Shown in pieces: positions 1 through 59,979 of a stretch of DNA of 59,979 bases. Below the pieces are notes generated by a model that did no database searches, was not told the origin of the DNA, and saw only the letters and a list, made by a program, of their open reading frames with translations. Numbering within the stretch: the stretch's first letter is position 1; every line of letters starts with the position of its first letter. This stretch comes from an uncultured Atopobium sp. GTDB lineage: Bacteria > Actinomycetota > Coriobacteriia > Coriobacteriales > Atopobiaceae. The stretch spans positions 1 through 59,979 of the forward strand of contig CAKARX010000001.1 in NCBI GenBank assembly GCA_916720745.1. Direction: 5' to 3'. The position numbers and the translations under genes were made by a program.

Positions 1-2
1 CG

Positions 3-1166
3 CGACGACGCTTTTTGGAGGTGGCCGGGACCATTGCGGGGTCGTTTGCTCTAGCGGGTTGTTCGCCAAAGAACCAAGACCCTAACTCCATCTACGTTGG
101 CGTGATGGGCCCATTCACCGGCGACGTTGCTCAGTATGGCCTTGCTGTGCGAAGTGGCGTTCTTTTGTACCTCAAGGAGTTCAACAAGAAGGGTGGCGTT
201 AATGGACGCCAGATTGTCCCTATTGTTGAGGACGAGAAGGGCGATTCAACTGAGGCCATTCTTGTCTATAACAAGCTTCTTGACGAGAATGTCTGTGCAA
301 TTCTAGGTGACGTTACCTCAACGCCTACCATTGCACTGGCACAGAAATCGGTACTGGACAACATCCCCTGTGTAACCGCATCCGCTACCGCCGAAGATGT
401 TGTAGCACATGGCCACAACATGTTCCGCGCTACCGTAACTGACCCGTTCCAGGGCGTTGTTCTTGCAGAGTTTGCTAAAAAGCAGGGTTATCAGCGCGTA
501 GGAACCATCTTTAACTCCGGCGGCGATTACGAGATTGGCGTTAATAACGCATTTGTTCAGAGGGCTCGTGAGTTGGGTGTTGAGGTTGTTTCTCAGCAAG
601 GTTACCCAACAGGAGCCGTTGACTTTAATGCCCAGCTTACCAGCATTAATGGACTTGATCCTGATGCTATCCTGGCACCAAACTATTACCAGGATAACGG
701 CAAGATTGTGACGCAGGCTCGTCAGCTTGGCTGCAAAAAGCCTTTTATGGGCGCAGATGGTTGGGCAGGCATCATTGGCGGCGAGCAGGACTATGCTTCT
801 GCGGCTGACCTTGAAGGATGCTTCTATTGCTCTGCCTTTGTTGCTTCAAACCCAGATGAAAAAGTTCAGCATTTTGTTAAGGCTTATACCGAGGAATACG
901 GTGAGGCTCCAACTAACTTCTGCTCTTTGGGCTATGACGCAGCAATGATTCTTTGCTCCGCTCTTAAGACTGTCGAGAAACGCGGTTATACCTACAACTC
1001 TAATGAGTATAGGCAGGCAATTATTGACGCTATTGCATCTGGTGTGGTCGAAGGTGTTACTGGAACCCTTTCATATCAGGGAACAGGTGACCCAGTGAAG
1101 TCCACCTTGATTATTACCTTTAAAGATGGCAAAGAGTCCATCTATGACACGATCAATCCTTCATAG
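3..1166 (+). CDS. Branched-chain amino acid ABC transporter substrate-binding lipoprotein (LivJ/LivK family), 5'-truncated by window edge
   Basis: Frame is open from base 3 (RRRFLEVAGTIAGSFALAG-C: twin-Arg plus lipobox). Leu/Ile/Val-binding motifs GPFTGDVAQYG and GYDAA; first gene of the livHMGF run. Confidence 0.9.
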   Translation, partial: RRRFLEVAGTIAGSFALAGCSPKNQDPNSIYVGVMGPFTGDVAQYGLAVRSGVLLYLKEFNKKGGVNGRQIVPIVEDEKGDSTEAILVYNKLLDENVCAILGDVTSTPTIALAQKSVLDNIPCVTASATAEDVVAHGHNMFRATVTDPFQGVVLAEFAKKQGYQRVGTIFNSGGDYEIGVNNAFVQRARELGVEVVSQQGYPTGAVDFNAQLTSINGLDPDAILAPNYYQDNGKIVTQARQLGCKKPFMGADGWAGIIGGEQDYASAADLEGCFYCSAFVASNPDEKVQHFVKAYTEEYGEAPTNFCSLGYDAAMILCSALKTVEKRGYTYNSNEYRQAIIDAIASGVVEGVTGTLSYQGTGDPVKSTLIITFKDGKESIYDTINPS

Positions 1167-1181
1167 AAAAGAGAACCTCAG

Positions 1182-2054
1182 ATGTTTTTGACTCAGGTGC
1201 TCAATGGACTTCAATTGGGCAGTATTTACGCACTGGTGGCGCTTGGTTACACAATGGTGTACGGCATCATCTTGCTTCTTAACTTTGCACATGGTGACAT
1301 CATCATGTTTGGTTCATACGTTGCTTGGATTGCGCTTGTTCAGTTAGGACTCAATCCTGCAATCGCCGTTCTTCTCGCCATTTTTGGCTGCGTTTTGCTT
1401 GGCGTCCTCATCGACAAGGTTGCCTATGCACCACTCAGAGAGGCTCCAAGACTTTCTATTCTGATTACGGCAATTGGCGTTTCTTATCTGCTTGAGAACG
1501 GCGTTCAGCTGCTCCTTGGTGCTGACGCTAAGGTTGTTCCAAGCATCATTGACCTGGGAACTGTTCAGGTATTTGGATCAACACTTTCTGGCACCGCTCT
1601 TCTGACCGTTGCCGTCACCATTGTGGCAACCGTTGTTCTAACCCTTTTGGTTCAGAAGACTCGTCTTGGTAAGGCAATGCGTGCCGTTTCTGAGGATATG
1701 GGCGCTGCTCGTCTGATGGGCGTCAACGTCAATAGCACTATTAGCTTTACCTTTGCAGTTGGTTCCGCTCTGGCAGGCATTGCAGCTATTCTGTACTCCA
1801 TGGCATACCAGCAGGTTTCTCCTACCATGGGCGTCATGCTGGGCACCAAGGCTTTTGTTGCAGCAGTTCTTGGCGGCATTGGCTCCATTCCTGGCGCTGT
1901 TATTGGCGGCCTTATTGTTGGCTTCTCCGAGGTCTTTGTTGCTGCCTTTGGCCTGTCTGTCTGGCAGGATGCGGTAGTCTTCTTACTCTTGATTCTTGTT
2001 CTTGTTGTCAAACCAACTGGCCTGCTTGGTCGACCAGTTACCGAGAAAGTGTAA
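1182..2054 (+). CDS. livH: Branched-chain amino acid ABC transporter permease
   Basis: LNGLQLGSIYALVALGYTMVYGI..LNFAHG, TRLGKAMRAVSED and GGIGSIPGA motifs. Confidence 0.93.
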   Translation: MFLTQVLNGLQLGSIYALVALGYTMVYGIILLLNFAHGDIIMFGSYVAWIALVQLGLNPAIAVLLAIFGCVLLGVLIDKVAYAPLREAPRLSILITAIGVSYLLENGVQLLLGADAKVVPSIIDLGTVQVFGSTLSGTALLTVAVTIVATVVLTLLVQKTRLGKAMRAVSEDMGAARLMGVNVNSTISFTFAVGSALAGIAAILYSMAYQQVSPTMGVMLGTKAFVAAVLGGIGSIPGAVIGGLIVGFSEVFVAAFGLSVWQDAVVFLLLILVLVVKPTGLLGRPVTEKV

Positions 2055-2064
2055 GGAGGCTCAC

Positions 2065-3282
2065 ATGACTAAAATGTATCCACGCGATAACAACCACAAC
2101 CCAGTAATTGTCACTGGTTTTGGTGGAAAAGATGGTCAGCGTCGTGAGCTTACTATGCCTGCTCGCTATGCCATCAATGCAATTCTTGTTGCACTCTTTG
2201 TCTTTGGCGGAAACTTCCTGGTAGGAGAGGGTCTTATTTCTCGCTATCAGACCGTTGTTTTTGAGCAAATCGGCGTTTATGTTCTGATGACCGTTTCTCT
2301 GAACATTGTTACCGGATATCTTGGACAGCTCCCTCTGGGTCACGCTGGTTTCATGTCCATTGGTGGTTATGCCTGCGCAATCTTTATTATTCGCATGATG
2401 CCACTCTTTGGTCTGGATGCTCAGTCCATGGCCTCAGGCTCTACACCTGCAGTTATTCTTTTTGTTGTGGGCCTTTTGTTTGGCGGCATTTGTGCCGCTC
2501 TGATGGGTGTGGTTATTGGTATTCCAGCACTGCGTCTTCGCGGTGATTACCTGGCCATCATTACTCTGGGCTTCGCAGAGATTATCCGCGTTGTCCTGGT
2601 AAACATTGACTCTGCTCTTGGCTTCAAGCTCACGGGCGGTGCTTCCGGCCTCACGGGTATTCCTGCTTATACAGGCTACCTGAACACCGCAATTGTTGTT
2701 TCGCTTGCTATCTTTGCTATTCATACTCTTATGAAGTCTAGACATGGACGCGCTATTCTCGCCATCCGCGATAACGAGATTGCGGCAGAGGCATCAGGCG
2801 TTAACACCACGTATTACAAGACCCTTGCCTTTGTTTTCTCTGCATTCCTTGCTGGTATTGCAGGCGGCCTTTACGCGGGCTGCATCGGCGTCATGGCGCC
2901 TGCCAAGTTTGGCTTCATGAAGTCTGTTGAGATTCTGGTTATGGTTGTTCTTGGTGGCATGGGCTCTATGTTTGGTTCCGTTGTGTCCGCAACTGTCCTG
3001 ACCGTACTCCCAGAGGCTCTACGTGCCTTTGCTGACTACCGCATGGTTGCTTATGCAATTGTCTTGATTCTGGTCATGATCTTTAGACCAGAGGGTCTGT
3101 TTGGCTCTTATGACTTCTCGCTGTCTCGCATCATTGAGCGAGTCATGAACAGAGACTTCCCTTGGAACAAGGATGACTCGGATGAGCTGGCAGACGTGCA
3201 GGTCAACGCGAAGGCAGGCGCTCAGGCAAACGAGCAGGCGGATACGCAGGTAGAAGCCTCAACTGATTCGAAGGAGGCGTAA
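2065..3282 (+). CDS. livM: Branched-chain amino acid ABC transporter permease
   Basis: GYLGQLPLGHAGF, LRLRGDYLAIITLGFAEI and GRAILAIRDNEIAA; AAGGAGG RBS just before ATG 2065. Confidence 0.93.
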   Translation: MTKMYPRDNNHNPVIVTGFGGKDGQRRELTMPARYAINAILVALFVFGGNFLVGEGLISRYQTVVFEQIGVYVLMTVSLNIVTGYLGQLPLGHAGFMSIGGYACAIFIIRMMPLFGLDAQSMASGSTPAVILFVVGLLFGGICAALMGVVIGIPALRLRGDYLAIITLGFAEIIRVVLVNIDSALGFKLTGGASGLTGIPAYTGYLNTAIVVSLAIFAIHTLMKSRHGRAILAIRDNEIAAEASGVNTTYYKTLAFVFSAFLAGIAGGLYAGCIGVMAPAKFGFMKSVEILVMVVLGGMGSMFGSVVSATVLTVLPEALRAFADYRMVAYAIVLILVMIFRPEGLFGSYDFSLSRIIERVMNRDFPWNKDDSDELADVQVNAKAGAQANEQADTQVEASTDSKEA

Positions 3283-3287
3283 GAGCG

Positions 3288-4133
3288 ATGGCAACTAAAA
3301 ACACTACAAAACTTATCAGGCAAGAGTCTCCTAACCTCATTCCTGAGCGAGACCTTGGTGCAATTCCAGTTCTTCAGGCTGAGCACTTGGGCATTGACTT
3401 TGGTGGCTTGACTGCTGTTAATGACTTCAACATTGCTCTTGGTCCTACCGAGATTTCTGGCATCATTGGTCCTAACGGTGCAGGTAAAACAACTGTCTTC
3501 AATCTGCTCACCAACGTTTACAAGCCAACCCGTGGTACCGTAATGATTGACGGCTACGACCTTGCTGGTAAAAGCGTTGTTGAGGCAAACCACATGGGCA
3601 TTGCTCGTACCTTCCAGAACATTCGTCTGTTCAACAACATGACTGTTATGGAGAACATTCAGGTTGGTCAGGGAAGCCACATGACGTCTCACTTCTTGGA
3701 GGACGTCTTCCGCCTTCCGGCTCACTGGAAGCAGGAAAAAGAGAGCGCTGATAACGCTCGCGAGCTGCTGTGCATTTTTGGCATGGAGAATCTTGCAAAT
3801 ACTCTTGCAGGTAACCTGCCTTATGGCGCTCAGCGCAAACTTGAGATTCTTCGCGCTCTGGCAACGCAGCCTAAGATTTTGCTGCTTGACGAGCCAGCTG
3901 CAGGTATGAATCCAGCAGAGACCGACGAGCTTATGGAGAATGTCCTTAAGATTCGCGATGACTTCAAGATTGCTGTTCTTCTTATCGAGCACGACATGAA
4001 GTTTGTTATGGGTATCTGCGAGGGTTTGGCCGTTCTTGACCATGGCAACATCATTGCAAAGGGAACGCCAGAAGAAGTTCAGAATAATCCTCGCGTTATC
4101 GAGGCATATCTTGGAAAGCAGGAGGTGCGCTAA
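3288..4133 (+). CDS. livG: Branched-chain amino acid ABC transporter ATP-binding protein
   Basis: Walker A GPNGAGKT, GIARTFQNIRLF, LLDEPAAG, IEHDM and C-terminal VIEAYLG. Confidence 0.93.
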   Translation: MATKNTTKLIRQESPNLIPERDLGAIPVLQAEHLGIDFGGLTAVNDFNIALGPTEISGIIGPNGAGKTTVFNLLTNVYKPTRGTVMIDGYDLAGKSVVEANHMGIARTFQNIRLFNNMTVMENIQVGQGSHMTSHFLEDVFRLPAHWKQEKESADNARELLCIFGMENLANTLAGNLPYGAQRKLEILRALATQPKILLLDEPAAGMNPAETDELMENVLKIRDDFKIAVLLIEHDMKFVMGICEGLAVLDHGNIIAKGTPEEVQNNPRVIEAYLGKQEVR

Positions 4134-4882
4134 TGACCGCTGAAACTACAAACACCCAGGCAACCGGCGCAGGAAAAACTCTGCTGTCCGTCAAGGATCT
4201 TAATGTTTCTTATGGCGCAATCCATGCAGTTCAGGGCATTTCTTTTGATATTAATGAGGGCGAGATTGTCACCCTTATTGGTGCTAACGGTGCCGGTAAA
4301 TCAACTACACTGAACACTATTGCTGGTCTGGTAAGACCTGATTCTGGCACCATCACCCTTGACGAGAAAAACCTTGTAGGCCAGCGCGCTCACAAGATTG
4401 TTGAGGCTGGCCTGGCATTGTGCCCTGAGGGCCGCCGTGTGTTTTCTCGCATGAGTGTTGCTGAAAACCTTGAGATGGGTGGCTATACACAGTCCGATTC
4501 CCAAAACGCTAAGACCGTCAAGATGGTCTACGAGCATTTCCCACGTCTTCGCGAGCGCAAGAATCAGCTGGCGGGAACGCTGTCTGGTGGCGAGCAGCAG
4601 ATGCTTGCTATGGGTCGTGCTTTGATGAGCAGGCCAAAGCTCTTGATGCTCGATGAGCCTTCCATGGGTCTGGCTCCTATTCTGATTGAGGAAATCTTCC
4701 AGATTATTCGCCAGCTCGGCGATGCAGGAACCACCATTTTGCTGGTTGAGCAGAACGCTAATATGGCACTTAAGGTTGCTGACCGTGCATACGTTCTTGA
4801 GCTTGGTAAGGTTGCTAAGCATGGCACCGGCCAGGAGCTTCTCCACGACGATGACGTTCGCAAGGCGTATCTTGGCGCATAA
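4133..4882 (+). CDS. livF: Branched-chain amino acid ABC transporter ATP-binding protein
   Basis: GANGAGKST, LSGGEQQMLAMGRALM, LDEPSMGL, VEQN; TAATG coupling to livG. Confidence 0.93.
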   Translation: MTAETTNTQATGAGKTLLSVKDLNVSYGAIHAVQGISFDINEGEIVTLIGANGAGKSTTLNTIAGLVRPDSGTITLDEKNLVGQRAHKIVEAGLALCPEGRRVFSRMSVAENLEMGGYTQSDSQNAKTVKMVYEHFPRLRERKNQLAGTLSGGEQQMLAMGRALMSRPKLLMLDEPSMGLAPILIEEIFQIIRQLGDAGTTILLVEQNANMALKVADRAYVLELGKVAKHGTGQELLHDDDVRKAYLGA

Positions 4883-4962
4883 CGCGACTTGCGGTACACG
4901 CGCTTTGCGGAAAACGCAACGCTGCGGTTAGTGCGACTTGCGTAAAACGCGACTTAAACGAC
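4881..4962. repeat. Degenerate short tandem repeats (AACGCGACTT/GCG-type units) between the livF stop and its terminator
   Basis: AACGCGACTT at 4881 and 4946; GCGACTTGCG at 4884 and 4933; related units in between. Confidence 0.6.
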
Positions 4963-4964
4963 AT

Positions 4965-4999
4965 CCCGGCTCCCACATAACGTAGGAGCCGGGTTTTGT
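4965..4999 (+). terminator. Intrinsic terminator of the liv operon
   Basis: Stem CCCGGCTCC / GGAGCCGGG followed by TTTTGTT. Confidence 0.8.
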
Positions 5000-5437
5000 T
5001 GTCGTGTCTGAGTAATTTGCCGGAAAAGTAGGCTATATCTGAGCTATTTGCCTGTTTTTCTCGTCATGTCTGAGCTGTTTTACTCAGACATGGTGCAGTT
5101 TTCAGGCTCAAAATACCAGACCACTGTCCTATCTTTCACGCGCCTGATTTCCTCAAAGAATCTGTAACTTTTGCCTAAAAATGTAAAAGAAACTGTGGAT
5201 TTGCCTGATTTTGTTAAAGAATCTGTACCTCAAATACAGATTCTTTGCACTTTTCAGGCAGGCCTTTCGTGACGTGACTTTTGAATCCGAGGTTAGTTTC
5301 ATGAGCACTCTCATGGAGCCTGATTTTCTCGCCATGTCTGAACGATTTGCTGGAAAAGTACATCTTGTCTGTGTGATTTGCCGGTTTTTCTCATCATGTC
5401 TGAGTAAATTTACTCAGACATGATGAGCTTTTCAGGC
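4988..5437. repeat. Array of three ~120-bp modules (4988-5107, 5142-5259, 5318-5437), each with ~31-bp tandem units and a terminal hairpin ending TTTTCAGGC
   Basis: Modules 1 and 3 align without gaps at offset 330 (91 of 120 identical by hand count); perfect 38-bp palindrome at 5390-5427. Confidence 0.85.
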
Positions 5438-5485
5438 TCGCAATCAGAGCTGATCAAAAAATGGAGAGAGGCAACTTAATCGCAT

Positions 5486-5520
5486 AAAAACACACCTCGG
5501 GAGAAACCCCAAGGTGTGTT
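5486..5520 (-). terminator. Intrinsic terminator downstream of the LDH/HicDH gene
   Basis: CACACCTCGGG / CCCAAGGTGTG stem with A-tract on the left (U-tract on the minus strand). Confidence 0.7.
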
Positions 5521-5620
5521 CGGTGTGCACTATTGCCTGGTCGCAGCCTCGCAGCCGTCACAGCTCGCAGCCTCACGCCCGTCGCGGACCGCAGCCACGG
5601 CCAGCACGGCGCGCGTCGTG

Positions 5621-6589
5621 CTAATCAATACGAGCGTCTACCTCAAGCCAGTCGAGCTGATCAATGTTGCTCTTAACATGCTCACAAGACTTGCGCCATG
5701 CCTCAATCTCAGAGTCAGAGAGCTCGGGCACAAAGACCTTCTCGACACCATTGGCGCCGATAACTGCAGGAAGTGAAGAGTAGAAGCCAGAAACGCCATA
5801 CACGTCGTTAAGCAGCGTGGATACTGGCGTGATCAGCTTGGTGTCGTGGACGATAGCCTTGATGACCTCGACGGCTCCGTTTGCAATGGAGTACTCGGTG
5901 CACTGCTTGCCGCTGTAGGTGACGTAACCGCCCATGCGACCAGCCTGCTCAAGCTCTGAAAGGTCAAAGGTCTTGCCCGTCTGAGCTGCGACTTCGTCGA
6001 GGGTGAGGCAGCCAATAGAGACGTGCGACCAGCAAGCAAACATACCATTGCCGTGCTCGCCAAGCATCCAAGCGTTGATGCAAGATGCTGGATAGCCGGT
6101 AGCGCCGGAAAGCGCATGGCGGAGTCGAGCAGAGTCCAGCGTGGTGCCGGAGCCGATGACCTTATTTGGATCGGCGCCAGTCAGATACTGAAGCTCAGTG
6201 GTAACAACGTCGCATGGATTTGCGATGTTGACCCAAACGCCATCGAAGCCAGCGTCTGCAATGCGCTTTGCAAACTTCTTAGCCTCGTCAGTGGTAACAA
6301 AGAGCTCGCCATCGCGATTGCCCGCAGCAGCAGCTACGTGACCTGCGGCGTTAACGATAATGTCGCAGCCAGCAAGCTCCTCGTAACGGTCGTCTAGCTC
6401 AAAAACGCGAGCAGGGTGTGGATAAAATGGCATTGCGTCCAGCAGGTCGTTTACCTGAGCCTTGCAGAGGACCTCATTTGTGTCGCTAATGTAAAGCTCA
6501 GTAGCAAGTCCCTGGTAAAGCAGGGCGTTTGCAACGTGTGCGCCTACGTGATTAGCGCCGATAATACCAATTTTGCTGATGAGAGCCAT
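5621..6589 (-). CDS. L-2-hydroxyacid dehydrogenase, LDH/MDH superfamily (HicDH-like)
   Basis: IGIIGANHVG nucleotide-binding loop, NPCD, GTTLDSARL and GEHG catalytic motifs; AGAGGTGG RBS before ATG 6589. Confidence 0.85.
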   Translation of the reverse strand: MALISKIGIIGANHVGAHVANALLYQGLATELYISDTNEVLCKAQVNDLLDAMPFYPHPARVFELDDRYEELAGCDIIVNAAGHVAAAAGNRDGELFVTTDEAKKFAKRIADAGFDGVWVNIANPCDVVTTELQYLTGADPNKVIGSGTTLDSARLRHALSGATGYPASCINAWMLGEHGNGMFACWSHVSIGCLTLDEVAAQTGKTFDLSELEQAGRMGGYVTYSGKQCTEYSIANGAVEVIKAIVHDTKLITPVSTLLNDVYGVSGFYSSLPAVIGANGVEKVFVPELSDSEIEAWRKSCEHVKSNIDQLDWLEVDARID

Positions 6590-6757
6590 AGTCCACCTCT
6601 TTTGTCTCGCCAAAATACTGTGCCTGTTAGCTTAACGGTTTTTTAGGTAAACGGGAAACGATACAAAAAATGAAACATATTAGACACAACAATCCCCTCA
6701 ACGTGCCATTTAAGCCCGCAAACGGTATAGTAGTAACCCAAGATTTGGAGAGGAACT

Positions 6758-7984
6758 ATGGGATACAAGACACCAACATGCTCTATTGCGCGTAGCTGCG
6801 GAGGCTGTGAATGGCTTTCGGTCCCCTATCCTATCCAACTTAAGCGCAAACAAGCGCAGGTAGAGGAACTTCTCGCCCCGCTAGCAAGCATCAATAACGT
6901 AACTATCGAGCCCATCCGCGGAATGGACGAGCCCCTGGCGTATCGTCATAAGGCAGCAACGCCATTTGCGCCGGGCAAAGGTCGCACGGTTCGCTCCGGT
7001 TTCTACGCAAGCGGAACGCACAAAATTATTGCTTCAAAGGAATGCCTGGTAGAAGACGGTCGTGCACGCGCTATCCTCAACGATGTGGCGTTTCTTGCCG
7101 GCCAGTTCAACATTCACGCTTACCAGGAAGATCGCGGCAAGGGAGCGCTGCGCCATGGCGTGGTTCGCTGCGGATATGCCACCAACGACGTCATGCTGGT
7201 GCTAGTGGTCAACGGCCAGCACCTGCCCCATGAGCAGGAGTTTATTGCTGCGCTTCGCAAAGCGCATCCTGAGCTGACCAGCATCTTCTTGAACGTCAAC
7301 CAGAAGCGCACCAATGCAATCTTAGGGCGAGAAACCCGTCTGCTTTGGGGCTCAACGTCTATGAGTGACAAGCTTCTGGACTGCACGTTTGAGATTGGCC
7401 CAACCAGTTTCTACCAGACAAATCCTCAGCAAACCGAGGTGCTCTATCAGCTGGCTATCGACGGAGCGCTTGCTAGCTCCGAACTTGCTGGCGCTGCGCA
7501 GGCAGGCGCTTCCGGGCAAACCAGCAACCTGCGAGTTCTTGATGCCTACTGCGGTACAGGAACCATTGGACTTTGCTTAGCGCACGCCGCTCAAGCTCAA
7601 GGCATCAACCTCTTGCTCACTGGCGTTGACCAGGTTGAAAACAACATTCAAATGGCTCGCAGAAACGCTCGAAACAATAAGCTTGAAGCTGAGTTTATCT
7701 GCGACGATGCCACTCGCTACATGCAAGCTCTGGCAAAAGGCGGTCAGAACTTTGATGTCATTATTCTTGACCCACCTCGCGCTGGTTCCACGCCCACCTT
7801 CCTCAAGGCAACTACCCAGCTAGCCCAGAAGAAAATCGTGTACGTGAGCTGCAACGTTGTAACTCAGGCCAGAGACCTCAAGGTTCTTCTCGACAGCGGG
7901 TTTGCCATTGAGCGCGTGACACCTGTGGACATGTTCCCTCACACCAAGCATGTTGAGTGCGTTGTGGTGCTCTCTCGGGTTTAG
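6758..7984 (+). CDS. rlmD: 23S rRNA (uracil-C5)-methyltransferase RlmD/RumA family, no N-terminal TRAM domain
   Basis: CxxxxxCGGC Fe-S motif, SFYQTN, DAYCGTG, LDPPRAG, YVSCN and VDMFPHTKHVE. Confidence 0.9.
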   Translation: MGYKTPTCSIARSCGGCEWLSVPYPIQLKRKQAQVEELLAPLASINNVTIEPIRGMDEPLAYRHKAATPFAPGKGRTVRSGFYASGTHKIIASKECLVEDGRARAILNDVAFLAGQFNIHAYQEDRGKGALRHGVVRCGYATNDVMLVLVVNGQHLPHEQEFIAALRKAHPELTSIFLNVNQKRTNAILGRETRLLWGSTSMSDKLLDCTFEIGPTSFYQTNPQQTEVLYQLAIDGALASSELAGAAQAGASGQTSNLRVLDAYCGTGTIGLCLAHAAQAQGINLLLTGVDQVENNIQMARRNARNNKLEAEFICDDATRYMQALAKGGQNFDVIILDPPRAGSTPTFLKATTQLAQKKIVYVSCNVVTQARDLKVLLDSGFAIERVTPVDMFPHTKHVECVVVLSRV

Positions 7985-8013
7985 ATTAAAGGCGCAAATT
8001 GAATTGAGAAGCT

Positions 8014-8787
8014 ATGAAAACGGTAGAATTTGGAAAACAAAATAACGACGTAATCATGTTGCTTCACGGCGGCGGTTTGTCTTGGTGGAACTATAAAGCC
8101 GAGGCTGAACTGCTGAAGGATCAATATCACGTTGTGCTGCCAATCCTTGACGGACATGCAGGCAGCGACAATGATTTTATAAGTATTGAGAAAAACGCAA
8201 GTCGGCTCATTTCTTTTATCGATAAAGAATTTGGAGGCTCAGTTCTCCTTATTGGAGGGCTGTCCCTTGGAGCGCAGATTTTAGTAGAAATGCTGACGCA
8301 ACGAAACTCAATTTGCCAAAACGCTGTCATTGAAAGTGCATCTGTCATTCCGTCCAAGCTGACAAATGCCTTGATTAAACCGATGTTTTCTCTAAGTTAT
8401 GGCTTAGTAAAAATGAAGTGTTTTTCTCAAATGCAATTTGACTATCTTCATATTCGTAAAGATTTATTTGAAGACTATTATCGGGACACATCACAAATCT
8501 CAAAAGAGAACATGATTGCATTCTTGGAAGCAAATACATCCTATGAGATAAAACCCGGCCTTCAGAATGCTCACGCCAAGGTCCATATACTTGTCGGAGA
8601 AAAAGAACAGAAAAAGATGATCTGTTCAGCAGAGCAGTTGCATAAGGCACTGCCTGATAGCGTTCTTGAAATAAAGAAAGGCTTATGTCATGGCGAGTAT
8701 TCCATCAATTGCCCCGAAGAGTATACAAAAGAACTTTTAGACATGATTTGCTACATATCTTTAAACAGCTCATCTGTGGTGTTGTAG
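8014..8787 (+). CDS. Alpha/beta hydrolase
   Basis: LLHGGG, GHAGS, nucleophile elbow GLSLG and late His (GLCHGE); 3' end overlaps the convergent antitoxin gene. Confidence 0.8.
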   Translation: MKTVEFGKQNNDVIMLLHGGGLSWWNYKAEAELLKDQYHVVLPILDGHAGSDNDFISIEKNASRLISFIDKEFGGSVLLIGGLSLGAQILVEMLTQRNSICQNAVIESASVIPSKLTNALIKPMFSLSYGLVKMKCFSQMQFDYLHIRKDLFEDYYRDTSQISKENMIAFLEANTSYEIKPGLQNAHAKVHILVGEKEQKKMICSAEQLHKALPDSVLEIKKGLCHGEYSINCPEEYTKELLDMICYISLNSSSVVL

Positions 8788-9020
8788 GATGTTGCTTGAA
8801 TTTTACCTGACATGATATCGCGTGCTTCTTCCATAGCAGCCAGTGTTTCAGCATTAAACTTTGGGATTTCCACTTTAAAAGGAAGGCCTCCGTGCAAAAC
8901 GCACTGGCGTAAGAAGATGTTTACCGCACTTGACATATCGATGCCGAGCTTTTTAAACAGTTCATTTGCTTCTGTTTTAACATTACTATCGATGCGAATT
9001 TGAGTAGGACTTGTTGCCAT
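8751..9020 (-). CDS. RelB/DinJ family type II antitoxin (no adjacent toxin)
   Basis: IRIDSNVKTEANELFKKLGIDMSSAVNIFLRQ..GGLPF..PKFNAETLAAMEEA signature; AAAGGAG RBS. Confidence 0.88.
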   Translation of the reverse strand: MATSPTQIRIDSNVKTEANELFKKLGIDMSSAVNIFLRQCVLHGGLPFKVEIPKFNAETLAAMEEARDIMSGKIQATSYNTTDELFKDM

Positions 9021-9042
9021 AGTATCAGCTCCTTTTTAGTTG

Positions 9043-9071
9043 ATTTTGATACAAATAGTATACGTTGTCAA
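9043..9071 (-). promoter_or_regulatory. Candidate sigma70 promoter of the antitoxin gene
   Basis: TTGACA (9071-9066), 17-bp spacer, CAAAAT (9048-9043). Confidence 0.45.
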
Positions 9072-9198
9072 TCAATTAACAGATGTATTTTCGATTTGTT
9101 TTGTTTGTCCGACGTTATTTTTTCCTTGAATTCTCAAAGCAAGTACAACGTTTAATGATGGTAGACTTCTCAAAGACACTTCCAACTCAGGAGTTCCC

Positions 9199-9966
9199 GT
9201 GATTATAAAAAACGAAATACCTCTTTTAGAATATGACGATGCCTCTCCAGAGGTCATTTCAGCAGATCACGAATGGACCGCAGGCCAGCTGCCAGAAAAG
9301 TGCCTCTTTGCATTTCTTGGAGACGTCGTCCATGATTACGCCAACCAGCACGGAGCGGAAGTCGTAGAAACAATCGTGACCGTTTCTCGAGACATTAAAG
9401 TCTACGTTTTAGATTCGTATGGCGAGAAAATCTGTTTAGTTCAGTCCCCTACTGGATCTGCTTCATCCACACAGGTAATGGACATACTGGTTACCTGTGG
9501 CTGTAAGAAGGTAATTGCAGTTGGTTCATGCGGCGTTCTAAAAGAGATACAAGAAAATGCCTTTCTCGTCCCAACTAAAGCTCTTAGAGCGGAAGGGACG
9601 TCCTATCACTATCTTCCAGCATCAAGATATATAGAGCTTGATAAGGAACCAATTTCTGTCATAGAAGAGACCTTCAAAAAAGACGGACTCCCTTTTGAGA
9701 CGTGTACCACCTGGTCTACTGACGGTTTCTTCCGAGAGACAAAAGCTATGGTTGAATATCGCCTGCAAGAAGGATGCTCAGTTGTAGAAATGGAATGCTC
9801 GGCACTAGCCGCTTGCTGCAGAAAACGAGGGGCGCAGTTTGGACAGTTCCTTTTTACCGCAGACTCTTTGGCAAACGTTCATGAATATGACGAGAGGGAC
9901 TTTGGCAAAGACTCCCATGAAAAGGCACTGCTTCTTGGTCTGGAGATAGTAAAGCACTTTTCCTAA
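9199..9966 (+). CDS. Nucleoside phosphorylase (PNP/UDP family)
   Basis: GSCG, EGTSYHY, TWSTDGFFRET and VEMECSA motifs; AGGAG RBS before GTG. Confidence 0.85.
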   Translation: MIIKNEIPLLEYDDASPEVISADHEWTAGQLPEKCLFAFLGDVVHDYANQHGAEVVETIVTVSRDIKVYVLDSYGEKICLVQSPTGSASSTQVMDILVTCGCKKVIAVGSCGVLKEIQENAFLVPTKALRAEGTSYHYLPASRYIELDKEPISVIEETFKKDGLPFETCTTWSTDGFFRETKAMVEYRLQEGCSVVEMECSALAACCRKRGAQFGQFLFTADSLANVHEYDERDFGKDSHEKALLLGLEIVKHFS

Positions 9967-10075
9967 GCCATTACCGGGCATCCACCCTCTCTGCGCTCCG
10001 TAAATTTAAGCGTACAATTGTTGATGTGCACTACTTGCTTTTCATCAGGGCATTTTTACGACTAGTGAGGCCCAT

Positions 10076-10684
10076 ATGAAAGTACAGCAGCTCATCAAAG
10101 ACACGTGTGCAATAGCCTCTGAGGACATCGGCGCGGCAAAAGCGGATCAGATTGCACAGGCGGCTCAAACGCGATTCGAGGCGCTCTGTGCAGAAAATGC
10201 ATCAGATTCCAAGGAGCTTCGCGCTCATTCTTGCAAGCGCATTTACCCTGGTATTGCAGTATATGAAGCTCTACGCGCAGAGGGCATCCCACAAGAAAAG
10301 GCCGTCTGGTATATTCGCGAATATTTCCAGCGATTTGCTGCCAAACGAGTCCCGCTCTTCCAATGGGCCATCAAAACATTTGGTCTTGCACGCAGATTTC
10401 CTCGCCTCTTTAAATCAGGTATCGAGAAAAGATGCACATCAAGTGCTGGATTTGCCTTTGAATATCCAGAAAGTCATGGTAACGAAGCTCGCCTCAACAT
10501 TGTGAGCTGCCCCTACTATGAGATAACCAAAAAATATGGCTGCCCCGAAATAACTGCTGCATACTGTGATAGTGACGATGCAGGATACGGTAATCTGCAT
10601 CCTCAACTTATCTGGGGCCGTACAAAAACCATAGGCCACGGTGGCGATTGTTGCGATTTTCTCTTAGAGTATAAAGAGAACTAA
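10076..10684 (+). CDS. ATC-hydrolase-like (L-2-amino-thiazoline-4-carboxylate hydrolase family) protein
   Basis: CPYY..YGCPE..CDSD..RTKTIGHGGDCCDF cysteine pattern typical of the family. Confidence 0.75.
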   Translation: MKVQQLIKDTCAIASEDIGAAKADQIAQAAQTRFEALCAENASDSKELRAHSCKRIYPGIAVYEALRAEGIPQEKAVWYIREYFQRFAAKRVPLFQWAIKTFGLARRFPRLFKSGIEKRCTSSAGFAFEYPESHGNEARLNIVSCPYYEITKKYGCPEITAAYCDSDDAGYGNLHPQLIWGRTKTIGHGGDCCDFLLEYKEN

Positions 10685-10771
10685 TCGCAGGTAGACGCTG
10701 TTTGCCGCGATTGTCGCTGGACTTTCGTCAGTTTTATGACGTGCCTTGAGCGACACCTGTTAGGAGTTTTT

Positions 10772-11761
10772 ATGCAAGAAAATCGTATGTTTTCCGACGT
10801 CAAGCTGGCAAAAAGGCTAACTCCAGCTTGGCTTAGTCCCTTTTTAGCCGTTTTCTTGTTAGTCGTTGGGCAAATTATTGGCGCTATTGTAATGGCCATC
10901 TCAGCGGCTCTTATTATTGCCCCTTACTACATGACACACCCAGAACTTTCAGATCATCTTTCCGATTCCCTCAATCTGAGAGAGATTTTTGGAGACTACT
11001 ATCTTCTGGTAACGCTTCTTTCCTTTGTCTTTATTGCAGGTCTCTTTTTCCTGTGGGTAAAACTCTTTGAAAAACGTCCGATTGTTACCCTAGGATTTTA
11101 CAAAGACAACTGGAAGAAAGAGCTGCTCAAAGGCTTTGGTCTAGGAATTCTACTCTTCTCTATTGTGATGCTGATTCTCATTTTGACCGGATCTTATCAA
11201 TTAGTTGGCACTACTTTTACGCCATATGCCCTTGGCTTTGTTCTTCTCACTATTCCGTTTTGGCTGATTCAGGGCGGAACAGAAGAACTTATCACGAGGG
11301 GCTGGCTTCTTCCTGTCATGGCAGAGAAGTCCAACAAAATTATTGCAATCGTGGTTTCGAGCAGTCTATTTGGTCTTCTCCATATGTTTAACAGCGGCTT
11401 TACCATGCAGTCTCTGATTGACCTGATTCTTTTTGGCATCTTAGAGACGTTCTATATCATCAAAACTGACAATCTCTGGGGAGCTGCTGGCATTCACGGA
11501 GCCTGGAACTTTGCCCAAGGCAATATCTTTGGCGTTCTGGTAAGCGGTAGCACTACAGGTAGTTCTTTGCTGCAGTTTGCTCCTGGCAGTGGCCCGGATT
11601 GGCTTACCGGCGGTAGCTTTGGCGCAGAAGGTTCCATCGTTTGCACGCTTGTTATGCTGGTAACCATTCTGATTCTTGCCTATCAGCTCAAGAAGTCCGG
11701 CAAGCTCTTTGTAAAGAAATCTGCCGAGAAACCCGGTGAGCCCACAAACGCTTCTTCATAA
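10772..11761 (+). CDS. CPBP (CAAX/Abi) intramembrane glutamic endopeptidase
   Basis: EELITRG, FGLLH and HGAWN motifs; multiple TM segments; AGGAG RBS. Confidence 0.88.
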   Translation: MQENRMFSDVKLAKRLTPAWLSPFLAVFLLVVGQIIGAIVMAISAALIIAPYYMTHPELSDHLSDSLNLREIFGDYYLLVTLLSFVFIAGLFFLWVKLFEKRPIVTLGFYKDNWKKELLKGFGLGILLFSIVMLILILTGSYQLVGTTFTPYALGFVLLTIPFWLIQGGTEELITRGWLLPVMAEKSNKIIAIVVSSSLFGLLHMFNSGFTMQSLIDLILFGILETFYIIKTDNLWGAAGIHGAWNFAQGNIFGVLVSGSTTGSSLLQFAPGSGPDWLTGGSFGAEGSIVCTLVMLVTILILAYQLKKSGKLFVKKSAEKPGEPTNASS

Positions 11762-11799
11762 CTAACCAAATTTCATTAAATTCTAATTTCATAGATAGT

Positions 11800-11829
11800 T
11801 TGATTTTCTTGTCATCTCCTCCTTATAAT
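11800..11829 (+). promoter_or_regulatory. Candidate sigma70 promoter of the first SemiSWEET gene
   Basis: TTGATT (11800-11805), 18-bp spacer, TATAAT (11824-11829), then AAGGAGGAGG RBS. Confidence 0.5.
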
Positions 11830-11855
11830 TAAAATAACAAAGGAGGAGGTGTTTT

Positions 11856-12119
11856 ATGTCAAAGAAACAAATCAATCTATTTGTAGGCTCTATCGGAGCT
11901 TTTATCGGAGTATTTGTTTTTATCGCTTATATTCCACAAATTATTGCAAATCTACAGGGCGTAAAGGCTCAACCTTTTCAGCCGCTATTTGCAGCAGTTT
12001 CTTGTCTCATTTGGGTCATCTATGGTTGGACTAAAGAGCCCAAAAAGGACTGGATTCTCATTATTCCAAATACTGCTGGTGTAATTTTAGGCGGATTAAC
12101 ATTTCTCACCGCTTTATAG
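11856..12119 (+). CDS. SemiSWEET (PQ-loop) family transporter
   Basis: 87 aa with three TM helices; YIPQI, WVIYG and IPN motifs. Confidence 0.85.
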   Translation: MSKKQINLFVGSIGAFIGVFVFIAYIPQIIANLQGVKAQPFQPLFAAVSCLIWVIYGWTKEPKKDWILIIPNTAGVILGGLTFLTAL

Positions 12120-12144
12120 TGATTAAGCAGCAAATTTAATTTAG

Positions 12145-12179
12145 AAATCCGACAGCATCTAATGGTGCTGTCGGATTTT
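12145..12179. terminator. Intrinsic terminator between the convergent SemiSWEET and trmL genes
   Basis: AAATCCGACAGCA / TGCTGTCGGATTT inverted repeat. Confidence 0.8.
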
Positions 12180-12260
12180 AATTAACATGCGTCTTACCTC
12201 TGTCGCCATTCTTGGCGCTTTTCTCATTCTGCATCATAAACAAACTCAATAAGCTAGTTC

Positions 12261-12950
12261 TTAGACACCCATCCCCGGAAAGCCAATCTGTCGCAGCGCC
12301 TCATACAGCACAATGGCGGCAGCGTTTGAAACGTTAAGCGCACTGACCGAGAACTCGTTAGGGTCAATGAAGTTTCCGCAGATATCCTGCCGCAAAAGCG
12401 CTGGATGAGAGTACTGATCATCACCGTCAAGTGCATCGTGCTTTTGACTCCAGTCCTCACGATTAACCAGGCTTGCGGAGTCTTGCAACATTGGGATTCT
12501 CTCACACTCGTCAGCATGCTGGGCCAGGAGTTCCTCGGATAATCCCAAGCTTTCTTTGCCAAAGATAAGGTAATCCCCATCGCGATACGTTGCCTGAGTA
12601 TAGGTCTTCTTAGCTTTCTTAGTCAGAAAATGTAGTGGAGATCTACTGGCCGTAAAAACACCGTTGGAAGCGGTGCCTGCAGCGGCAACAGCGTCGTGTG
12701 CAGCGTCCCCAGCTGGTGCGCCAGATGCTTGGATAAGACCGTTCTTCTCCAGAAATTGGTCCCAGTTATCGTAAACAGAAACGTTAAGGCTTTGCCAGTA
12801 GGCCATGCCTGCTCGTTTGAGGCTTTTGTCATCAAGCGAGAAACCCAATGGCCCCACCAAATGCAGATGAGTTCCGCTCACAACGCAGGTGCGACCAATG
12901 TTTCCCGTATTTGCGGGAATCTCGGGCTCTACCAGTACAACGTTGAGCAT
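12261..12950 (-). CDS. trmL: tRNA (cytidine/uridine(34)-2'-O)-methyltransferase with two insertions
   Basis: PEIPANTGNIGRTC, LGFSLDDKSLKRAG, FGKESLGL and LNVSNAAAIVLYEALRQ. Confidence 0.88.
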   Translation of the reverse strand: MLNVVLVEPEIPANTGNIGRTCVVSGTHLHLVGPLGFSLDDKSLKRAGMAYWQSLNVSVYDNWDQFLEKNGLIQASGAPAGDAAHDAVAAAGTASNGVFTASRSPLHFLTKKAKKTYTQATYRDGDYLIFGKESLGLSEELLAQHADECERIPMLQDSASLVNREDWSQKHDALDGDDQYSHPALLRQDICGNFIDPNEFSVSALNVSNAAAIVLYEALRQIGFPGMGV

Positions 12951-12953
12951 AGG

Positions 12954-13949
12954 TTATGCCAGAATAAAGCTAGTCAGGAAGGCAATAAGTCCGCCAAGTG
13001 CCATAGTGGCTGGCAGCGTCACAAACCAAGCGGCAATAATCTTGCGCGCAACACCCCAGCGCACGGAGCTGCGACGACGAGCAGATCCTGCACCCATGAT
13101 AGATGTGGTGATGACCTGTGTAGTGGAAACTGGCGCTCCAAGTGCAGTCATGATCTCAATTGCAACGGTAGAACTTGTTTCGGCGACAAAGCCAATAACT
13201 GGCGTGAGCTTAGTAACGCCGTCACCAACGGTCCGCATAATACGACCGCCGCCAATGGAAGTTCCTAGCGCCATAGTTGTAGCGCAGAGAAGTTTGACCC
13301 ACAGAGGGATACCCATGGAAGGGTCGTGAAGACCTGCGGTTACCAGGGCCAACGTGATGATTCCCATAGTCTTCTGAGCATCGTTGTTGCCGTGGCTGTA
13401 TGCCATAAATGCAGCTGAGAGCACCTGAAGTCGGTGGAAAAGACCATGGGCCTTTTTAGGTGGCCAATCAGCAAAGATCTCAAATACCAGCTTCATAATA
13501 AAGTAGCCCAGAGCCATACCAATAAGAGGCGAGGTAAACAGAGGAATAACAACCTTCTCGATGACACCTGCCCACAGAATATGGCCCGTGCTGCCGGTAA
13601 ATACAATAGTTGCGCCAATAAGGCTACCAATTAGAGCGTGCGAAGATGAGCTTGGGATTGAGAACCACCAGGTAAAGAGGTCCCAAATAATGGCGCCCAT
13701 CAGTGCAGCAAAAATAACGTAAAGCTGAAGCTGAATATCAACTAGACCAGATGCAATGGTCATGGCGACTTTCTCGCTCATAAGCGCGCCGATAAAGTTC
13801 ATGATAGCCGACATGATAATTGCTGTGCGTAGAGGCAAAGCCTTGGTATACACCGTGGTAGCAATAGCATTTGCGGTGTCATGGAAGCCGTTAATGAACT
13901 CAAATATCAGAGCGGAAACAAGTACCGCAATAAGCAGGATGCTAGCCAT
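12954..13949 (-). CDS. Inorganic phosphate transporter (PiT family)
   Basis: NGFHDTANAIAT, PSSSSHALIG, HGNNDAQKTMG and PVSTTQ. Confidence 0.92.
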   Translation of the reverse strand: MASILLIAVLVSALIFEFINGFHDTANAIATTVYTKALPLRTAIIMSAIMNFIGALMSEKVAMTIASGLVDIQLQLYVIFAALMGAIIWDLFTWWFSIPSSSSHALIGSLIGATIVFTGSTGHILWAGVIEKVVIPLFTSPLIGMALGYFIMKLVFEIFADWPPKKAHGLFHRLQVLSAAFMAYSHGNNDAQKTMGIITLALVTAGLHDPSMGIPLWVKLLCATTMALGTSIGGGRIMRTVGDGVTKLTPVIGFVAETSSTVAIEIMTALGAPVSTTQVITTSIMGAGSARRRSSVRWGVARKIIAAWFVTLPATMALGGLIAFLTSFILA

Positions 13950-14565
13950 TTTTCACGATAACATTCTGAACAGCGTTTGCAACGTGCTTGCAAGCGTCAA
14001 GAGTAGACTCAAGTCTGTCCAAAAGGCTCTTCCACTTAAGAACCTCAATCGGATCATCAACGTTTCTGAAAATAGAGCTCAGGGCGTTACGATAAACAAC
14101 ATCACCCTGGTCCTCGTATTCATTTGCAGAGCGTGTGTGACGAATGACCGAGTCATCCTTGTGATAATCAGGGAGACGATCAAAAGCCTTCTGCAGCTCC
14201 TCTGAAGCAAACAGGATTAGATGAGCTACCTGAACAGCCTCTGGACGCATCTCTTTGATGTCATACATGCTGAGATGAGCAGAAACGCTCTCAATGCCGT
14301 CTGCAATCTCGTCCATAAGCAGGGCAAGACGCGAGATGTCCTCGCGATCAAATGGCGTGATAAAAGACGTGTTAAGGGTGGAAATAATCTTTCCTACCTG
14401 GTCATCACAAAGCGTCTCATAGTTCTTAATCTGAACTTCATAATCTTCTGAACTTGGGAATGACTCCATGTAAGAGACAAACAGTTTTGCTGTAGAAACA
14501 ATCAGTGCAGAAAACTCAGAGAACATGCTGTAAAACTCATCTTCTCTACGAGAAACACGACTCAT
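13942..14565 (-). CDS. DUF47 / PhoU-like phosphate transport accessory protein
   Basis: FITPFDREDI and E..GD motifs; standard DUF47-PiT pairing. Confidence 0.88.
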   Translation of the reverse strand: MSRVSRREDEFYSMFSEFSALIVSTAKLFVSYMESFPSSEDYEVQIKNYETLCDDQVGKIISTLNTSFITPFDREDISRLALLMDEIADGIESVSAHLSMYDIKEMRPEAVQVAHLILFASEELQKAFDRLPDYHKDDSVIRHTRSANEYEDQGDVVYRNALSSIFRNVDDPIEVLKWKSLLDRLESTLDACKHVANAVQNVIVKNG

Positions 14566-14714
14566 ATGACGCCCTTCACTTGGACTTTTTATTACATACA
14601 CAGACATATTTAGTATAGCTGTTTAAGGCGTATATACTGAGGATAATAGCAATTTCTGACTCACAATAAAGGGCATCTTGTACGTAATAAAATATGGGAT
14701 AGGGAGGCAAGATT

Positions 14715-15068
14715 ATGCGAGAAAAGCTGTTTGATTACATTGCAAATCAGTACGGTATAAACCCCGACTATCCCTTCTCGACAGCTCCAACGTATGCTGT
14801 TTTACGCCACCCGCACAATAATAAGTGGTTTGCGCTTGTTGCTGATGTACCTGGTAAAAAGCTAGGCTTGAAAGAATCCAAACACTACGATCTTGTTAAT
14901 GTAAAAATAGATGATCCATTTCTTCTGGAAATACTGCTACATCAAGATAGTTATTTGCCCGCGTACCACATGAATAAAGAGCATTGGATTTCCATACTTT
15001 TGGATGGCTCCATTGACTTTGATGAGCTCTGCCAATGGATTGATGCGAGTTATTCTGCAACAAACTAA
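14715..15068 (+). CDS. MmcQ/YjbR family DNA-binding protein
   Basis: KWFAL, NVK and PAYHMNKEHWISI motifs; GGAGG RBS. Confidence 0.88.
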   Translation: MREKLFDYIANQYGINPDYPFSTAPTYAVLRHPHNNKWFALVADVPGKKLGLKESKHYDLVNVKIDDPFLLEILLHQDSYLPAYHMNKEHWISILLDGSIDFDELCQWIDASYSATN

Positions 15069-15135
15069 CGAATATCTTCTAAGTGATTGGGTAAGAACCA
15101 GCAACCCGTTAATTTACCATTGGAGGTTACTTTAC

Positions 15136-15420
15136 ATGACAGAGAAGCGCGCTATTACATTTGACGAGAACTTCTTCAACAGGATGGGACAGATTGGCAG
15201 CGTACTATCAGTCATGATGTATGTTTCATATATCCCTCAGATCACCAATAACCTTGCTGGAAACAAGGGTAGTTTTATCCAGCCACTGGTTGCTATGATT
15301 AACTGCACCGTTTGGTTTATTTACGGCGCTTTCAAGAAAGAGCGCGATGTTCCTATTATGATTGCTAACGCCCCTGGTATTCTCTTTGGACTTGTTACTG
15401 CGCTAACCGCGCTACTATAA
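15136..15420 (+). CDS. SemiSWEET (PQ-loop) family transporter, second subtype
   Basis: MYVSYIPQI..KGSFIQPLVAMINC..ANAPG; GGAGG RBS before ATG 15136. Confidence 0.85.
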   Translation: MTEKRAITFDENFFNRMGQIGSVLSVMMYVSYIPQITNNLAGNKGSFIQPLVAMINCTVWFIYGAFKKERDVPIMIANAPGILFGLVTALTALL

Positions 15421-15469
15421 GCTGAGTGGTACAGAAGCAACTAGCAGATTTAGCAGATAAGGCGGTCAT

Positions 15470-15883
15470 ATGGCACTTATGGATGTCTATAGGGTTATCT
15501 GTATTCCTATGGCTGCCTTTTATTTTTTTACGGTGTATCTGCTTCTGGGAAAGAGGAACTTGAGCAAAGTTTTTAAGCACACAAACTTTGATCTACTCCG
15601 TTTTGGAATGCTCATGCTCTTCTATATCTTTGTGGGCACCGCATTTTTTATCGCCATAATGTTTCTTACGACAGAAGCTGCGCTGAAACAGCAATTTCTT
15701 GTTCCAGCCTTTATGGGCATTGGCGTCCTTATTATTGTTTGTGGCATCTTCACACAAATAGCCAAACGCTCTACTCACGAGACCCTGCAGACTATTAGGG
15801 ACATAACTGTGCCTCTTATCTGGGGCATTACATCGTTTGCGTATATGCAAACCGTGTTCTACTTAGTGGGCCTGGCAAAATAA
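15470..15883 (+). CDS. Hypothetical membrane protein (about 4 TM)
   Basis: Hydrophobic 137-aa ORF with AAGGCGG upstream; no family recognised. Confidence 0.6.
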   Translation: MALMDVYRVICIPMAAFYFFTVYLLLGKRNLSKVFKHTNFDLLRFGMLMLFYIFVGTAFFIAIMFLTTEAALKQQFLVPAFMGIGVLIIVCGIFTQIAKRSTHETLQTIRDITVPLIWGITSFAYMQTVFYLVGLAK

Positions 15884-15960
15884 TCGCACGATGTTGCCAC
15901 GTCATTCAGTTTAATCGGGGCACCATGCCTTTAAGCGCCCCGCTGTTCTTCGGAAGGCTT

Positions 15961-17037
15961 CTATGCTTCAGAAGACTTTTGACCTTCAAGAGCCTTCTGA
16001 CGACGCTCTTTGAGGTATCTTCCAAGTGGAGCAGTAACAACAAAGTGATTCACAAATGCTCCGCAAGTTGCTAGCAAAGCTGCAACCAGTGCATTTACAT
16101 AAGGATGCCATGCTGGGAAATACTGTGCCAGTGCTTGCTGAATAGGAAAAGCCCAAAGGTAAATCCCGTAGGACAGCTCAAATTTAGTGCCAAACGTACT
16201 AAAGTGGTTACCCATTCCGTATGCAAGGCAGAAGCACGCAATAGGGAAAACCGTCAGCATTGCCAGATTGTCGATTCCGCTAAAGACCATAACAAACCAC
16301 AGAACAATCGAAGCAAGGCCTAAAACAGACGAGATAGTGACGTGATCTCTCAATACCCAGATTAAAACGCCCAGATAAAATAGAAGAACCGCACGCACAA
16401 CGCTCAGCTGAAGCGGAGAAAACTTCACGTAATACACTGCCGCTAACGCAAAAACAGGTACCGAGAGCAACAAAAATTTCTTTTTGTCAAACTTGGTAAG
16501 TTTGTAGCTGATAAAACACAGAATGTAGCAGATAAACTCAACGGGAAGTGTCCACAACGCAGCATTTACCACGTCGCCCGAAGGATTGTTGGTAAACACT
16601 CCTGGCAACTGATGCACCATAATTAAGGCGCCATTGAGCAGGTACTTATACGTCTGTGGATTAGTAAAATATTCTGCAGGCAAAAGCGTTGAGAGTATTG
16701 GACCAAGCACAAAAGCGGTCAAAATCACAACAAACAAAAGCTCGGGAAAAAGCCTCAAAACGCGTGCCGAGAAGAACTTCTTTGGTTCAGGATAATGCTC
16801 GCAACTACGAGCAATCAAAAACCCGCCAAACAAAAAGAAGATGCCAACAGAAACCCCGCCAGGACTCAAGCGATCCCCCGTTACCTTCAGCAAATAGCTG
16901 CCGGCATCACCGCCCAAAACCACTGAGTAGCAGTGAGAAACAATAACCATTAACGCAGCAATAAACCTCATAAAGTTCAGGTTATTAACACGCGATGTTG
17001 CTACGTCGCTCAGTTTGATCTGGGCACTTCTCGCCAT
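15961..17037 (-). CDS. Acyltransferase family 3 (OafA-like O-acyltransferase)
   Basis: RFIAALMVIVSH, GIFFLFGGFL, RVLRLFP, LWTLPVEF and SYGIYLW. Confidence 0.88.
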   Translation of the reverse strand: MARSAQIKLSDVATSRVNNLNFMRFIAALMVIVSHCYSVVLGGDAGSYLLKVTGDRLSPGGVSVGIFFLFGGFLIARSCEHYPEPKKFFSARVLRLFPELLFVVILTAFVLGPILSTLLPAEYFTNPQTYKYLLNGALIMVHQLPGVFTNNPSGDVVNAALWTLPVEFICYILCFISYKLTKFDKKKFLLLSVPVFALAAVYYVKFSPLQLSVVRAVLLFYLGVLIWVLRDHVTISSVLGLASIVLWFVMVFSGIDNLAMLTVFPIACFCLAYGMGNHFSTFGTKFELSYGIYLWAFPIQQALAQYFPAWHPYVNALVAALLATCGAFVNHFVVTAPLGRYLKERRQKALEGQKSSEA

Positions 17038-17652
17038 TTACTTACCTGCCTCTATGCGAACCTTTTGGCCCTCAACGTGAACCTTGTCCTGCGCAAAAAG
17101 CTGTAACACCTCAGGATACAGCTGATGCTCTACCTGGTGAATTGCCTCTTCAAGCTGGTCAACAGTCCAGCCCTCCTCAACCACAACAGGTCGCTGGGCA
17201 ATAATGGGACCGCGGTCGTAATCAGCGTTTGCCAGGTGAACGGTAACGCCTGTCACCTTGACCCCGTATTCATACGCATCCTGAATAGCGTGCGCGCCAC
17301 GGAAGCTTGGCAGCAGCGCTGGGTGCAGGTTGAGCACGCGATTAGGGAAGGTGTTCAGAATAGGAACGCCAACTTTACGCATGTAACCAGCCATAACAAC
17401 GTAGTCGACGTTATAGCGCTTGAGCTCAGTAGCAATCACCATATCCGCAACAAACGGATCCTCATACGTCTCTTTTGAGAGCGTCAGCGTTTGCAGGCCA
17501 GCCGCCTCTGCCCTCTTCAAGCCGTAGGCACTAGGGCGAGAAGAAACAACCAGTTCAATGGTTGCATCCAACGTACCAGCCTGGATGGCATCAATAATAG
17601 CCTGGAGGTTGGTACCTGAACCAGAAAGAAGAACGCCAAGCTTAATTGGCAT
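17038..17652 (-). CDS. purN: Phosphoribosylglycinamide formyltransferase
   Basis: LSGSGTNLQAI, AGYMR, NLHPALLPSF, GVTVH and DRGPII. Confidence 0.95.
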   Translation of the reverse strand: MPIKLGVLLSGSGTNLQAIIDAIQAGTLDATIELVVSSRPSAYGLKRAEAAGLQTLTLSKETYEDPFVADMVIATELKRYNVDYVVMAGYMRKVGVPILNTFPNRVLNLHPALLPSFRGAHAIQDAYEYGVKVTGVTVHLANADYDRGPIIAQRPVVVEEGWTVDQLEEAIHQVEHQLYPEVLQLFAQDKVHVEGQKVRIEAGK

Positions 17653-18730
17653 CGTTGTAGACCACCTTTCCGGTGCCTGGGATAATCTGACCCATAACAA
17701 ATGGCTCAAATCCCTGGTCGGAGAGGGCCTCTGCTACGTCGTCAACATCGTCCATGTCCACAATCAGAGCCATGCCAACACCCATGTTGAAGGTGCGATA
17801 CTGCTCATCAAGGGACAGATTTGCAGCGTTAGAAACGTAAGAAATAACAGGTGGAATGGACCATGCAGGACCAGCTTCTCCACCACGATCAACCTCTGCA
17901 TCAAGGTGAGATGGAAGCGCGCGGTTAAGGTTCTCGGTGATTCCACCGCCGGTGATGTGTGCCATTGCCTTGATAGGTGCACCTGCGCGAAGAGCAGCAA
18001 GCAATCCACCTGCATAAATGGTGGTTGGACGCAAAACAGCATCTGCGAGCGACTCACCGTCGAGCTCCTCCAGCGGCTGGTTAAGCTCCTCGACCGTCTT
18101 ACCCTCAATGGCCACCTTGCGTACAAGCGAATATCCGTTGGAGTGAATGCCTGAAGAAGGAAGTCCCAGGATGATATCACCCTCACTGACCTTCTCGGGA
18201 CCTAAGATCTTTGGCTTGTCCACAACACCTACAACAAAGCCGGCCAGATCGTAGTCATCGGGGTTCATAACGCCTGGGTGCTCGGCCATCTCGCCACCAA
18301 CCAGAGCGCAACCACTCTTGCGGCAACCCTCTGCGATACCGCCAACAATCTCGGCAACAGCCTCGGCCTTGAGCTTGCCCACGGCAACGTAATCCAGGAA
18401 GAACAGAGGCTCAGCGCCCATAGGGACAATGTCATCAACGCACATTGCAACCAGGTCCTCGCCCACCGTGTTGTGGCGGTTGAGCAGCTGAGCAATGGCA
18501 AGCTTGGTGCCAACGCCGTCGGTGCCGCTGACCAGTACGGGCTCCTCCATGTCCTTCAGAGCCGCAGCCGAGAAGCAGGAGCCAAAGCCGCCCAGGCCGC
18601 CGATGACCTCGGGACGAGTAGTTGTAGCAACAGCAGCTTTGATGGCGTCGACAGCGCGAGCGCCCTCATCAACGTCAACGCCTGCGTCGGCGTAGGTAAT
18701 CTGCTTAGCTGGATCAGCGGAAGTGGTCAT
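17642..18730 (-). CDS. purM: Phosphoribosylformylglycinamidine cyclo-ligase (AIR synthetase)
   Basis: YADAGVD, GTDGVGTK, GGEMAEHP, SSGIHSNG, HITGGG and TFNMGVG. Confidence 0.96.
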   Translation of the reverse strand: MTTSADPAKQITYADAGVDVDEGARAVDAIKAAVATTTRPEVIGGLGGFGSCFSAAALKDMEEPVLVSGTDGVGTKLAIAQLLNRHNTVGEDLVAMCVDDIVPMGAEPLFFLDYVAVGKLKAEAVAEIVGGIAEGCRKSGCALVGGEMAEHPGVMNPDDYDLAGFVVGVVDKPKILGPEKVSEGDIILGLPSSGIHSNGYSLVRKVAIEGKTVEELNQPLEELDGESLADAVLRPTTIYAGGLLAALRAGAPIKAMAHITGGGITENLNRALPSHLDAEVDRGGEAGPAWSIPPVISYVSNAANLSLDEQYRTFNMGVGMALIVDMDDVDDVAEALSDQGFEPFVMGQIIPGTGKVVYNDAN

Positions 18731-18741
18731 TGTTTCTCCCC

Positions 18742-20235
18742 TTACTGCTCTGAGGGCATAAGGCCCTGATCAATTAACTGCTGTTCTACCTGGTCAAACT
18801 TTAGTGCATACGACGGGTGCAAGTTATCGGGCTTGTTCTCTGGCAAAAACCTCTGGTGGAAGTCCTCGGGAATTGCCACGGGATATTTGCCGCTAAAACA
18901 GGACTCGCAATAGCCTCTTGAGGGTACGCACGCCAGCAGGCCCTCGAGGCTCAAGAAGCCCAATGAATCTGCGCCGATATACTCGCAAATTTCTTCTGTA
19001 CTCATTTTTGCTGCAACAAGCTGGTGCTGATCAGCGGTATCAATGCCGTAGAAGCAGGGCCACGCTACCTTAGGAGAAGCGCTTCTGACGTGCACTTCTG
19101 TAGCTCCCGCATCTCTGAGCAGCTGAACAATCTGCTTTGAAGTAGTACCGCGAACAACAGAATCGTCCACCATCACAATGCGTTTATCTGCAACAACGTC
19201 CGAAAGTGCGTTGAGCTTCAGACGAACGCCCAGCTCACGAAGCTGCTGTGTAGGCTGAATGAATGTCCTGGCAACGTAGCGATTCTTGATGAGGCCGGTA
19301 CCAAATGGCACGTCCAGCTCTTGTGCAAAGCCCTCAGCTGCAGGAACACCGGAATCTGGTACACCAATTACCAGGTCAACGTCTGCTGGCGTCTCTTTTG
19401 CCAGCTGACGGCCCATCTGGTGACGGACAGAATATACCGAGCGACCACTGATAATAGAGTCAGGGCGCGAGAAATACACCTGCTCAAAAATGCAGTCTGC
19501 CTGCTGACGAGGAGCAAGTCCCATCTCAGAAGACAGGCCATTGTCTGAGATACGGATAATCTCGCCGGGAGCAACCTCGCGCACATACGTGGCGCCCACA
19601 ATATCCAGCGCGCACGTCTCGGATGCGACTACCCAGTTATTCTCACCTTCCTCGCCAATATGGCCAAGTACCAGCGGACGGATGCCGTTTGGGTCCCTAA
19701 ACGCATACAGTGCGTTCTCGCGGATGAGCACCATGGCGTAGCCGCCCTCGATGAGGTTCATAGTTGCGGCGATGCCGGTGCGCAGTCGGTGCGTTTGACG
19801 CGTGAAGTAGCCAATGAGCTGGGCTGCTACCTCGGAATCCGTGTTGGATCTAAAGGAAATCTGGCGAGAAGACAGTTCTTCTCGCAAGGAGTCAAAGTTA
19901 ACGAGGGTGCCGTTGTGCGCCAGAGCAATGAGGGTCTCGTCGATGGACGACATGTGAGGCTGAGCCGACTCCCAGCCCTTGGCACCCGCAGTGCCGTAGC
20001 GGCAGTGGCCGATAGCCACTTTACCTGGCATTGCGTTGAGATCGTCGTTGTTAAAAACTTCAGTTACGAGGCCCGTGTCTTTTCTGATAAGCACGGTCTG
20101 GCCGTCGCCGACGGCTATACCTGCGGAATCTTGCCCGCGATGCTGCAGCGCGTGCAGCGCAAAATAAGTGAGTCGAGCAACGTCACGGTCAGGCGCCCAT
20201 ACTCCAAAGACGCCACATTCCTCGTGAAGTTCCAT
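18742..20235 (-). CDS. purF: Amidophosphoribosyltransferase
   Basis: EECGVFG, LQHRGQDSAG, AHNG, SRPDS and VDDSVVRGTT. ATG 20235 has a GGAGG RBS; GTG 20268 is an alternative start. Confidence 0.95.
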   Translation of the reverse strand: MELHEECGVFGVWAPDRDVARLTYFALHALQHRGQDSAGIAVGDGQTVLIRKDTGLVTEVFNNDDLNAMPGKVAIGHCRYGTAGAKGWESAQPHMSSIDETLIALAHNGTLVNFDSLREELSSRQISFRSNTDSEVAAQLIGYFTRQTHRLRTGIAATMNLIEGGYAMVLIRENALYAFRDPNGIRPLVLGHIGEEGENNWVVASETCALDIVGATYVREVAPGEIIRISDNGLSSEMGLAPRQQADCIFEQVYFSRPDSIISGRSVYSVRHQMGRQLAKETPADVDLVIGVPDSGVPAAEGFAQELDVPFGTGLIKNRYVARTFIQPTQQLRELGVRLKLNALSDVVADKRIVMVDDSVVRGTTSKQIVQLLRDAGATEVHVRSASPKVAWPCFYGIDTADQHQLVAAKMSTEEICEYIGADSLGFLSLEGLLACVPSRGYCESCFSGKYPVAIPEDFHQRFLPENKPDNLHPSYALKFDQVEQQLIDQGLMPSEQ

Positions 20236-20330
20236 TGGATCCCCTCCGGATGCCTCGGCCTGAGTCACCCTTGATCAAACGTCTCTCACGTTTGGCAACA
20301 GTACATACAGTGTACCTGGAAATTTGCAAG

Positions 20331-20362
20331 AAAAAGCGCTCCGAACAAATATGTTCGGAGCG
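20331..20362 (-). terminator. Intrinsic terminator of the sortase gene
   Basis: CGCTCCGAACA / TGTTCGGAGCG stem, U-tract on the minus strand. Confidence 0.75.
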
Positions 20363-20443
20363 TGTAACAATTTTTTAAGAAAGTAGCATTTTGTAGAGCT
20401 TAACGGACCGCTCTTGCCAGAGTTTCTGCCGCCTGTGCACCAG

Positions 20444-21382
20444 CTACTGAGCCTTTGGCTGAGCCTCTGTCTTTGGTACGCAAATGAGCATGGTCCTTCC
20501 GTACTGGTCGGTGTAATTGCAGGTAAAGAGTGTAAGAACATGATCAGCGCGAGAAATAACATCTGCTGCATCGGAACGAGAACTTACTGCTCTAGAAAGC
20601 CTATCTTTTAAGTAAGACCTGAACGCATCGACAGAGTCGAAGTTAAACTGCCTGACTTCCTCGTCGTCTTCATCGGTGTGATAGGTAAACACAGGCTCAA
20701 GCTCATATGTCTGAGTAGGTGTGACGTACCAGATGGTGTCGACCTTATCAAAGGTAGACTGGTCATTCATTGCTCCGATGTACTGGAACATTGAGCCGTT
20801 TCTCATATGGTGACCATAGAGAATAGTCTGCTGGTCAGTGAGGCCGTTTGGGTTGTTCTGGTAGTCCATGAAAATCTGACCGCCGATTGACCATTCGCCT
20901 TTTGCGTTTGTATGCAGGTAGTGGTCGTTATCTGTGGTTTGATAAACAGGGTAGTTGACCTGTGTGTTTGGAATCTGAATCCAGCCGACTACCTGGTTAT
21001 TTACTGCCTGAAGACCAGCCCAATCAATAACTGGAGCCTCATCTTTTTTCTCGGAAACTGTTGCGTATGTTGCAAGCTCTTCGTTGATGACATCCTGCTC
21101 GTGATACTCAAGCTGAGTCTTGCCAAACATAACGCCAGCAACAACCAAGAGGCCAATACCAACTACCAGCAAGATTGTGGAAAGGATGTAGGCAAAACCC
21201 TTCTTCTTAGCGGGTTTCTCGCCAGACTTTTTAGGAGAGGTTTTCTTGTTGCTATCTTTTTTTGAAGAAGCAGCGCTTTTCATAGAAGCCATCCCGACGG
21301 AGGTTTTTGAGGTGTGAGTATTTCCAGCCGGCTGATCAGCAGCGGCGAATGAAGCAAAATGCTTGCCGTTTTTTGATTCCAT
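20444..21382 (-). CDS. srtB: Class B sortase
   Basis: Single TM anchor, VGWIQIPNTQVNYPVYQ, YGHHM, TLFTC catalytic motif and downstream Arg. Confidence 0.85.
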   Translation of the reverse strand: MESKNGKHFASFAAADQPAGNTHTSKTSVGMASMKSAASSKKDSNKKTSPKKSGEKPAKKKGFAYILSTILLVVGIGLLVVAGVMFGKTQLEYHEQDVINEELATYATVSEKKDEAPVIDWAGLQAVNNQVVGWIQIPNTQVNYPVYQTTDNDHYLHTNAKGEWSIGGQIFMDYQNNPNGLTDQQTILYGHHMRNGSMFQYIGAMNDQSTFDKVDTIWYVTPTQTYELEPVFTYHTDEDDEEVRQFNFDSVDAFRSYLKDRLSRAVSSRSDAADVISRADHVLTLFTCNYTDQYGRTMLICVPKTEAQPKAQ

Positions 21383-21530
21383 GCACTTCCCTTCTGAAGG
21401 TACTCGTTTGTCATACCTTTGTCATACTCTTGTGATACCCCTTAAAAGTTTAGCTATGCACGAAACAAAAATCTCTGTGCATCTTATGAAGTCATCGCAT
21501 AATCACATTTTGCAGGTACGCAAAATACGC

Positions 21531-21567
21531 AAAACCCGCGCCTTAGGTTTTCTAAAGCGCGGGTCTT
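21531..21567 (-). terminator. Intrinsic terminator downstream of purE
   Basis: ACCCGCGC / GCGCGGGT stem with AAAA on the left. Confidence 0.7.
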
Positions 21568-21647
21568 GTGTGTGGGCACGCGGGTATGCGCGGGTGCTTG
21601 CGCGCGGGTATGCGCAGGTGCGGTTCTATTCCGGGCTGTGAGTCAGC

Positions 21648-22109
21648 TTATGCGTCAGCCATCTCGGCTTTGAGCTGGACGATCTTCTCGCGATACTCTG
21701 GAAGGGATGCGCCAAGAATTTGAGTAGCGTAAATAGCTGCGTTTTTAGCGCCGTTGATGGCAACGCAGGCAACTGGCACGCCGGATGGCATCTGAACCAT
21801 AGAGAGCAGGGAGTCCATGCCGCCGAGGTCAGAAGTCTTCATTGGAACACCAACGACAGGCAGTGGTGTAAATGCAGCAACAACTCCGCCCAGGTGAGCG
21901 GCCTTTCCTGCAGCTGCGATGATTACCTTGAGGCCACGGTCAGCGGCGGTCTCGGCCCACTGGTGAACCTTGTCTGGAGTGCGGTGTGCAGACGCGATGA
22001 CCAGCTCGTATGGAACGCCAAGGCGCTCGAGCTCGGCGGTGCATCCCTCCATAGTTGCAAGGTCGCTCTTAGACCCCATGATGATACCGACAACAGGCTG
22101 ATCTGCCAT
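21648..22109 (-). CDS. purE: N5-CAIR mutase
   Basis: [21 protein letters not shown] and [21 protein letters not shown]. Confidence 0.95.
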
Positions 22110-22225
22110 CTCTGCTCCTTTGTTACGTCTCTTAAAATAGGTGGATACGTCAAATATCCACCTCACAGTATAGAGTATGATTTTCTTGAACGTTGGTCCA
22201 TCAGTCCACGTGAAAGGAAACTGTA

Positions 22226-23095
22226 ATGAATGAAACCAACTCTGTTCTGTACCAGCGAGAAGGATCGTACATCCCTCGCATCGCCGCAGTGCACGACCTC
22301 TGCGGATACGGAAAATGCTCGCTGGGCGTAGCTATTCCGGTACTTTCTGCAGCGGGATGTGACGTTTGCCCTGTGCCTACGTCGCTTTTCTCGGCACACA
22401 CCAAGTTCCCTACGTTCTACATGCATGACACCACCAATATGCTCGAGGATTACCTTGACGCATGGCAGGAAGAGGGCATTGACCTGGACGCCATTTATTC
22501 TGGCTTCCTCGGCGCTGCTGAGCAGGTTGCGAGCATTCAGCGTTTGTACCAGGAGCATCCAAAGGCGCTTCGTGTTGTCGATCCAGTTATGGGCGACGGC
22601 GGAAAGATGTATCCAACCTATACGCAAGAGCTTTGCGATGCAATGAAATCCCTGGTAAACGGTGCAGATATTCTGACGCCAAACCTTACTGAAGCTTCGA
22701 TTTTGACTGGTATTCCTTATGCTGGTCAGGATTTAACAGATGAGCAGGTAGATGAGCTACTTGATGCGCTGCTTGCAATGGGTGCAAAGTGCGTCGTTCT
22801 TAAGGGTATCGTTCGTGGCGACGGCCTCATCCGCAACTTTGTTGCTACCGAATCCGAGCGCGGCGAGATTGTTTCTGAGCTTCTGCCATACATGCTGCAC
22901 GGAACCGGCGACCTGTTTGCATCTGCGCTTCTAGCTGCAGTTATGTGTGGTCAGGAAATTGCTGACGCCGTTGAATTTGCTGGTGAGTTTGTTTGTGAGT
23001 CCATGGAAATTACTCGTGAGCAGCCAAACTTTGAGCTTCGTGGCGTTTCGTTTGAGACAAAACTGGGCCTGATTACTCAGCTTCTGCAGGAGTAA
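22226..23095 (+). CDS. pdxK: Pyridoxamine/pyridoxal kinase (ribokinase superfamily)
   Basis: [30 protein letters not shown] and HGTGDLFAS. Confidence 0.85.
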
Positions 23096-23165
23096 AAGCT
23101 CGTGCAAGCTGTGCAGCTTGTGTAAAACCTCACGCTTCAGCGAAATCAATCATGATTCTTTGCCG

Positions 23166-23201
23166 TAGGTGCCTGCTCACATAGAGTGGGCACCTATTTT
23201 T
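23166..23201 (+). terminator. Intrinsic terminator of pdxK
   Basis: TAGGTGCCTGCTC / GAGTGGGCACCTA stem followed by TTTTT. Confidence 0.8.
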
Positions 23202-23314
23202 GTCCCAACGGCTATGCAAAGATTTGTCGCTATGCATGAAAATGTATTTTACAGGCACTTTATTCGTTTCATTTTTTATCAAACAAACATTGAGCTCCAA
23301 AATAGGGCGAAAAA

Positions 23315-23474
23315 GGTAAAAAACCCGTTTAGTTGGGGATCGAGCGAATTGATTAAAGATTTGATATTACTAAAAGGCCAGGTGGCGCTAATCGAACAGT
23401 ACATTGCTCGCTCAAAATGGCTCAAAATCGCCATGCATAAAGATCAAAACCTCCAACTAAACGGGTTTTTTACC
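23315..23474. repeat. 160-bp element bounded by perfect 22-bp inverted repeats (MITE-like)
   Basis: GGTAAAAAACCCGTTTAGTTGG (23315-23336) and CCAACTAAACGGGTTTTTTACC (23453-23474). Confidence 0.7.
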
Positions 23475-23604
23475 GTTTTGGGGCCAAAGTCGTCTTGAAA
23501 ACATCGATTCCATGACTTTTAGTCAAATTAACGTGCAAAGCCATTCGCCGTTCCGCCATTTTGAGGCGTGCCGACCTCCCGATGAGTCACTTCATGTAGC
23601 GCAA

Positions 23605-23645
23605 GCAAAAGAGCCGCTGGTGCCAGCGGCTCTTTTGCACTTTTT
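23605..23645. terminator. Probably bidirectional intrinsic terminator
   Basis: GCAAAAGAGCCGCTGG / CCAGCGGCTCTTTTGC 16-bp inverted repeat. Confidence 0.8.
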
Positions 23646-23660
23646 CTCAGGTGAGACAGA

Positions 23661-24584
23661 CTATTTGGTGCTTGAAGAACTGTCGGATGTACCTGTGGTG
23701 CCAGTGGTTCCTGTGGTACCAGTGGTTCCTGTTGTGCCAGTAGTGGTGTTCTTCTTTGTTGAAGAGTCACCACCAACGATTCCGCCAAGCACGCGAACTG
23801 GTGTAAATGACGTTGCAATCTGGTCACGCAATTCTTTTTGAATGGTGTCATTTGCACCAGTAATGACCATGGTGATGTTTACGCCATCAGAGGATTGCGT
23901 CTTTGAGAACGTAAAGGTAAAGATAGGTGTTGCGTCTCCACCAGGCTTAAGGAATCCAAAGAGCTGAGATTTCTGCAACTCACCCTGGTCGTTTCTATGA
24001 ACGCTAACATGATAGACAACGGTATTGATTCGTGGGTTGAGCAGCGCGTTAATAGCAAACGCCTGAGCCTGAACACTTGATCCGGCGTAGCATTCAAGCA
24101 CGTCTTTTGAGGTGGTGTCGGTAACCGTTACCTCAACGCGACCAGTGTTCTCGTCAGCTTCCTGAACCGAGAAATCTTCGGGGAACTGCGTGAATCCATT
24201 ACCCCACTCAACGCCTCCACGCAATGCGGATGCAACAGATCGTACCGTAACAGATTCAGTTAGATTTGCTGTGTTGGCTCGGCGAATAACACCGCAAGAA
24301 ACCTGCATGAGAACAACAATTACCAGGAAAATCAGAACAAAAAGGACTGCTGTCTTTGTAATGACCTTCTCGATATTTGATCCCGAAGGATCAGATCCCG
24401 AGAGCGGGTCAACGTCTACCGCTGCAGCTCCACCCTGCCTGCGAGCACGCTCTAGAGCTGCGCGCTCCTCGTTAGGATGACCTGTCTCGTCTACCTTGGT
24501 AAACAACTCTTCAGCTGCGTCAGCGTCAAGCGCGCCCTTCTGGCGACGCGCGAAGCGTGAACGTTCTGCATCATCTTTAGCCAT
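23661..24584 (-). CDS. Hypothetical single-pass membrane protein with (Thr-Thr-Gly)n C-terminal tail
   Basis: Charged N-terminus, one TM (AVLFVLIFLVIVVLM), putative extracellular domain; GAGAGAG RBS. Confidence 0.75.
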   Translation of the reverse strand: MAKDDAERSRFARRQKGALDADAAEELFTKVDETGHPNEERAALERARRQGGAAAVDVDPLSGSDPSGSNIEKVITKTAVLFVLIFLVIVVLMQVSCGVIRRANTANLTESVTVRSVASALRGGVEWGNGFTQFPEDFSVQEADENTGRVEVTVTDTTSKDVLECYAGSSVQAQAFAINALLNPRINTVVYHVSVHRNDQGELQKSQLFGFLKPGGDATPIFTFTFSKTQSSDGVNITMVITGANDTIQKELRDQIATSFTPVRVLGGIVGGDSSTKKNTTTGTTGTTGTTGTTGTTGTSDSSSSTK

Positions 24585-24720
24585 GTAGCTCTCTCATTCA
24601 ACCTGCATAAACACGCTTTCAAGGCGTGCGATGCGTTGACTTTTGATCTTTGGTTACGAGCCGTCGGTTTGCAAACTGCAAGCTGCAAATCGCGTTTCGC
24701 AAAGCACCTAATGCTCTATT

Positions 24721-26529
24721 TTACCGCCTTGCGAGATTTGGCGCACCACCAAACTGCATTTGATAGTAATGAGCGTAGATTCCGCCCTTTTCTAGCAGCT
24801 CATCGTGGGTTCCGCGCTCAACTGCACGGCCGTGGTCGATGGTAATAATCTCATCAGCACCCATAATTGTCGAAAGTCGGTGAGCAATAACCAGCGTGGT
24901 CCTATTCTTTGCCAGCTCAGAAAGGGATTCCTGAACTGCACGCTCGGACTCGTTGTCCAAAGCAGAAGTAGCCTCATCTAGGATGAGCAGTGGAGGGTTC
25001 TTGAGGAACACGCGCGCAATGGAAATGCGCTGCTTTTGTCCGCCAGAAAGCCTTGTTCCACGCTGTCCTACCTGCGTATCATATCCGTCAGGCAACGACT
25101 CGATAAACTCGGAGATGTTCGCACGCTTTGCGGCAAGCGCAATATCGGCTGCGGAAGCTTCAGGGCAACCGTATGCAATGTTCTCCGCAATGGTGCCGTC
25201 AAAGAGATACACGTCCTGCTGGACCATACCAATTGCCGAGCGCAAACTATGCTGCGTAACGGAGCGAATATCCTGGCCGTCAATGGTGATGCTTCCGCTT
25301 GTAACATCATAAAAGCGTGGCAATAAAGCGCAGGTAGTGGACTTGCCTCCACCTGAAGGTCCAACCAGCGCAACAGTTTTTCCGCTCTCAATATGAAGGT
25401 TCAAGCCGTTGATAACGTCTTCAGCGTTGTTGTAAGAAAAATGAACGTCCTGGTAGATGATGTCGCCAGCAGTAATCTGAATGTCGTGAGCATCAGGCGC
25501 ATCTTGAATATCTGGCTGAGTTTCAAGAATTTCCGAGAAACGCTTAAAGCCCGCAAGACCCTTCTGGAACGTCTCGGTAAAGTTCAGAATGTTCATGATT
25601 GGCGTGGTGAACAGCGAGATGTAAAGCGCATACGTAGCCAGGTCAATGGCTTGCATCTGACCTTGAGCAATCATCCAGCCGCCCAAAACCAACACTACAG
25701 TGTTCAAAACGCCCATCATGCCCGAGATGGCAGCTTGGTACCTGCCCATAGCCTGGTACATATTGGCCTTGGAGTCTAAGTATGCCGAGTTACTTGCCCT
25801 AAATTTCTTGCGCTCGTGATCTTCTGCCGCAAAACCCTTAACCACGCGAATACCAGAAAGCGAGTCTTCTAGCTGGGTATTTACGTCGGAAATGCGCATG
25901 CGGTTCTCTTTAAAAATACCGCGCATGTGCATGTTGGCAAAGAAATTGAACACCACTAACGCAGCAGCAATTCCAGCAAGCACCAGCGTAAGAGGCACAT
26001 TGATAAACGTCAGAATAACAAAAGAGCCAGCAATCTCAAGCAGGCCAATAATCAGATACTCGGGACCGTGGTGCGCCGTCTCAGAAATGTCAAACAAGTC
26101 AGATACTAGGCGACTCATCAGATCGCCCGTCTTGTGGCGATCATAATACGAGAAACTCATGCGCTCGTACGCGTCAAACAGGTCTTCTCGCATCTTGCTT
26201 TCCATGCGGGCGCCCATGATGTGTCCCCAGCTAATAACAAAGTAGCGGCACAGAAAGTGGACAAAGTACATGACCACGAGGCCAACGGCAATAAATACCA
26301 AGCTGCCAAGAATGGCATCTTTACCCTGCGTAAATAGTCCCTTTGTGAGCGCTCGCAGAATTTGAGGGAACGCCAGCTCGATGCAAGCCAAAATGATGGC
26401 GCAGATAGTGTCCAGAATGAACAGGTGCTTTTGTGGAGCGTAATAAGAAAGAAAACTGGCAAACAGCGATTTGCGGTGTTTGCCAGGGACGTTGTTACCA
26501 GGTACAGGGCGAGAAGAACGATCAAGCAT
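24721..26529 (-). CDS. ABC exporter, fused permease/ATP-binding (MsbA/Sav1866-like)
   Basis: 6-TM domain plus GPSGGGKST, LSGGQKQR, LDEATSALD and IAHRLSTI. Confidence 0.92.
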   Translation of the reverse strand: MLDRSSRPVPGNNVPGKHRKSLFASFLSYYAPQKHLFILDTICAIILACIELAFPQILRALTKGLFTQGKDAILGSLVFIAVGLVVMYFVHFLCRYFVISWGHIMGARMESKMREDLFDAYERMSFSYYDRHKTGDLMSRLVSDLFDISETAHHGPEYLIIGLLEIAGSFVILTFINVPLTLVLAGIAAALVVFNFFANMHMRGIFKENRMRISDVNTQLEDSLSGIRVVKGFAAEDHERKKFRASNSAYLDSKANMYQAMGRYQAAISGMMGVLNTVVLVLGGWMIAQGQMQAIDLATYALYISLFTTPIMNILNFTETFQKGLAGFKRFSEILETQPDIQDAPDAHDIQITAGDIIYQDVHFSYNNAEDVINGLNLHIESGKTVALVGPSGGGKSTTCALLPRFYDVTSGSITIDGQDIRSVTQHSLRSAIGMVQQDVYLFDGTIAENIAYGCPEASAADIALAAKRANISEFIESLPDGYDTQVGQRGTRLSGGQKQRISIARVFLKNPPLLILDEATSALDNESERAVQESLSELAKNRTTLVIAHRLSTIMGADEIITIDHGRAVERGTHDELLEKGGIYAHYYQMQFGGAPNLARR

Positions 26530-26535
26530 GCGTAA

Positions 26536-27381
26536 TTACTCCATAGGCAATCGGTGTGAAATTGAATCGCAGATAAGAGCTCCAATGATAGTCTTTGCGT
26601 CCTCGATTTTGCCATCGAGAACAGCGTCTACCAGCTCAGATAGTGGAACAAGATCAACGTTAATGAATTCGTCGGCATCTGGGTCTGACCCCTCAAAGGT
26701 CAGCTCAGTTGCCATGTAAAGGTGAATAAGCTCGTCGGTAAATCCATCGGAAGTAGCAGTGGTGGTGAGAAAAGCCATCTTCCCCGCCTTCATTCCTGTC
26801 TCTTCCAGCAGCTCACGATGGGCACAATCCAGAGGATCCTCACCTGGGTCAAGCTTTCCCGCAGGTAGCTCAACTGTTACACGACCAAGCGCAGTTCGAT
26901 ACTGACGAACCAGGCAAATTCTGCCCTCATCAGTCAGCGCAACAATAGCCACAGCTCCTGGATGACGCACAACATCGCGAAGAGCAGTGCGTCCATCAGG
27001 GAGAGAAACACGAAGACGATTCACGTCAAAAATGCGACCAACCCAGACGGTATCCTCAGAGAGAGGCTTTTCTTCCAGAGAAGCGTCGCGCGCATCCTCT
27101 GTACCTGCGACAAAGCTGCGTTTTTGTGGCTCACCTGAATGATGATAGGCGGCATCGCCCACAGTAACGCGCTCCCCATCGTAAGTAAGCGAATTAACCG
27201 CTGAGTGCAAATCATTGCGAGCAGAGTCAAATACCTCTGGAGTTACCTGCATGTCAGCGTCGAGAATCTCTGGCTCAGTAGACTGCATGTCATCAAACAC
27301 GTCGTTAAACTGAGCGCTGGTCTGATTACTGTTCCAGGCGCCGTCCTGCACGTTGGTTTTCTCGTCATTTTGATTTGCCAT
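26536..27381 (-). CDS. NUDIX hydrolase, ADP-ribose pyrophosphatase-like, with acidic N-terminal extension
   Basis: HPGAV, VRQYR and Nudix box GKLDPGEDPLDCAHRELLEETG, then IEDAKT. Confidence 0.88.
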   Translation of the reverse strand: MANQNDEKTNVQDGAWNSNQTSAQFNDVFDDMQSTEPEILDADMQVTPEVFDSARNDLHSAVNSLTYDGERVTVGDAAYHHSGEPQKRSFVAGTEDARDASLEEKPLSEDTVWVGRIFDVNRLRVSLPDGRTALRDVVRHPGAVAIVALTDEGRICLVRQYRTALGRVTVELPAGKLDPGEDPLDCAHRELLEETGMKAGKMAFLTTTATSDGFTDELIHLYMATELTFEGSDPDADEFINVDLVPLSELVDAVLDGKIEDAKTIIGALICDSISHRLPME

Positions 27382-27396
27382 AGCCACTAACCTCAA

Positions 27397-29511
27397 TTAT
27401 TTTTCTGGACGGCCCTGAAGAGCCTTAAGTCCAATATCGTGCCTGAGCTGCTTACCTTCAAAGTTGATCAGATCACAGGCCTCGTATGCACGAGCGCGAG
27501 CTTCCTCAAAAGTTGGAGCAAGCGCAGTAACGTTGAGCACGCGACCGCCAGCAGTAACAATCTTTCCGTCTTCAGTCTGAGCAGTTCCTGCGTGATAGAC
27601 AGAGACGCCCTCAAGCTGCTGAGCAGCCTCGATACCAGTAATCTCCTTACCCTTCTCGTAGGAGCCAGGATATCCAGCACTTGCAAGAACAACAGAAACA
27701 GCAACTGTATCCGACCAGGAAACCTGCTGATGACGAAGGGTGCCGTTGTCACAAGCCATCAAAATTGAAACCAAGTCTCCCTCAAGGCGAGGCAACACAA
27801 CCTGAGTCTCTGGATCACCAAAGCGAGCGTTGAACTCAAGAACCTTAGGACCGTCTTTGGTCAGCATAAATCCGCCGTAAAGGCAGCCGGAATAGTTGAT
27901 ACCCTCTTTTTTGAGCTGGTCAACAACGCGCTGCTCAATGGCAATCATCTGGGAAAGCTCTTCGTCAGTCACAAAAGGAACAGGGGAATAGACGCCCATG
28001 CCACCGGTGTTAGGACCCTTATCGTCGTCGTATGCGCGCTTGTGATCCTGGGCCGTTGCCAGCGGAACAACGTACGTTCCATCGGTCAGCGCAAGCAAGG
28101 AGCACTCTGGTCCCTCAAGGAACTCCTCGACAACAACGGTTGCTCCCGCATCGCCAAAATGGCCGGAGAAACACTCGCGAATGCCCTCAAGGGCCTGCTC
28201 AAGCTCAGTTGCAACGATAACACCCTTACCTGCAGCAAGACCGTCTGCCTTAACAACTACAGGAGCACCGATGTGGCGAACATACGCCTCACAAGACGCC
28301 TGGTCTGTGAAAGACTTCCATGCAGCAGTTGGAACGTTTGCTCGCTCCATAACGCCCTTGGCAAACGCCTTTGAGCCTTCCATCTGCGCTGCATTCTGGT
28401 TAGGGCCAAAGCATGCAATACCGGCCTGACGGACGGCATCTGCAACACCCACAACAAGAGGTGCCTCAGGGCCAATGACTACCAGGCCAATGCCTTTTTC
28501 CTTGGCAAACGCGACAACCTCATCAGGGTTATTTTGATCAATGGGAGCAACCTCTGCCTGAGCAGCCATGCCACCATTGCCTGGAGCAACGTAATTTTTT
28601 CCTGCGCGCGAAGACTCCTGCAGCTTTGTCAGGAGCGCGTGCTCGCGACCGCCCGCACCAAGCAACAAAATATCAACGGTGTCATTCATAAGTACTCCAG
28701 CCTTCTGATACAACGCCTTTGGGATACAAGCAACGCCAACAGAGCCTTCTCCCAGGCTCTTCTTAAACTCAGGGGAAGCAAGTCTTTCTGCAATACATTC
28801 TGCATCATATTCGTTGGTTTTAAGCGGCTTTTTGAGATGCTTTTGTATGCGTTTCTCGCCACTTGAAATCACTACATACTTGAGCTCGCCGCGTTTTACA
28901 AAACACGCGCTCATAAGGCGAGAAATTCTTGCTGCTAGATCAGTAAAATCTGACGAGCGAGCAACCTCTGTGCATTTTCCGCCAACCAAACGATACAGAT
29001 ACATATCGTTTGAGATGCGCCTATGCAAACGCTCAAGTCGAAGTCGCAACGAAAGCCTGGGGCGTTTGTCCTTGCTTTTATGCAGAGCAACCTTATTCAT
29101 TGCGATATACATTGTGGCAACTACCTCGGAAAGTTCGTGTGCGTATGCGCAGGATGCCTCAAAAGAAGCTCCGGATGCTCTTGCCACACTTAAGCGCTCA
29201 AGCATGATTCCCATGGCGGTAGGCATATTTCCACTATCTACCAGGCAAGTTGAGCTTGAGATATCAGGATTATTCTGACAAGCCTTTTGTGCCGTAAGAA
29301 GCGAATCAGAGAAATCTGCCAACACATGGAGCGAGAGAATCTTTTGAGCTCCGGACTCAAAAATGCTTCGGTAAAACTCGCCTACCTGGTCAGCATCTGA
29401 ACTCAAAGCTCCAGGTATTACAGAAACCCCCAGGGCTTCAAGCTGGGAAGCTTCAAGCCCACAGGGGTTATCGCAAACTATTGCAAAAGTCGAGCAGTCC
29501 GAAGACGCCAC
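27397..29511 (-). CDS. purD: Phosphoribosylamine-glycine ligase with N-terminal DegV-like domain
   Basis: Residues 275-704 carry GAGGREHAL, GPEAPL, VKADGLAAGKGV, QDHKR, GPNTGGMG and EFNARFGDPE. Residues 1-274 resemble a degenerate DegV fold. Confidence 0.9.
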   Translation of the reverse strand: MASSDCSTFAIVCDNPCGLEASQLEALGVSVIPGALSSDADQVGEFYRSIFESGAQKILSLHVLADFSDSLLTAQKACQNNPDISSSTCLVDSGNMPTAMGIMLERLSVARASGASFEASCAYAHELSEVVATMYIAMNKVALHKSKDKRPRLSLRLRLERLHRRISNDMYLYRLVGGKCTEVARSSDFTDLAARISRLMSACFVKRGELKYVVISSGEKRIQKHLKKPLKTNEYDAECIAERLASPEFKKSLGEGSVGVACIPKALYQKAGVLMNDTVDILLLGAGGREHALLTKLQESSRAGKNYVAPGNGGMAAQAEVAPIDQNNPDEVVAFAKEKGIGLVVIGPEAPLVVGVADAVRQAGIACFGPNQNAAQMEGSKAFAKGVMERANVPTAAWKSFTDQASCEAYVRHIGAPVVVKADGLAAGKGVIVATELEQALEGIRECFSGHFGDAGATVVVEEFLEGPECSLLALTDGTYVVPLATAQDHKRAYDDDKGPNTGGMGVYSPVPFVTDEELSQMIAIEQRVVDQLKKEGINYSGCLYGGFMLTKDGPKVLEFNARFGDPETQVVLPRLEGDLVSILMACDNGTLRHQQVSWSDTVAVSVVLASAGYPGSYEKGKEITGIEAAQQLEGVSVYHAGTAQTEDGKIVTAGGRVLNVTALAPTFEEARARAYEACDLINFEGKQLRHDIGLKALQGRPEK

Positions 29512-29514
29512 GGG

Positions 29515-30795
29515 TTACCTCCAGTAGCGGTCGATTGTCTGCTCGCGATCTGGACCAACGGTGATGATAGAAACGCGTACACCAGCAAGCTGCTCCAGGA
29601 AGTCAATGTAGTCCTTAGCCTCACGAGGCAGCTGATAGAAGTTGCGAACGTTAGAGATATCGCACTTCCAACCAGGAAGAGTCTCGTACACAGGCTTTGC
29701 GTGATAGAAAACGCTCTGGTGCTCTGGAACGGTCTTGTAAATCTTGCCGTCGCACTCATATGCGACGCAGACCTTAATCTCGTCCAGGCAACCAAGGACG
29801 TCAAGCTTAGTGATTGCAAGGTCAGTGAGGCCATTGATACGAGCAGCGTAGTTAACAACTACAGCGTCATACCAACCACAGCGGCGCTTACGACCAGTAG
29901 TTACACCGTACTCATGGCCAACTTCGCCGAGAAGATCGCCTGTCTCGTCAAAGAGCTCTGTTGGGAATGGACCAGAACCAACGCGTGTGAGGTAAGCCTT
30001 TGCAATGCCCAAAACGCGGTCAATGTTGGTTGGACCAACGCCGGAACCAGTAACCGCGCCACCAGCGGTGCAGTTAGAAGAGGTAACAAATGGATAGGTG
30101 CCGTGGTCAATATCAAGCATGGTAGCCTGGGCGCCCTCAAAGAGGATGTTCTTTCCAGCCTCAAGTTCTTCGTTGAGGAAGAGAGAAGACTCAACAATGT
30201 AAGGACGAATGCGATCTGCATAAGGCAGGTAGGTCTCGCAAATCTGATCAACGGTATAGGTTGGAAGACCATACACAAGGCTCAAGATTGGATTTGTGTA
30301 CTCAAGTGCAGCCTCAAGCTTCTTGCGGAAGATTTTCTCGTCAAGCATGTCCTGAATACGAAGACCAGTGCGGTTCATCTTGTCCATATAAGTTGGGCCG
30401 ACACCGCGCTTGGTGGTGCCGATGAGGTTCTTGCCCAGCTTTTTCTCATGCACGCCATCAAGATCTTTGTGATAAGGCATAACAATGTGAGCGTTGCCGG
30501 AAATCTTAAGAAGATCGCAGGAAATACCCTTGCTCTCCAGCATGTCAATCTCGCCGAGAAGAACCTCTGGATCAACAATACAGCCATTGCCAATAACTGG
30601 ATAGGTATTCTCATACATAACGCCAGATGGAACCTGGTGAAGTGCAAGCTTTGTGTCTCCAGCAATTACCGTGTGGCCTGCATTTGCACCACCTGCGTAA
30701 CGGCAAACAACGTCAAAATCTCCGGAAATGAGGTCGGTAACTTTACCCTTACCCTCGTCTCCCCACTGAGCACCAACAAGTACGGAAGCTGGCAT
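29515..30795 (-). CDS. purA: Adenylosuccinate synthetase
   Basis: GAQWGDEGKGK, GGANAGHT, EGAQ, GTYPFVTSS and GVTTGRKRRCGW. Confidence 0.97.
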   Translation of the reverse strand: MPASVLVGAQWGDEGKGKVTDLISGDFDVVCRYAGGANAGHTVIAGDTKLALHQVPSGVMYENTYPVIGNGCIVDPEVLLGEIDMLESKGISCDLLKISGNAHIVMPYHKDLDGVHEKKLGKNLIGTTKRGVGPTYMDKMNRTGLRIQDMLDEKIFRKKLEAALEYTNPILSLVYGLPTYTVDQICETYLPYADRIRPYIVESSLFLNEELEAGKNILFEGAQATMLDIDHGTYPFVTSSNCTAGGAVTGSGVGPTNIDRVLGIAKAYLTRVGSGPFPTELFDETGDLLGEVGHEYGVTTGRKRRCGWYDAVVVNYAARINGLTDLAITKLDVLGCLDEIKVCVAYECDGKIYKTVPEHQSVFYHAKPVYETLPGWKCDISNVRNFYQLPREAKDYIDFLEQLAGVRVSIITVGPDREQTIDRYWR

Positions 30796-30936
30796 AAGTT
30801 CTCCCCTATCGCAGCTATCTACAAACACGACCATTACATGACGGTTGCAACCTCTTTAGGGGTTGCTTCATAAGTATATCTAATACCGCTGGCAAAAGCA
30901 CAGAAGCGCGAAGGTTTTGTCACACATAAGAAACGA

Positions 30937-32376
30937 TTAGTGTGCTGGGTTTGCCATTGCGGCGTACTGAGCGGCTTCGCTTTCTGAGTAGTTATTTCCC
31001 TGGTAAAGCTCAACAAACTTGGTAGAAGTTGGCATAAACATGACAGGAACATCCCTCAAAGCACCTGCACGGTTCTTTGCAACAATGATGTTAGTAACAT
31101 CTTTATCAGGACGATCTTCACGCGCGGCTTCTTCATCGCTCAGCGAACGGTCAAGCAGCAAAACAATATCTGCATCCTGCTCGATAGCGCCGGACTCACG
31201 CAGGTCAGAAAGCTGTGGGCGCTTGCCGTTTCTGTTCTCAAGCGTACGGTTGAGCTGAGAAAGTGCAATAACAGGCGCTTTAAGGTCTTTAGCCATGATC
31301 TTAATGCCACGAGACATCTCGGAAACCTCAGTTGCACGACTGTCTGCACGGCCCTTCTCGGCTGGTGGAGAAAGTAGCTGAAGGTAGTCGATGATAATGA
31401 CGCCCTTCTCAGCCTTATTAAGCATTCTGCGGGCTTTTGCGCGGATTTCTGTGACTGTTGTGCCTGGAGTATCGTCAACGATGATTTTAAGGCGAGAAAT
31501 GCGCTCTGCTGCCTCCAGAAGGGTAGGCCACTGCTCATTTCTGATGTTGGAAGAGCGGATGGTCTGCAAATCAACCTTTGACTCAGAAGCCAAAAGCCTC
31601 TGAGCAATCTCGATCTTGCTCATCTCAAGCGAGAAGAGCGCAACAGTTGCACCAGATACTGCGGCGTTATAAGCCATGCTAAGCGCAAAAGAAGTCTTAC
31701 CGACACCAGGACGAGCGCCAATAACAACCATCTGACCTGGACGAAGACCCTGGAAGAGGTTATCAAGGGTTGCAAATCCAGTTTGGACACCCAGCTCTGC
31801 CGCGTCTTTACCAGCGTTTTGCTGAAGCTCATCAAAGAGATCAGTCATGATGTCTTCAATGCCCTGCTCAGACTGCTGAACATCTCTGTTGGTTACATCA
31901 AAAATAAGCTTCTCTGCCTGGTCAACAACTTGCTTTGTGTCTTCTGGAGCGTTGTAGGCAAGCGCAGAAATTTTTGCAGAAGCACTGATCATCTTTCTGA
32001 GCGTAGTATCACGATGCAGCATGTTGGCATGGTTTTCCCAACCGACCATAGCAAGTGGGTTATTTCCAAGCTCTGCTAAACGGACAGCTCCTCCAGCGCG
32101 TTCAAACTTGCCGTTGCTCTTAAGGTGGTCAGCAAGCGAAATGACGTCTACCGGCTTATTATTGTCAAACAGTGACTTAATTGCCTCAAAAATAAGCTGA
32201 TTGGATGGAATATAGAAATCCTCGGAAGAAAGCCTAATAAGGCATTCTCCCCTAATTTCTTCCGAGAGAATCATTGCAGAAAGAATGGAAAACTCGGCAT
32301 CAGAATCTTGTGGCATAGAGGCGTTCTCTAGGGCCGTCAATTGCGTAGGATTCATCTCAAACGAGTCTTGTGCCAT
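30937..32376 (-). CDS. dnaB: Replicative DNA helicase
   Basis: ARPGVGKT, FSLEM, IDYLQL, LSQLNR, SDLRESGAIEQDAD and KNRAG. Confidence 0.96.
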   Translation of the reverse strand: MAQDSFEMNPTQLTALENASMPQDSDAEFSILSAMILSEEIRGECLIRLSSEDFYIPSNQLIFEAIKSLFDNNKPVDVISLADHLKSNGKFERAGGAVRLAELGNNPLAMVGWENHANMLHRDTTLRKMISASAKISALAYNAPEDTKQVVDQAEKLIFDVTNRDVQQSEQGIEDIMTDLFDELQQNAGKDAAELGVQTGFATLDNLFQGLRPGQMVVIGARPGVGKTSFALSMAYNAAVSGATVALFSLEMSKIEIAQRLLASESKVDLQTIRSSNIRNEQWPTLLEAAERISRLKIIVDDTPGTTVTEIRAKARRMLNKAEKGVIIIDYLQLLSPPAEKGRADSRATEVSEMSRGIKIMAKDLKAPVIALSQLNRTLENRNGKRPQLSDLRESGAIEQDADIVLLLDRSLSDEEAAREDRPDKDVTNIIVAKNRAGALRDVPVMFMPTSTKFVELYQGNNYSESEAAQYAAMANPAH

Positions 32377-32477
32377 CGTCTTTTTCCAATCATGTTTTTT
32401 GGGAATGAATCTGAATGGTAGTGTACTTTTCAAAAAAATAAAGAGTCATTTTGGCTTGCAAAATTCGAAAAGTTAAG

Positions 32478-32834
32478 TCTTCAACATGATTTTCCAAAAC
32501 TCGCATACCCTGAGCGGGATTTCCTTGAGTTTTCAACGTTTTCAACATTTTTTGGACTTTTTTCGACACGTGGTATTTTCTACACAATTGCTTATCTGCA
32601 GTTATACAAATCAAATTACAATTCCGCAGGTTAAGTGAATATGTTTTACATAACATTTTGAATAACCGCAGGTAGAGTATAAGAAAATATACCGTTCTGT
32701 CTACACATAAAAAGACCACCCCTTTGTTATGTTTCACAAAGGGGTGGTTCGAACAAACATTCCATTCTTTTCAGATGGCTGCGCTTTTTATAAAAGCTTA
32801 CAAATCTGTAGAAAACTGCAGAAATTGTATAAAC
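32478..32834. promoter_or_regulatory. Cluster of TTTTCNACA-type (variant DnaA-box-like) 9-mers upstream of dnaB
   Basis: TCTTCAACA 32478, TTTTCAACG 32530, TTTTCAACA 32539, TTTTCGACA 32560, TTTTCTACA 32576; inverted TTTTCTACA 32807-32815 and GTTTATACA near 32826. Confidence 0.55.
32709..32750 (-). terminator. Intrinsic terminator of the rpsF-ssb-rpsR-yybS-rplI operon
   Basis: ACCACCCCTTTGT / ACAAAGGGGTGGT stem with A-tract on the left. Confidence 0.82.
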
Positions 32835-32877
32835 CACCAAAAAATGCAGGAGAACTGTGTTTTATGCATGCATAAAA

Positions 32878-33402
32878 CTACTCTGCGGGCTCAACCTCAA
32901 CCTCGACGGTTGCCTCAGCGACAACCTCCTCGGTCTCCTCCTCTGCAGGAGCAGCATCGTCCTCGCCAACAAGAACAACGACGGTAGCGGTAATGTCACG
33001 ATAAAGCTCAATGGTGACATTGTGGCGACCAGCGGTCTTGATAGCAGCGCTACGAGCAATGCGCTTACGATCAACGGTGACGTTGAGCTGTGCCTCGATT
33101 GCATCAGCAATCTGAGCGGTGGTGACGGAGCCAAAGAGCTGGCCCTCCTCGCCGATGCGAGCGTCAACAGTTACGAGCTTGCCATCAAGAGCTGCCTTGG
33201 TAGCATTTGCGTCAGCAATACGCTGCTCTTCGCGCTTAGCGATATTGTGACGACGCTCCTCAAGCTGCTTGATGTTACCCGGTGTAGCAGGCTGGGCAAT
33301 CTTGTTGGGGAACAGGAAGTTCTCCGCATAACCCTGTGCGACCTCTACGATGTCGCCTTCGCCGCCCTTACCGCGAAGCTCGCCCAAGAGAATAACTTTC
33401 AT
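32878..33402 (-). CDS. rplI: 50S ribosomal protein L9 with acidic C-terminal tail
   Basis: MKVIL..GDIVEVAQGYAENFLFP and LFGSVT. Confidence 0.95.
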   Translation of the reverse strand: MKVILLGELRGKGGEGDIVEVAQGYAENFLFPNKIAQPATPGNIKQLEERRHNIAKREEQRIADANATKAALDGKLVTVDARIGEEGQLFGSVTTAQIADAIEAQLNVTVDRKRIARSAAIKTAGRHNVTIELYRDITATVVVLVGEDDAAPAEEETEEVVAEATVEVEVEPAE

Positions 33403-33434
33403 GGGAAACTCCTTTGATGAGTCGATGGTATCGA

Positions 33435-34493
33435 CTAGTTGTTGTTTATCGTAGGCTCTGAATCCTGGCTTCCTGAGCGATTAAGCTTTCGGAAGTTTGC
33501 CCAGGCATCAATAAGTCCTACGAGAGCCATAACGCCTAACTGAACTTCTAGCATGCCTGCCAATACAAACAGTGACAGAGAAAGTGCTGGCGAGAAGTGC
33601 TTCTCGCGCACAAACCATGTGAGCACTGCAAGGCCCTGAAGAGCAAAAACAACTCTAAGAGCCATAAATACGTTCAGCGTAATTAGCTGAAGTAAGTCTT
33701 GAGCAGGCAAAATGGTGCTTGAAAGTGCATACACAAACAAGTTGGCCACGGTAAGAGCACACATCCAAAATGGAACGTCCATCAGCTGGAACTGTGGCAA
33801 TTTCTGTGGGTCTCTTGTCAGTGCTTTATACACTGTTCGAGCTCCAAAACGCGCAATTACAAAATATAAAAGCGCCATGCCGGTATAGCTGGTTGGCCAA
33901 AAGAGCATAAAGAGCGCCTTTGCAGTTGAAAGACCCTCTTGGATCTCTGGAGAAGCACCTGAGACCTGCGAAGCGTATTGATTAAACACGCTCTGAGCAA
34001 GCTCGGGAAGACTTGTTCCTGCCATCGCGGCAAAGAATGCATCGTATCCCAGAAGTGCTAAAGCCGTTGCCCCTACAAGAAGAGATCCAACACCAACAGT
34101 GAGTTTCTCTGTTGCAAAAGCGTAGCCAACTCCAAGAGCAAGTGCGCAAGCGGTAACTGAAGTTGCCGCTTCCGTTGGTCCCGAGAGCAAATAAGCTGCT
34201 ACACCTGTAACAAGTACAGAAGTAATAGCGGGACCAAACCATCCGTGCCCTTTTTTGCAATAGACAGCAATTACCATGCCATACGCAACCAAAGCAGCTC
34301 CAATAAAAGAAAGGAGCCCGGTAATTACTCCACCAACAACGCAAAGTATAAATCCTTGCTTGTTTGTTGGAGCCTCAAACGGACGCGGTTTGCCTCCGTT
34401 TTGGTTGCTTGGACCGGCAACATTCTGCGAGCTACTCTCTGGGCGAGAATACCCTTCAGGTGCCTGAGGAATATTTGAATCCGGTCTATCCAT
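33435..34493 (-). CDS. DUF2232 (YybS-like) membrane protein
   Basis: Multi-TM protein with LQGLAV and GLIDAWANFRK motifs, in the conserved position between rpsR and rplI. Confidence 0.78.
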   Translation of the reverse strand: MDRPDSNIPQAPEGYSRPESSSQNVAGPSNQNGGKPRPFEAPTNKQGFILCVVGGVITGLLSFIGAALVAYGMVIAVYCKKGHGWFGPAITSVLVTGVAAYLLSGPTEAATSVTACALALGVGYAFATEKLTVGVGSLLVGATALALLGYDAFFAAMAGTSLPELAQSVFNQYASQVSGASPEIQEGLSTAKALFMLFWPTSYTGMALLYFVIARFGARTVYKALTRDPQKLPQFQLMDVPFWMCALTVANLFVYALSSTILPAQDLLQLITLNVFMALRVVFALQGLAVLTWFVREKHFSPALSLSLFVLAGMLEVQLGVMALVGLIDAWANFRKLNRSGSQDSEPTINNN

Positions 34494-34525
34494 TGCTAAC
34501 CAACTCTACCTAAAGAACAGATAGG

Positions 34526-34798
34526 TTATCCGCGACTACGGCCACCGCGGCTGGAAACCACAGGGACAGTGTAGGGCAGAAGTGCCATCTCGCGTGCGCG
34601 CTTGATAGCAAGTGCAATGTCGTGCTGGTGCTGCGTGCAGGTGCCAGTGACGCGACGAGGCTTAATCTTGCCACGGTCGGTCATGTACTTACGAAGAAGC
34701 TGAGTATCTTTGTAATCGATGAACTCAGTCTCCTCCTTGCAGAACTGGCAATACTTGCGACGCGGCTGGCGCTGGAAATCTTGTTTCTGCTGAGCCAT
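34526..34798 (-). CDS. rpsR: 30S ribosomal protein S18
   Basis: [19 protein letters not shown] and [13 protein letters not shown]. Confidence 0.97.
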
Positions 34799-34846
34799 GT
34801 CTTTTACCTTTCAGATGACAGTAACGTCTGTGTTGCTGTCTGACGT

Positions 34847-35299
34847 TTAAAACGGAATATCAGCATCGTAGAACTCCTCGTCTGGCGGAGCCGGAACGGG
34901 AGCGGGTGCCTGTGGAGTTGGAGCTGCATAAGATGGTGCGCCCTGTGACATAGGGGCTCCACCCTGCTGATTCCTAGAAAGGAACTCGACCTCATCGACA
35001 ACAACCTCAAGCTTGCTGCGACGCTGTCCTTCCTTCGTCTCCCAGGAGCTGAAACGAAGCTTGCCTTCAATAGCAACCTTCGAACCCTTGGAGAGGAAGC
35101 GGGAAAGTGCTTCAGCACGCTGACCAAATACTACGCAGTCTACGAAGTTAGGAACATCTTCCCACTCACCAGTCTGCTGGTTCCTGCGACGATCGTTAAC
35201 CGCAACGCCAAAGGATAGAATCTGGGTACCGCCTGCTGTGGAGCGAAGCTCCGGGTCACGGGTCAGGTTGCCCGAAATGTTAACCCTGTTAATACTCAT
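34847..35299 (-). CDS. ssb: Single-stranded DNA-binding protein
   Basis: NRVNISGNLTRDPELR and C-terminal DADIPF. Confidence 0.96.
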   Translation of the reverse strand: MSINRVNISGNLTRDPELRSTAGGTQILSFGVAVNDRRRNQQTGEWEDVPNFVDCVVFGQRAEALSRFLSKGSKVAIEGKLRFSSWETKEGQRRSKLEVVVDEVEFLSRNQQGGAPMSQGAPSYAAPTPQAPAPVPAPPDEEFYDADIPF

Positions 35300-35351
35300 A
35301 AATCTCACTACCTCTCATCGTGGAATAATTCCACTTTTCCATTACAAGGAC

Positions 35352-35645
35352 TTAGTCCTTATCGACTCGACGCACGATCATGTGACGCTTAACAGCATCA
35401 TTGATTCGCAGGACTCGATCGAGCTCTGCAATCTGCGTTGGATCTGCATGGAAATTGATGAGGGTATAGTCACCCTCGGTAAGATCGTCGATCTCAAAAG
35501 CAAGCTTACGCTTACCCCAATCCTCGACGCTGTCGACTACTCCGCCGTCAGTGGTGATAGCAACGTCAATACGCTTCATTACACCAGCGCGGACTTCCTC
35601 GGTGGAAGCTGGGTCAACAAAAAACAGCAGTTCATAGGCCTTCAT
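35352..35645 (-). CDS. rpsF: 30S ribosomal protein S6
   Basis: MKAYE, WGKRKLAFEI and ELDRVLRI..VKRHMI. Confidence 0.96.
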   Translation of the reverse strand: MKAYELLFFVDPASTEEVRAGVMKRIDVAITTDGGVVDSVEDWGKRKLAFEIDDLTEGDYTLINFHADPTQIAELDRVLRINDAVKRHMIVRRVDKD

Positions 35646-35706
35646 ATTGTCACCTCCTCTGGGCTAATGGCTTCGGGAAGTGAAGGTGCACCCGAAGCAG
35701 GAAAGT
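35646..35706 (-). ncRNA. S6:S18 ribosomal protein leader (cis-regulatory RNA)
   Basis: CUUUCCU pairs with the AGAGGAGG SD region; inner stem GCUUCGGG/CCCGAAGC followed by CA-UUAG-CCC. This is the known S6:S18 leader layout, directly upstream of rpsF. Confidence 0.7.
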
Positions 35707-35896
35707 TCGACCAAGCATCATACCACATAAATGCTTAAATACGAAACTAGCCCACAAACTTTCTCACATGCAGTCCACATATATAGCTTAAATTGGCAAT
35801 TTGTCGCCTAATTGTCTTTAATCTTGCAAAGATTTGACGCGAATCTTTCTAAGGTATGGTCAAACACTTAATTCAAATAACACGTGATTAAATAAG

Positions 35897-35934
35897 AAAA
35901 ACGGCCATCACACAATCTGCATGATGGCCGTTTT
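35897..35934 (-). terminator. Intrinsic terminator
   Basis: AAAACGGCCATCA / TGATGGCCGTTTT inverted repeat. Confidence 0.8.
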
Positions 35935-35952
35935 GTTTATATGTGCTCTACA

Positions 35953-37419
35953 TTACTGAGCTGCAGGTCCCTCAGGATTCTGAGTTGGTGCATCTACTGG
36001 AGCAGCTGGTGCCTCAGGAGCCTCTGGAGCTGTTGGGATAATTGGCTCAACAACAACAGTTGAAGCTGGTGCAGGCTCTGGAGCTGCAGGAGCAACAGGT
36101 GCCTCAGGAGCTACAGGTGCTGCTGGCGCAACAGGTGCGACAGGAGCTGCTGGTGCTGCTGGAGCGACAGGCGCTGCTGGAGCAGCAGGTGCAGCAGGAG
36201 CCGCAGGTGCGACTGGCGCAGCTGGAGCAACTGGTGCCGCAGGAGCAACTGGAGCCGCGGGTGCTGCTGGTGCTGCTGGTGCTGCAACAGGCTCAGCAGG
36301 AGCTGGGGTAGCAACTGGGGCTGCAGGTGCTGCAACAGGCTCAGCAGGAGCTGGGGTAGCAACTGGGGCTGCAGGTGCAACTGGAGCTGGAGCAGCAACT
36401 GGGGCAGCAGGAGCTGCTGGAGCTGCGGGAGCAGTAGCTGCTGGTGCAGGTGCTGCTGGTGCAGGTGCTGCGACAGGAACAGCAACAGGCGCTACTGCAG
36501 GAGCAGCGGTTGCTGCTGGTGCGGTTGGAGCAACAGGTGCTGGGGCAGCATAGGTAGCAGCTGCGCCATCACGTGGATCGTTAATAAATGGTGGCAGTGG
36601 ATCGTTGCTCTGTCCCCATGCAGGAACGTTGAACTGACGCATCCAAAGGGCAATTGCGTTCTGCATAAGAAGCATAACGATAAGACCGACAACGTGGCCA
36701 ATATAGCCAATAACCAGGAAGATTGGTCCCATCTGAATAAAGCCGCGTGCAAGAAGAGCAAGCATGACAAGACCAAGCTGGTTCTGGTTGGAAATATTCT
36801 GAGTTCTTGCAATGGCCATAGCCTGAGCACCAATGTTAACGATCATGCTGATTGCAGCGCTGCCGCCGATGATACCCATAATAATTGAGGTAACAATACC
36901 AAGTACAATGCCCATACCAAAGATACGGAACAGACCGCCCATATCATGCTTAATCATCTCGAAGATGTTCTTAAAAGCAAAACCAGCGGAGATGCGGCCA
37001 TAAACTGATGCACGAACCTGAACAACATTAATGAACAGTGGATACACAAATGCTGCAACAATGAAGACTGGAATAAGAATCAGATTGATGACTGGAATAA
37101 AAGTAAGAATTCCAGTAGCAATGCTGTATGCCAGACCAAACGCAAGTGCAATGACAACTGCCTTGAAGCCGGTAACAATATAGGTACCAAACTTAAGATC
37201 TTTTTGCTTTGGACCAGCGTTGATACCCCATGCAGTTACGCGTGCAGTCTCAAGTGCATAGCCAACAAGTGCAAGAATTCCGACAACTGGAATAAGACCA
37301 AACAGAGCCATAATAAGGACAGGCTTCCACCAACCCTTTTCCAGAGTCAGAAGTGCCCAGGAGCGTGCAAAATAGCGATCGCGCCTGTAGCCATTCAACT
37401 CATCTGCTGAAACAGCCAT
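35953..37419 (-). CDS. DUF4013-like membrane protein with ~200-aa Ala/Pro-rich C-terminal tail
   Basis: LIPVVGILALVGY and GFKAVVI pattern typical of DUF4013, followed by (APA/APV)n. Confidence 0.72.
   Translation of the reverse strand: MAVSADELNGYRRDRYFARSWALLTLEKGWWKPVLIMALFGLIPVVGILALVGYALETARVTAWGINAGPKQKDLKFGTYIVTGFKAVVIALAFGLAYSIATGILTFIPVINLILIPVFIVAAFVYPLFINVVQVRASVYGRISAGFAFKNIFEMIKHDMGGLFRIFGMGIVLGIVTSIIMGIIGGSAAISMIVNIGAQAMAIARTQNISNQNQLGLVMLALLARGFIQMGPIFLVIGYIGHVVGLIVMLLMQNAIALWMRQFNVPAWGQSNDPLPPFINDPRDGAAATYAAPAPVAPTAPAATAAPAVAPVAVPVAAPAPAAPAPAATAPAAPAAPAAPVAAPAPVAPAAPVATPAPAEPVAAPAAPVATPAPAEPVAAPAAPAAPAAPVAPAAPVAPAAPVAPAAPAAPAAPAAPVAPAAPAAPVAPVAPAAPVAPEAPVAPAAPEPAPASTVVVEPIIPTAPEAPEAPAAPVDAPTQNPEGPAAQ
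36278..36373. repeat. Perfect 48-bp tandem duplication inside the Ala/Pro tail
   Basis: GGTGCTGCAACAGGCTCAGCAGGAGCTGGGGTAGCAACTGGGGCTGCA at 36278 and 36326. Confidence 0.85.
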
Positions 37420-37538
37420 TTAACTCTCCCCTCGTGTCAAAAATAATGACATCGAATTACTAAGCCTAAACATTCTATATAAAAACGAGAAATAAATATA
37501 TCTTTTTTAGTAGCAATTAATCAAACAAAAATGTTAAA

Positions 37539-37629
37539 TGGCGGAGGAGGAGGGATTCGAACCCTCGTACCCCTAGAAGGGGTAAACGGTTTTCGAGACC
37601 GCCGCATTCAACCACTCTGCCACCCCTCC
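37539..37629 (-). tRNA. tRNA-Ser(CGA)
   Basis: Cloverleaf with long variable arm; anticodon loop CT-CGA-AA; GGTTCGAATCC; encoded CCA. Confidence 0.95.
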
Positions 37630-37667
37630 GAAGGGTGAAACGGCGCCCGTAGGCGCCGTGAAAATTC

Positions 37668-37758
37668 TGGCGGAGAGTCAGGGATTTGAACCCTGGAGAC
37701 GCTTTAGACGCCTACACGATTTCCAATCGTGCTCCTTCGGCCACTCGGACAACTCTCC
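37668..37758 (-). tRNA. tRNA-Ser(GGA)
   Basis: GGAGAGTTGTCCGAGTGG...TT-GGA-AA...GGTTCAAATCC...CCA, with long variable arm. Confidence 0.95.
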
Positions 37759-37884
37759 ATATAAAACCGCACGGGACAGTATAGCGGATTTCTCACCAAT
37801 ATAGGACGAGAAGTTCTGTGTATTTTTAATACTTGTGTAGTATTGTCATACTCATAAAAAGTAAAACACCAGTAGGAGGTATGG

Positions 37885-38628
37885 ATGCCACCGTTTTTCT
37901 CGCCTTATGGCACAGATGCAATTTCTGTGGGCATCCCCTACTGGCTGGACCTTCTAACAGTAATTATTGGTGCAATCTCGGGAATCTTGGTTGCAAGAGA
38001 TCGTCACTTAGACCTTGTGGGTTTTGTGGGCCTCGGTCTTTTAGGCGGCCTGGGCGGCGGACTTATTAGAGACGTCATGATGCAAGAGGGTGGCGTCTAC
38101 ATGCTTAACTCGCCGTACGCCATTCCAGCGGCAGTATTTACCGCCGTTTTGCTGTTTATGTTTCCCGAGCCGCTTGGTAGATTTCCGCGCATGCTTGAGT
38201 GGACCGACATTATCTCTGTTGGCCTCTTTGCCGTTGTTGGTACCGATAAAGCCCTGGTATATCACCTTCTCCCCTTCTCGGTTATTCTGATGGGAAGCAT
38301 CACAGGTGTTGGCGGCGGTATGCTTCGCGATGTCTTTCTTGGCGATATTCCTCGCATTTTCCAACGAAGCAATCTCTACGCATTTTGCGCGGTTGCTGGC
38401 GCAACCTCCTATTGGGCTCTTGTTTCTTATGCGGGCGTCACCAAAATTTGGGCAGCTGTTATCTGTGTCGTGGTTACCGTTGGCCTCAGGCGCTGGTCGC
38501 TCAAATACAACGTGCTTTCACCTGCAGATGTTGACCTTACGCCACACGTCATGCGCAGCGTCAACAAACTGCGTCACAAGACACAAAAGCCAGGCAAACA
38601 GCCTGAGCAGAACACTCCATCAAAGTAG
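37885..38628 (+). CDS. Trimeric intracellular cation channel (TRIC/UPF0126) family protein
   Basis: Duplicated GGGLIRD / GGGMLRD motifs; AGGAGG RBS. Confidence 0.88.
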   Translation: MPPFFSPYGTDAISVGIPYWLDLLTVIIGAISGILVARDRHLDLVGFVGLGLLGGLGGGLIRDVMMQEGGVYMLNSPYAIPAAVFTAVLLFMFPEPLGRFPRMLEWTDIISVGLFAVVGTDKALVYHLLPFSVILMGSITGVGGGMLRDVFLGDIPRIFQRSNLYAFCAVAGATSYWALVSYAGVTKIWAAVICVVVTVGLRRWSLKYNVLSPADVDLTPHVMRSVNKLRHKTQKPGKQPEQNTPSK

Positions 38629-38724
38629 CGCCTAGCCGCAATCAGACGGTTTTGGCGGTTTTGGGCGTTTAACGTCAACCGCACACGCCGTTTACCTGCA
38701 CTTTATTTAAAATTCACCTAAAAC

Positions 38725-38770
38725 AAAACTGGCGAGAAACCCTTGCAGCTGCAAGTTTTTCTCGCCAGAT
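38725..38770 (-). terminator. Intrinsic terminator of typA
   Basis: CTGGCGAGAAA / TTTCTCGCCAG stem. Confidence 0.7.
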
Positions 38771-38792
38771 TGGTTATCTGTAAACGACGCTG

Positions 38793-40631
38793 TTACTTCT
38801 TGACCATACCGTTACGAACTGCCCACTTACGGCGTTCGGTCTCGGAGAGAATACGCTTACGCATGCGGATGTTTTGTGGCGTGATCTCAACAAGCTCGTC
38901 GTCCATGATGTACTCCAGAGCCTCTTCCAGCGTAAACAGGCGTGGAGGAGTCAGCTGAACTGAAATATCTGCAGTTGAAGACCTCTGGTTGCCCAAAGAC
39001 TTGGTGCGTGCAATGTTAACAACCATGTCGCCTGGCCTTGAACGCTCGCCAACCAGCATGCCCTCGTAGCACTCAACACCTGGAGCAACAAAGAGCTGAC
39101 CGCGCTCCTGAAGCGTACCAAGTGCGTACGCAACGGCCTTCTCGGTAGACATAGAAATCATGGCGCCATTCTGGCGGCTACCAATATCGCCTGCAAAAGG
39201 ACCGTACTCGAGGAAGGTGTGGTAGAAGACTGCGTCTCCGTGGGTGACGTTCATGACGCGCGTCTTAAGACCCATGATGCCACGGGTTGGAATCTTAAAC
39301 TCAAGGTGCGTTTGAGTCTCGCCAGTGTCCATGATGGACATGGTGCCACCCACGTTACCAAAGACCTCAATAACCTTGCCAGCATACTCTGGATTGCACT
39401 CAACAACAGCCTGCTCAATAGGCTCAAGTGTGTGGCCCTGAGCGTCTTTCTTGAACAGAACGCGAGGACGACCAACCTGGAATTCAAAGCCTTCGCGGCG
39501 CATGCTCTCCATAAGAACGGAGAGGTGCAAAATACCACGACCAGAAACCTCAATACCCGTCTTATCAGGAAGCTCCTCGATGCGCATGGTGACGTTATTC
39601 TCGCGCTCTGTCATCAGGCGCTCTTTAAGCTGACGGCCACCAACAATGTCTCCCTCACGGCCAACAAGTGGCGAGGTAGAGGGCTCAAAAATAATGGAAA
39701 GAGTTGGTGGATCAATCTCAATTGGATCCAGCTCAACAGGGTTCTCTGGGTCAGTGTAGACGTCACCAATATCAGTGTTATCAACGCCAACGATTGCCGC
39801 AATATCACCTGCGTCAACCTCGCTGCACTCCTTACGGCCAAGGTAGTCAAAGGTGAACAGCTGCTTGACCTGGCTCATAGCGCGGGAACCATCATTTTTG
39901 ACAACAAGAATCTTGTCGCCAGTATGAACAGTTCCGGAATAGACACGGCCAATACCAATGCGGCCCAGGTAGTCTGAGTGATCGATGGTGACGCACTGCA
40001 TAGCAAGAGGTCCGTCAATATCAACATCTGGAGCTGGAAGGCCGTCGATAATCATGTCGAGAAGAGGGAACATGTTGTCATTGTCATCATTTGGATCAAG
40101 GCGAGCGTAGCCGTTAACACCAGAAGCAAAGATAACGTGCTCCATGGTGAACTCAAGCTGCTCATCGGTTGCACCAAGGTCCATCATAAGATCAAGAGAA
40201 TCGTTGACAACAGCCTCTGGGCGAGCACCGTCGCGGTCAATCTTGTTGACAACCATCATGATAGAAAGACCTGCGTCAATGGCGTGGCGCAGAACAAAGC
40301 GCGTCTGTGGCATAGGGCCCTCAGCTGCATCAACCAAGAGAAGCGCACCGTCAGCCATCTTCAAAACGCGTTCTACCTCGCCACCGAAGTCAGCGTGGCC
40401 AGGGGTATCAATAACGTTAATCTTGACGCCCTTGTACTCAATAGAGATGTTCTTTGCCAGAATGGTAATTCCGCGCTCACGCTCCTGATCATTGGAGTCC
40501 AGAATTCTCTCTTGAACCTGCTGGTTCTCGCGGAATGCATCGGTTGCCTTAAGCATCTGGTCAACCATGGTGGTTTTACCGTGGTCAACGTGGGCGATGA
40601 TAGCAATATTTCTGATGTTGTCTTGACGCAT
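38793..40631 (-). CDS. typA: Translational GTPase TypA/BipA
   Basis: AHVDHGKTT, ERERGITI, DTPGHADFGGEVER, NKID, GRGILHL and DELVEITP. Confidence 0.96.
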   Translation of the reverse strand: MRQDNIRNIAIIAHVDHGKTTMVDQMLKATDAFRENQQVQERILDSNDQERERGITILAKNISIEYKGVKINVIDTPGHADFGGEVERVLKMADGALLLVDAAEGPMPQTRFVLRHAIDAGLSIMMVVNKIDRDGARPEAVVNDSLDLMMDLGATDEQLEFTMEHVIFASGVNGYARLDPNDDNDNMFPLLDMIIDGLPAPDVDIDGPLAMQCVTIDHSDYLGRIGIGRVYSGTVHTGDKILVVKNDGSRAMSQVKQLFTFDYLGRKECSEVDAGDIAAIVGVDNTDIGDVYTDPENPVELDPIEIDPPTLSIIFEPSTSPLVGREGDIVGGRQLKERLMTERENNVTMRIEELPDKTGIEVSGRGILHLSVLMESMRREGFEFQVGRPRVLFKKDAQGHTLEPIEQAVVECNPEYAGKVIEVFGNVGGTMSIMDTGETQTHLEFKIPTRGIMGLKTRVMNVTHGDAVFYHTFLEYGPFAGDIGSRQNGAMISMSTEKAVAYALGTLQERGQLFVAPGVECYEGMLVGERSRPGDMVVNIARTKSLGNQRSSTADISVQLTPPRLFTLEEALEYIMDDELVEITPQNIRMRKRILSETERRKWAVRNGMVKK

Positions 40632-40759
40632 AAGTCTCTATCTCTCGAAGGTATGTGCTTAGACTTGAATAGTTCAGGTCCAATTTTTATCAGCTTTAGA
40701 ACTTTAGTGCAATTACGTGCCTAGAGCGCCCAGAAATTTCAATGAACGCAGCTTTTTCA

Positions 40760-41218
40760 TTACAGAAGTGGCTCAAGCTCCCCTGCTGGAGCGGGATCAG
40801 ACCACACAAACTGGTCACCTTGGCCTTTTCCGTGAACTAAAGAATATGCCGAGAAACTCTTATAGCCCTTCTCGCCAAACTCAAGAAGCACAGCATCCTC
40901 GTAACCGCCCTCTTTGAGCAGCTGGATGGCTCCCTCATATACAAGCGCATAGCGAACAGGCTCTTCGAGCCCTGCTTCTTTATCGCCCTTCTGTTTTGCC
41001 AGGTCAAGCACGCGCTTATGAGCCCCCTCAAGCAGCTCCTCTGGGCCGTCATCAGAGAACTCATAGCTTGCAACCGTGCCTGACGCGTCCTCAACTACAA
41101 GCAAAACGTTGAGTGATTGGCCATCTGCAAGCAGGTCAAACGCATCTCCAAGCAGCTCAGTTGAGAGCATATCAAGCTCGGGAGAAACTCCATCTTTGCG
41201 CTCGTCGTTTTCGGCCAT
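40760..41218 (-). CDS. Hypothetical acidic protein
   Basis: 152-aa ORF with AAGGAG RBS; no family recognised. Confidence 0.7.
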   Translation of the reverse strand: MAENDERKDGVSPELDMLSTELLGDAFDLLADGQSLNVLLVVEDASGTVASYEFSDDGPEELLEGAHKRVLDLAKQKGDKEAGLEEPVRYALVYEGAIQLLKEGGYEDAVLLEFGEKGYKSFSAYSLVHGKGQGDQFVWSDPAPAGELEPLL

Positions 41219-41270
41219 GCCGCTCCTTAGCGTCGTTTTTGTAACTATTGTTCTCTATGATACATCGCAC

Positions 41271-41306
41271 AAGAAAAGAGGTCGAAAGCAAAAAGCCTTC
41301 GACCTC
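41271..41306 (-). terminator. Intrinsic terminator after the GatZ-family gene
   Basis: GAGGTCGAA / TTCGACCTC stem with AAGAAAA on the left. Confidence 0.7.
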
Positions 41307-41387
41307 CTAGGTTTGTCAGCTATCTGTCCAAAATTGGACAGCAAGGGCATTACAACGGCAAAACGCTGTGTCTGAAAGCACGAGTAC

Positions 41388-42668
41388 TTACTCTGCCAGT
41401 GCCTCACGGATGCGCGTAGTAACTCCCTCAAGCCTATAGCACTCAACATACTGGCGAAGAGGACGTTTGATGTGATCGACAACAAAGCGCTGGCCATCAA
41501 TATTGAACTGAGCAAGGTTCTTGTACAGGTGCTCGGTTGCGGCCTTGACCTCGTCATCATTGAATGCGTAATGACCAGAAATATCAAGAATATCCAGCGA
41601 CAGTTTGTGATCAGCAAGAATCTGCTCAACAGTCAGATTAACCTGATCGCCAACCATCCACTTGCGCCAACGCTCAGTCTCAATTGCCTTGACCAACAGG
41701 GTGTTTCTCAAGCCAGAGACCTCGTCTGCCTTCAGGAGACCTTCTTTAACCAGAAGATCCTCTACATCGCAAAGCTTCAAATATGCGCGAGTCTCCTCTG
41801 TTCCGTACTGTGGAGCTACGTTTGAAGCGGTTACATTTGCAGGAGTGTGCTCAAGCAGCGTCACGTCATCAAGGTAGTCTGCGTTGTGCTCCTTAAGACC
41901 AACACCGTAGCTCTTGGCCATCTCGGCAAGGCTAATAGCAGCCTCAAAATCGTAGTGACCAACCTGCTCAGTAAGGCGCGTAAGTGTTCCTGTCTGTCCA
42001 ACAATAAAGGTTGGCATAGGCAGACCCTTAGCGGTCAGCTCGCTCTTAAGCTGTTCAATGAAGGTGTGATACTTGTCGGTAGAGGTCAAGCCACCATTTG
42101 TTTCCTCGGTACCAACCTCATAGCCAATCTCAGGAAGACCGCGAGAAACACGTTCCTTCTCGCACCATTCAATTAAATCAACCGTACGGCGAAGAACCAC
42201 ATCAAGCGGAATAACCTTGCCAATCTCAAAAGGATCCTTTGTTGGGTCAATCATCAGCAGGTCAAAGCCGTTAAGCATGTCGGCAAGATAGGACTTCTTG
42301 GCAAGCTCCATAGCCTCATCTTCTGGAAGGTGGGCGTTGCGCTCCTCATCGCGCTGCCAAGGACCGCCGTGGTCACGGCAGAGATAATACAGGCCGTCAA
42401 AACCAACCTTCTGAGCTGCTTCAGCAATATCTTCCGAGAAACGCTTCTGATCCCAAGAATTTACGTATCCTCCACCAAGTTCATCAAGATCAACCTGGTT
42501 TCGAGATGCAATAAACATCAGAGGAAAATCGCAGTCCCTACCAAGTTCAAAAGCTGCCTGGAGCAGGTTTGGCGACATTGGTCCAATTCCTAACAGCGTG
42601 GCGGACCTTCCTGTGTCCTGAAGCTTAAGCAGTCCTTCAACAGCTTTTTTAATTGGTAGCTTTTCCAT
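41388..42668 (-). CDS. GatZ/KbaZ-family protein (tagatose-bisphosphate aldolase non-catalytic subunit / hexose-6-phosphate 4-epimerase family)
   Basis: ASRNQVD..GGY, RDHGGPW, YEVGTEE, VGQTG, KEHNADY and NVAP motifs. Confidence 0.82.
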   Translation of the reverse strand: MEKLPIKKAVEGLLKLQDTGRSATLLGIGPMSPNLLQAAFELGRDCDFPLMFIASRNQVDLDELGGGYVNSWDQKRFSEDIAEAAQKVGFDGLYYLCRDHGGPWQRDEERNAHLPEDEAMELAKKSYLADMLNGFDLLMIDPTKDPFEIGKVIPLDVVLRRTVDLIEWCEKERVSRGLPEIGYEVGTEETNGGLTSTDKYHTFIEQLKSELTAKGLPMPTFIVGQTGTLTRLTEQVGHYDFEAAISLAEMAKSYGVGLKEHNADYLDDVTLLEHTPANVTASNVAPQYGTEETRAYLKLCDVEDLLVKEGLLKADEVSGLRNTLLVKAIETERWRKWMVGDQVNLTVEQILADHKLSLDILDISGHYAFNDDEVKAATEHLYKNLAQFNIDGQRFVVDHIKRPLRQYVECYRLEGVTTRIREALAE

Positions 42669-42705
42669 AATTACCCCTTCCCAAGAGTGTTTCTTGGTAA
42701 TAAGA

Positions 42706-42736
42706 AGGGCGTGGGGGTTGAATCCCTACGCCCCTC
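42706..42736 (-). terminator. Stem-loop (possible terminator) between PTS IIC and the GatZ-family gene
   Basis: GGGCGTAGGG / CCCCACGCCC on the minus strand followed by TTCTTATT. Confidence 0.55.
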
Positions 42737-42797
42737 TCCTTTTAACTTCAATTTTTAAGGTCTAAGACCAAAAGGTACATGCGTTTCTCACCGTGTG

Positions 42798-43868
42798 TTA
42801 CTTGTTGTCCTCAAGCTTTGGCTTGGTAAGAACAAGAATTGCAACGCCTACTGCAACGCCAATTGCCATATCAAGGGTGTAGAGGGCAATGTTGTTTGTA
42901 GCAGCAGCAACAATCATGCCACCGTGAGGAACAAAGCACTCAATACCGTGCCAAGCAGCAAGACCAGCACCAACTGCAGAACCAATCATGATTGCAGGAA
43001 GGGTGTGTGCAAGATCCTTAACAGCAAAGGGGATTGCGCCCTCAGTAATACCAATGAGTCCCATGAAGACTGCAGAGATACCCATCTGCCTATCAGTGTC
43101 GTCAAACTTGCTGCGAGCAATAAGGGATGCAACACCGCAGACCAGTGGAGGAATAGCAACTGCGACACGGAATGCACCGTTAGGACCATAGACACCTGCG
43201 GTCATAAGAGCCATGGTGAAGGTAGAAGCAGTCTTGTTAACTGGGCCACCCATATCAAATGCGGTCATCAGGCCAATTACAATGCCAAGCACAACTGCAG
43301 AGCCACCCTGAAGGCTTGAAAGCAGGCTTGTCAGCCAGTCCATGAAGGCGCCAAGTGGAGCTGCCAAAACATAGATGTAAAGCATGCCAAGAGCCAGTGA
43401 GGACAAACTTGGAATGATCAGAATTGGCATGATGGTGCGGATGGTGTTATTGACCTTCCAGCTCTTCATCCACTGGACAAGGTAGCCAGCAGCAACGCCA
43501 AGAACCATTGCGCCCAAGAAGCCAGTAGAAACCTGAACCTCGCCTACAGGAACAGGATTGCTTGCCAGGTAACCAAGGACAAAACCAGGTGCCAGAGCAG
43601 GCTTTCCGCCCAAAGAATAGGCAATGTAAGCAGCAAGGACAGGGATCATCATCTTGATGCCGGCCATACCAATAAGGTTAAGGCTCTGCATCAAAGGATT
43701 GGTGACTTCAATACCGTCTTTTCCTGCGGTTCCTGTAGCTAGCGAGAAAGCCAAGAAGACTCCGCCAACTACGACAATAGGAATAAAGTACGAAACACCA
43801 GTGTTAAACGCCTTTAGAAGGTCTTTTCCGACCTTGCCCAAAACTGAGGGACTCTTTTCCTCTGCCAT
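42798..43868 (-). CDS. PTS fructose-family EIIC
   Basis: TGVSYFIP, KPALAPG, DMGGPVNK, GITEGAIPF and PHGG. Confidence 0.92.
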   Translation of the reverse strand: MAEEKSPSVLGKVGKDLLKAFNTGVSYFIPIVVVGGVFLAFSLATGTAGKDGIEVTNPLMQSLNLIGMAGIKMMIPVLAAYIAYSLGGKPALAPGFVLGYLASNPVPVGEVQVSTGFLGAMVLGVAAGYLVQWMKSWKVNNTIRTIMPILIIPSLSSLALGMLYIYVLAAPLGAFMDWLTSLLSSLQGGSAVVLGIVIGLMTAFDMGGPVNKTASTFTMALMTAGVYGPNGAFRVAVAIPPLVCGVASLIARSKFDDTDRQMGISAVFMGLIGITEGAIPFAVKDLAHTLPAIMIGSAVGAGLAAWHGIECFVPHGGMIVAAATNNIALYTLDMAIGVAVGVAILVLTKPKLEDNK

Positions 43869-43912
43869 GGGTTTCTCCTCTCTTCTTCCTTGCGTTATCA
43901 CTTACGCGCTTG

Positions 43913-44233
43913 CTACTCAGCCAGCGCAACTACCTGATCAATAACCTTTGCTGGATCTGCAATAGCAAGCGATGGATCCAGCGTAAGAACGCGACCCTCA
44001 TCGCGTTTCTCGTCAAAACGCTCGTCGCCTTCAATGCCAATTGCAATGGCGAGAAGAACAACGTCGGCAGCGTCAACTTCGTCCTGCTCAAGCTCGTTCT
44101 CAATACCGTAACCGCCCTGAGCCTCTACCTTGAATTCATAGCCGCGACGCTCACATTCTTTCTCGATGGCCTCTTTTGCCATCCAGGTGTGAGCAATTCC
44201 AACCGTGCAAGCGCATACAGCAACGACGTTCAT
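43913..44233 (-). CDS. PTS fructose-family EIIB
   Basis: ACTVGIAHTWMA phospho-Cys loop, KVEAQG and ADVVLLA. Confidence 0.92.
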   Translation of the reverse strand: MNVVAVCACTVGIAHTWMAKEAIEKECERRGYEFKVEAQGGYGIENELEQDEVDAADVVLLAIAIGIEGDERFDEKRDEGRVLTLDPSLAIADPAKVIDQVVALAE

Positions 44234-44394
44234 GGTTATGTCCTCTCGCAAAGTAAGTTGTGAGCCCCTAAGCGGGGCGCACGAGCACGTCTTTTGACGA
44301 CGTACGTTTCCAACTCATACTTTGCATTGTTTCAATCTTTTTTAAAAGAAGATTTCGGTAAACGTCTAATCTACCTTGTGTTATGATGAATTTT

Positions 44395-44408
44395 GTTAAA
44401 CGTTTAAC
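44395..44408. promoter_or_regulatory. LacI-type operator
   Basis: Perfect palindrome GTTAAACGTTTAAC with central CG between the divergent PTS and LacI genes; related GGTAAACGTCTAAT at 44357-44370. Confidence 0.72.
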
Positions 44409-44485
44409 CAACGTGGAATCCAGCAGAATCACTAACGTTGGTATTTTGCAAGTACATTGTAAGAATTTCGGTGAAATGAGTGCCA

Positions 44486-45484
44486 ATGTCTAAGACCACT
44501 ATCATTGACCTTGCAAAATTAGCAAATGTTTCCATTGCCACCGTTTCAAATTACCTTAATGGGCACTTTGAAAAGATGTCCGAAGCAACTAAGCAACGTA
44601 TCAAAAAAGCAATTGAAAATACGGGATATATTCCAAGTGCCCAGGCTCAAGCAATGGTTAAAAAGAGCTCTGGAATTATTGCTGTTCTCATATTGGACAA
44701 CACTAATGCCTGGGCTGCCCAAATGACCAACGGTATTGAAGACGCTGCTCTTGAAGCCGGATATCAGACAATTATTTGTAATTCTCGCTTTGACCCCACG
44801 CTTGAAGCCGACTGGGTTGAGAAAATGCTTTCAATTGGGGCAGATGGCATGCTCATCCAGCCCACCAATCAGTTTAGAGCGGTAGACAGGCGCATTGCTA
44901 AAGTTGGAAAACCGGTTGTTTATTTTGACTGCGACCTCATCACCCTTAATACTTCCTGGATAAAAAGTAACCTCTACGACGGAGTTTATTCAGCAGCGTC
45001 GCGCTGCGTCGAGCGTGGGTACGAGAACTTTTTAATCATTGGCGGAGAGCCAAAAGGTCGCACTAGGATTGAACGAGAGTCTGGCTTCACCGATGCTCTA
45101 GAGGCCTCAAGTAAACCTTATGAGCGTCTCACCATAGAGCAAAGCGCGTTGTCTATCCCTGAAATCACGCAATGGCTTAACAACCACATTCTTCCGTCAA
45201 AGAAAACGCTGGTATTTGTCCCAAATCAGTGGGCTCTTAAAAGTGTCTATAATGCCTTGCAATCCTACGAGACAGTGATTCCAAAGCAAGTTGGATTGTT
45301 GGGATTCAACAACACCGATTGGACTGACCTGCCCGTTAAAAGCATCTCAACCATTGTCGAGCCTGTCTACGAAGAGGGCTACGCCGCGTGCAAGATGCTC
45401 CTTAAAAGAATCAAGGACCCCTCGCTTGAGCCTGAACATAAGCTGCTCACCTGCAAACTAAACTGGCTCAAATCAACCATCTGA
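44486..45484 (+). CDS. LacI family transcriptional regulator
   Basis: TIIDLAKLANVSIATVSNYLNG HTH, GYIPS hinge and C-terminal sugar-binding domain. Confidence 0.93.
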   Translation: MSKTTIIDLAKLANVSIATVSNYLNGHFEKMSEATKQRIKKAIENTGYIPSAQAQAMVKKSSGIIAVLILDNTNAWAAQMTNGIEDAALEAGYQTIICNSRFDPTLEADWVEKMLSIGADGMLIQPTNQFRAVDRRIAKVGKPVVYFDCDLITLNTSWIKSNLYDGVYSAASRCVERGYENFLIIGGEPKGRTRIERESGFTDALEASSKPYERLTIEQSALSIPEITQWLNNHILPSKKTLVFVPNQWALKSVYNALQSYETVIPKQVGLLGFNNTDWTDLPVKSISTIVEPVYEEGYAACKMLLKRIKDPSLEPEHKLLTCKLNWLKSTI

Positions 45485-45520
45485 CAAAAATGGCGAGAAG
45501 ACCAACGGATCTTCTCACCA
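45485..45520. terminator. Terminator between the convergent LacI and ABC ATPase genes
   Basis: TGGCGAGAAGA / TCTTCTCACCA imperfect stem. Confidence 0.6.
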
Positions 45521-45545
45521 TACGTTACTGCTTTAACCAAAGCGC

Positions 45546-46625
45546 TTACAGAACGTGAACCTCATCTTTGGTGAAGTCAACAAAGGCGTGGTCACCAACG
45601 TTGTAAATCTTGTGGGTACGAGGATTGAAGTCTGTAATCTTAATGAGGGTGTCGCCGACCATAACGTGATAGTTCTGATAGTGACCCATAAATCGAGAAA
45701 GAACTACCTCGCAGGCAAGTGTTCCCTCGTCAGCAAGACGTGCTGACTCAGGGCGCAGGACAATGCAGCACTCTTTACCCTTATCCAGGTGAGAGCATCC
45801 GCTGACCTCAAATTCCTGTCCCTCAAAATGGCAGAGCGCTGTTTCAGCATCAATCTTCTCTGCAACAACTGCATGCAGGAAGTTTGACTCGCCAATAAAG
45901 TCTGCAACAAACTCGTCTGCTGGGTGATAGTAAACCGTCTGAGGATCGCCAACCTGATCAACAACACCCTTTTTCATAATGATGATGTTGTCTGAAAGCG
46001 CCATTGCCTCTGACTGGTCATGTGTGACGTAGATGGCGGTAATACCAGCCTCTTGCTGGATGCGACGGATCTCGTTACGCATGTCAACGCGGAGCTTTGC
46101 ATCAAGGTTTGAAAGAGGCTCGTCAAAGAGGAGCACGCTTGGCTCAATAACCAGAGCACGTGCCAAAGCAACACGCTGCTGCTGACCACCAGAAAGCTGG
46201 TTGGTCATGCGCTCTTCCATGCCCTCAAGTCCAACGAGACCAAGAATGTGAAGGACCTTCTCGCGAATTACGTTCTTGTCCATCTTGCGAAGCTTGAGGC
46301 CATAGGCAACATTGTCAAAGATGTTGTAGTGGGGAAGTAGCGCATAGCTCTGGAACACCATAGCAGTGTCGCGCTTGTTTGGAGTAAGCTCATCAATCTG
46401 CTCATCGCCAAGGAAGATCTTTCCCTCATCAGGACTCTCAAAACCAGCAATCATGCGCAGAATAGTGGTCTTTCCGCAGCCAGAAGGGCCAAGCAGTGTA
46501 ACAAACTCGCCAGGAGCAATAGTGATGTTAGCGTCTTGAACTGCGTAGAAGTCTTTGCCAGTCTTCTGATCCTGATAAATCTTGGAAATGTGCTCAAGGC
46601 GAACGCCTTTTTTCTCTGTAGCCAT
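45546..46625 (-). CDS. ABC transporter ATP-binding protein (FbpC/AfuC/PotA type)
   Basis: GPSGCGKT, VFQSYAL, LSGGQQQR, DEPLSNLD and YVTHDQ, with TOBE-like C-terminus. Confidence 0.92.
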   Translation of the reverse strand: MATEKKGVRLEHISKIYQDQKTGKDFYAVQDANITIAPGEFVTLLGPSGCGKTTILRMIAGFESPDEGKIFLGDEQIDELTPNKRDTAMVFQSYALLPHYNIFDNVAYGLKLRKMDKNVIREKVLHILGLVGLEGMEERMTNQLSGGQQQRVALARALVIEPSVLLFDEPLSNLDAKLRVDMRNEIRRIQQEAGITAIYVTHDQSEAMALSDNIIIMKKGVVDQVGDPQTVYYHPADEFVADFIGESNFLHAVVAEKIDAETALCHFEGQEFEVSGCSHLDKGKECCIVLRPESARLADEGTLACEVVLSRFMGHYQNYHVMVGDTLIKITDFNPRTHKIYNVGDHAFVDFTKDEVHVL

Positions 46626-46628
46626 GTG

Positions 46629-48338
46629 TTACTCCTCCTTGAGTGCTCGGCTGGTGCCAAAGTGTTTGATGGCCCAATTCATAAGCAATACCGAGCCATA
46701 GGTAATAACAATCAGAATTGTTGCAAAGGCGCAGGCCATACCATATGAACCCTTGCCCGCAAACTCATTGATCTGAACAGTAATGAGCAGGAACTCTGGT
46801 GTGACCAAGAGAATAACTGCAGAAATTGCGGTGATGGAGCGGACAAACGCCGTTACCAGGCCCGACAAGAACGAATCTTTAATCAGCGGTAGCGTAACGG
46901 TCATAAACACCGTAAAGCTATCGGCACCCATGTCATATGCGGACTCCTCGATTGATTTATCAATCTGTCGAAGCGCCGAGATACCCGAGCGGGTTCCTGT
47001 TGGAAGCGAACGCACGACAAAGACAATAATCAAGATGAGTCCTGTGCCATACAGGCCTTGCAAAAATCCTGTGTGCATGACACCGCTTGAGAATCCGCGA
47101 ATGTAACCAACGCCCAAAACCGTACCAGGAACAGCCATAGCCAGCATGGATACAGCCTCGATAAAGCCGCGACCACGGAAACGACGTTTTACTACCAGAT
47201 AGGAAATAATCATCGAAAGCAGGGCGGTAATTGGTGCGGCAATAAGCGAGAGCATAAACGAGTCGCTAAACGCTTGCAGACCGTGGTACTTGGTAAATAC
47301 CTGCTCAAACCATTTAGTAGTTAGTTCGTAATTAGAGCCCCAGGAACGGACAAACGAGCCATAAGGAACGCAGAGGTACATGCCAATAACAAAGAGTGCA
47401 ACCAGTGCGCAAAGAATGGTAAGTGGGATGCGGACAGAATTGTCTGTAATGAGCATCCTGGCTCGCGCTGCTTTGCCTGAGAGCGTGGACGTGCTCTTTG
47501 CTTCCAGTACAAACTTCTGAACAACAAACATAAGCAGCGTAATGGAAAGAAGAACAACAGCCATAGCAGCTGCACCCTGCTTGTCATACGCGCCGGTGAT
47601 TTGCAGGTAGATGGTTGTTGCCAGGGTATCGTACGAACCACCAATAATCATTGGGTTAGCAAAGTCTGCGATTGACTCAATAAATGAGACGAGAAAAGCA
47701 TTGCCCAAGCCAGGCAAAATAAGAGGAAGGGTAACGCTGGTAAATACCTTCCAGCGGCTTGCGCCCATGTCACGTGCTGCTTCTTCAAGGGATGGGTCAA
47801 TGTTTTTAAGCAGACCCTTAAGCATCATGTAGCACACAGGGAAGAACGACATAGTCTGGACAATAAAAATGCCCCAGAAACCATAGATGTTGTTGTCAAA
47901 AATACCCAAAAGACCGCGGGTAATCAGGCCTTTCTTGCCAAACATCATAATCATGGAAAGCGAGAGAACAAATGGCGGAGAAACAACAGGAAGCATGGAA
48001 ACCACGCGGAAAAGTCCTGTCATAAACTTTGTACGAAGCTTTACGTACACTTCAACATACGCAAAAAGAAGACCAATAAGCGCTGATAAAATGCCTACCG
48101 CAAAACCAACTCTGAGCGTATTGGTGATTGCGCGATCAAACGAAGGCAAAGCTAAGATGCGCGTAAATACATCAAAGCTAATCCCATTATCAGAGACTAC
48201 AGAGTCAACCATAAGAATGGCAAGTGGATACAAAATAAATAGGGTTAAGAAGGCGATAAGAACGATAATGGTCGTTATCAAAATTGGATCGCCAAGGAGC
48301 TTTTTTCGCTCAAGTCGAGCGCTCTGGGATTTTGCCAT
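46629..48338 (-). CDS. ABC transporter permease, duplicated (FbpB/AfuB type)
   Basis: Two EAA motifs (LEEAARDMGA, IEESAYDMGA); about 12 TM. Confidence 0.9.
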   Translation of the reverse strand: MAKSQSARLERKKLLGDPILITTIIVLIAFLTLFILYPLAILMVDSVVSDNGISFDVFTRILALPSFDRAITNTLRVGFAVGILSALIGLLFAYVEVYVKLRTKFMTGLFRVVSMLPVVSPPFVLSLSMIMMFGKKGLITRGLLGIFDNNIYGFWGIFIVQTMSFFPVCYMMLKGLLKNIDPSLEEAARDMGASRWKVFTSVTLPLILPGLGNAFLVSFIESIADFANPMIIGGSYDTLATTIYLQITGAYDKQGAAAMAVVLLSITLLMFVVQKFVLEAKSTSTLSGKAARARMLITDNSVRIPLTILCALVALFVIGMYLCVPYGSFVRSWGSNYELTTKWFEQVFTKYHGLQAFSDSFMLSLIAAPITALLSMIISYLVVKRRFRGRGFIEAVSMLAMAVPGTVLGVGYIRGFSSGVMHTGFLQGLYGTGLILIIVFVVRSLPTGTRSGISALRQIDKSIEESAYDMGADSFTVFMTVTLPLIKDSFLSGLVTAFVRSITAISAVILLVTPEFLLITVQINEFAGKGSYGMACAFATILIVITYGSVLLMNWAIKHFGTSRALKEE

Positions 48339-48388
48339 GCTGGTCCTAACTCTGAAACACTAAACCTATACGCAAAGCTCTATGTGGA

Positions 48389-48418
48389 ACTGGGTAGGCA
48401 GATCTCTGCCTACCCAGT
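48389..48418. other. Intra-operon 13-bp stem-loop after the binding-protein gene (mRNA-stabilising or attenuating hairpin)
   Basis: ACTGGGTAGGCAG-ATCT-CTGCCTACCCAGT; no clear U-tract. Confidence 0.65.
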
Positions 48419-48477
48419 ATAATCTGCCACTCAAAGCCTGAGCAACAACATTGTTTATTTGTGTGCCGGCGCTGGTT

Positions 48478-49617
48478 TTACTCTGTCTTGAAGCGGCTAT
48501 CTCCGCCACCAAGAGCTTCCATAACGTCCTTGACATACTGCTCGGTGTGCTTCTTGGCATCCTCGAAGTTGTAGTCCATAACGTTGTTTGGATCAAGGCC
48601 GTACTCAGTAGCAATCTCAGGCTGCTTTGCGTCGTCAATTACCAGGAACTGGTAAGAGCCATTCTTCTGCGCAAGGTCAACGCATGCTGGTGAAAGTGCA
48701 TACTCAATCCAGAGCTTAGCTGCGTTTGGATGTGCAGCACCCTTGAAGATTGCGGTTGCGCCAACCTCGTATGATGCGCCAGAGCTTGGAATCTGAAGAC
48801 CAACATTCTCATGCTCTTGATCAACAATCTGATAAATACCGTCATGGAGCATACCAATTCCGATGGTGCACTCGCCTGTTCCGATAGCCTTGGAAGGACC
48901 AGAACCGCTCTTGGTGTACTGAGCAATGTTCTTATCAAGATCAACAAGATACTGAATACCCTGGTCATGACCGTACTTCTGAATAACGGTGTTGATGATC
49001 AGCTTTGCAGTACCTGCGGTGTTGTAGTTAGAAGACCAAATGAGGCCCTTATACTTAGGATCGATAAGGTCTTTGTAATCCTGAGGAACATCAAGCTTAA
49101 GGCGCTGAAGCTCATCCTTATCGTACAGAATGCCCAGAATGCCCTTATAAATTCCGTACCAGTCTTTGTTGGTACTCTTGAACTTATCGGAAATAAGATG
49201 TGATGCATTCTTTGGCTCATACTGCTCAAGAAGGCCCTTTGAAGAGGTGACATTGTAAGGATCGGTTGTTCCGCCAAACCAGACGTCAGCTGATGGATGA
49301 CCGTTCTCTTCCTCAATCTTTGCAGCAACTTCTCCAGTTGAGAGACGCTGTGCCTGAACATCAATGCCGTACAGGCTCTTGAAGTTTGCACAAACTGCGT
49401 TTATGTACTCTTCCTCGCAAGAGCCATAAACAATCAGCTTACCCTCTTCTTTTGCTGCCTTTACCAGCTCTTCTGGTGCACCAACAGTATCGGTTGAGTT
49501 GGTGTCAGATTCTTTTTTCTCGCTAGAATCAGAATCGGACTTTTTGCAGGCTGTGATACCCAAACCTGCTACAACTGCGCTGACACCAAAAAAATTTCGA
49601 CGAGTAAGGTTTGACAT
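48478..49617 (-). CDS. ABC transporter substrate-binding lipoprotein, AfuA-like (sugar-phosphate), twin-Arg signal
   Basis: TRRNFF...ITAC signal; ADVWFGGTTDP, AGTA, QYTKSG, GIGMLHD and YEVG motifs. Confidence 0.8.
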   Translation of the reverse strand: MSNLTRRNFFGVSAVVAGLGITACKKSDSDSSEKKESDTNSTDTVGAPEELVKAAKEEGKLIVYGSCEEEYINAVCANFKSLYGIDVQAQRLSTGEVAAKIEEENGHPSADVWFGGTTDPYNVTSSKGLLEQYEPKNASHLISDKFKSTNKDWYGIYKGILGILYDKDELQRLKLDVPQDYKDLIDPKYKGLIWSSNYNTAGTAKLIINTVIQKYGHDQGIQYLVDLDKNIAQYTKSGSGPSKAIGTGECTIGIGMLHDGIYQIVDQEHENVGLQIPSSGASYEVGATAIFKGAAHPNAAKLWIEYALSPACVDLAQKNGSYQFLVIDDAKQPEIATEYGLDPNNVMDYNFEDAKKHTEQYVKDVMEALGGGDSRFKTE

Positions 49618-49768
49618 AAGAACTCTTTTCTCTCCTTGTGGTTATCCACAGCTCCAATGAAAAGAACATACTCCTGTGTAAATCGTACTCAAACTTTTTC
49701 GAAAATATTTCAACTATTCGATAAGTGGCTGATATTGGCGGCTATCGGTATGTTTTTGCATATCTAAG

Positions 49769-49800
49769 CAAAAAGGCCAGGGAGAAAATCCCTGGCCTTG
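49769..49800 (-). terminator. Terminator after the tRNA pair
   Basis: AAGGCCAGGGA / TCCCTGGCCTT with A-tract on the left. Confidence 0.8.
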
Positions 49801-49806
49801 AACATT

Positions 49807-49882
49807 TGGTGGAGAATAGGGGGATCGAACCCCTGACCTCAGGCTTGCAAAGCCCGCGCTCTCCCAGCTGAGCTAATTCCCC
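49807..49882 (-). tRNA. tRNA-Ala(TGC)
   Basis: GGGGAATTAGCTCAGCTGGGAGAGC...TT-TGC-AA...GGTTCGATCCC...ACCA; G3:U70 pair. Confidence 0.96.
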
Positions 49883-49970
49883 GTACTGACTTCTGGTTGG
49901 GCCCAGAAGGTTTTAATAATCACCCCAACGGCGACTCGGCTAACGTTGGGGTGACTATTGTCACATAAAG

Positions 49971-50047
49971 TGGTGGGCCTGACAAGGTTTGAACTTGTGA
50001 CCTCCCGGTTATCAGCCGGACGCTCTGACCAACTGAGCTACAGGCCC
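49971..50047 (-). tRNA. tRNA-Ile(GAT)
   Basis: GGGCCTGTAGCTCAGTTGGTCAGAGC...CT-GAT-AA...GTTCAAA...ACCA. Confidence 0.96.
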
Positions 50048-50200
50048 AACGCAGGGAAAAATAATACCTCCATAATTCTCATAGGTCAACACTTTTTTTG
50101 TTTTGTTTTAAACTTTCTTGAAACTGGGTATGAAATGAAAACAGAGAGTCGTAGACTATCTGCCCAAAGATTGATAAAAGACGTGCTATTTGGAGTATTT

Positions 50201-50707
50201 GTGTCGCTGAAGCGTATGGACATACAGACAGTTGTTGTCGGAGGAGGACCTATCTCTTCCGTAATTGTTCTGCGTCTTCATGACCCACGCGGCGTCTCTT
50301 CTTTAAGTCTTCCTATCAAGATTGGCAACATTGAGGCATCTGCTATCAGTCTTGGCATTGATCAAGAATCTACCGAGAGACCTCTAACGCATGACCTTCT
50401 CCGCTCCGTTCTTGATTCTTTGGATGCAGATATTAAAAGCGTACGCATTGTGGGTGTCCGCGGCACCACGTTTTTCTCGCAAATTGAGCTCATCTCCAAA
50501 GAGGGAGAGCATATTTACGTGGATGCTCGCCCATCCGACGCCATTGCGCTGGCAGTAAGGACAAACGCTCCCATCTTTGCAGACGAGAGCGTTCTAGAAA
50601 TTGCTGCTGCTCCAGACTTTACTGATGTCGAGAAGGACGTTCAGGCCCAAGAGCTTGAGGAATTCCGTCAGTTTATTGAGGATGTCTCTCCTGAGGATTT
50701 CTCTTAA
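50201..50707 (+). CDS. Bifunctional nuclease family (DUF151) protein
   Basis: LPIKIG..EA..I, RPLTHDL and DARPSDAIALA; GGAG RBS before GTG 50201. Confidence 0.88.
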   Translation: MSLKRMDIQTVVVGGGPISSVIVLRLHDPRGVSSLSLPIKIGNIEASAISLGIDQESTERPLTHDLLRSVLDSLDADIKSVRIVGVRGTTFFSQIELISKEGEHIYVDARPSDAIALAVRTNAPIFADESVLEIAAAPDFTDVEKDVQAQELEEFRQFIEDVSPEDFS

Positions 50708-50795
50708 GTCCTGCTTTAGAGCGAGTTTTTGAACAACTGGCTTATCTTTTATATAAAAAACATTACCGTTAGCGTGTTGTTTTTCTCGGTAAACG

Positions 50796-50830
50796 AAAAG
50801 AGCTCAGGAGAATTACCTCCTGAGCTCTTC
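50796..50830 (-). terminator. Intrinsic terminator of gyrA
   Basis: AAGAGCTCAGGAG / CTCCTGAGCTCTT. Confidence 0.8.
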
Positions 50831-50852
50831 AAATTACGTATAGCTGAAATGC

Positions 50853-53633
50853 TTATTCGTCATCATCCAGCAGTGAATCGTCCAGTACTTCCTCTTCATC
50901 TCCAAGGTCAACGGACTCTGCCTCATCAGCATCACGAGCACCGGCGGCCATCAGATCAAGCATGCCTTGGTTCTCTGCGTGCTTAGGAGCCTTCTTCTTG
51001 TTGGCAACCATACGAGCAACAGCAGAAACAACGTCGCTACCGGAGAGGTTCATAACCTTGACGCCCTGCGTAGAGCGGCCCAGCTTGGAGATGTCGCCAG
51101 CCTTGACGCGGATTACAACGCCCTCCTCGGACATGATCATAATCTCGTGCTGAGGACCAACAACACGGCAGGCAACCAGGTTACCCTTCTTCTCCGTCAT
51201 TGTGATGGTAAAGACGCCCTGGCCACCACGCTTGTGAACTGGGTACTCAGAAATTGCGGTGCGCTTTCCGTAGCCCTTCTCGGTAATAACAAAGAGGTCG
51301 CCATTGCCGTTGGTAATCTCCATGCCAAGCATAGTTGCATTGCCCTTGAGCGTGATACCACGAACGCCAGAGGTACCACGGCCCATGCTTCTTGCCTCTG
51401 CCTCGTCAAACAGAATTGCCTTGCCGTCGGAGGAGCACAGAACAACCTTGTCACCTGGGTGGACACGGCGGACGTTAACAAGCTCGTCGCCATCCTTAAG
51501 GTTGATTGCAATGAGGCCGTCCTTACGGGTACGGTCGTACTCAGACATTGCTGTCTTCTTGACCATTCCCTGCTTAGTAGCAAACATCAGGTAGTTGTCT
51601 TCTGGGAAGTCGCGGGTAGTAATAACTGCCTTGACTTTCTCGCCCTCTGCAAGTGTCTCGATGACATTGATGATGGCGCTACCCTTAGTAGTTCTGTTAC
51701 CAACCGGAAGCTCGTGGACCTTGAGGCGGTACACCTTACCAAAGTTGGTAAAGAACAGCACGTAATCATGGGTGGAAGCAACAAAGAGATTCTCGACAAA
51801 GTCGTTCTCTTTGAGAGAAACGCCCTGTACGCCCTTGCCGCCACGCTTCTGGGAGCGATAAATCTCAACAGGAACGCGCTTTACGTAGCCCGCGTGAGTG
51901 ACGGTGACAACCATGTCCTCTTCGGCGATAAGATCCTCGACGTCCAGGTTCTGAATGTCCTGGTCGGAGATTTGCGTACGACGCTTGTCGGCATAGCGGT
52001 TGGAAATCTCACGGAGCTCGTCAGCGATAACTGCCAGAATCTTTTCCTCGTGGGCGAGAAGATCCTCGTAGTAGGCAATATCAAGTCTGAGCTGGGAAAT
52101 CTCGTCAACAAGATCCTGACGAGCAAGACCAGTGAGGCGGCGCAGACGCATCTGAAGGATTGCCTCGCCCTGAATCTCATCCAGGCCAAAACGCTCGTTC
52201 ATGCGCTTCTTTGCCTCAGCATCATCCTGCGAGCTGCGGATGATGTGGACAATCTCATCGATGTTATCAACTGCGGTCAGAAGGCCTTCCAAAATATGGA
52301 CGCGCTTCTGAGCCTTATCCAGGTCAAACTCAGTACGACGGCGTACAACATCAATCTGGTGATCAATGTAGTGACGAAGAATCTCGCGAAGAGAAAGGGT
52401 ACGAGGAACACCATCAACCAAGGCCAGGTCAATGATGCCAAAGTTGGATTGGAGCTGAGTCTTCTTGTACAGGTTATTCAGAACAACCTGTGGAACAGCA
52501 TCGCGCTTGAGGTCCAAAACAATACGCATGCCCTTACGGTTGGACTCGTCGCGCATGTCAGAGATGCCTTCAATTTTCTTCTCGTTGACTGCCTGAGCAA
52601 TCTTCTCCTGGAGAAGGCCCTTGTTAACCTGGTAAGGAATCTCGGTAACAACAAGGCGCTGGCGACCGCTCTTGACCTGTTCAACGTGAACCTTTGCGCG
52701 GACGGTAATAGAACCGCGACCAGTCTCATAGGCATCCTTGATGCCCTGAGTGCCCATGATGATGCCGCCTGTTGGGAAGTCAGGACCAGGTAGAACGGTC
52801 ATGAGCTCCTCAGTGGTAACGTCAGGGTTCTCAATCATCATGCAGACAGCGTTAGTTACCTCACCAAGGTTGTGAGGAGGAATGTTGGTAGCCATACCAA
52901 CTGCAATACCTGAAGAACCGTTAACCAAAAGATTTGGGAAACGAGCAGGAAGAACTGCAGGCTCTGTCAGAGACTCATCATAGTTTGACTGAAGATCAAC
53001 GGTGTTCTTGTTAAGCTCTGCCAGCATCTCCATAGCACTTCTGGTAAGACGTGCCTCGGTATAACGCATTGCTGCTGGTGGATCGCCGTCGATAGAACCA
53101 AAGTTTCCGTGACCATCAATCAGAGGAAGCCTCATCGAGAAGTCCTGAGACATACGGACCATGGAGTCATAAATAGCGGAGTCACCGTGTGGGTGGTACT
53201 TACCCATGACTTCACCGACTGCCCATGCAGACTTCTTATGTGGACGGTTTGGCGTAATGCCAGCCTCGCTCATTGCGTACAAAATACGGCGGTGAACAGG
53301 CTTAAGACCGTCTCGAACATCTGGAAGTGCACGAGCAACAATAACGGACATAGAATACTCAAGGAAGGAAGTCTTCATCTCTGAGGACAAGTCGGTTGGC
53401 TTAAGAGTGCCACCGTGAATGTCAGAGAGATCAAGACGAGTACCAGCCTCATCAGAGATGATGTGTGAAGTTTCTCCCGTTATGAGATTTTCCCCAGTCT
53501 CTGGGTCAAACTCGTCAGAGTCTTCTTCTACCTCGTCATCTTCGTATTCTTCATCCATATCGTTTTGTGCATCAAGATCTTGATCCTCATCTGCATCAAA
53601 AAGATCGTCATTCATATTTTTATCGTCTGCCAC
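50853..53633 (-). CDS. gyrA: DNA gyrase subunit A
   Basis: [33 protein letters not shown] and GyrA-box QKRGGKG. Confidence 0.97.
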
Positions 53634-53677
53634 AAGTTACCCTTTCATTTTCTGTCTAATGATTTAGCGAGAAACCA

Positions 53678-55663
<1,986 letters not shown>

Positions 55664-55781
55664 TTACTATGAAATCGCCAAAATCAACTCGGCACAGAGA
55701 AATTTCATTGTTTAAACAGCAATATTTGGTATCTGAGAGGCTCTGTAAAGAGATTTAAGGACAGATTAGTGACAGATTAGA

Positions 55782-56315
55782 CTAAAGACTCTTTTTTTGT
55801 CTAAAACTTGCTTCAATCGCTTTATAAGCCGTTGACTTGAGTGGCTCAGAAAGACCAGAAACTAACTCAGAAATTTGTGATTTTTCTTCTGTAGTGAGTT
55901 CTGGAAGAACTTTCTTCTCTACTTTTTGGCCCTGAGGTTGTTCTTTTGAGGAACCGTCTTCTTTACCAGCATGTCTATTGTATTTATCCAGCTTAAACTC
56001 AAGATCTGAAAATTCCAGGCCATGCTCTGACAACCTTGCTCTATAGATTTCTCTTTGTGCAAGAAAATCAATCATGCACATACGATTGTCTACATAAACG
56101 GTAAGTACAGGATATTCTCTACCAGCAATTTCTCTAACAAATACGCCGGTTGTGTGTTCTACTTCTCTTTCACCATTTGACTCAACCCATGCAAGATAAG
56201 CGCGACGATTTTTAGACATACTCTTAGAATCTCTGAAGGTTCCAAGTAAGGTGCTCATTAAATCTTTTGCGTTTTCATTACCACCACGCGCAGGTGTTTC
56301 TTGTAGATTATTCAT
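55782..56315 (-). CDS. DciA (DUF721)-like helicase-loading factor
   Basis: Sits between recF and gyrB; W..G..HT...VLTVYVD pattern resembles DUF721. Confidence 0.6.
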   Translation of the reverse strand: MNNLQETPARGGNENAKDLMSTLLGTFRDSKSMSKNRRAYLAWVESNGEREVEHTTGVFVREIAGREYPVLTVYVDNRMCMIDFLAQREIYRARLSEHGLEFSDLEFKLDKYNRHAGKEDGSSKEQPQGQKVEKKVLPELTTEEKSQISELVSGLSEPLKSTAYKAIEASFRQKKSL

Positions 56316-57399
56316 CGCTAAACCTAACTATCTGCGCTTTCTCTAAAATCTCTTCAGAGAAATAACCAAGGTTGGTAGTTGTAATTACGGTTTGGATGTC
56401 GTGGAATGCAAACTCCATAATGGCTTTTCTGCGATCTTCATCCAACTCACTCATCACATCGTCTAAAAGTAGCAGGGGTTTCTCGCCAAGTATTTCTTCT
56501 GAGAGTAAAACTTCTGCCATTTTAAGTGCTAAGACCACCGTTCTGATTTGGCCCTGAGATCCAAAATTTCTAGCGTCTTTACCGTCAATTAAAAACTCAA
56601 CATCATCTCGATGAGGACCTTTAGTGCTTTGCTGACGGCGAATATCATCTGCACGCGCTTCGTTTAAAGCTTGTAAAAACTGATTAGTAATTTCTTCTCG
56701 GGAGGCTTCGAGAGAAACCTCTCCAATTGAAGAAATATAATTCATCTCCAGGTGCTCTCCGCCAGAAAGTTCCTGGTAAATCTCGCATGTTTTCTTTGCC
56801 AGGCGCTCAAATAAATGAATGCGCGCGTGAAGAAGCGTTGCTCCACCCCTTGCAAGCGAAAGATCCCATGCATCAAGCAAATTATTGTCAGGCCAATCAG
56901 ATTTAAGCAACTTATTTCTTTGCTCAACTGTTTTTGTATATGCCGAGAAAACCTTGAAGTAGCTTTTATTTGCCTGGCGACCAAAGTCATCGAATTCTTC
57001 TCGGCGATATGATGCGCCACCTTTAATCATTGAAAGATCATCAGGATTAAAAAGGACCGACATCAACGTACCAGAAATATCTGCTGCCTGGCATTTCTTG
57101 CCGTTCTTTGAAAATTGGCGACGGCGTTCTGTGATGGTACAGGTATTTTCTAGCTTTCTTCCATCTCCTGTAAGCGAAATCTCTATCTTTGCCTCAGAAG
57201 TACCTGTAAGAAGGAGCTGTGATGGTGTTGGTTTTCTAAAAGAGTATCCAGCGGTAAGGAGTTGTAATGCCTCGACAGTATTTGTCTTACCTGCGGCGTT
57301 TTTTCCTACAAAGATAGTAGTTTGCGCAGATAAATCTATTTCTTTCGAAGCAAAACAACGAAAGTTATACAGCGAAACATGTTCAACTTTAAGTCCCAC
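56308..57399 (-). CDS. recF: DNA replication/repair protein RecF
   Basis: NFRC, GKNAAGKTN, GPHRDD, GSQGQ and LLLDDVMSELD. Confidence 0.96.
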   Translation of the reverse strand: MGLKVEHVSLYNFRCFASKEIDLSAQTTIFVGKNAAGKTNTVEALQLLTAGYSFRKPTPSQLLLTGTSEAKIEISLTGDGRKLENTCTITERRRQFSKNGKKCQAADISGTLMSVLFNPDDLSMIKGGASYRREEFDDFGRQANKSYFKVFSAYTKTVEQRNKLLKSDWPDNNLLDAWDLSLARGGATLLHARIHLFERLAKKTCEIYQELSGGEHLEMNYISSIGEVSLEASREEITNQFLQALNEARADDIRRQQSTKGPHRDDVEFLIDGKDARNFGSQGQIRTVVLALKMAEVLLSEEILGEKPLLLLDDVMSELDEDRRKAIMEFAFHDIQTVITTTNLGYFSEEILEKAQIVRFSDE

Positions 57400-57414
57400 A
57401 CAACCCCTATCAAA

Positions 57415-58515
57415 TTAGAGGCGAACAGGCATCAGAAGATACAAATAGTTGACCTTACCATTTGATTTAAAGATTGCTGGCTGAGAAGGACCTTGGAGTT
57501 CAAGACGCAAAAGGTCCTTAGAAGGAGCAGCATTTACACAATCAAAGACGTAGTGGTAGTTCAAAGCGATTGAAAGAGAGTCTCCTTCAATTTGGGCCTC
57601 AATGTGCTCAGAAGACTCACCTTGATCTGGTGAAGAGGCTGAAAGCTTAACCTCTTTTCCATCAGCATCAACATCAAAACGTACTGATGGATTTGCCAGA
57701 GCAATAACAGATACACGCTTGAGAGCTGCAGAGAAATCCTCAACATTAATATCAACAGATGCAGTACAAGATGTTGGAAGTAGCTGCTTATAATCTGGGA
57801 AATGACCTTCAATCTTTCGCGAAATGTGAGTGGTATTTCCAAACTGGAAGACTACCTGGTTGTCTGTAGTACCAATTAAAACCTTCTCAGTCATGCTACG
57901 CATTGAGAGAACGTCGTGGAAAACTTCACCAGAAATAATTGCACTAAAAGATTCACCTGCTGGCGTATCTGTATTGGAATCACAAACAGCAAGACGGAAT
58001 GAGTCAGTTGCAACAAGGCGAATAGTATTGTCCTCAACGGTGAGAGAAATTCCCTGAAGAATAGGACGAGAAGCTTCCTTTGAAGTTACACGATAAACTT
58101 TATCAACCATCGTTGATAGAAGTTGGCTTGGAAGCTCACAGGTTTTCTCAAGATCAAACTCTGGGAACTGCGCCCAATCGTGAGCAGAAAGAGTATTAAG
58201 TCTAAAAGATGAACGCTGGCAAGTTACAGAAAGCGTACGCTCTCCACCTTCAAAAGTAATTGCTGCATCAGGAAGGTTCTTAACAATGTTCTGGATAACC
58301 TTTCCAGAAACAACTGTCTCTCCTTCTTCTTCTACATTTGCTGCAATCTGATGCTTAATAGAGATAGTTAAGTCACTGGACTGTAGCTCAAGCATGCCAT
58401 TAAATGCTTTGAGGTAAATACCAGAGAGAATAGGAAGTGTTGTATTAGAACCAATGCCTTTAGAAACAATATCAAGTGCCGTCTGGAGAGTGGATTGACT
58501 TACGGTAAATTTCAT
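57415..58515 (-). CDS. dnaN: DNA polymerase III beta clamp
   Basis: LPILSGI, VATDSFRLA, IEGHFPDY and C-terminal LLMPVR. Confidence 0.96.
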   Translation of the reverse strand: MKFTVSQSTLQTALDIVSKGIGSNTTLPILSGIYLKAFNGMLELQSSDLTISIKHQIAANVEEEGETVVSGKVIQNIVKNLPDAAITFEGGERTLSVTCQRSSFRLNTLSAHDWAQFPEFDLEKTCELPSQLLSTMVDKVYRVTSKEASRPILQGISLTVEDNTIRLVATDSFRLAVCDSNTDTPAGESFSAIISGEVFHDVLSMRSMTEKVLIGTTDNQVVFQFGNTTHISRKIEGHFPDYKQLLPTSCTASVDINVEDFSAALKRVSVIALANPSVRFDVDADGKEVKLSASSPDQGESSEHIEAQIEGDSLSIALNYHYVFDCVNAAPSKDLLRLELQGPSQPAIFKSNGKVNYLYLLMPVRL

Positions 58516-58748
58516 GACGACCCTTTCTATTATTTCTTAGATAAGAATAAAAATATCGTAGTAATAATAAGCTATGTTGAAAAGAAGAAAGCTTTACATT
58601 TCTAGAGGTAGAAATATGTTTCTAGAGGTCAGATTTGTTTGCTTATTTTTGACATTCATAAACAAAGTAAAACTCCCCCTCTTAAACTCTCAACAACAAA
58701 TCACTACTTCTCTTCACCAATTAACATCTTACTAACAGGTTTTAAACA
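58516..58748. other. oriC (dnaA-dnaN intergenic region) with variant DnaA boxes, DnaA-trios and AT-rich DUE
   Basis: Minus strand reads TTTTCAACA (58583-58575), 4-bp spacer, TTA TTA TTA CTA (trios TAG-TAA-TAA-TAA at 58559-58570), AT-rich stretch, then the dnaN RBS. Further box-like 9-mers at 58646, 58656, 58687, 58718, 58729 and 58740. Confidence 0.8.
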
Positions 58749-59978
58749 CTAACTTTGTTCAAGAATAGTCTTCTTGAGTTGAGAAATTTGATCATAGAAG
58801 CTTTTGTCTTCTTTGATTCTCTCTTCAATTACCTCAATGCTGTGCAAAATAGTTGCGTGTTTTCTTCCGCCAAAATGCTTACCAATATTTACCAGTGTGT
58901 ATTGGCAAAGGTCGTGAGCAAGATAAATTGCAACGTGACGAGGTTCTGCAATCTCTTTATTTCTCTTGTTACCAACAATATCGCGATGACTAATGCCATA
59001 GATATTTTCTACGACTTCTTGGACCTTCTCGATATTTACGGTCTTTGAAACGCGGCGCCAAAGCGTGTCTGCAATCTTATCAATCTCTTCTTGCTTAATG
59101 TTTTTACCGGATTCTTTTGCTTTGATTTGTCCAGTGACGCAACGATTGCAGAAGCCTTCAAGAGTTCTAATACTTTGACCAGCCTTGTCAGCCATGTAAC
59201 GACGGATGTCCTCTGGCAAATCGTCTGCAGAAAGAGAAGAATTTCTCTCTTTAAAAGCGCGATCGCAGAAGACGTGAATAAGATTGAGCTTCATCTCGTA
59301 GCTTGGAGACTCAATGCCAATAACAATGCCACCACTCATACGAGAAGTAATACGGTCATCAAAACCGTCAGAACCCATACCAAGCTGAGCTGGAGTTCTA
59401 TCGGCTGCAAGAATAATTTGCTTACCTCTATCAATAAGAGAGTTAAAAATATTGAAGAAGAAGTTAATAGTACCCGCTTTACCAGCAAGTTTTTGGACAT
59501 CATCGATGATAAGAACATCAATATTTTGGTAGTTATTATTCAGCTCTGTTGCGGCGTTTCCTGAGGCGTTTTTACGAACTGCATTTACGTAGTCATCAAC
59601 AAAGGCATCTGCGTCCTTATAAACACAAACGCGTTCGATGTCTTCAGCGTTGATGTAGTTTTGAACGGCGCGCAAAAGGTGAGTTTTTCCAAGTCCACTT
59701 GCACCGTAAATAAAAAGTGGATTTGCCTTGCCTTTTGCGTCGTTTGCAACGTTTAAAGCATGCTGATGAGCAAGCTCATTCTCGTCACCAACAACAAAAC
59801 GATCAAACGTGAGGTTTGAATTGAAGGACGTCTCCTCATAAAGAGGGTTACTCTTACGTCTCTTTAACGTCTGCTGTTTTAATTCCTCAAGGCTCTGCTC
59901 CTGGGACTCAAAATCTTGAATCTGTTCTGGAACAACAGCCTGTATCGGAGTGGTTTTTTGCTTCCAAGCGTTGAACTC
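58749..59978 (-). CDS. dnaA: Chromosomal replication initiator DnaA (N-terminus beyond the window edge)
   Basis: Frame open to the window edge: TFDRFVVG..NELA, NPLFIYGASGLGKTHLL, IDDVQ, SIRTLEG and FGGRKHATILHS. Confidence 0.96.
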   Translation of the reverse strand, partial: EFNAWKQKTTPIQAVVPEQIQDFESQEQSLEELKQQTLKRRKSNPLYEETSFNSNLTFDRFVVGDENELAHQHALNVANDAKGKANPLFIYGASGLGKTHLLRAVQNYINAEDIERVCVYKDADAFVDDYVNAVRKNASGNAATELNNNYQNIDVLIIDDVQKLAGKAGTINFFFNIFNSLIDRGKQIILAADRTPAQLGMGSDGFDDRITSRMSGGIVIGIESPSYEMKLNLIHVFCDRAFKERNSSLSADDLPEDIRRYMADKAGQSIRTLEGFCNRCVTGQIKAKESGKNIKQEEIDKIADTLWRRVSKTVNIEKVQEVVENIYGISHRDIVGNKRNKEIAEPRHVAIYLAHDLCQYTLVNIGKHFGGRKHATILHSIEVIEERIKEDKSFYDQISQLKKTILEQS

Positions 59979-59979
59979 C

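Follow-up and report, generated by a model that had tools for sequence, protein, structure and literature searches.

The three hairpin-forming modules located between the livF and ldh genes of the window (the whole analysed stretch of 59,979 nucleotides) are copies of two related repeats, A and B, which are dispersed in the genome of this oral Lancefieldella (G000, 84% complete) and of which A brackets a gene for a predicted two-domain protein with a Vsr-like nuclease domain. A homologous protein carries the source label Lancefieldella parvula, which puts G000 within this genus or close to it. Each allele of this gene has a module of its own, scattered in the genome, and both the cassette and the modules are gained and lost at fixed intergenic slots, with no target duplication. 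The modules are very probably the cognate sites of this protein family, whatever the protein then does. With less assurance, we lean towards the view that they are non-autonomous members of a repeat family, spread in a REP/RAYT-like manner with the help of the nuclease of the partner protein, which is encoded elsewhere in the genome. The wider question is how small intergenic bacterial repeats spread without a transposase of their own; even for REPINs the evidence of spread has been called indirect (PMC5581495). Among the meanings that an earlier note on this DNA had offered, an uncharacterised REP/REPIN-like family is borne out as far as a dispersed repeat is concerned, and phased protein-binding sites are the likely meaning of the 31-bp period.

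The features of the region are the following.

4133..4882, plus strand: livF-type ABC transporter ATPase gene, left neighbour (open reading frame; Pfam ABC_tran)
4965..4993, unstranded: terminator-like hairpin 3' of livF, whose 3' arm provides the opening bases of module 1; still present in the relative G041, which has no module here
4988..5107, plus strand: module 1, type A; units at 4988, 5019 and 5050; inverted fourth unit at about 5083-5107
5108..5141, unstranded: spacer between A and B, 34 bp (most A-B pairs of G000 have 34-36 bp)
5142..5259, plus strand: module 2, type B; units at 5142, 5173 and 5203; inverted fourth unit at about 5235-5259; probable misjoin point
5260..5317, unstranded: spacer between B and A, 58 bp (the B-A pairs of G000 have 36-69 bp)
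5318..5437, plus strand: module 3, type A; units at 5318, 5349 and 5380; inverted fourth unit at about 5413-5437; perfect palindrome at 5390-5427
5621..6613, minus strand: lactate/malate dehydrogenase family gene (ldh), right neighbour in this assembly (open reading frame; Pfam Ldh_1_N and Ldh_1_C), with its true start probably about 30 bp further in than that of the frame

The module boundaries, the linkers of 34 and 58 bp and the unit starts, spaced by 31/31, 31/30 and 31/31, agree with those of the earlier note, and the 38-bp length and perfect pairing of the palindrome in module 3 were verified. Each module is composed of three direct units of about 31 bp and one inverted unit: the arm is in fact a fourth unit, inverted, with unit 2 as its closest match, and unit 1 and the arm together form imperfect terminal inverted repeats of about 25 bp. 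Modules 1 and 3, of type A (120 bp), are 76% identical over 130 bp, and module 2 is of type B (118 bp). Shuffled sequences fold less well than any of the six module strands (z −2.4 to −5.3). In module 1, unit 1 has a degenerate first half, which overlaps the terminator-like hairpin. The linkers, reported as unrelated, are indeed so to each other, yet both recur in other parts of the genome together with the A-B pair (84% identity over 274 bp) and the B-A pair (85% over 306 bp). Tandem Repeats Finder does not report the modules, and no sigma-70-like promoter was found in 4850-5700.

Other repetitive features are also present. GC-rich short tandem repeats flank the array at 4881-4955 and 5541-5588 (16-bp and 8/24-bp periods), the left one having an unrelated 36-bp stretch in its place in several relatives. 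A separate hairpin with 13-bp arms at 5489-5520, between module 3 and the ldh stop, is possibly the ldh terminator, and a long tandem array at 36011-36472 of the window (9/18/27/48-bp periods) is probably a low-complexity Ala/Pro/Gly-rich coding region. The module-free livF intergenic region of G041 (L062) keeps the terminator, followed by a short A-core-like stretch which is either a deletion relic or a seed site for insertion.

What had been described as a three-module array is real as regards its modules, but not as a local array, these being copies of A and B. An iterated profile search of G000 retrieved 43 modules (18 A and 25 B) in 28 clusters, which are A-B pairs, B-A pairs or single copies and lie between genes, the repeats being over-represented in extragenic space; such composite clusters of two module types resemble BIMEs. 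Mean pairwise identity is 82% among the 14 full A copies and 88% among the 10 full B copies. Within the genus, the B-arm pattern is present in 40 of 41 genomes and the A-unit pattern in 39 of 41 (reversed-pattern controls, 0), and outside it the B-arm pattern was found in no genome, 201 genomes of the class having been searched. Also, BLAST did not find the array in 16 genomes of other families, and phage and plasmid collections gave no match. Copies occur in both orientations relative to neighbouring genes, many of them directly after genes. Most A/B slots are shared between strains, which indicates that recent movement of A and B is rare; in one strain pair (L131 and C56) an A module and its spacer have been cleanly lost or gained between two copies of a shared end motif. 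Target duplications are absent from 22 of the 27 flanked modules of G000 and limited to 1-4 bases in the remaining five, and none is evident in the 17 copies of another module in G045 (see below).

Modules of a further type, D, occupy in one strain the intergenic slots which hold A/B in another (L173 and L174 versus contigs C2 and C110 of G000), and D adjoins B at C135:1342-1755 of G000. An IS256/Mutator-family element interrupts B near the junction of units 2 and 3 at two contig places of G000 (C2:37320-38723, L012, and C15:20601-20739), and G056 has B-A-B at a site where G000 has the interrupted B; the repeat may be an insertion target for this element. A 13-bp GC-rich motif, whose core is common with the A unit, has 99 copies in G000, 14 of which lie within 300 bp of a module against an expectation of about 2% of the genome, and is possibly a further repeat family.

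The succession A-B-A between livF and ldh, taken in the earlier note as one array, is a join unique to this assembly: the stretch 4500-5900 is found in one piece in none of 40 relatives. In these, livF continues into the gene that starts contig C22 of G000 (10 of 10 fetched loci), a putative thrB, and before ldh lies the gene found at the start of contig C65 (9 of 9 fetched loci); in the single-contig genome G056 the two loci are 617 kb apart and in opposite orientation. Contigs C22 and C65 both open with half a B module, and the B module of the window combines the left flank of the livF-linked B of relatives with the right flank of the ldh-linked B. No sequencing run was found to contain half of the stretch, and among the contigs of four runs none crosses the junction. 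We judge it probable that livF-A-B-A-ldh is an assembly misjoin, through B, of two real loci, the other option being a rearrangement through B, and at this locus the three modules probably do not stand together in the living genome. The orphan B halves of C22 and C65 are not what a clean inversion would leave as one reciprocal product, since 7 of their 40 overlapping bases differ. Against a misjoin, the window and C22 have two base differences in unit 2, for which a strain mixture or a path via a third copy is required. Module triples as such are real, as two B-A-B clusters exist in G056. Clusters touching a contig end account for 13 of the 28 in G000; these repeats break assemblies, and they have probably mis-joined this window, which matters for gene-neighbourhood claims drawn from such genomes.

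The earlier note had proposed to look beside the copies for a HUH/RAYT gene or another conserved ORF, and the search succeeded with an ORF of the second kind, for a Vsr/DUF559-like nuclease. On contig C21 of G000, an ORF of 347 aa (C21:10129-11172, allele I) with 35% GC lies between two A modules which face inwards and form a 127-bp inverted repeat (79%). The genes are AT-rich (35-47% GC), and the neighbours of the C21 ORF are an Rrf2 regulator and a fructose-bisphosphate aldolase. Allele I is present in 15 of 40 relatives and allele II, 47-49% identical to it, in 13; no genome has both and 12 have neither, and copies of allele I are 92-100% identical. Allele I is adjoined by A in 16/16 loci and allele II by B in 13/13, never crossed, in the same slot and the same orientation in all 29, of which 3 are cut on one side by a contig end. 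In G006 and G041 nothing occupies this slot; in G053 and G023 it contains D motifs and no gene. The gene does not multiply with the repeats: a repeat flanks a low-copy partner gene. The fact that two alleles alternate at one chromosomal slot makes specificity testable by a simple cross of alleles I and II with modules A and B. Programmed inversion of the cassette, which the DUF559 enrichment described in PMC9881135 had suggested, was rejected, given the identical gene orientation in all of these loci. Allele III (contig C32 of G000) has no clear module; about 750 bp upstream of it, between thyA-like and folA-like genes, L018:491-591 contains three GC-rich direct repeats with a 32-bp period.

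Four further alleles, C, F, V and IV, are likewise accompanied each by a module of its own, similar in design and dispersed through the genome. In G045, which is devoid of A and B, allele C (33% identical to allele I) is followed by a 123-bp module of the same 3+1 build, whose direct cores start at 18/51/81 and whose last core is inverted; G045 has this module at 17 places, 14 of which are at 97.5% identity or more with unrelated flanks, and it is absent from four other genomes. Allele F of G098 (38% identical to allele C) lies upstream of the same downstream gene as allele C, and its module, found at about 20 places in G098, has cores at 20/51/81 (spacing 31/30) and an inverted core. Alleles C and F have the module downstream only. 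Allele V is bracketed by inverted D repeats of 175-184 bp, D motifs being present in 23 of 41 genomes, and an E module lies upstream of allele IV, with 8, 7 and 9 full copies in G007, G056 and G023, all of which have the allele IV gene, and none in G041 and G045, where this gene was not found. D and E keep the design of direct and inverted units with other spacings (32-73 bp).

As related genomes are not independent, the 16/16 and 13/13 associations amount to two events, and the evidence consists of about six allele-module pairs. Copy number does not track the resident allele, as A and B are both frequent irrespective of the allele present, and G006, G023, G041 and G053, near-complete genomes in which neither allele is found, still have 9-19 B-arm matches; in the same way D is equally abundant where its gene was not found (G053, 20 matches) and where it was (G023, 21). 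In a broader scope, the nuclease family is represented in 95 of 121 genomes of the order, with up to 18 matches each. At 30 loci from the order search (28 of them outside the genus), bracketing inverted repeats were found in 7/30, against 0/120 for control genes, and a periodic flank in 14/30, against 10/120. The module-gene link is weaker outside the genus, and two flanks tested there have only 1-4 further places each. Homologues in other genera (L098, L100, L081, L082 and L108) have flanking repeats with a 41-bp period, which in L100 form a long near-perfect array.

The partner proteins have 335-355 aa and belong to a family of 'hypothetical' Coriobacteriia proteins with 1154 representatives at 50% identity. 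The allele I query alone has no Pfam hit; the Atlas groups this protein with DUF559-named clusters, MTES_1575 is detected in 39 and DUF559 in 15 of 124 aligned homologues, and the homologue profile matches 3R3P and 3HRL. In the structure model (pLDDT 90.9), residues 197-320 align to I-Bth0305I (Z 9.5, rmsd 2.7, 95 aligned), 3HRL (Z 8.2) and Vsr (Z 7.9), and residues 1-192 to residues 67-195 of AbiEi, its C-terminal domain (rmsd 3.6, 123 aligned), with Z 7.5, a value within the range that the tool calls common. As the match begins at AbiEi residue 67, the model is devoid of the AbiEi N-terminal winged helix. Foldseek gave nothing at E 0.001 or better, the best row being AbiEi at 0.033. Residues E200, D245, H270 and D279 are invariant in the 124 sequences, and they would appear to fit the EDxHD motif as described in PMC3239194. 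The model thus depicts a two-domain protein, with a fold like the AbiEi C-terminal domain and a Vsr/DUF559-like PD-(D/E)XK nuclease which looks intact. A RAYT was rejected as driver: no Y1 transposase (PF01797) was found in G000 (84% complete), G056, G041 and G053, four of the six genomes searched, and those of the other two, G023 and G045, are not module-flanked.

A possible route of spread can be sketched. The four units are predicted to be binding sites on double-stranded DNA, three of them phased at intervals of about three helical turns and the fourth inverted. The protein would cut or nick at or beside the units, and repair by recombination or gene conversion would copy the module to new intergenic sites, often beside a module already in place that has a shared end motif. 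As for the gene, it would stay at one slot and be swapped between strains by homologous recombination, with A, B, D and E modules left as relics.

It could be considered instead that the nuclease acts in an Ssn-like manner: it would recognise the module when folded into a single-stranded hairpin and cut ssDNA that enters the cell or is being replicated, so tuning recombination, with the spread of the repeat as a by-product. Indeed, every module folds well as single-stranded DNA (module C, −31 kcal/mol), and SsnA genes are flanked by their own hairpin repeats, which are cut as ssDNA (PMC11893778). The earlier note had spoken of conserved pairing. However, when 31 A and 43 B distinct copies were pooled from four genomes, orthologous copies included, the helix of unit 3 and arm was found to pair no more than column shuffles within A (482 versus 481 of 775 cells) or within B (743 versus 738 of 1075, 50 of 500 shuffles), and common variants within A or B break stem pairs; the pairing conserved between A and B arises because the arm is an inverted copy of a unit. 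A small excess is restricted to unit 2 and arm of A (603 versus 587 cells, 0-1 of 500 shuffles, in this pooled set with its orthologous copies), and it is weaker in G000 alone (29 of 500). What is conserved seems to be a two-part sequence motif per unit, as expected for protein sites on DNA. Moreover, a single hairpin needs no three direct units, and we regard cleavage of a single-stranded hairpin as unlikely.

Somewhat less probable still is that the modules are operator arrays through which an AbiEi-like protein regulates its own gene in a defence or addiction system, the copies being scattered by host recombination and the nuclease having no part in the spread. AbiEi-family proteins do bind 23-bp inverted repeats in their own promoters (PMC7319586), the AT-richness of the genes is like that of acquired defence genes, and modules persist without the gene. 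Against regulation of this kind, the model has no AbiEi winged helix, no toxin partner lies beside the C21 gene, alleles C and F have no upstream module, and an active route of copying is needed to account for the 14 near-identical copies in G045, with their sharp bounds.

That the modules are a MITE which an ordinary transposase of the IS256 or IS200 family has moved in trans, and which came by chance to lie on both sides of the nuclease gene, is very improbable. Imperfect terminal inverted repeats are indeed present, and a Mutator-family transposase adjoins a half B module in G000; however, the 2-10 bp target site duplication of MITEs is not, so that the MITE-like assignment in the strict sense, one of those of the earlier note, fails. 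Also, the IS256-type element of G000 (84% complete) has ends that do not resemble the module and is itself inserted in B, the Y1 transposases are missing or lack module flanks as described, and six allele-specific pairs are beyond chance landing.

Finally, a structured non-coding RNA or 3'-UTR element maintained for its fold, which the earlier note had also considered, is likewise very improbable in spite of the strong folds and the many copies just 3' of genes, since a hairpin without covariation makes an RNA unlikely, copies lie in both orientations with respect to neighbouring genes, A, B and D interchange freely at slots, and Rfam matched only tRNAs in the window at gathering score and, at E up to 1, only chance-level microRNAs (E 0.3-1) over the palindrome. 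In the one RNA run, with a depth of about 2, contigs do not cover the modules, a result that speaks neither for nor against a transcript of about 120 nt.

Spread of the modules by their partner nuclease, the reading that we prefer, sets them beside several known systems. The pairing with this nuclease is well supported and apparently unpublished, as a literature search of openly accessible main texts did not turn up any description of dispersed repeats paired with genes of DUF559 or MTES_1575 type. One genus provides six protein alleles with a module for each, and a testable role is thereby offered for a large family of Coriobacteriia proteins now called 'hypothetical', possibly as new long-site nucleases.

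As in the REP/REPIN-RAYT systems described in PMC5581495, extragenic over-represented repeats flank a low-copy nuclease-type gene, and the repeats multiply while the gene does not. Unlike these, the partner is by sequence and fold searches a Vsr-like PD-(D/E)XK protein and not a Y1/HUH transposase, which four of six genomes seem to lack, and the unit is a 120-bp iterated 3+1 module, not a short palindrome as an inverted doublet. The Ssn enzymes with their NTS/SRM repeats are alike in that the nuclease gene is flanked by its own variant of a dispersed repeat and protein-repeat pairs co-evolve, but they are described as small single-domain GIY-YIG enzymes with 20-50-nt hairpins (PMC11893778), whereas here a larger two-domain protein (MTES_1575/DUF559/Vsr, no GIY-YIG) goes with a four-unit module whose stem does not covary.

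As to the enzyme itself, a Vsr fold with conserved acidic and histidine residues was found, and the catalytic fold and apparent EDxHD residues are those of the homing endonuclease I-Bth0305I, a dimer with a footprint of about 60 bp, discussed as two 30-bp half-sites (PMC3239194), each close to the unit of about 31 bp seen here. Such endonucleases are, according to the same source, found in introns and inteins, have NUMOD DNA-binding repeats and cut the empty allele; in contrast, the present gene is free-standing, its product has an AbiEi-like domain and its site is apparently its own flank. The likeness to type IV antitoxins of the AbiEi family lies in the N-terminal half, which resembles the AbiEi C-terminal domain, and in the inverted repeats bound near their own gene (PMC7319586), but unlike in AbiE toxin-antitoxin pairs there is no winged helix, no adjoining nucleotidyltransferase toxin gene, and a nuclease domain is fused.

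The system works like REP/RAYT and SRM/Ssn but departs from both in its enzyme, and from REPINs also in the design of the unit. We tentatively put forward, as a possibility rather than as our expectation, that it is a third, undescribed class beside these two, in which proteins with an AbiEi fold and a Vsr-like nuclease would each read their own phased array of sites of about 31 bp and drive its copy-and-paste without transposase or target duplication; if this is true, the natural allele series A-F would be a ready code of protein versus long DNA site.
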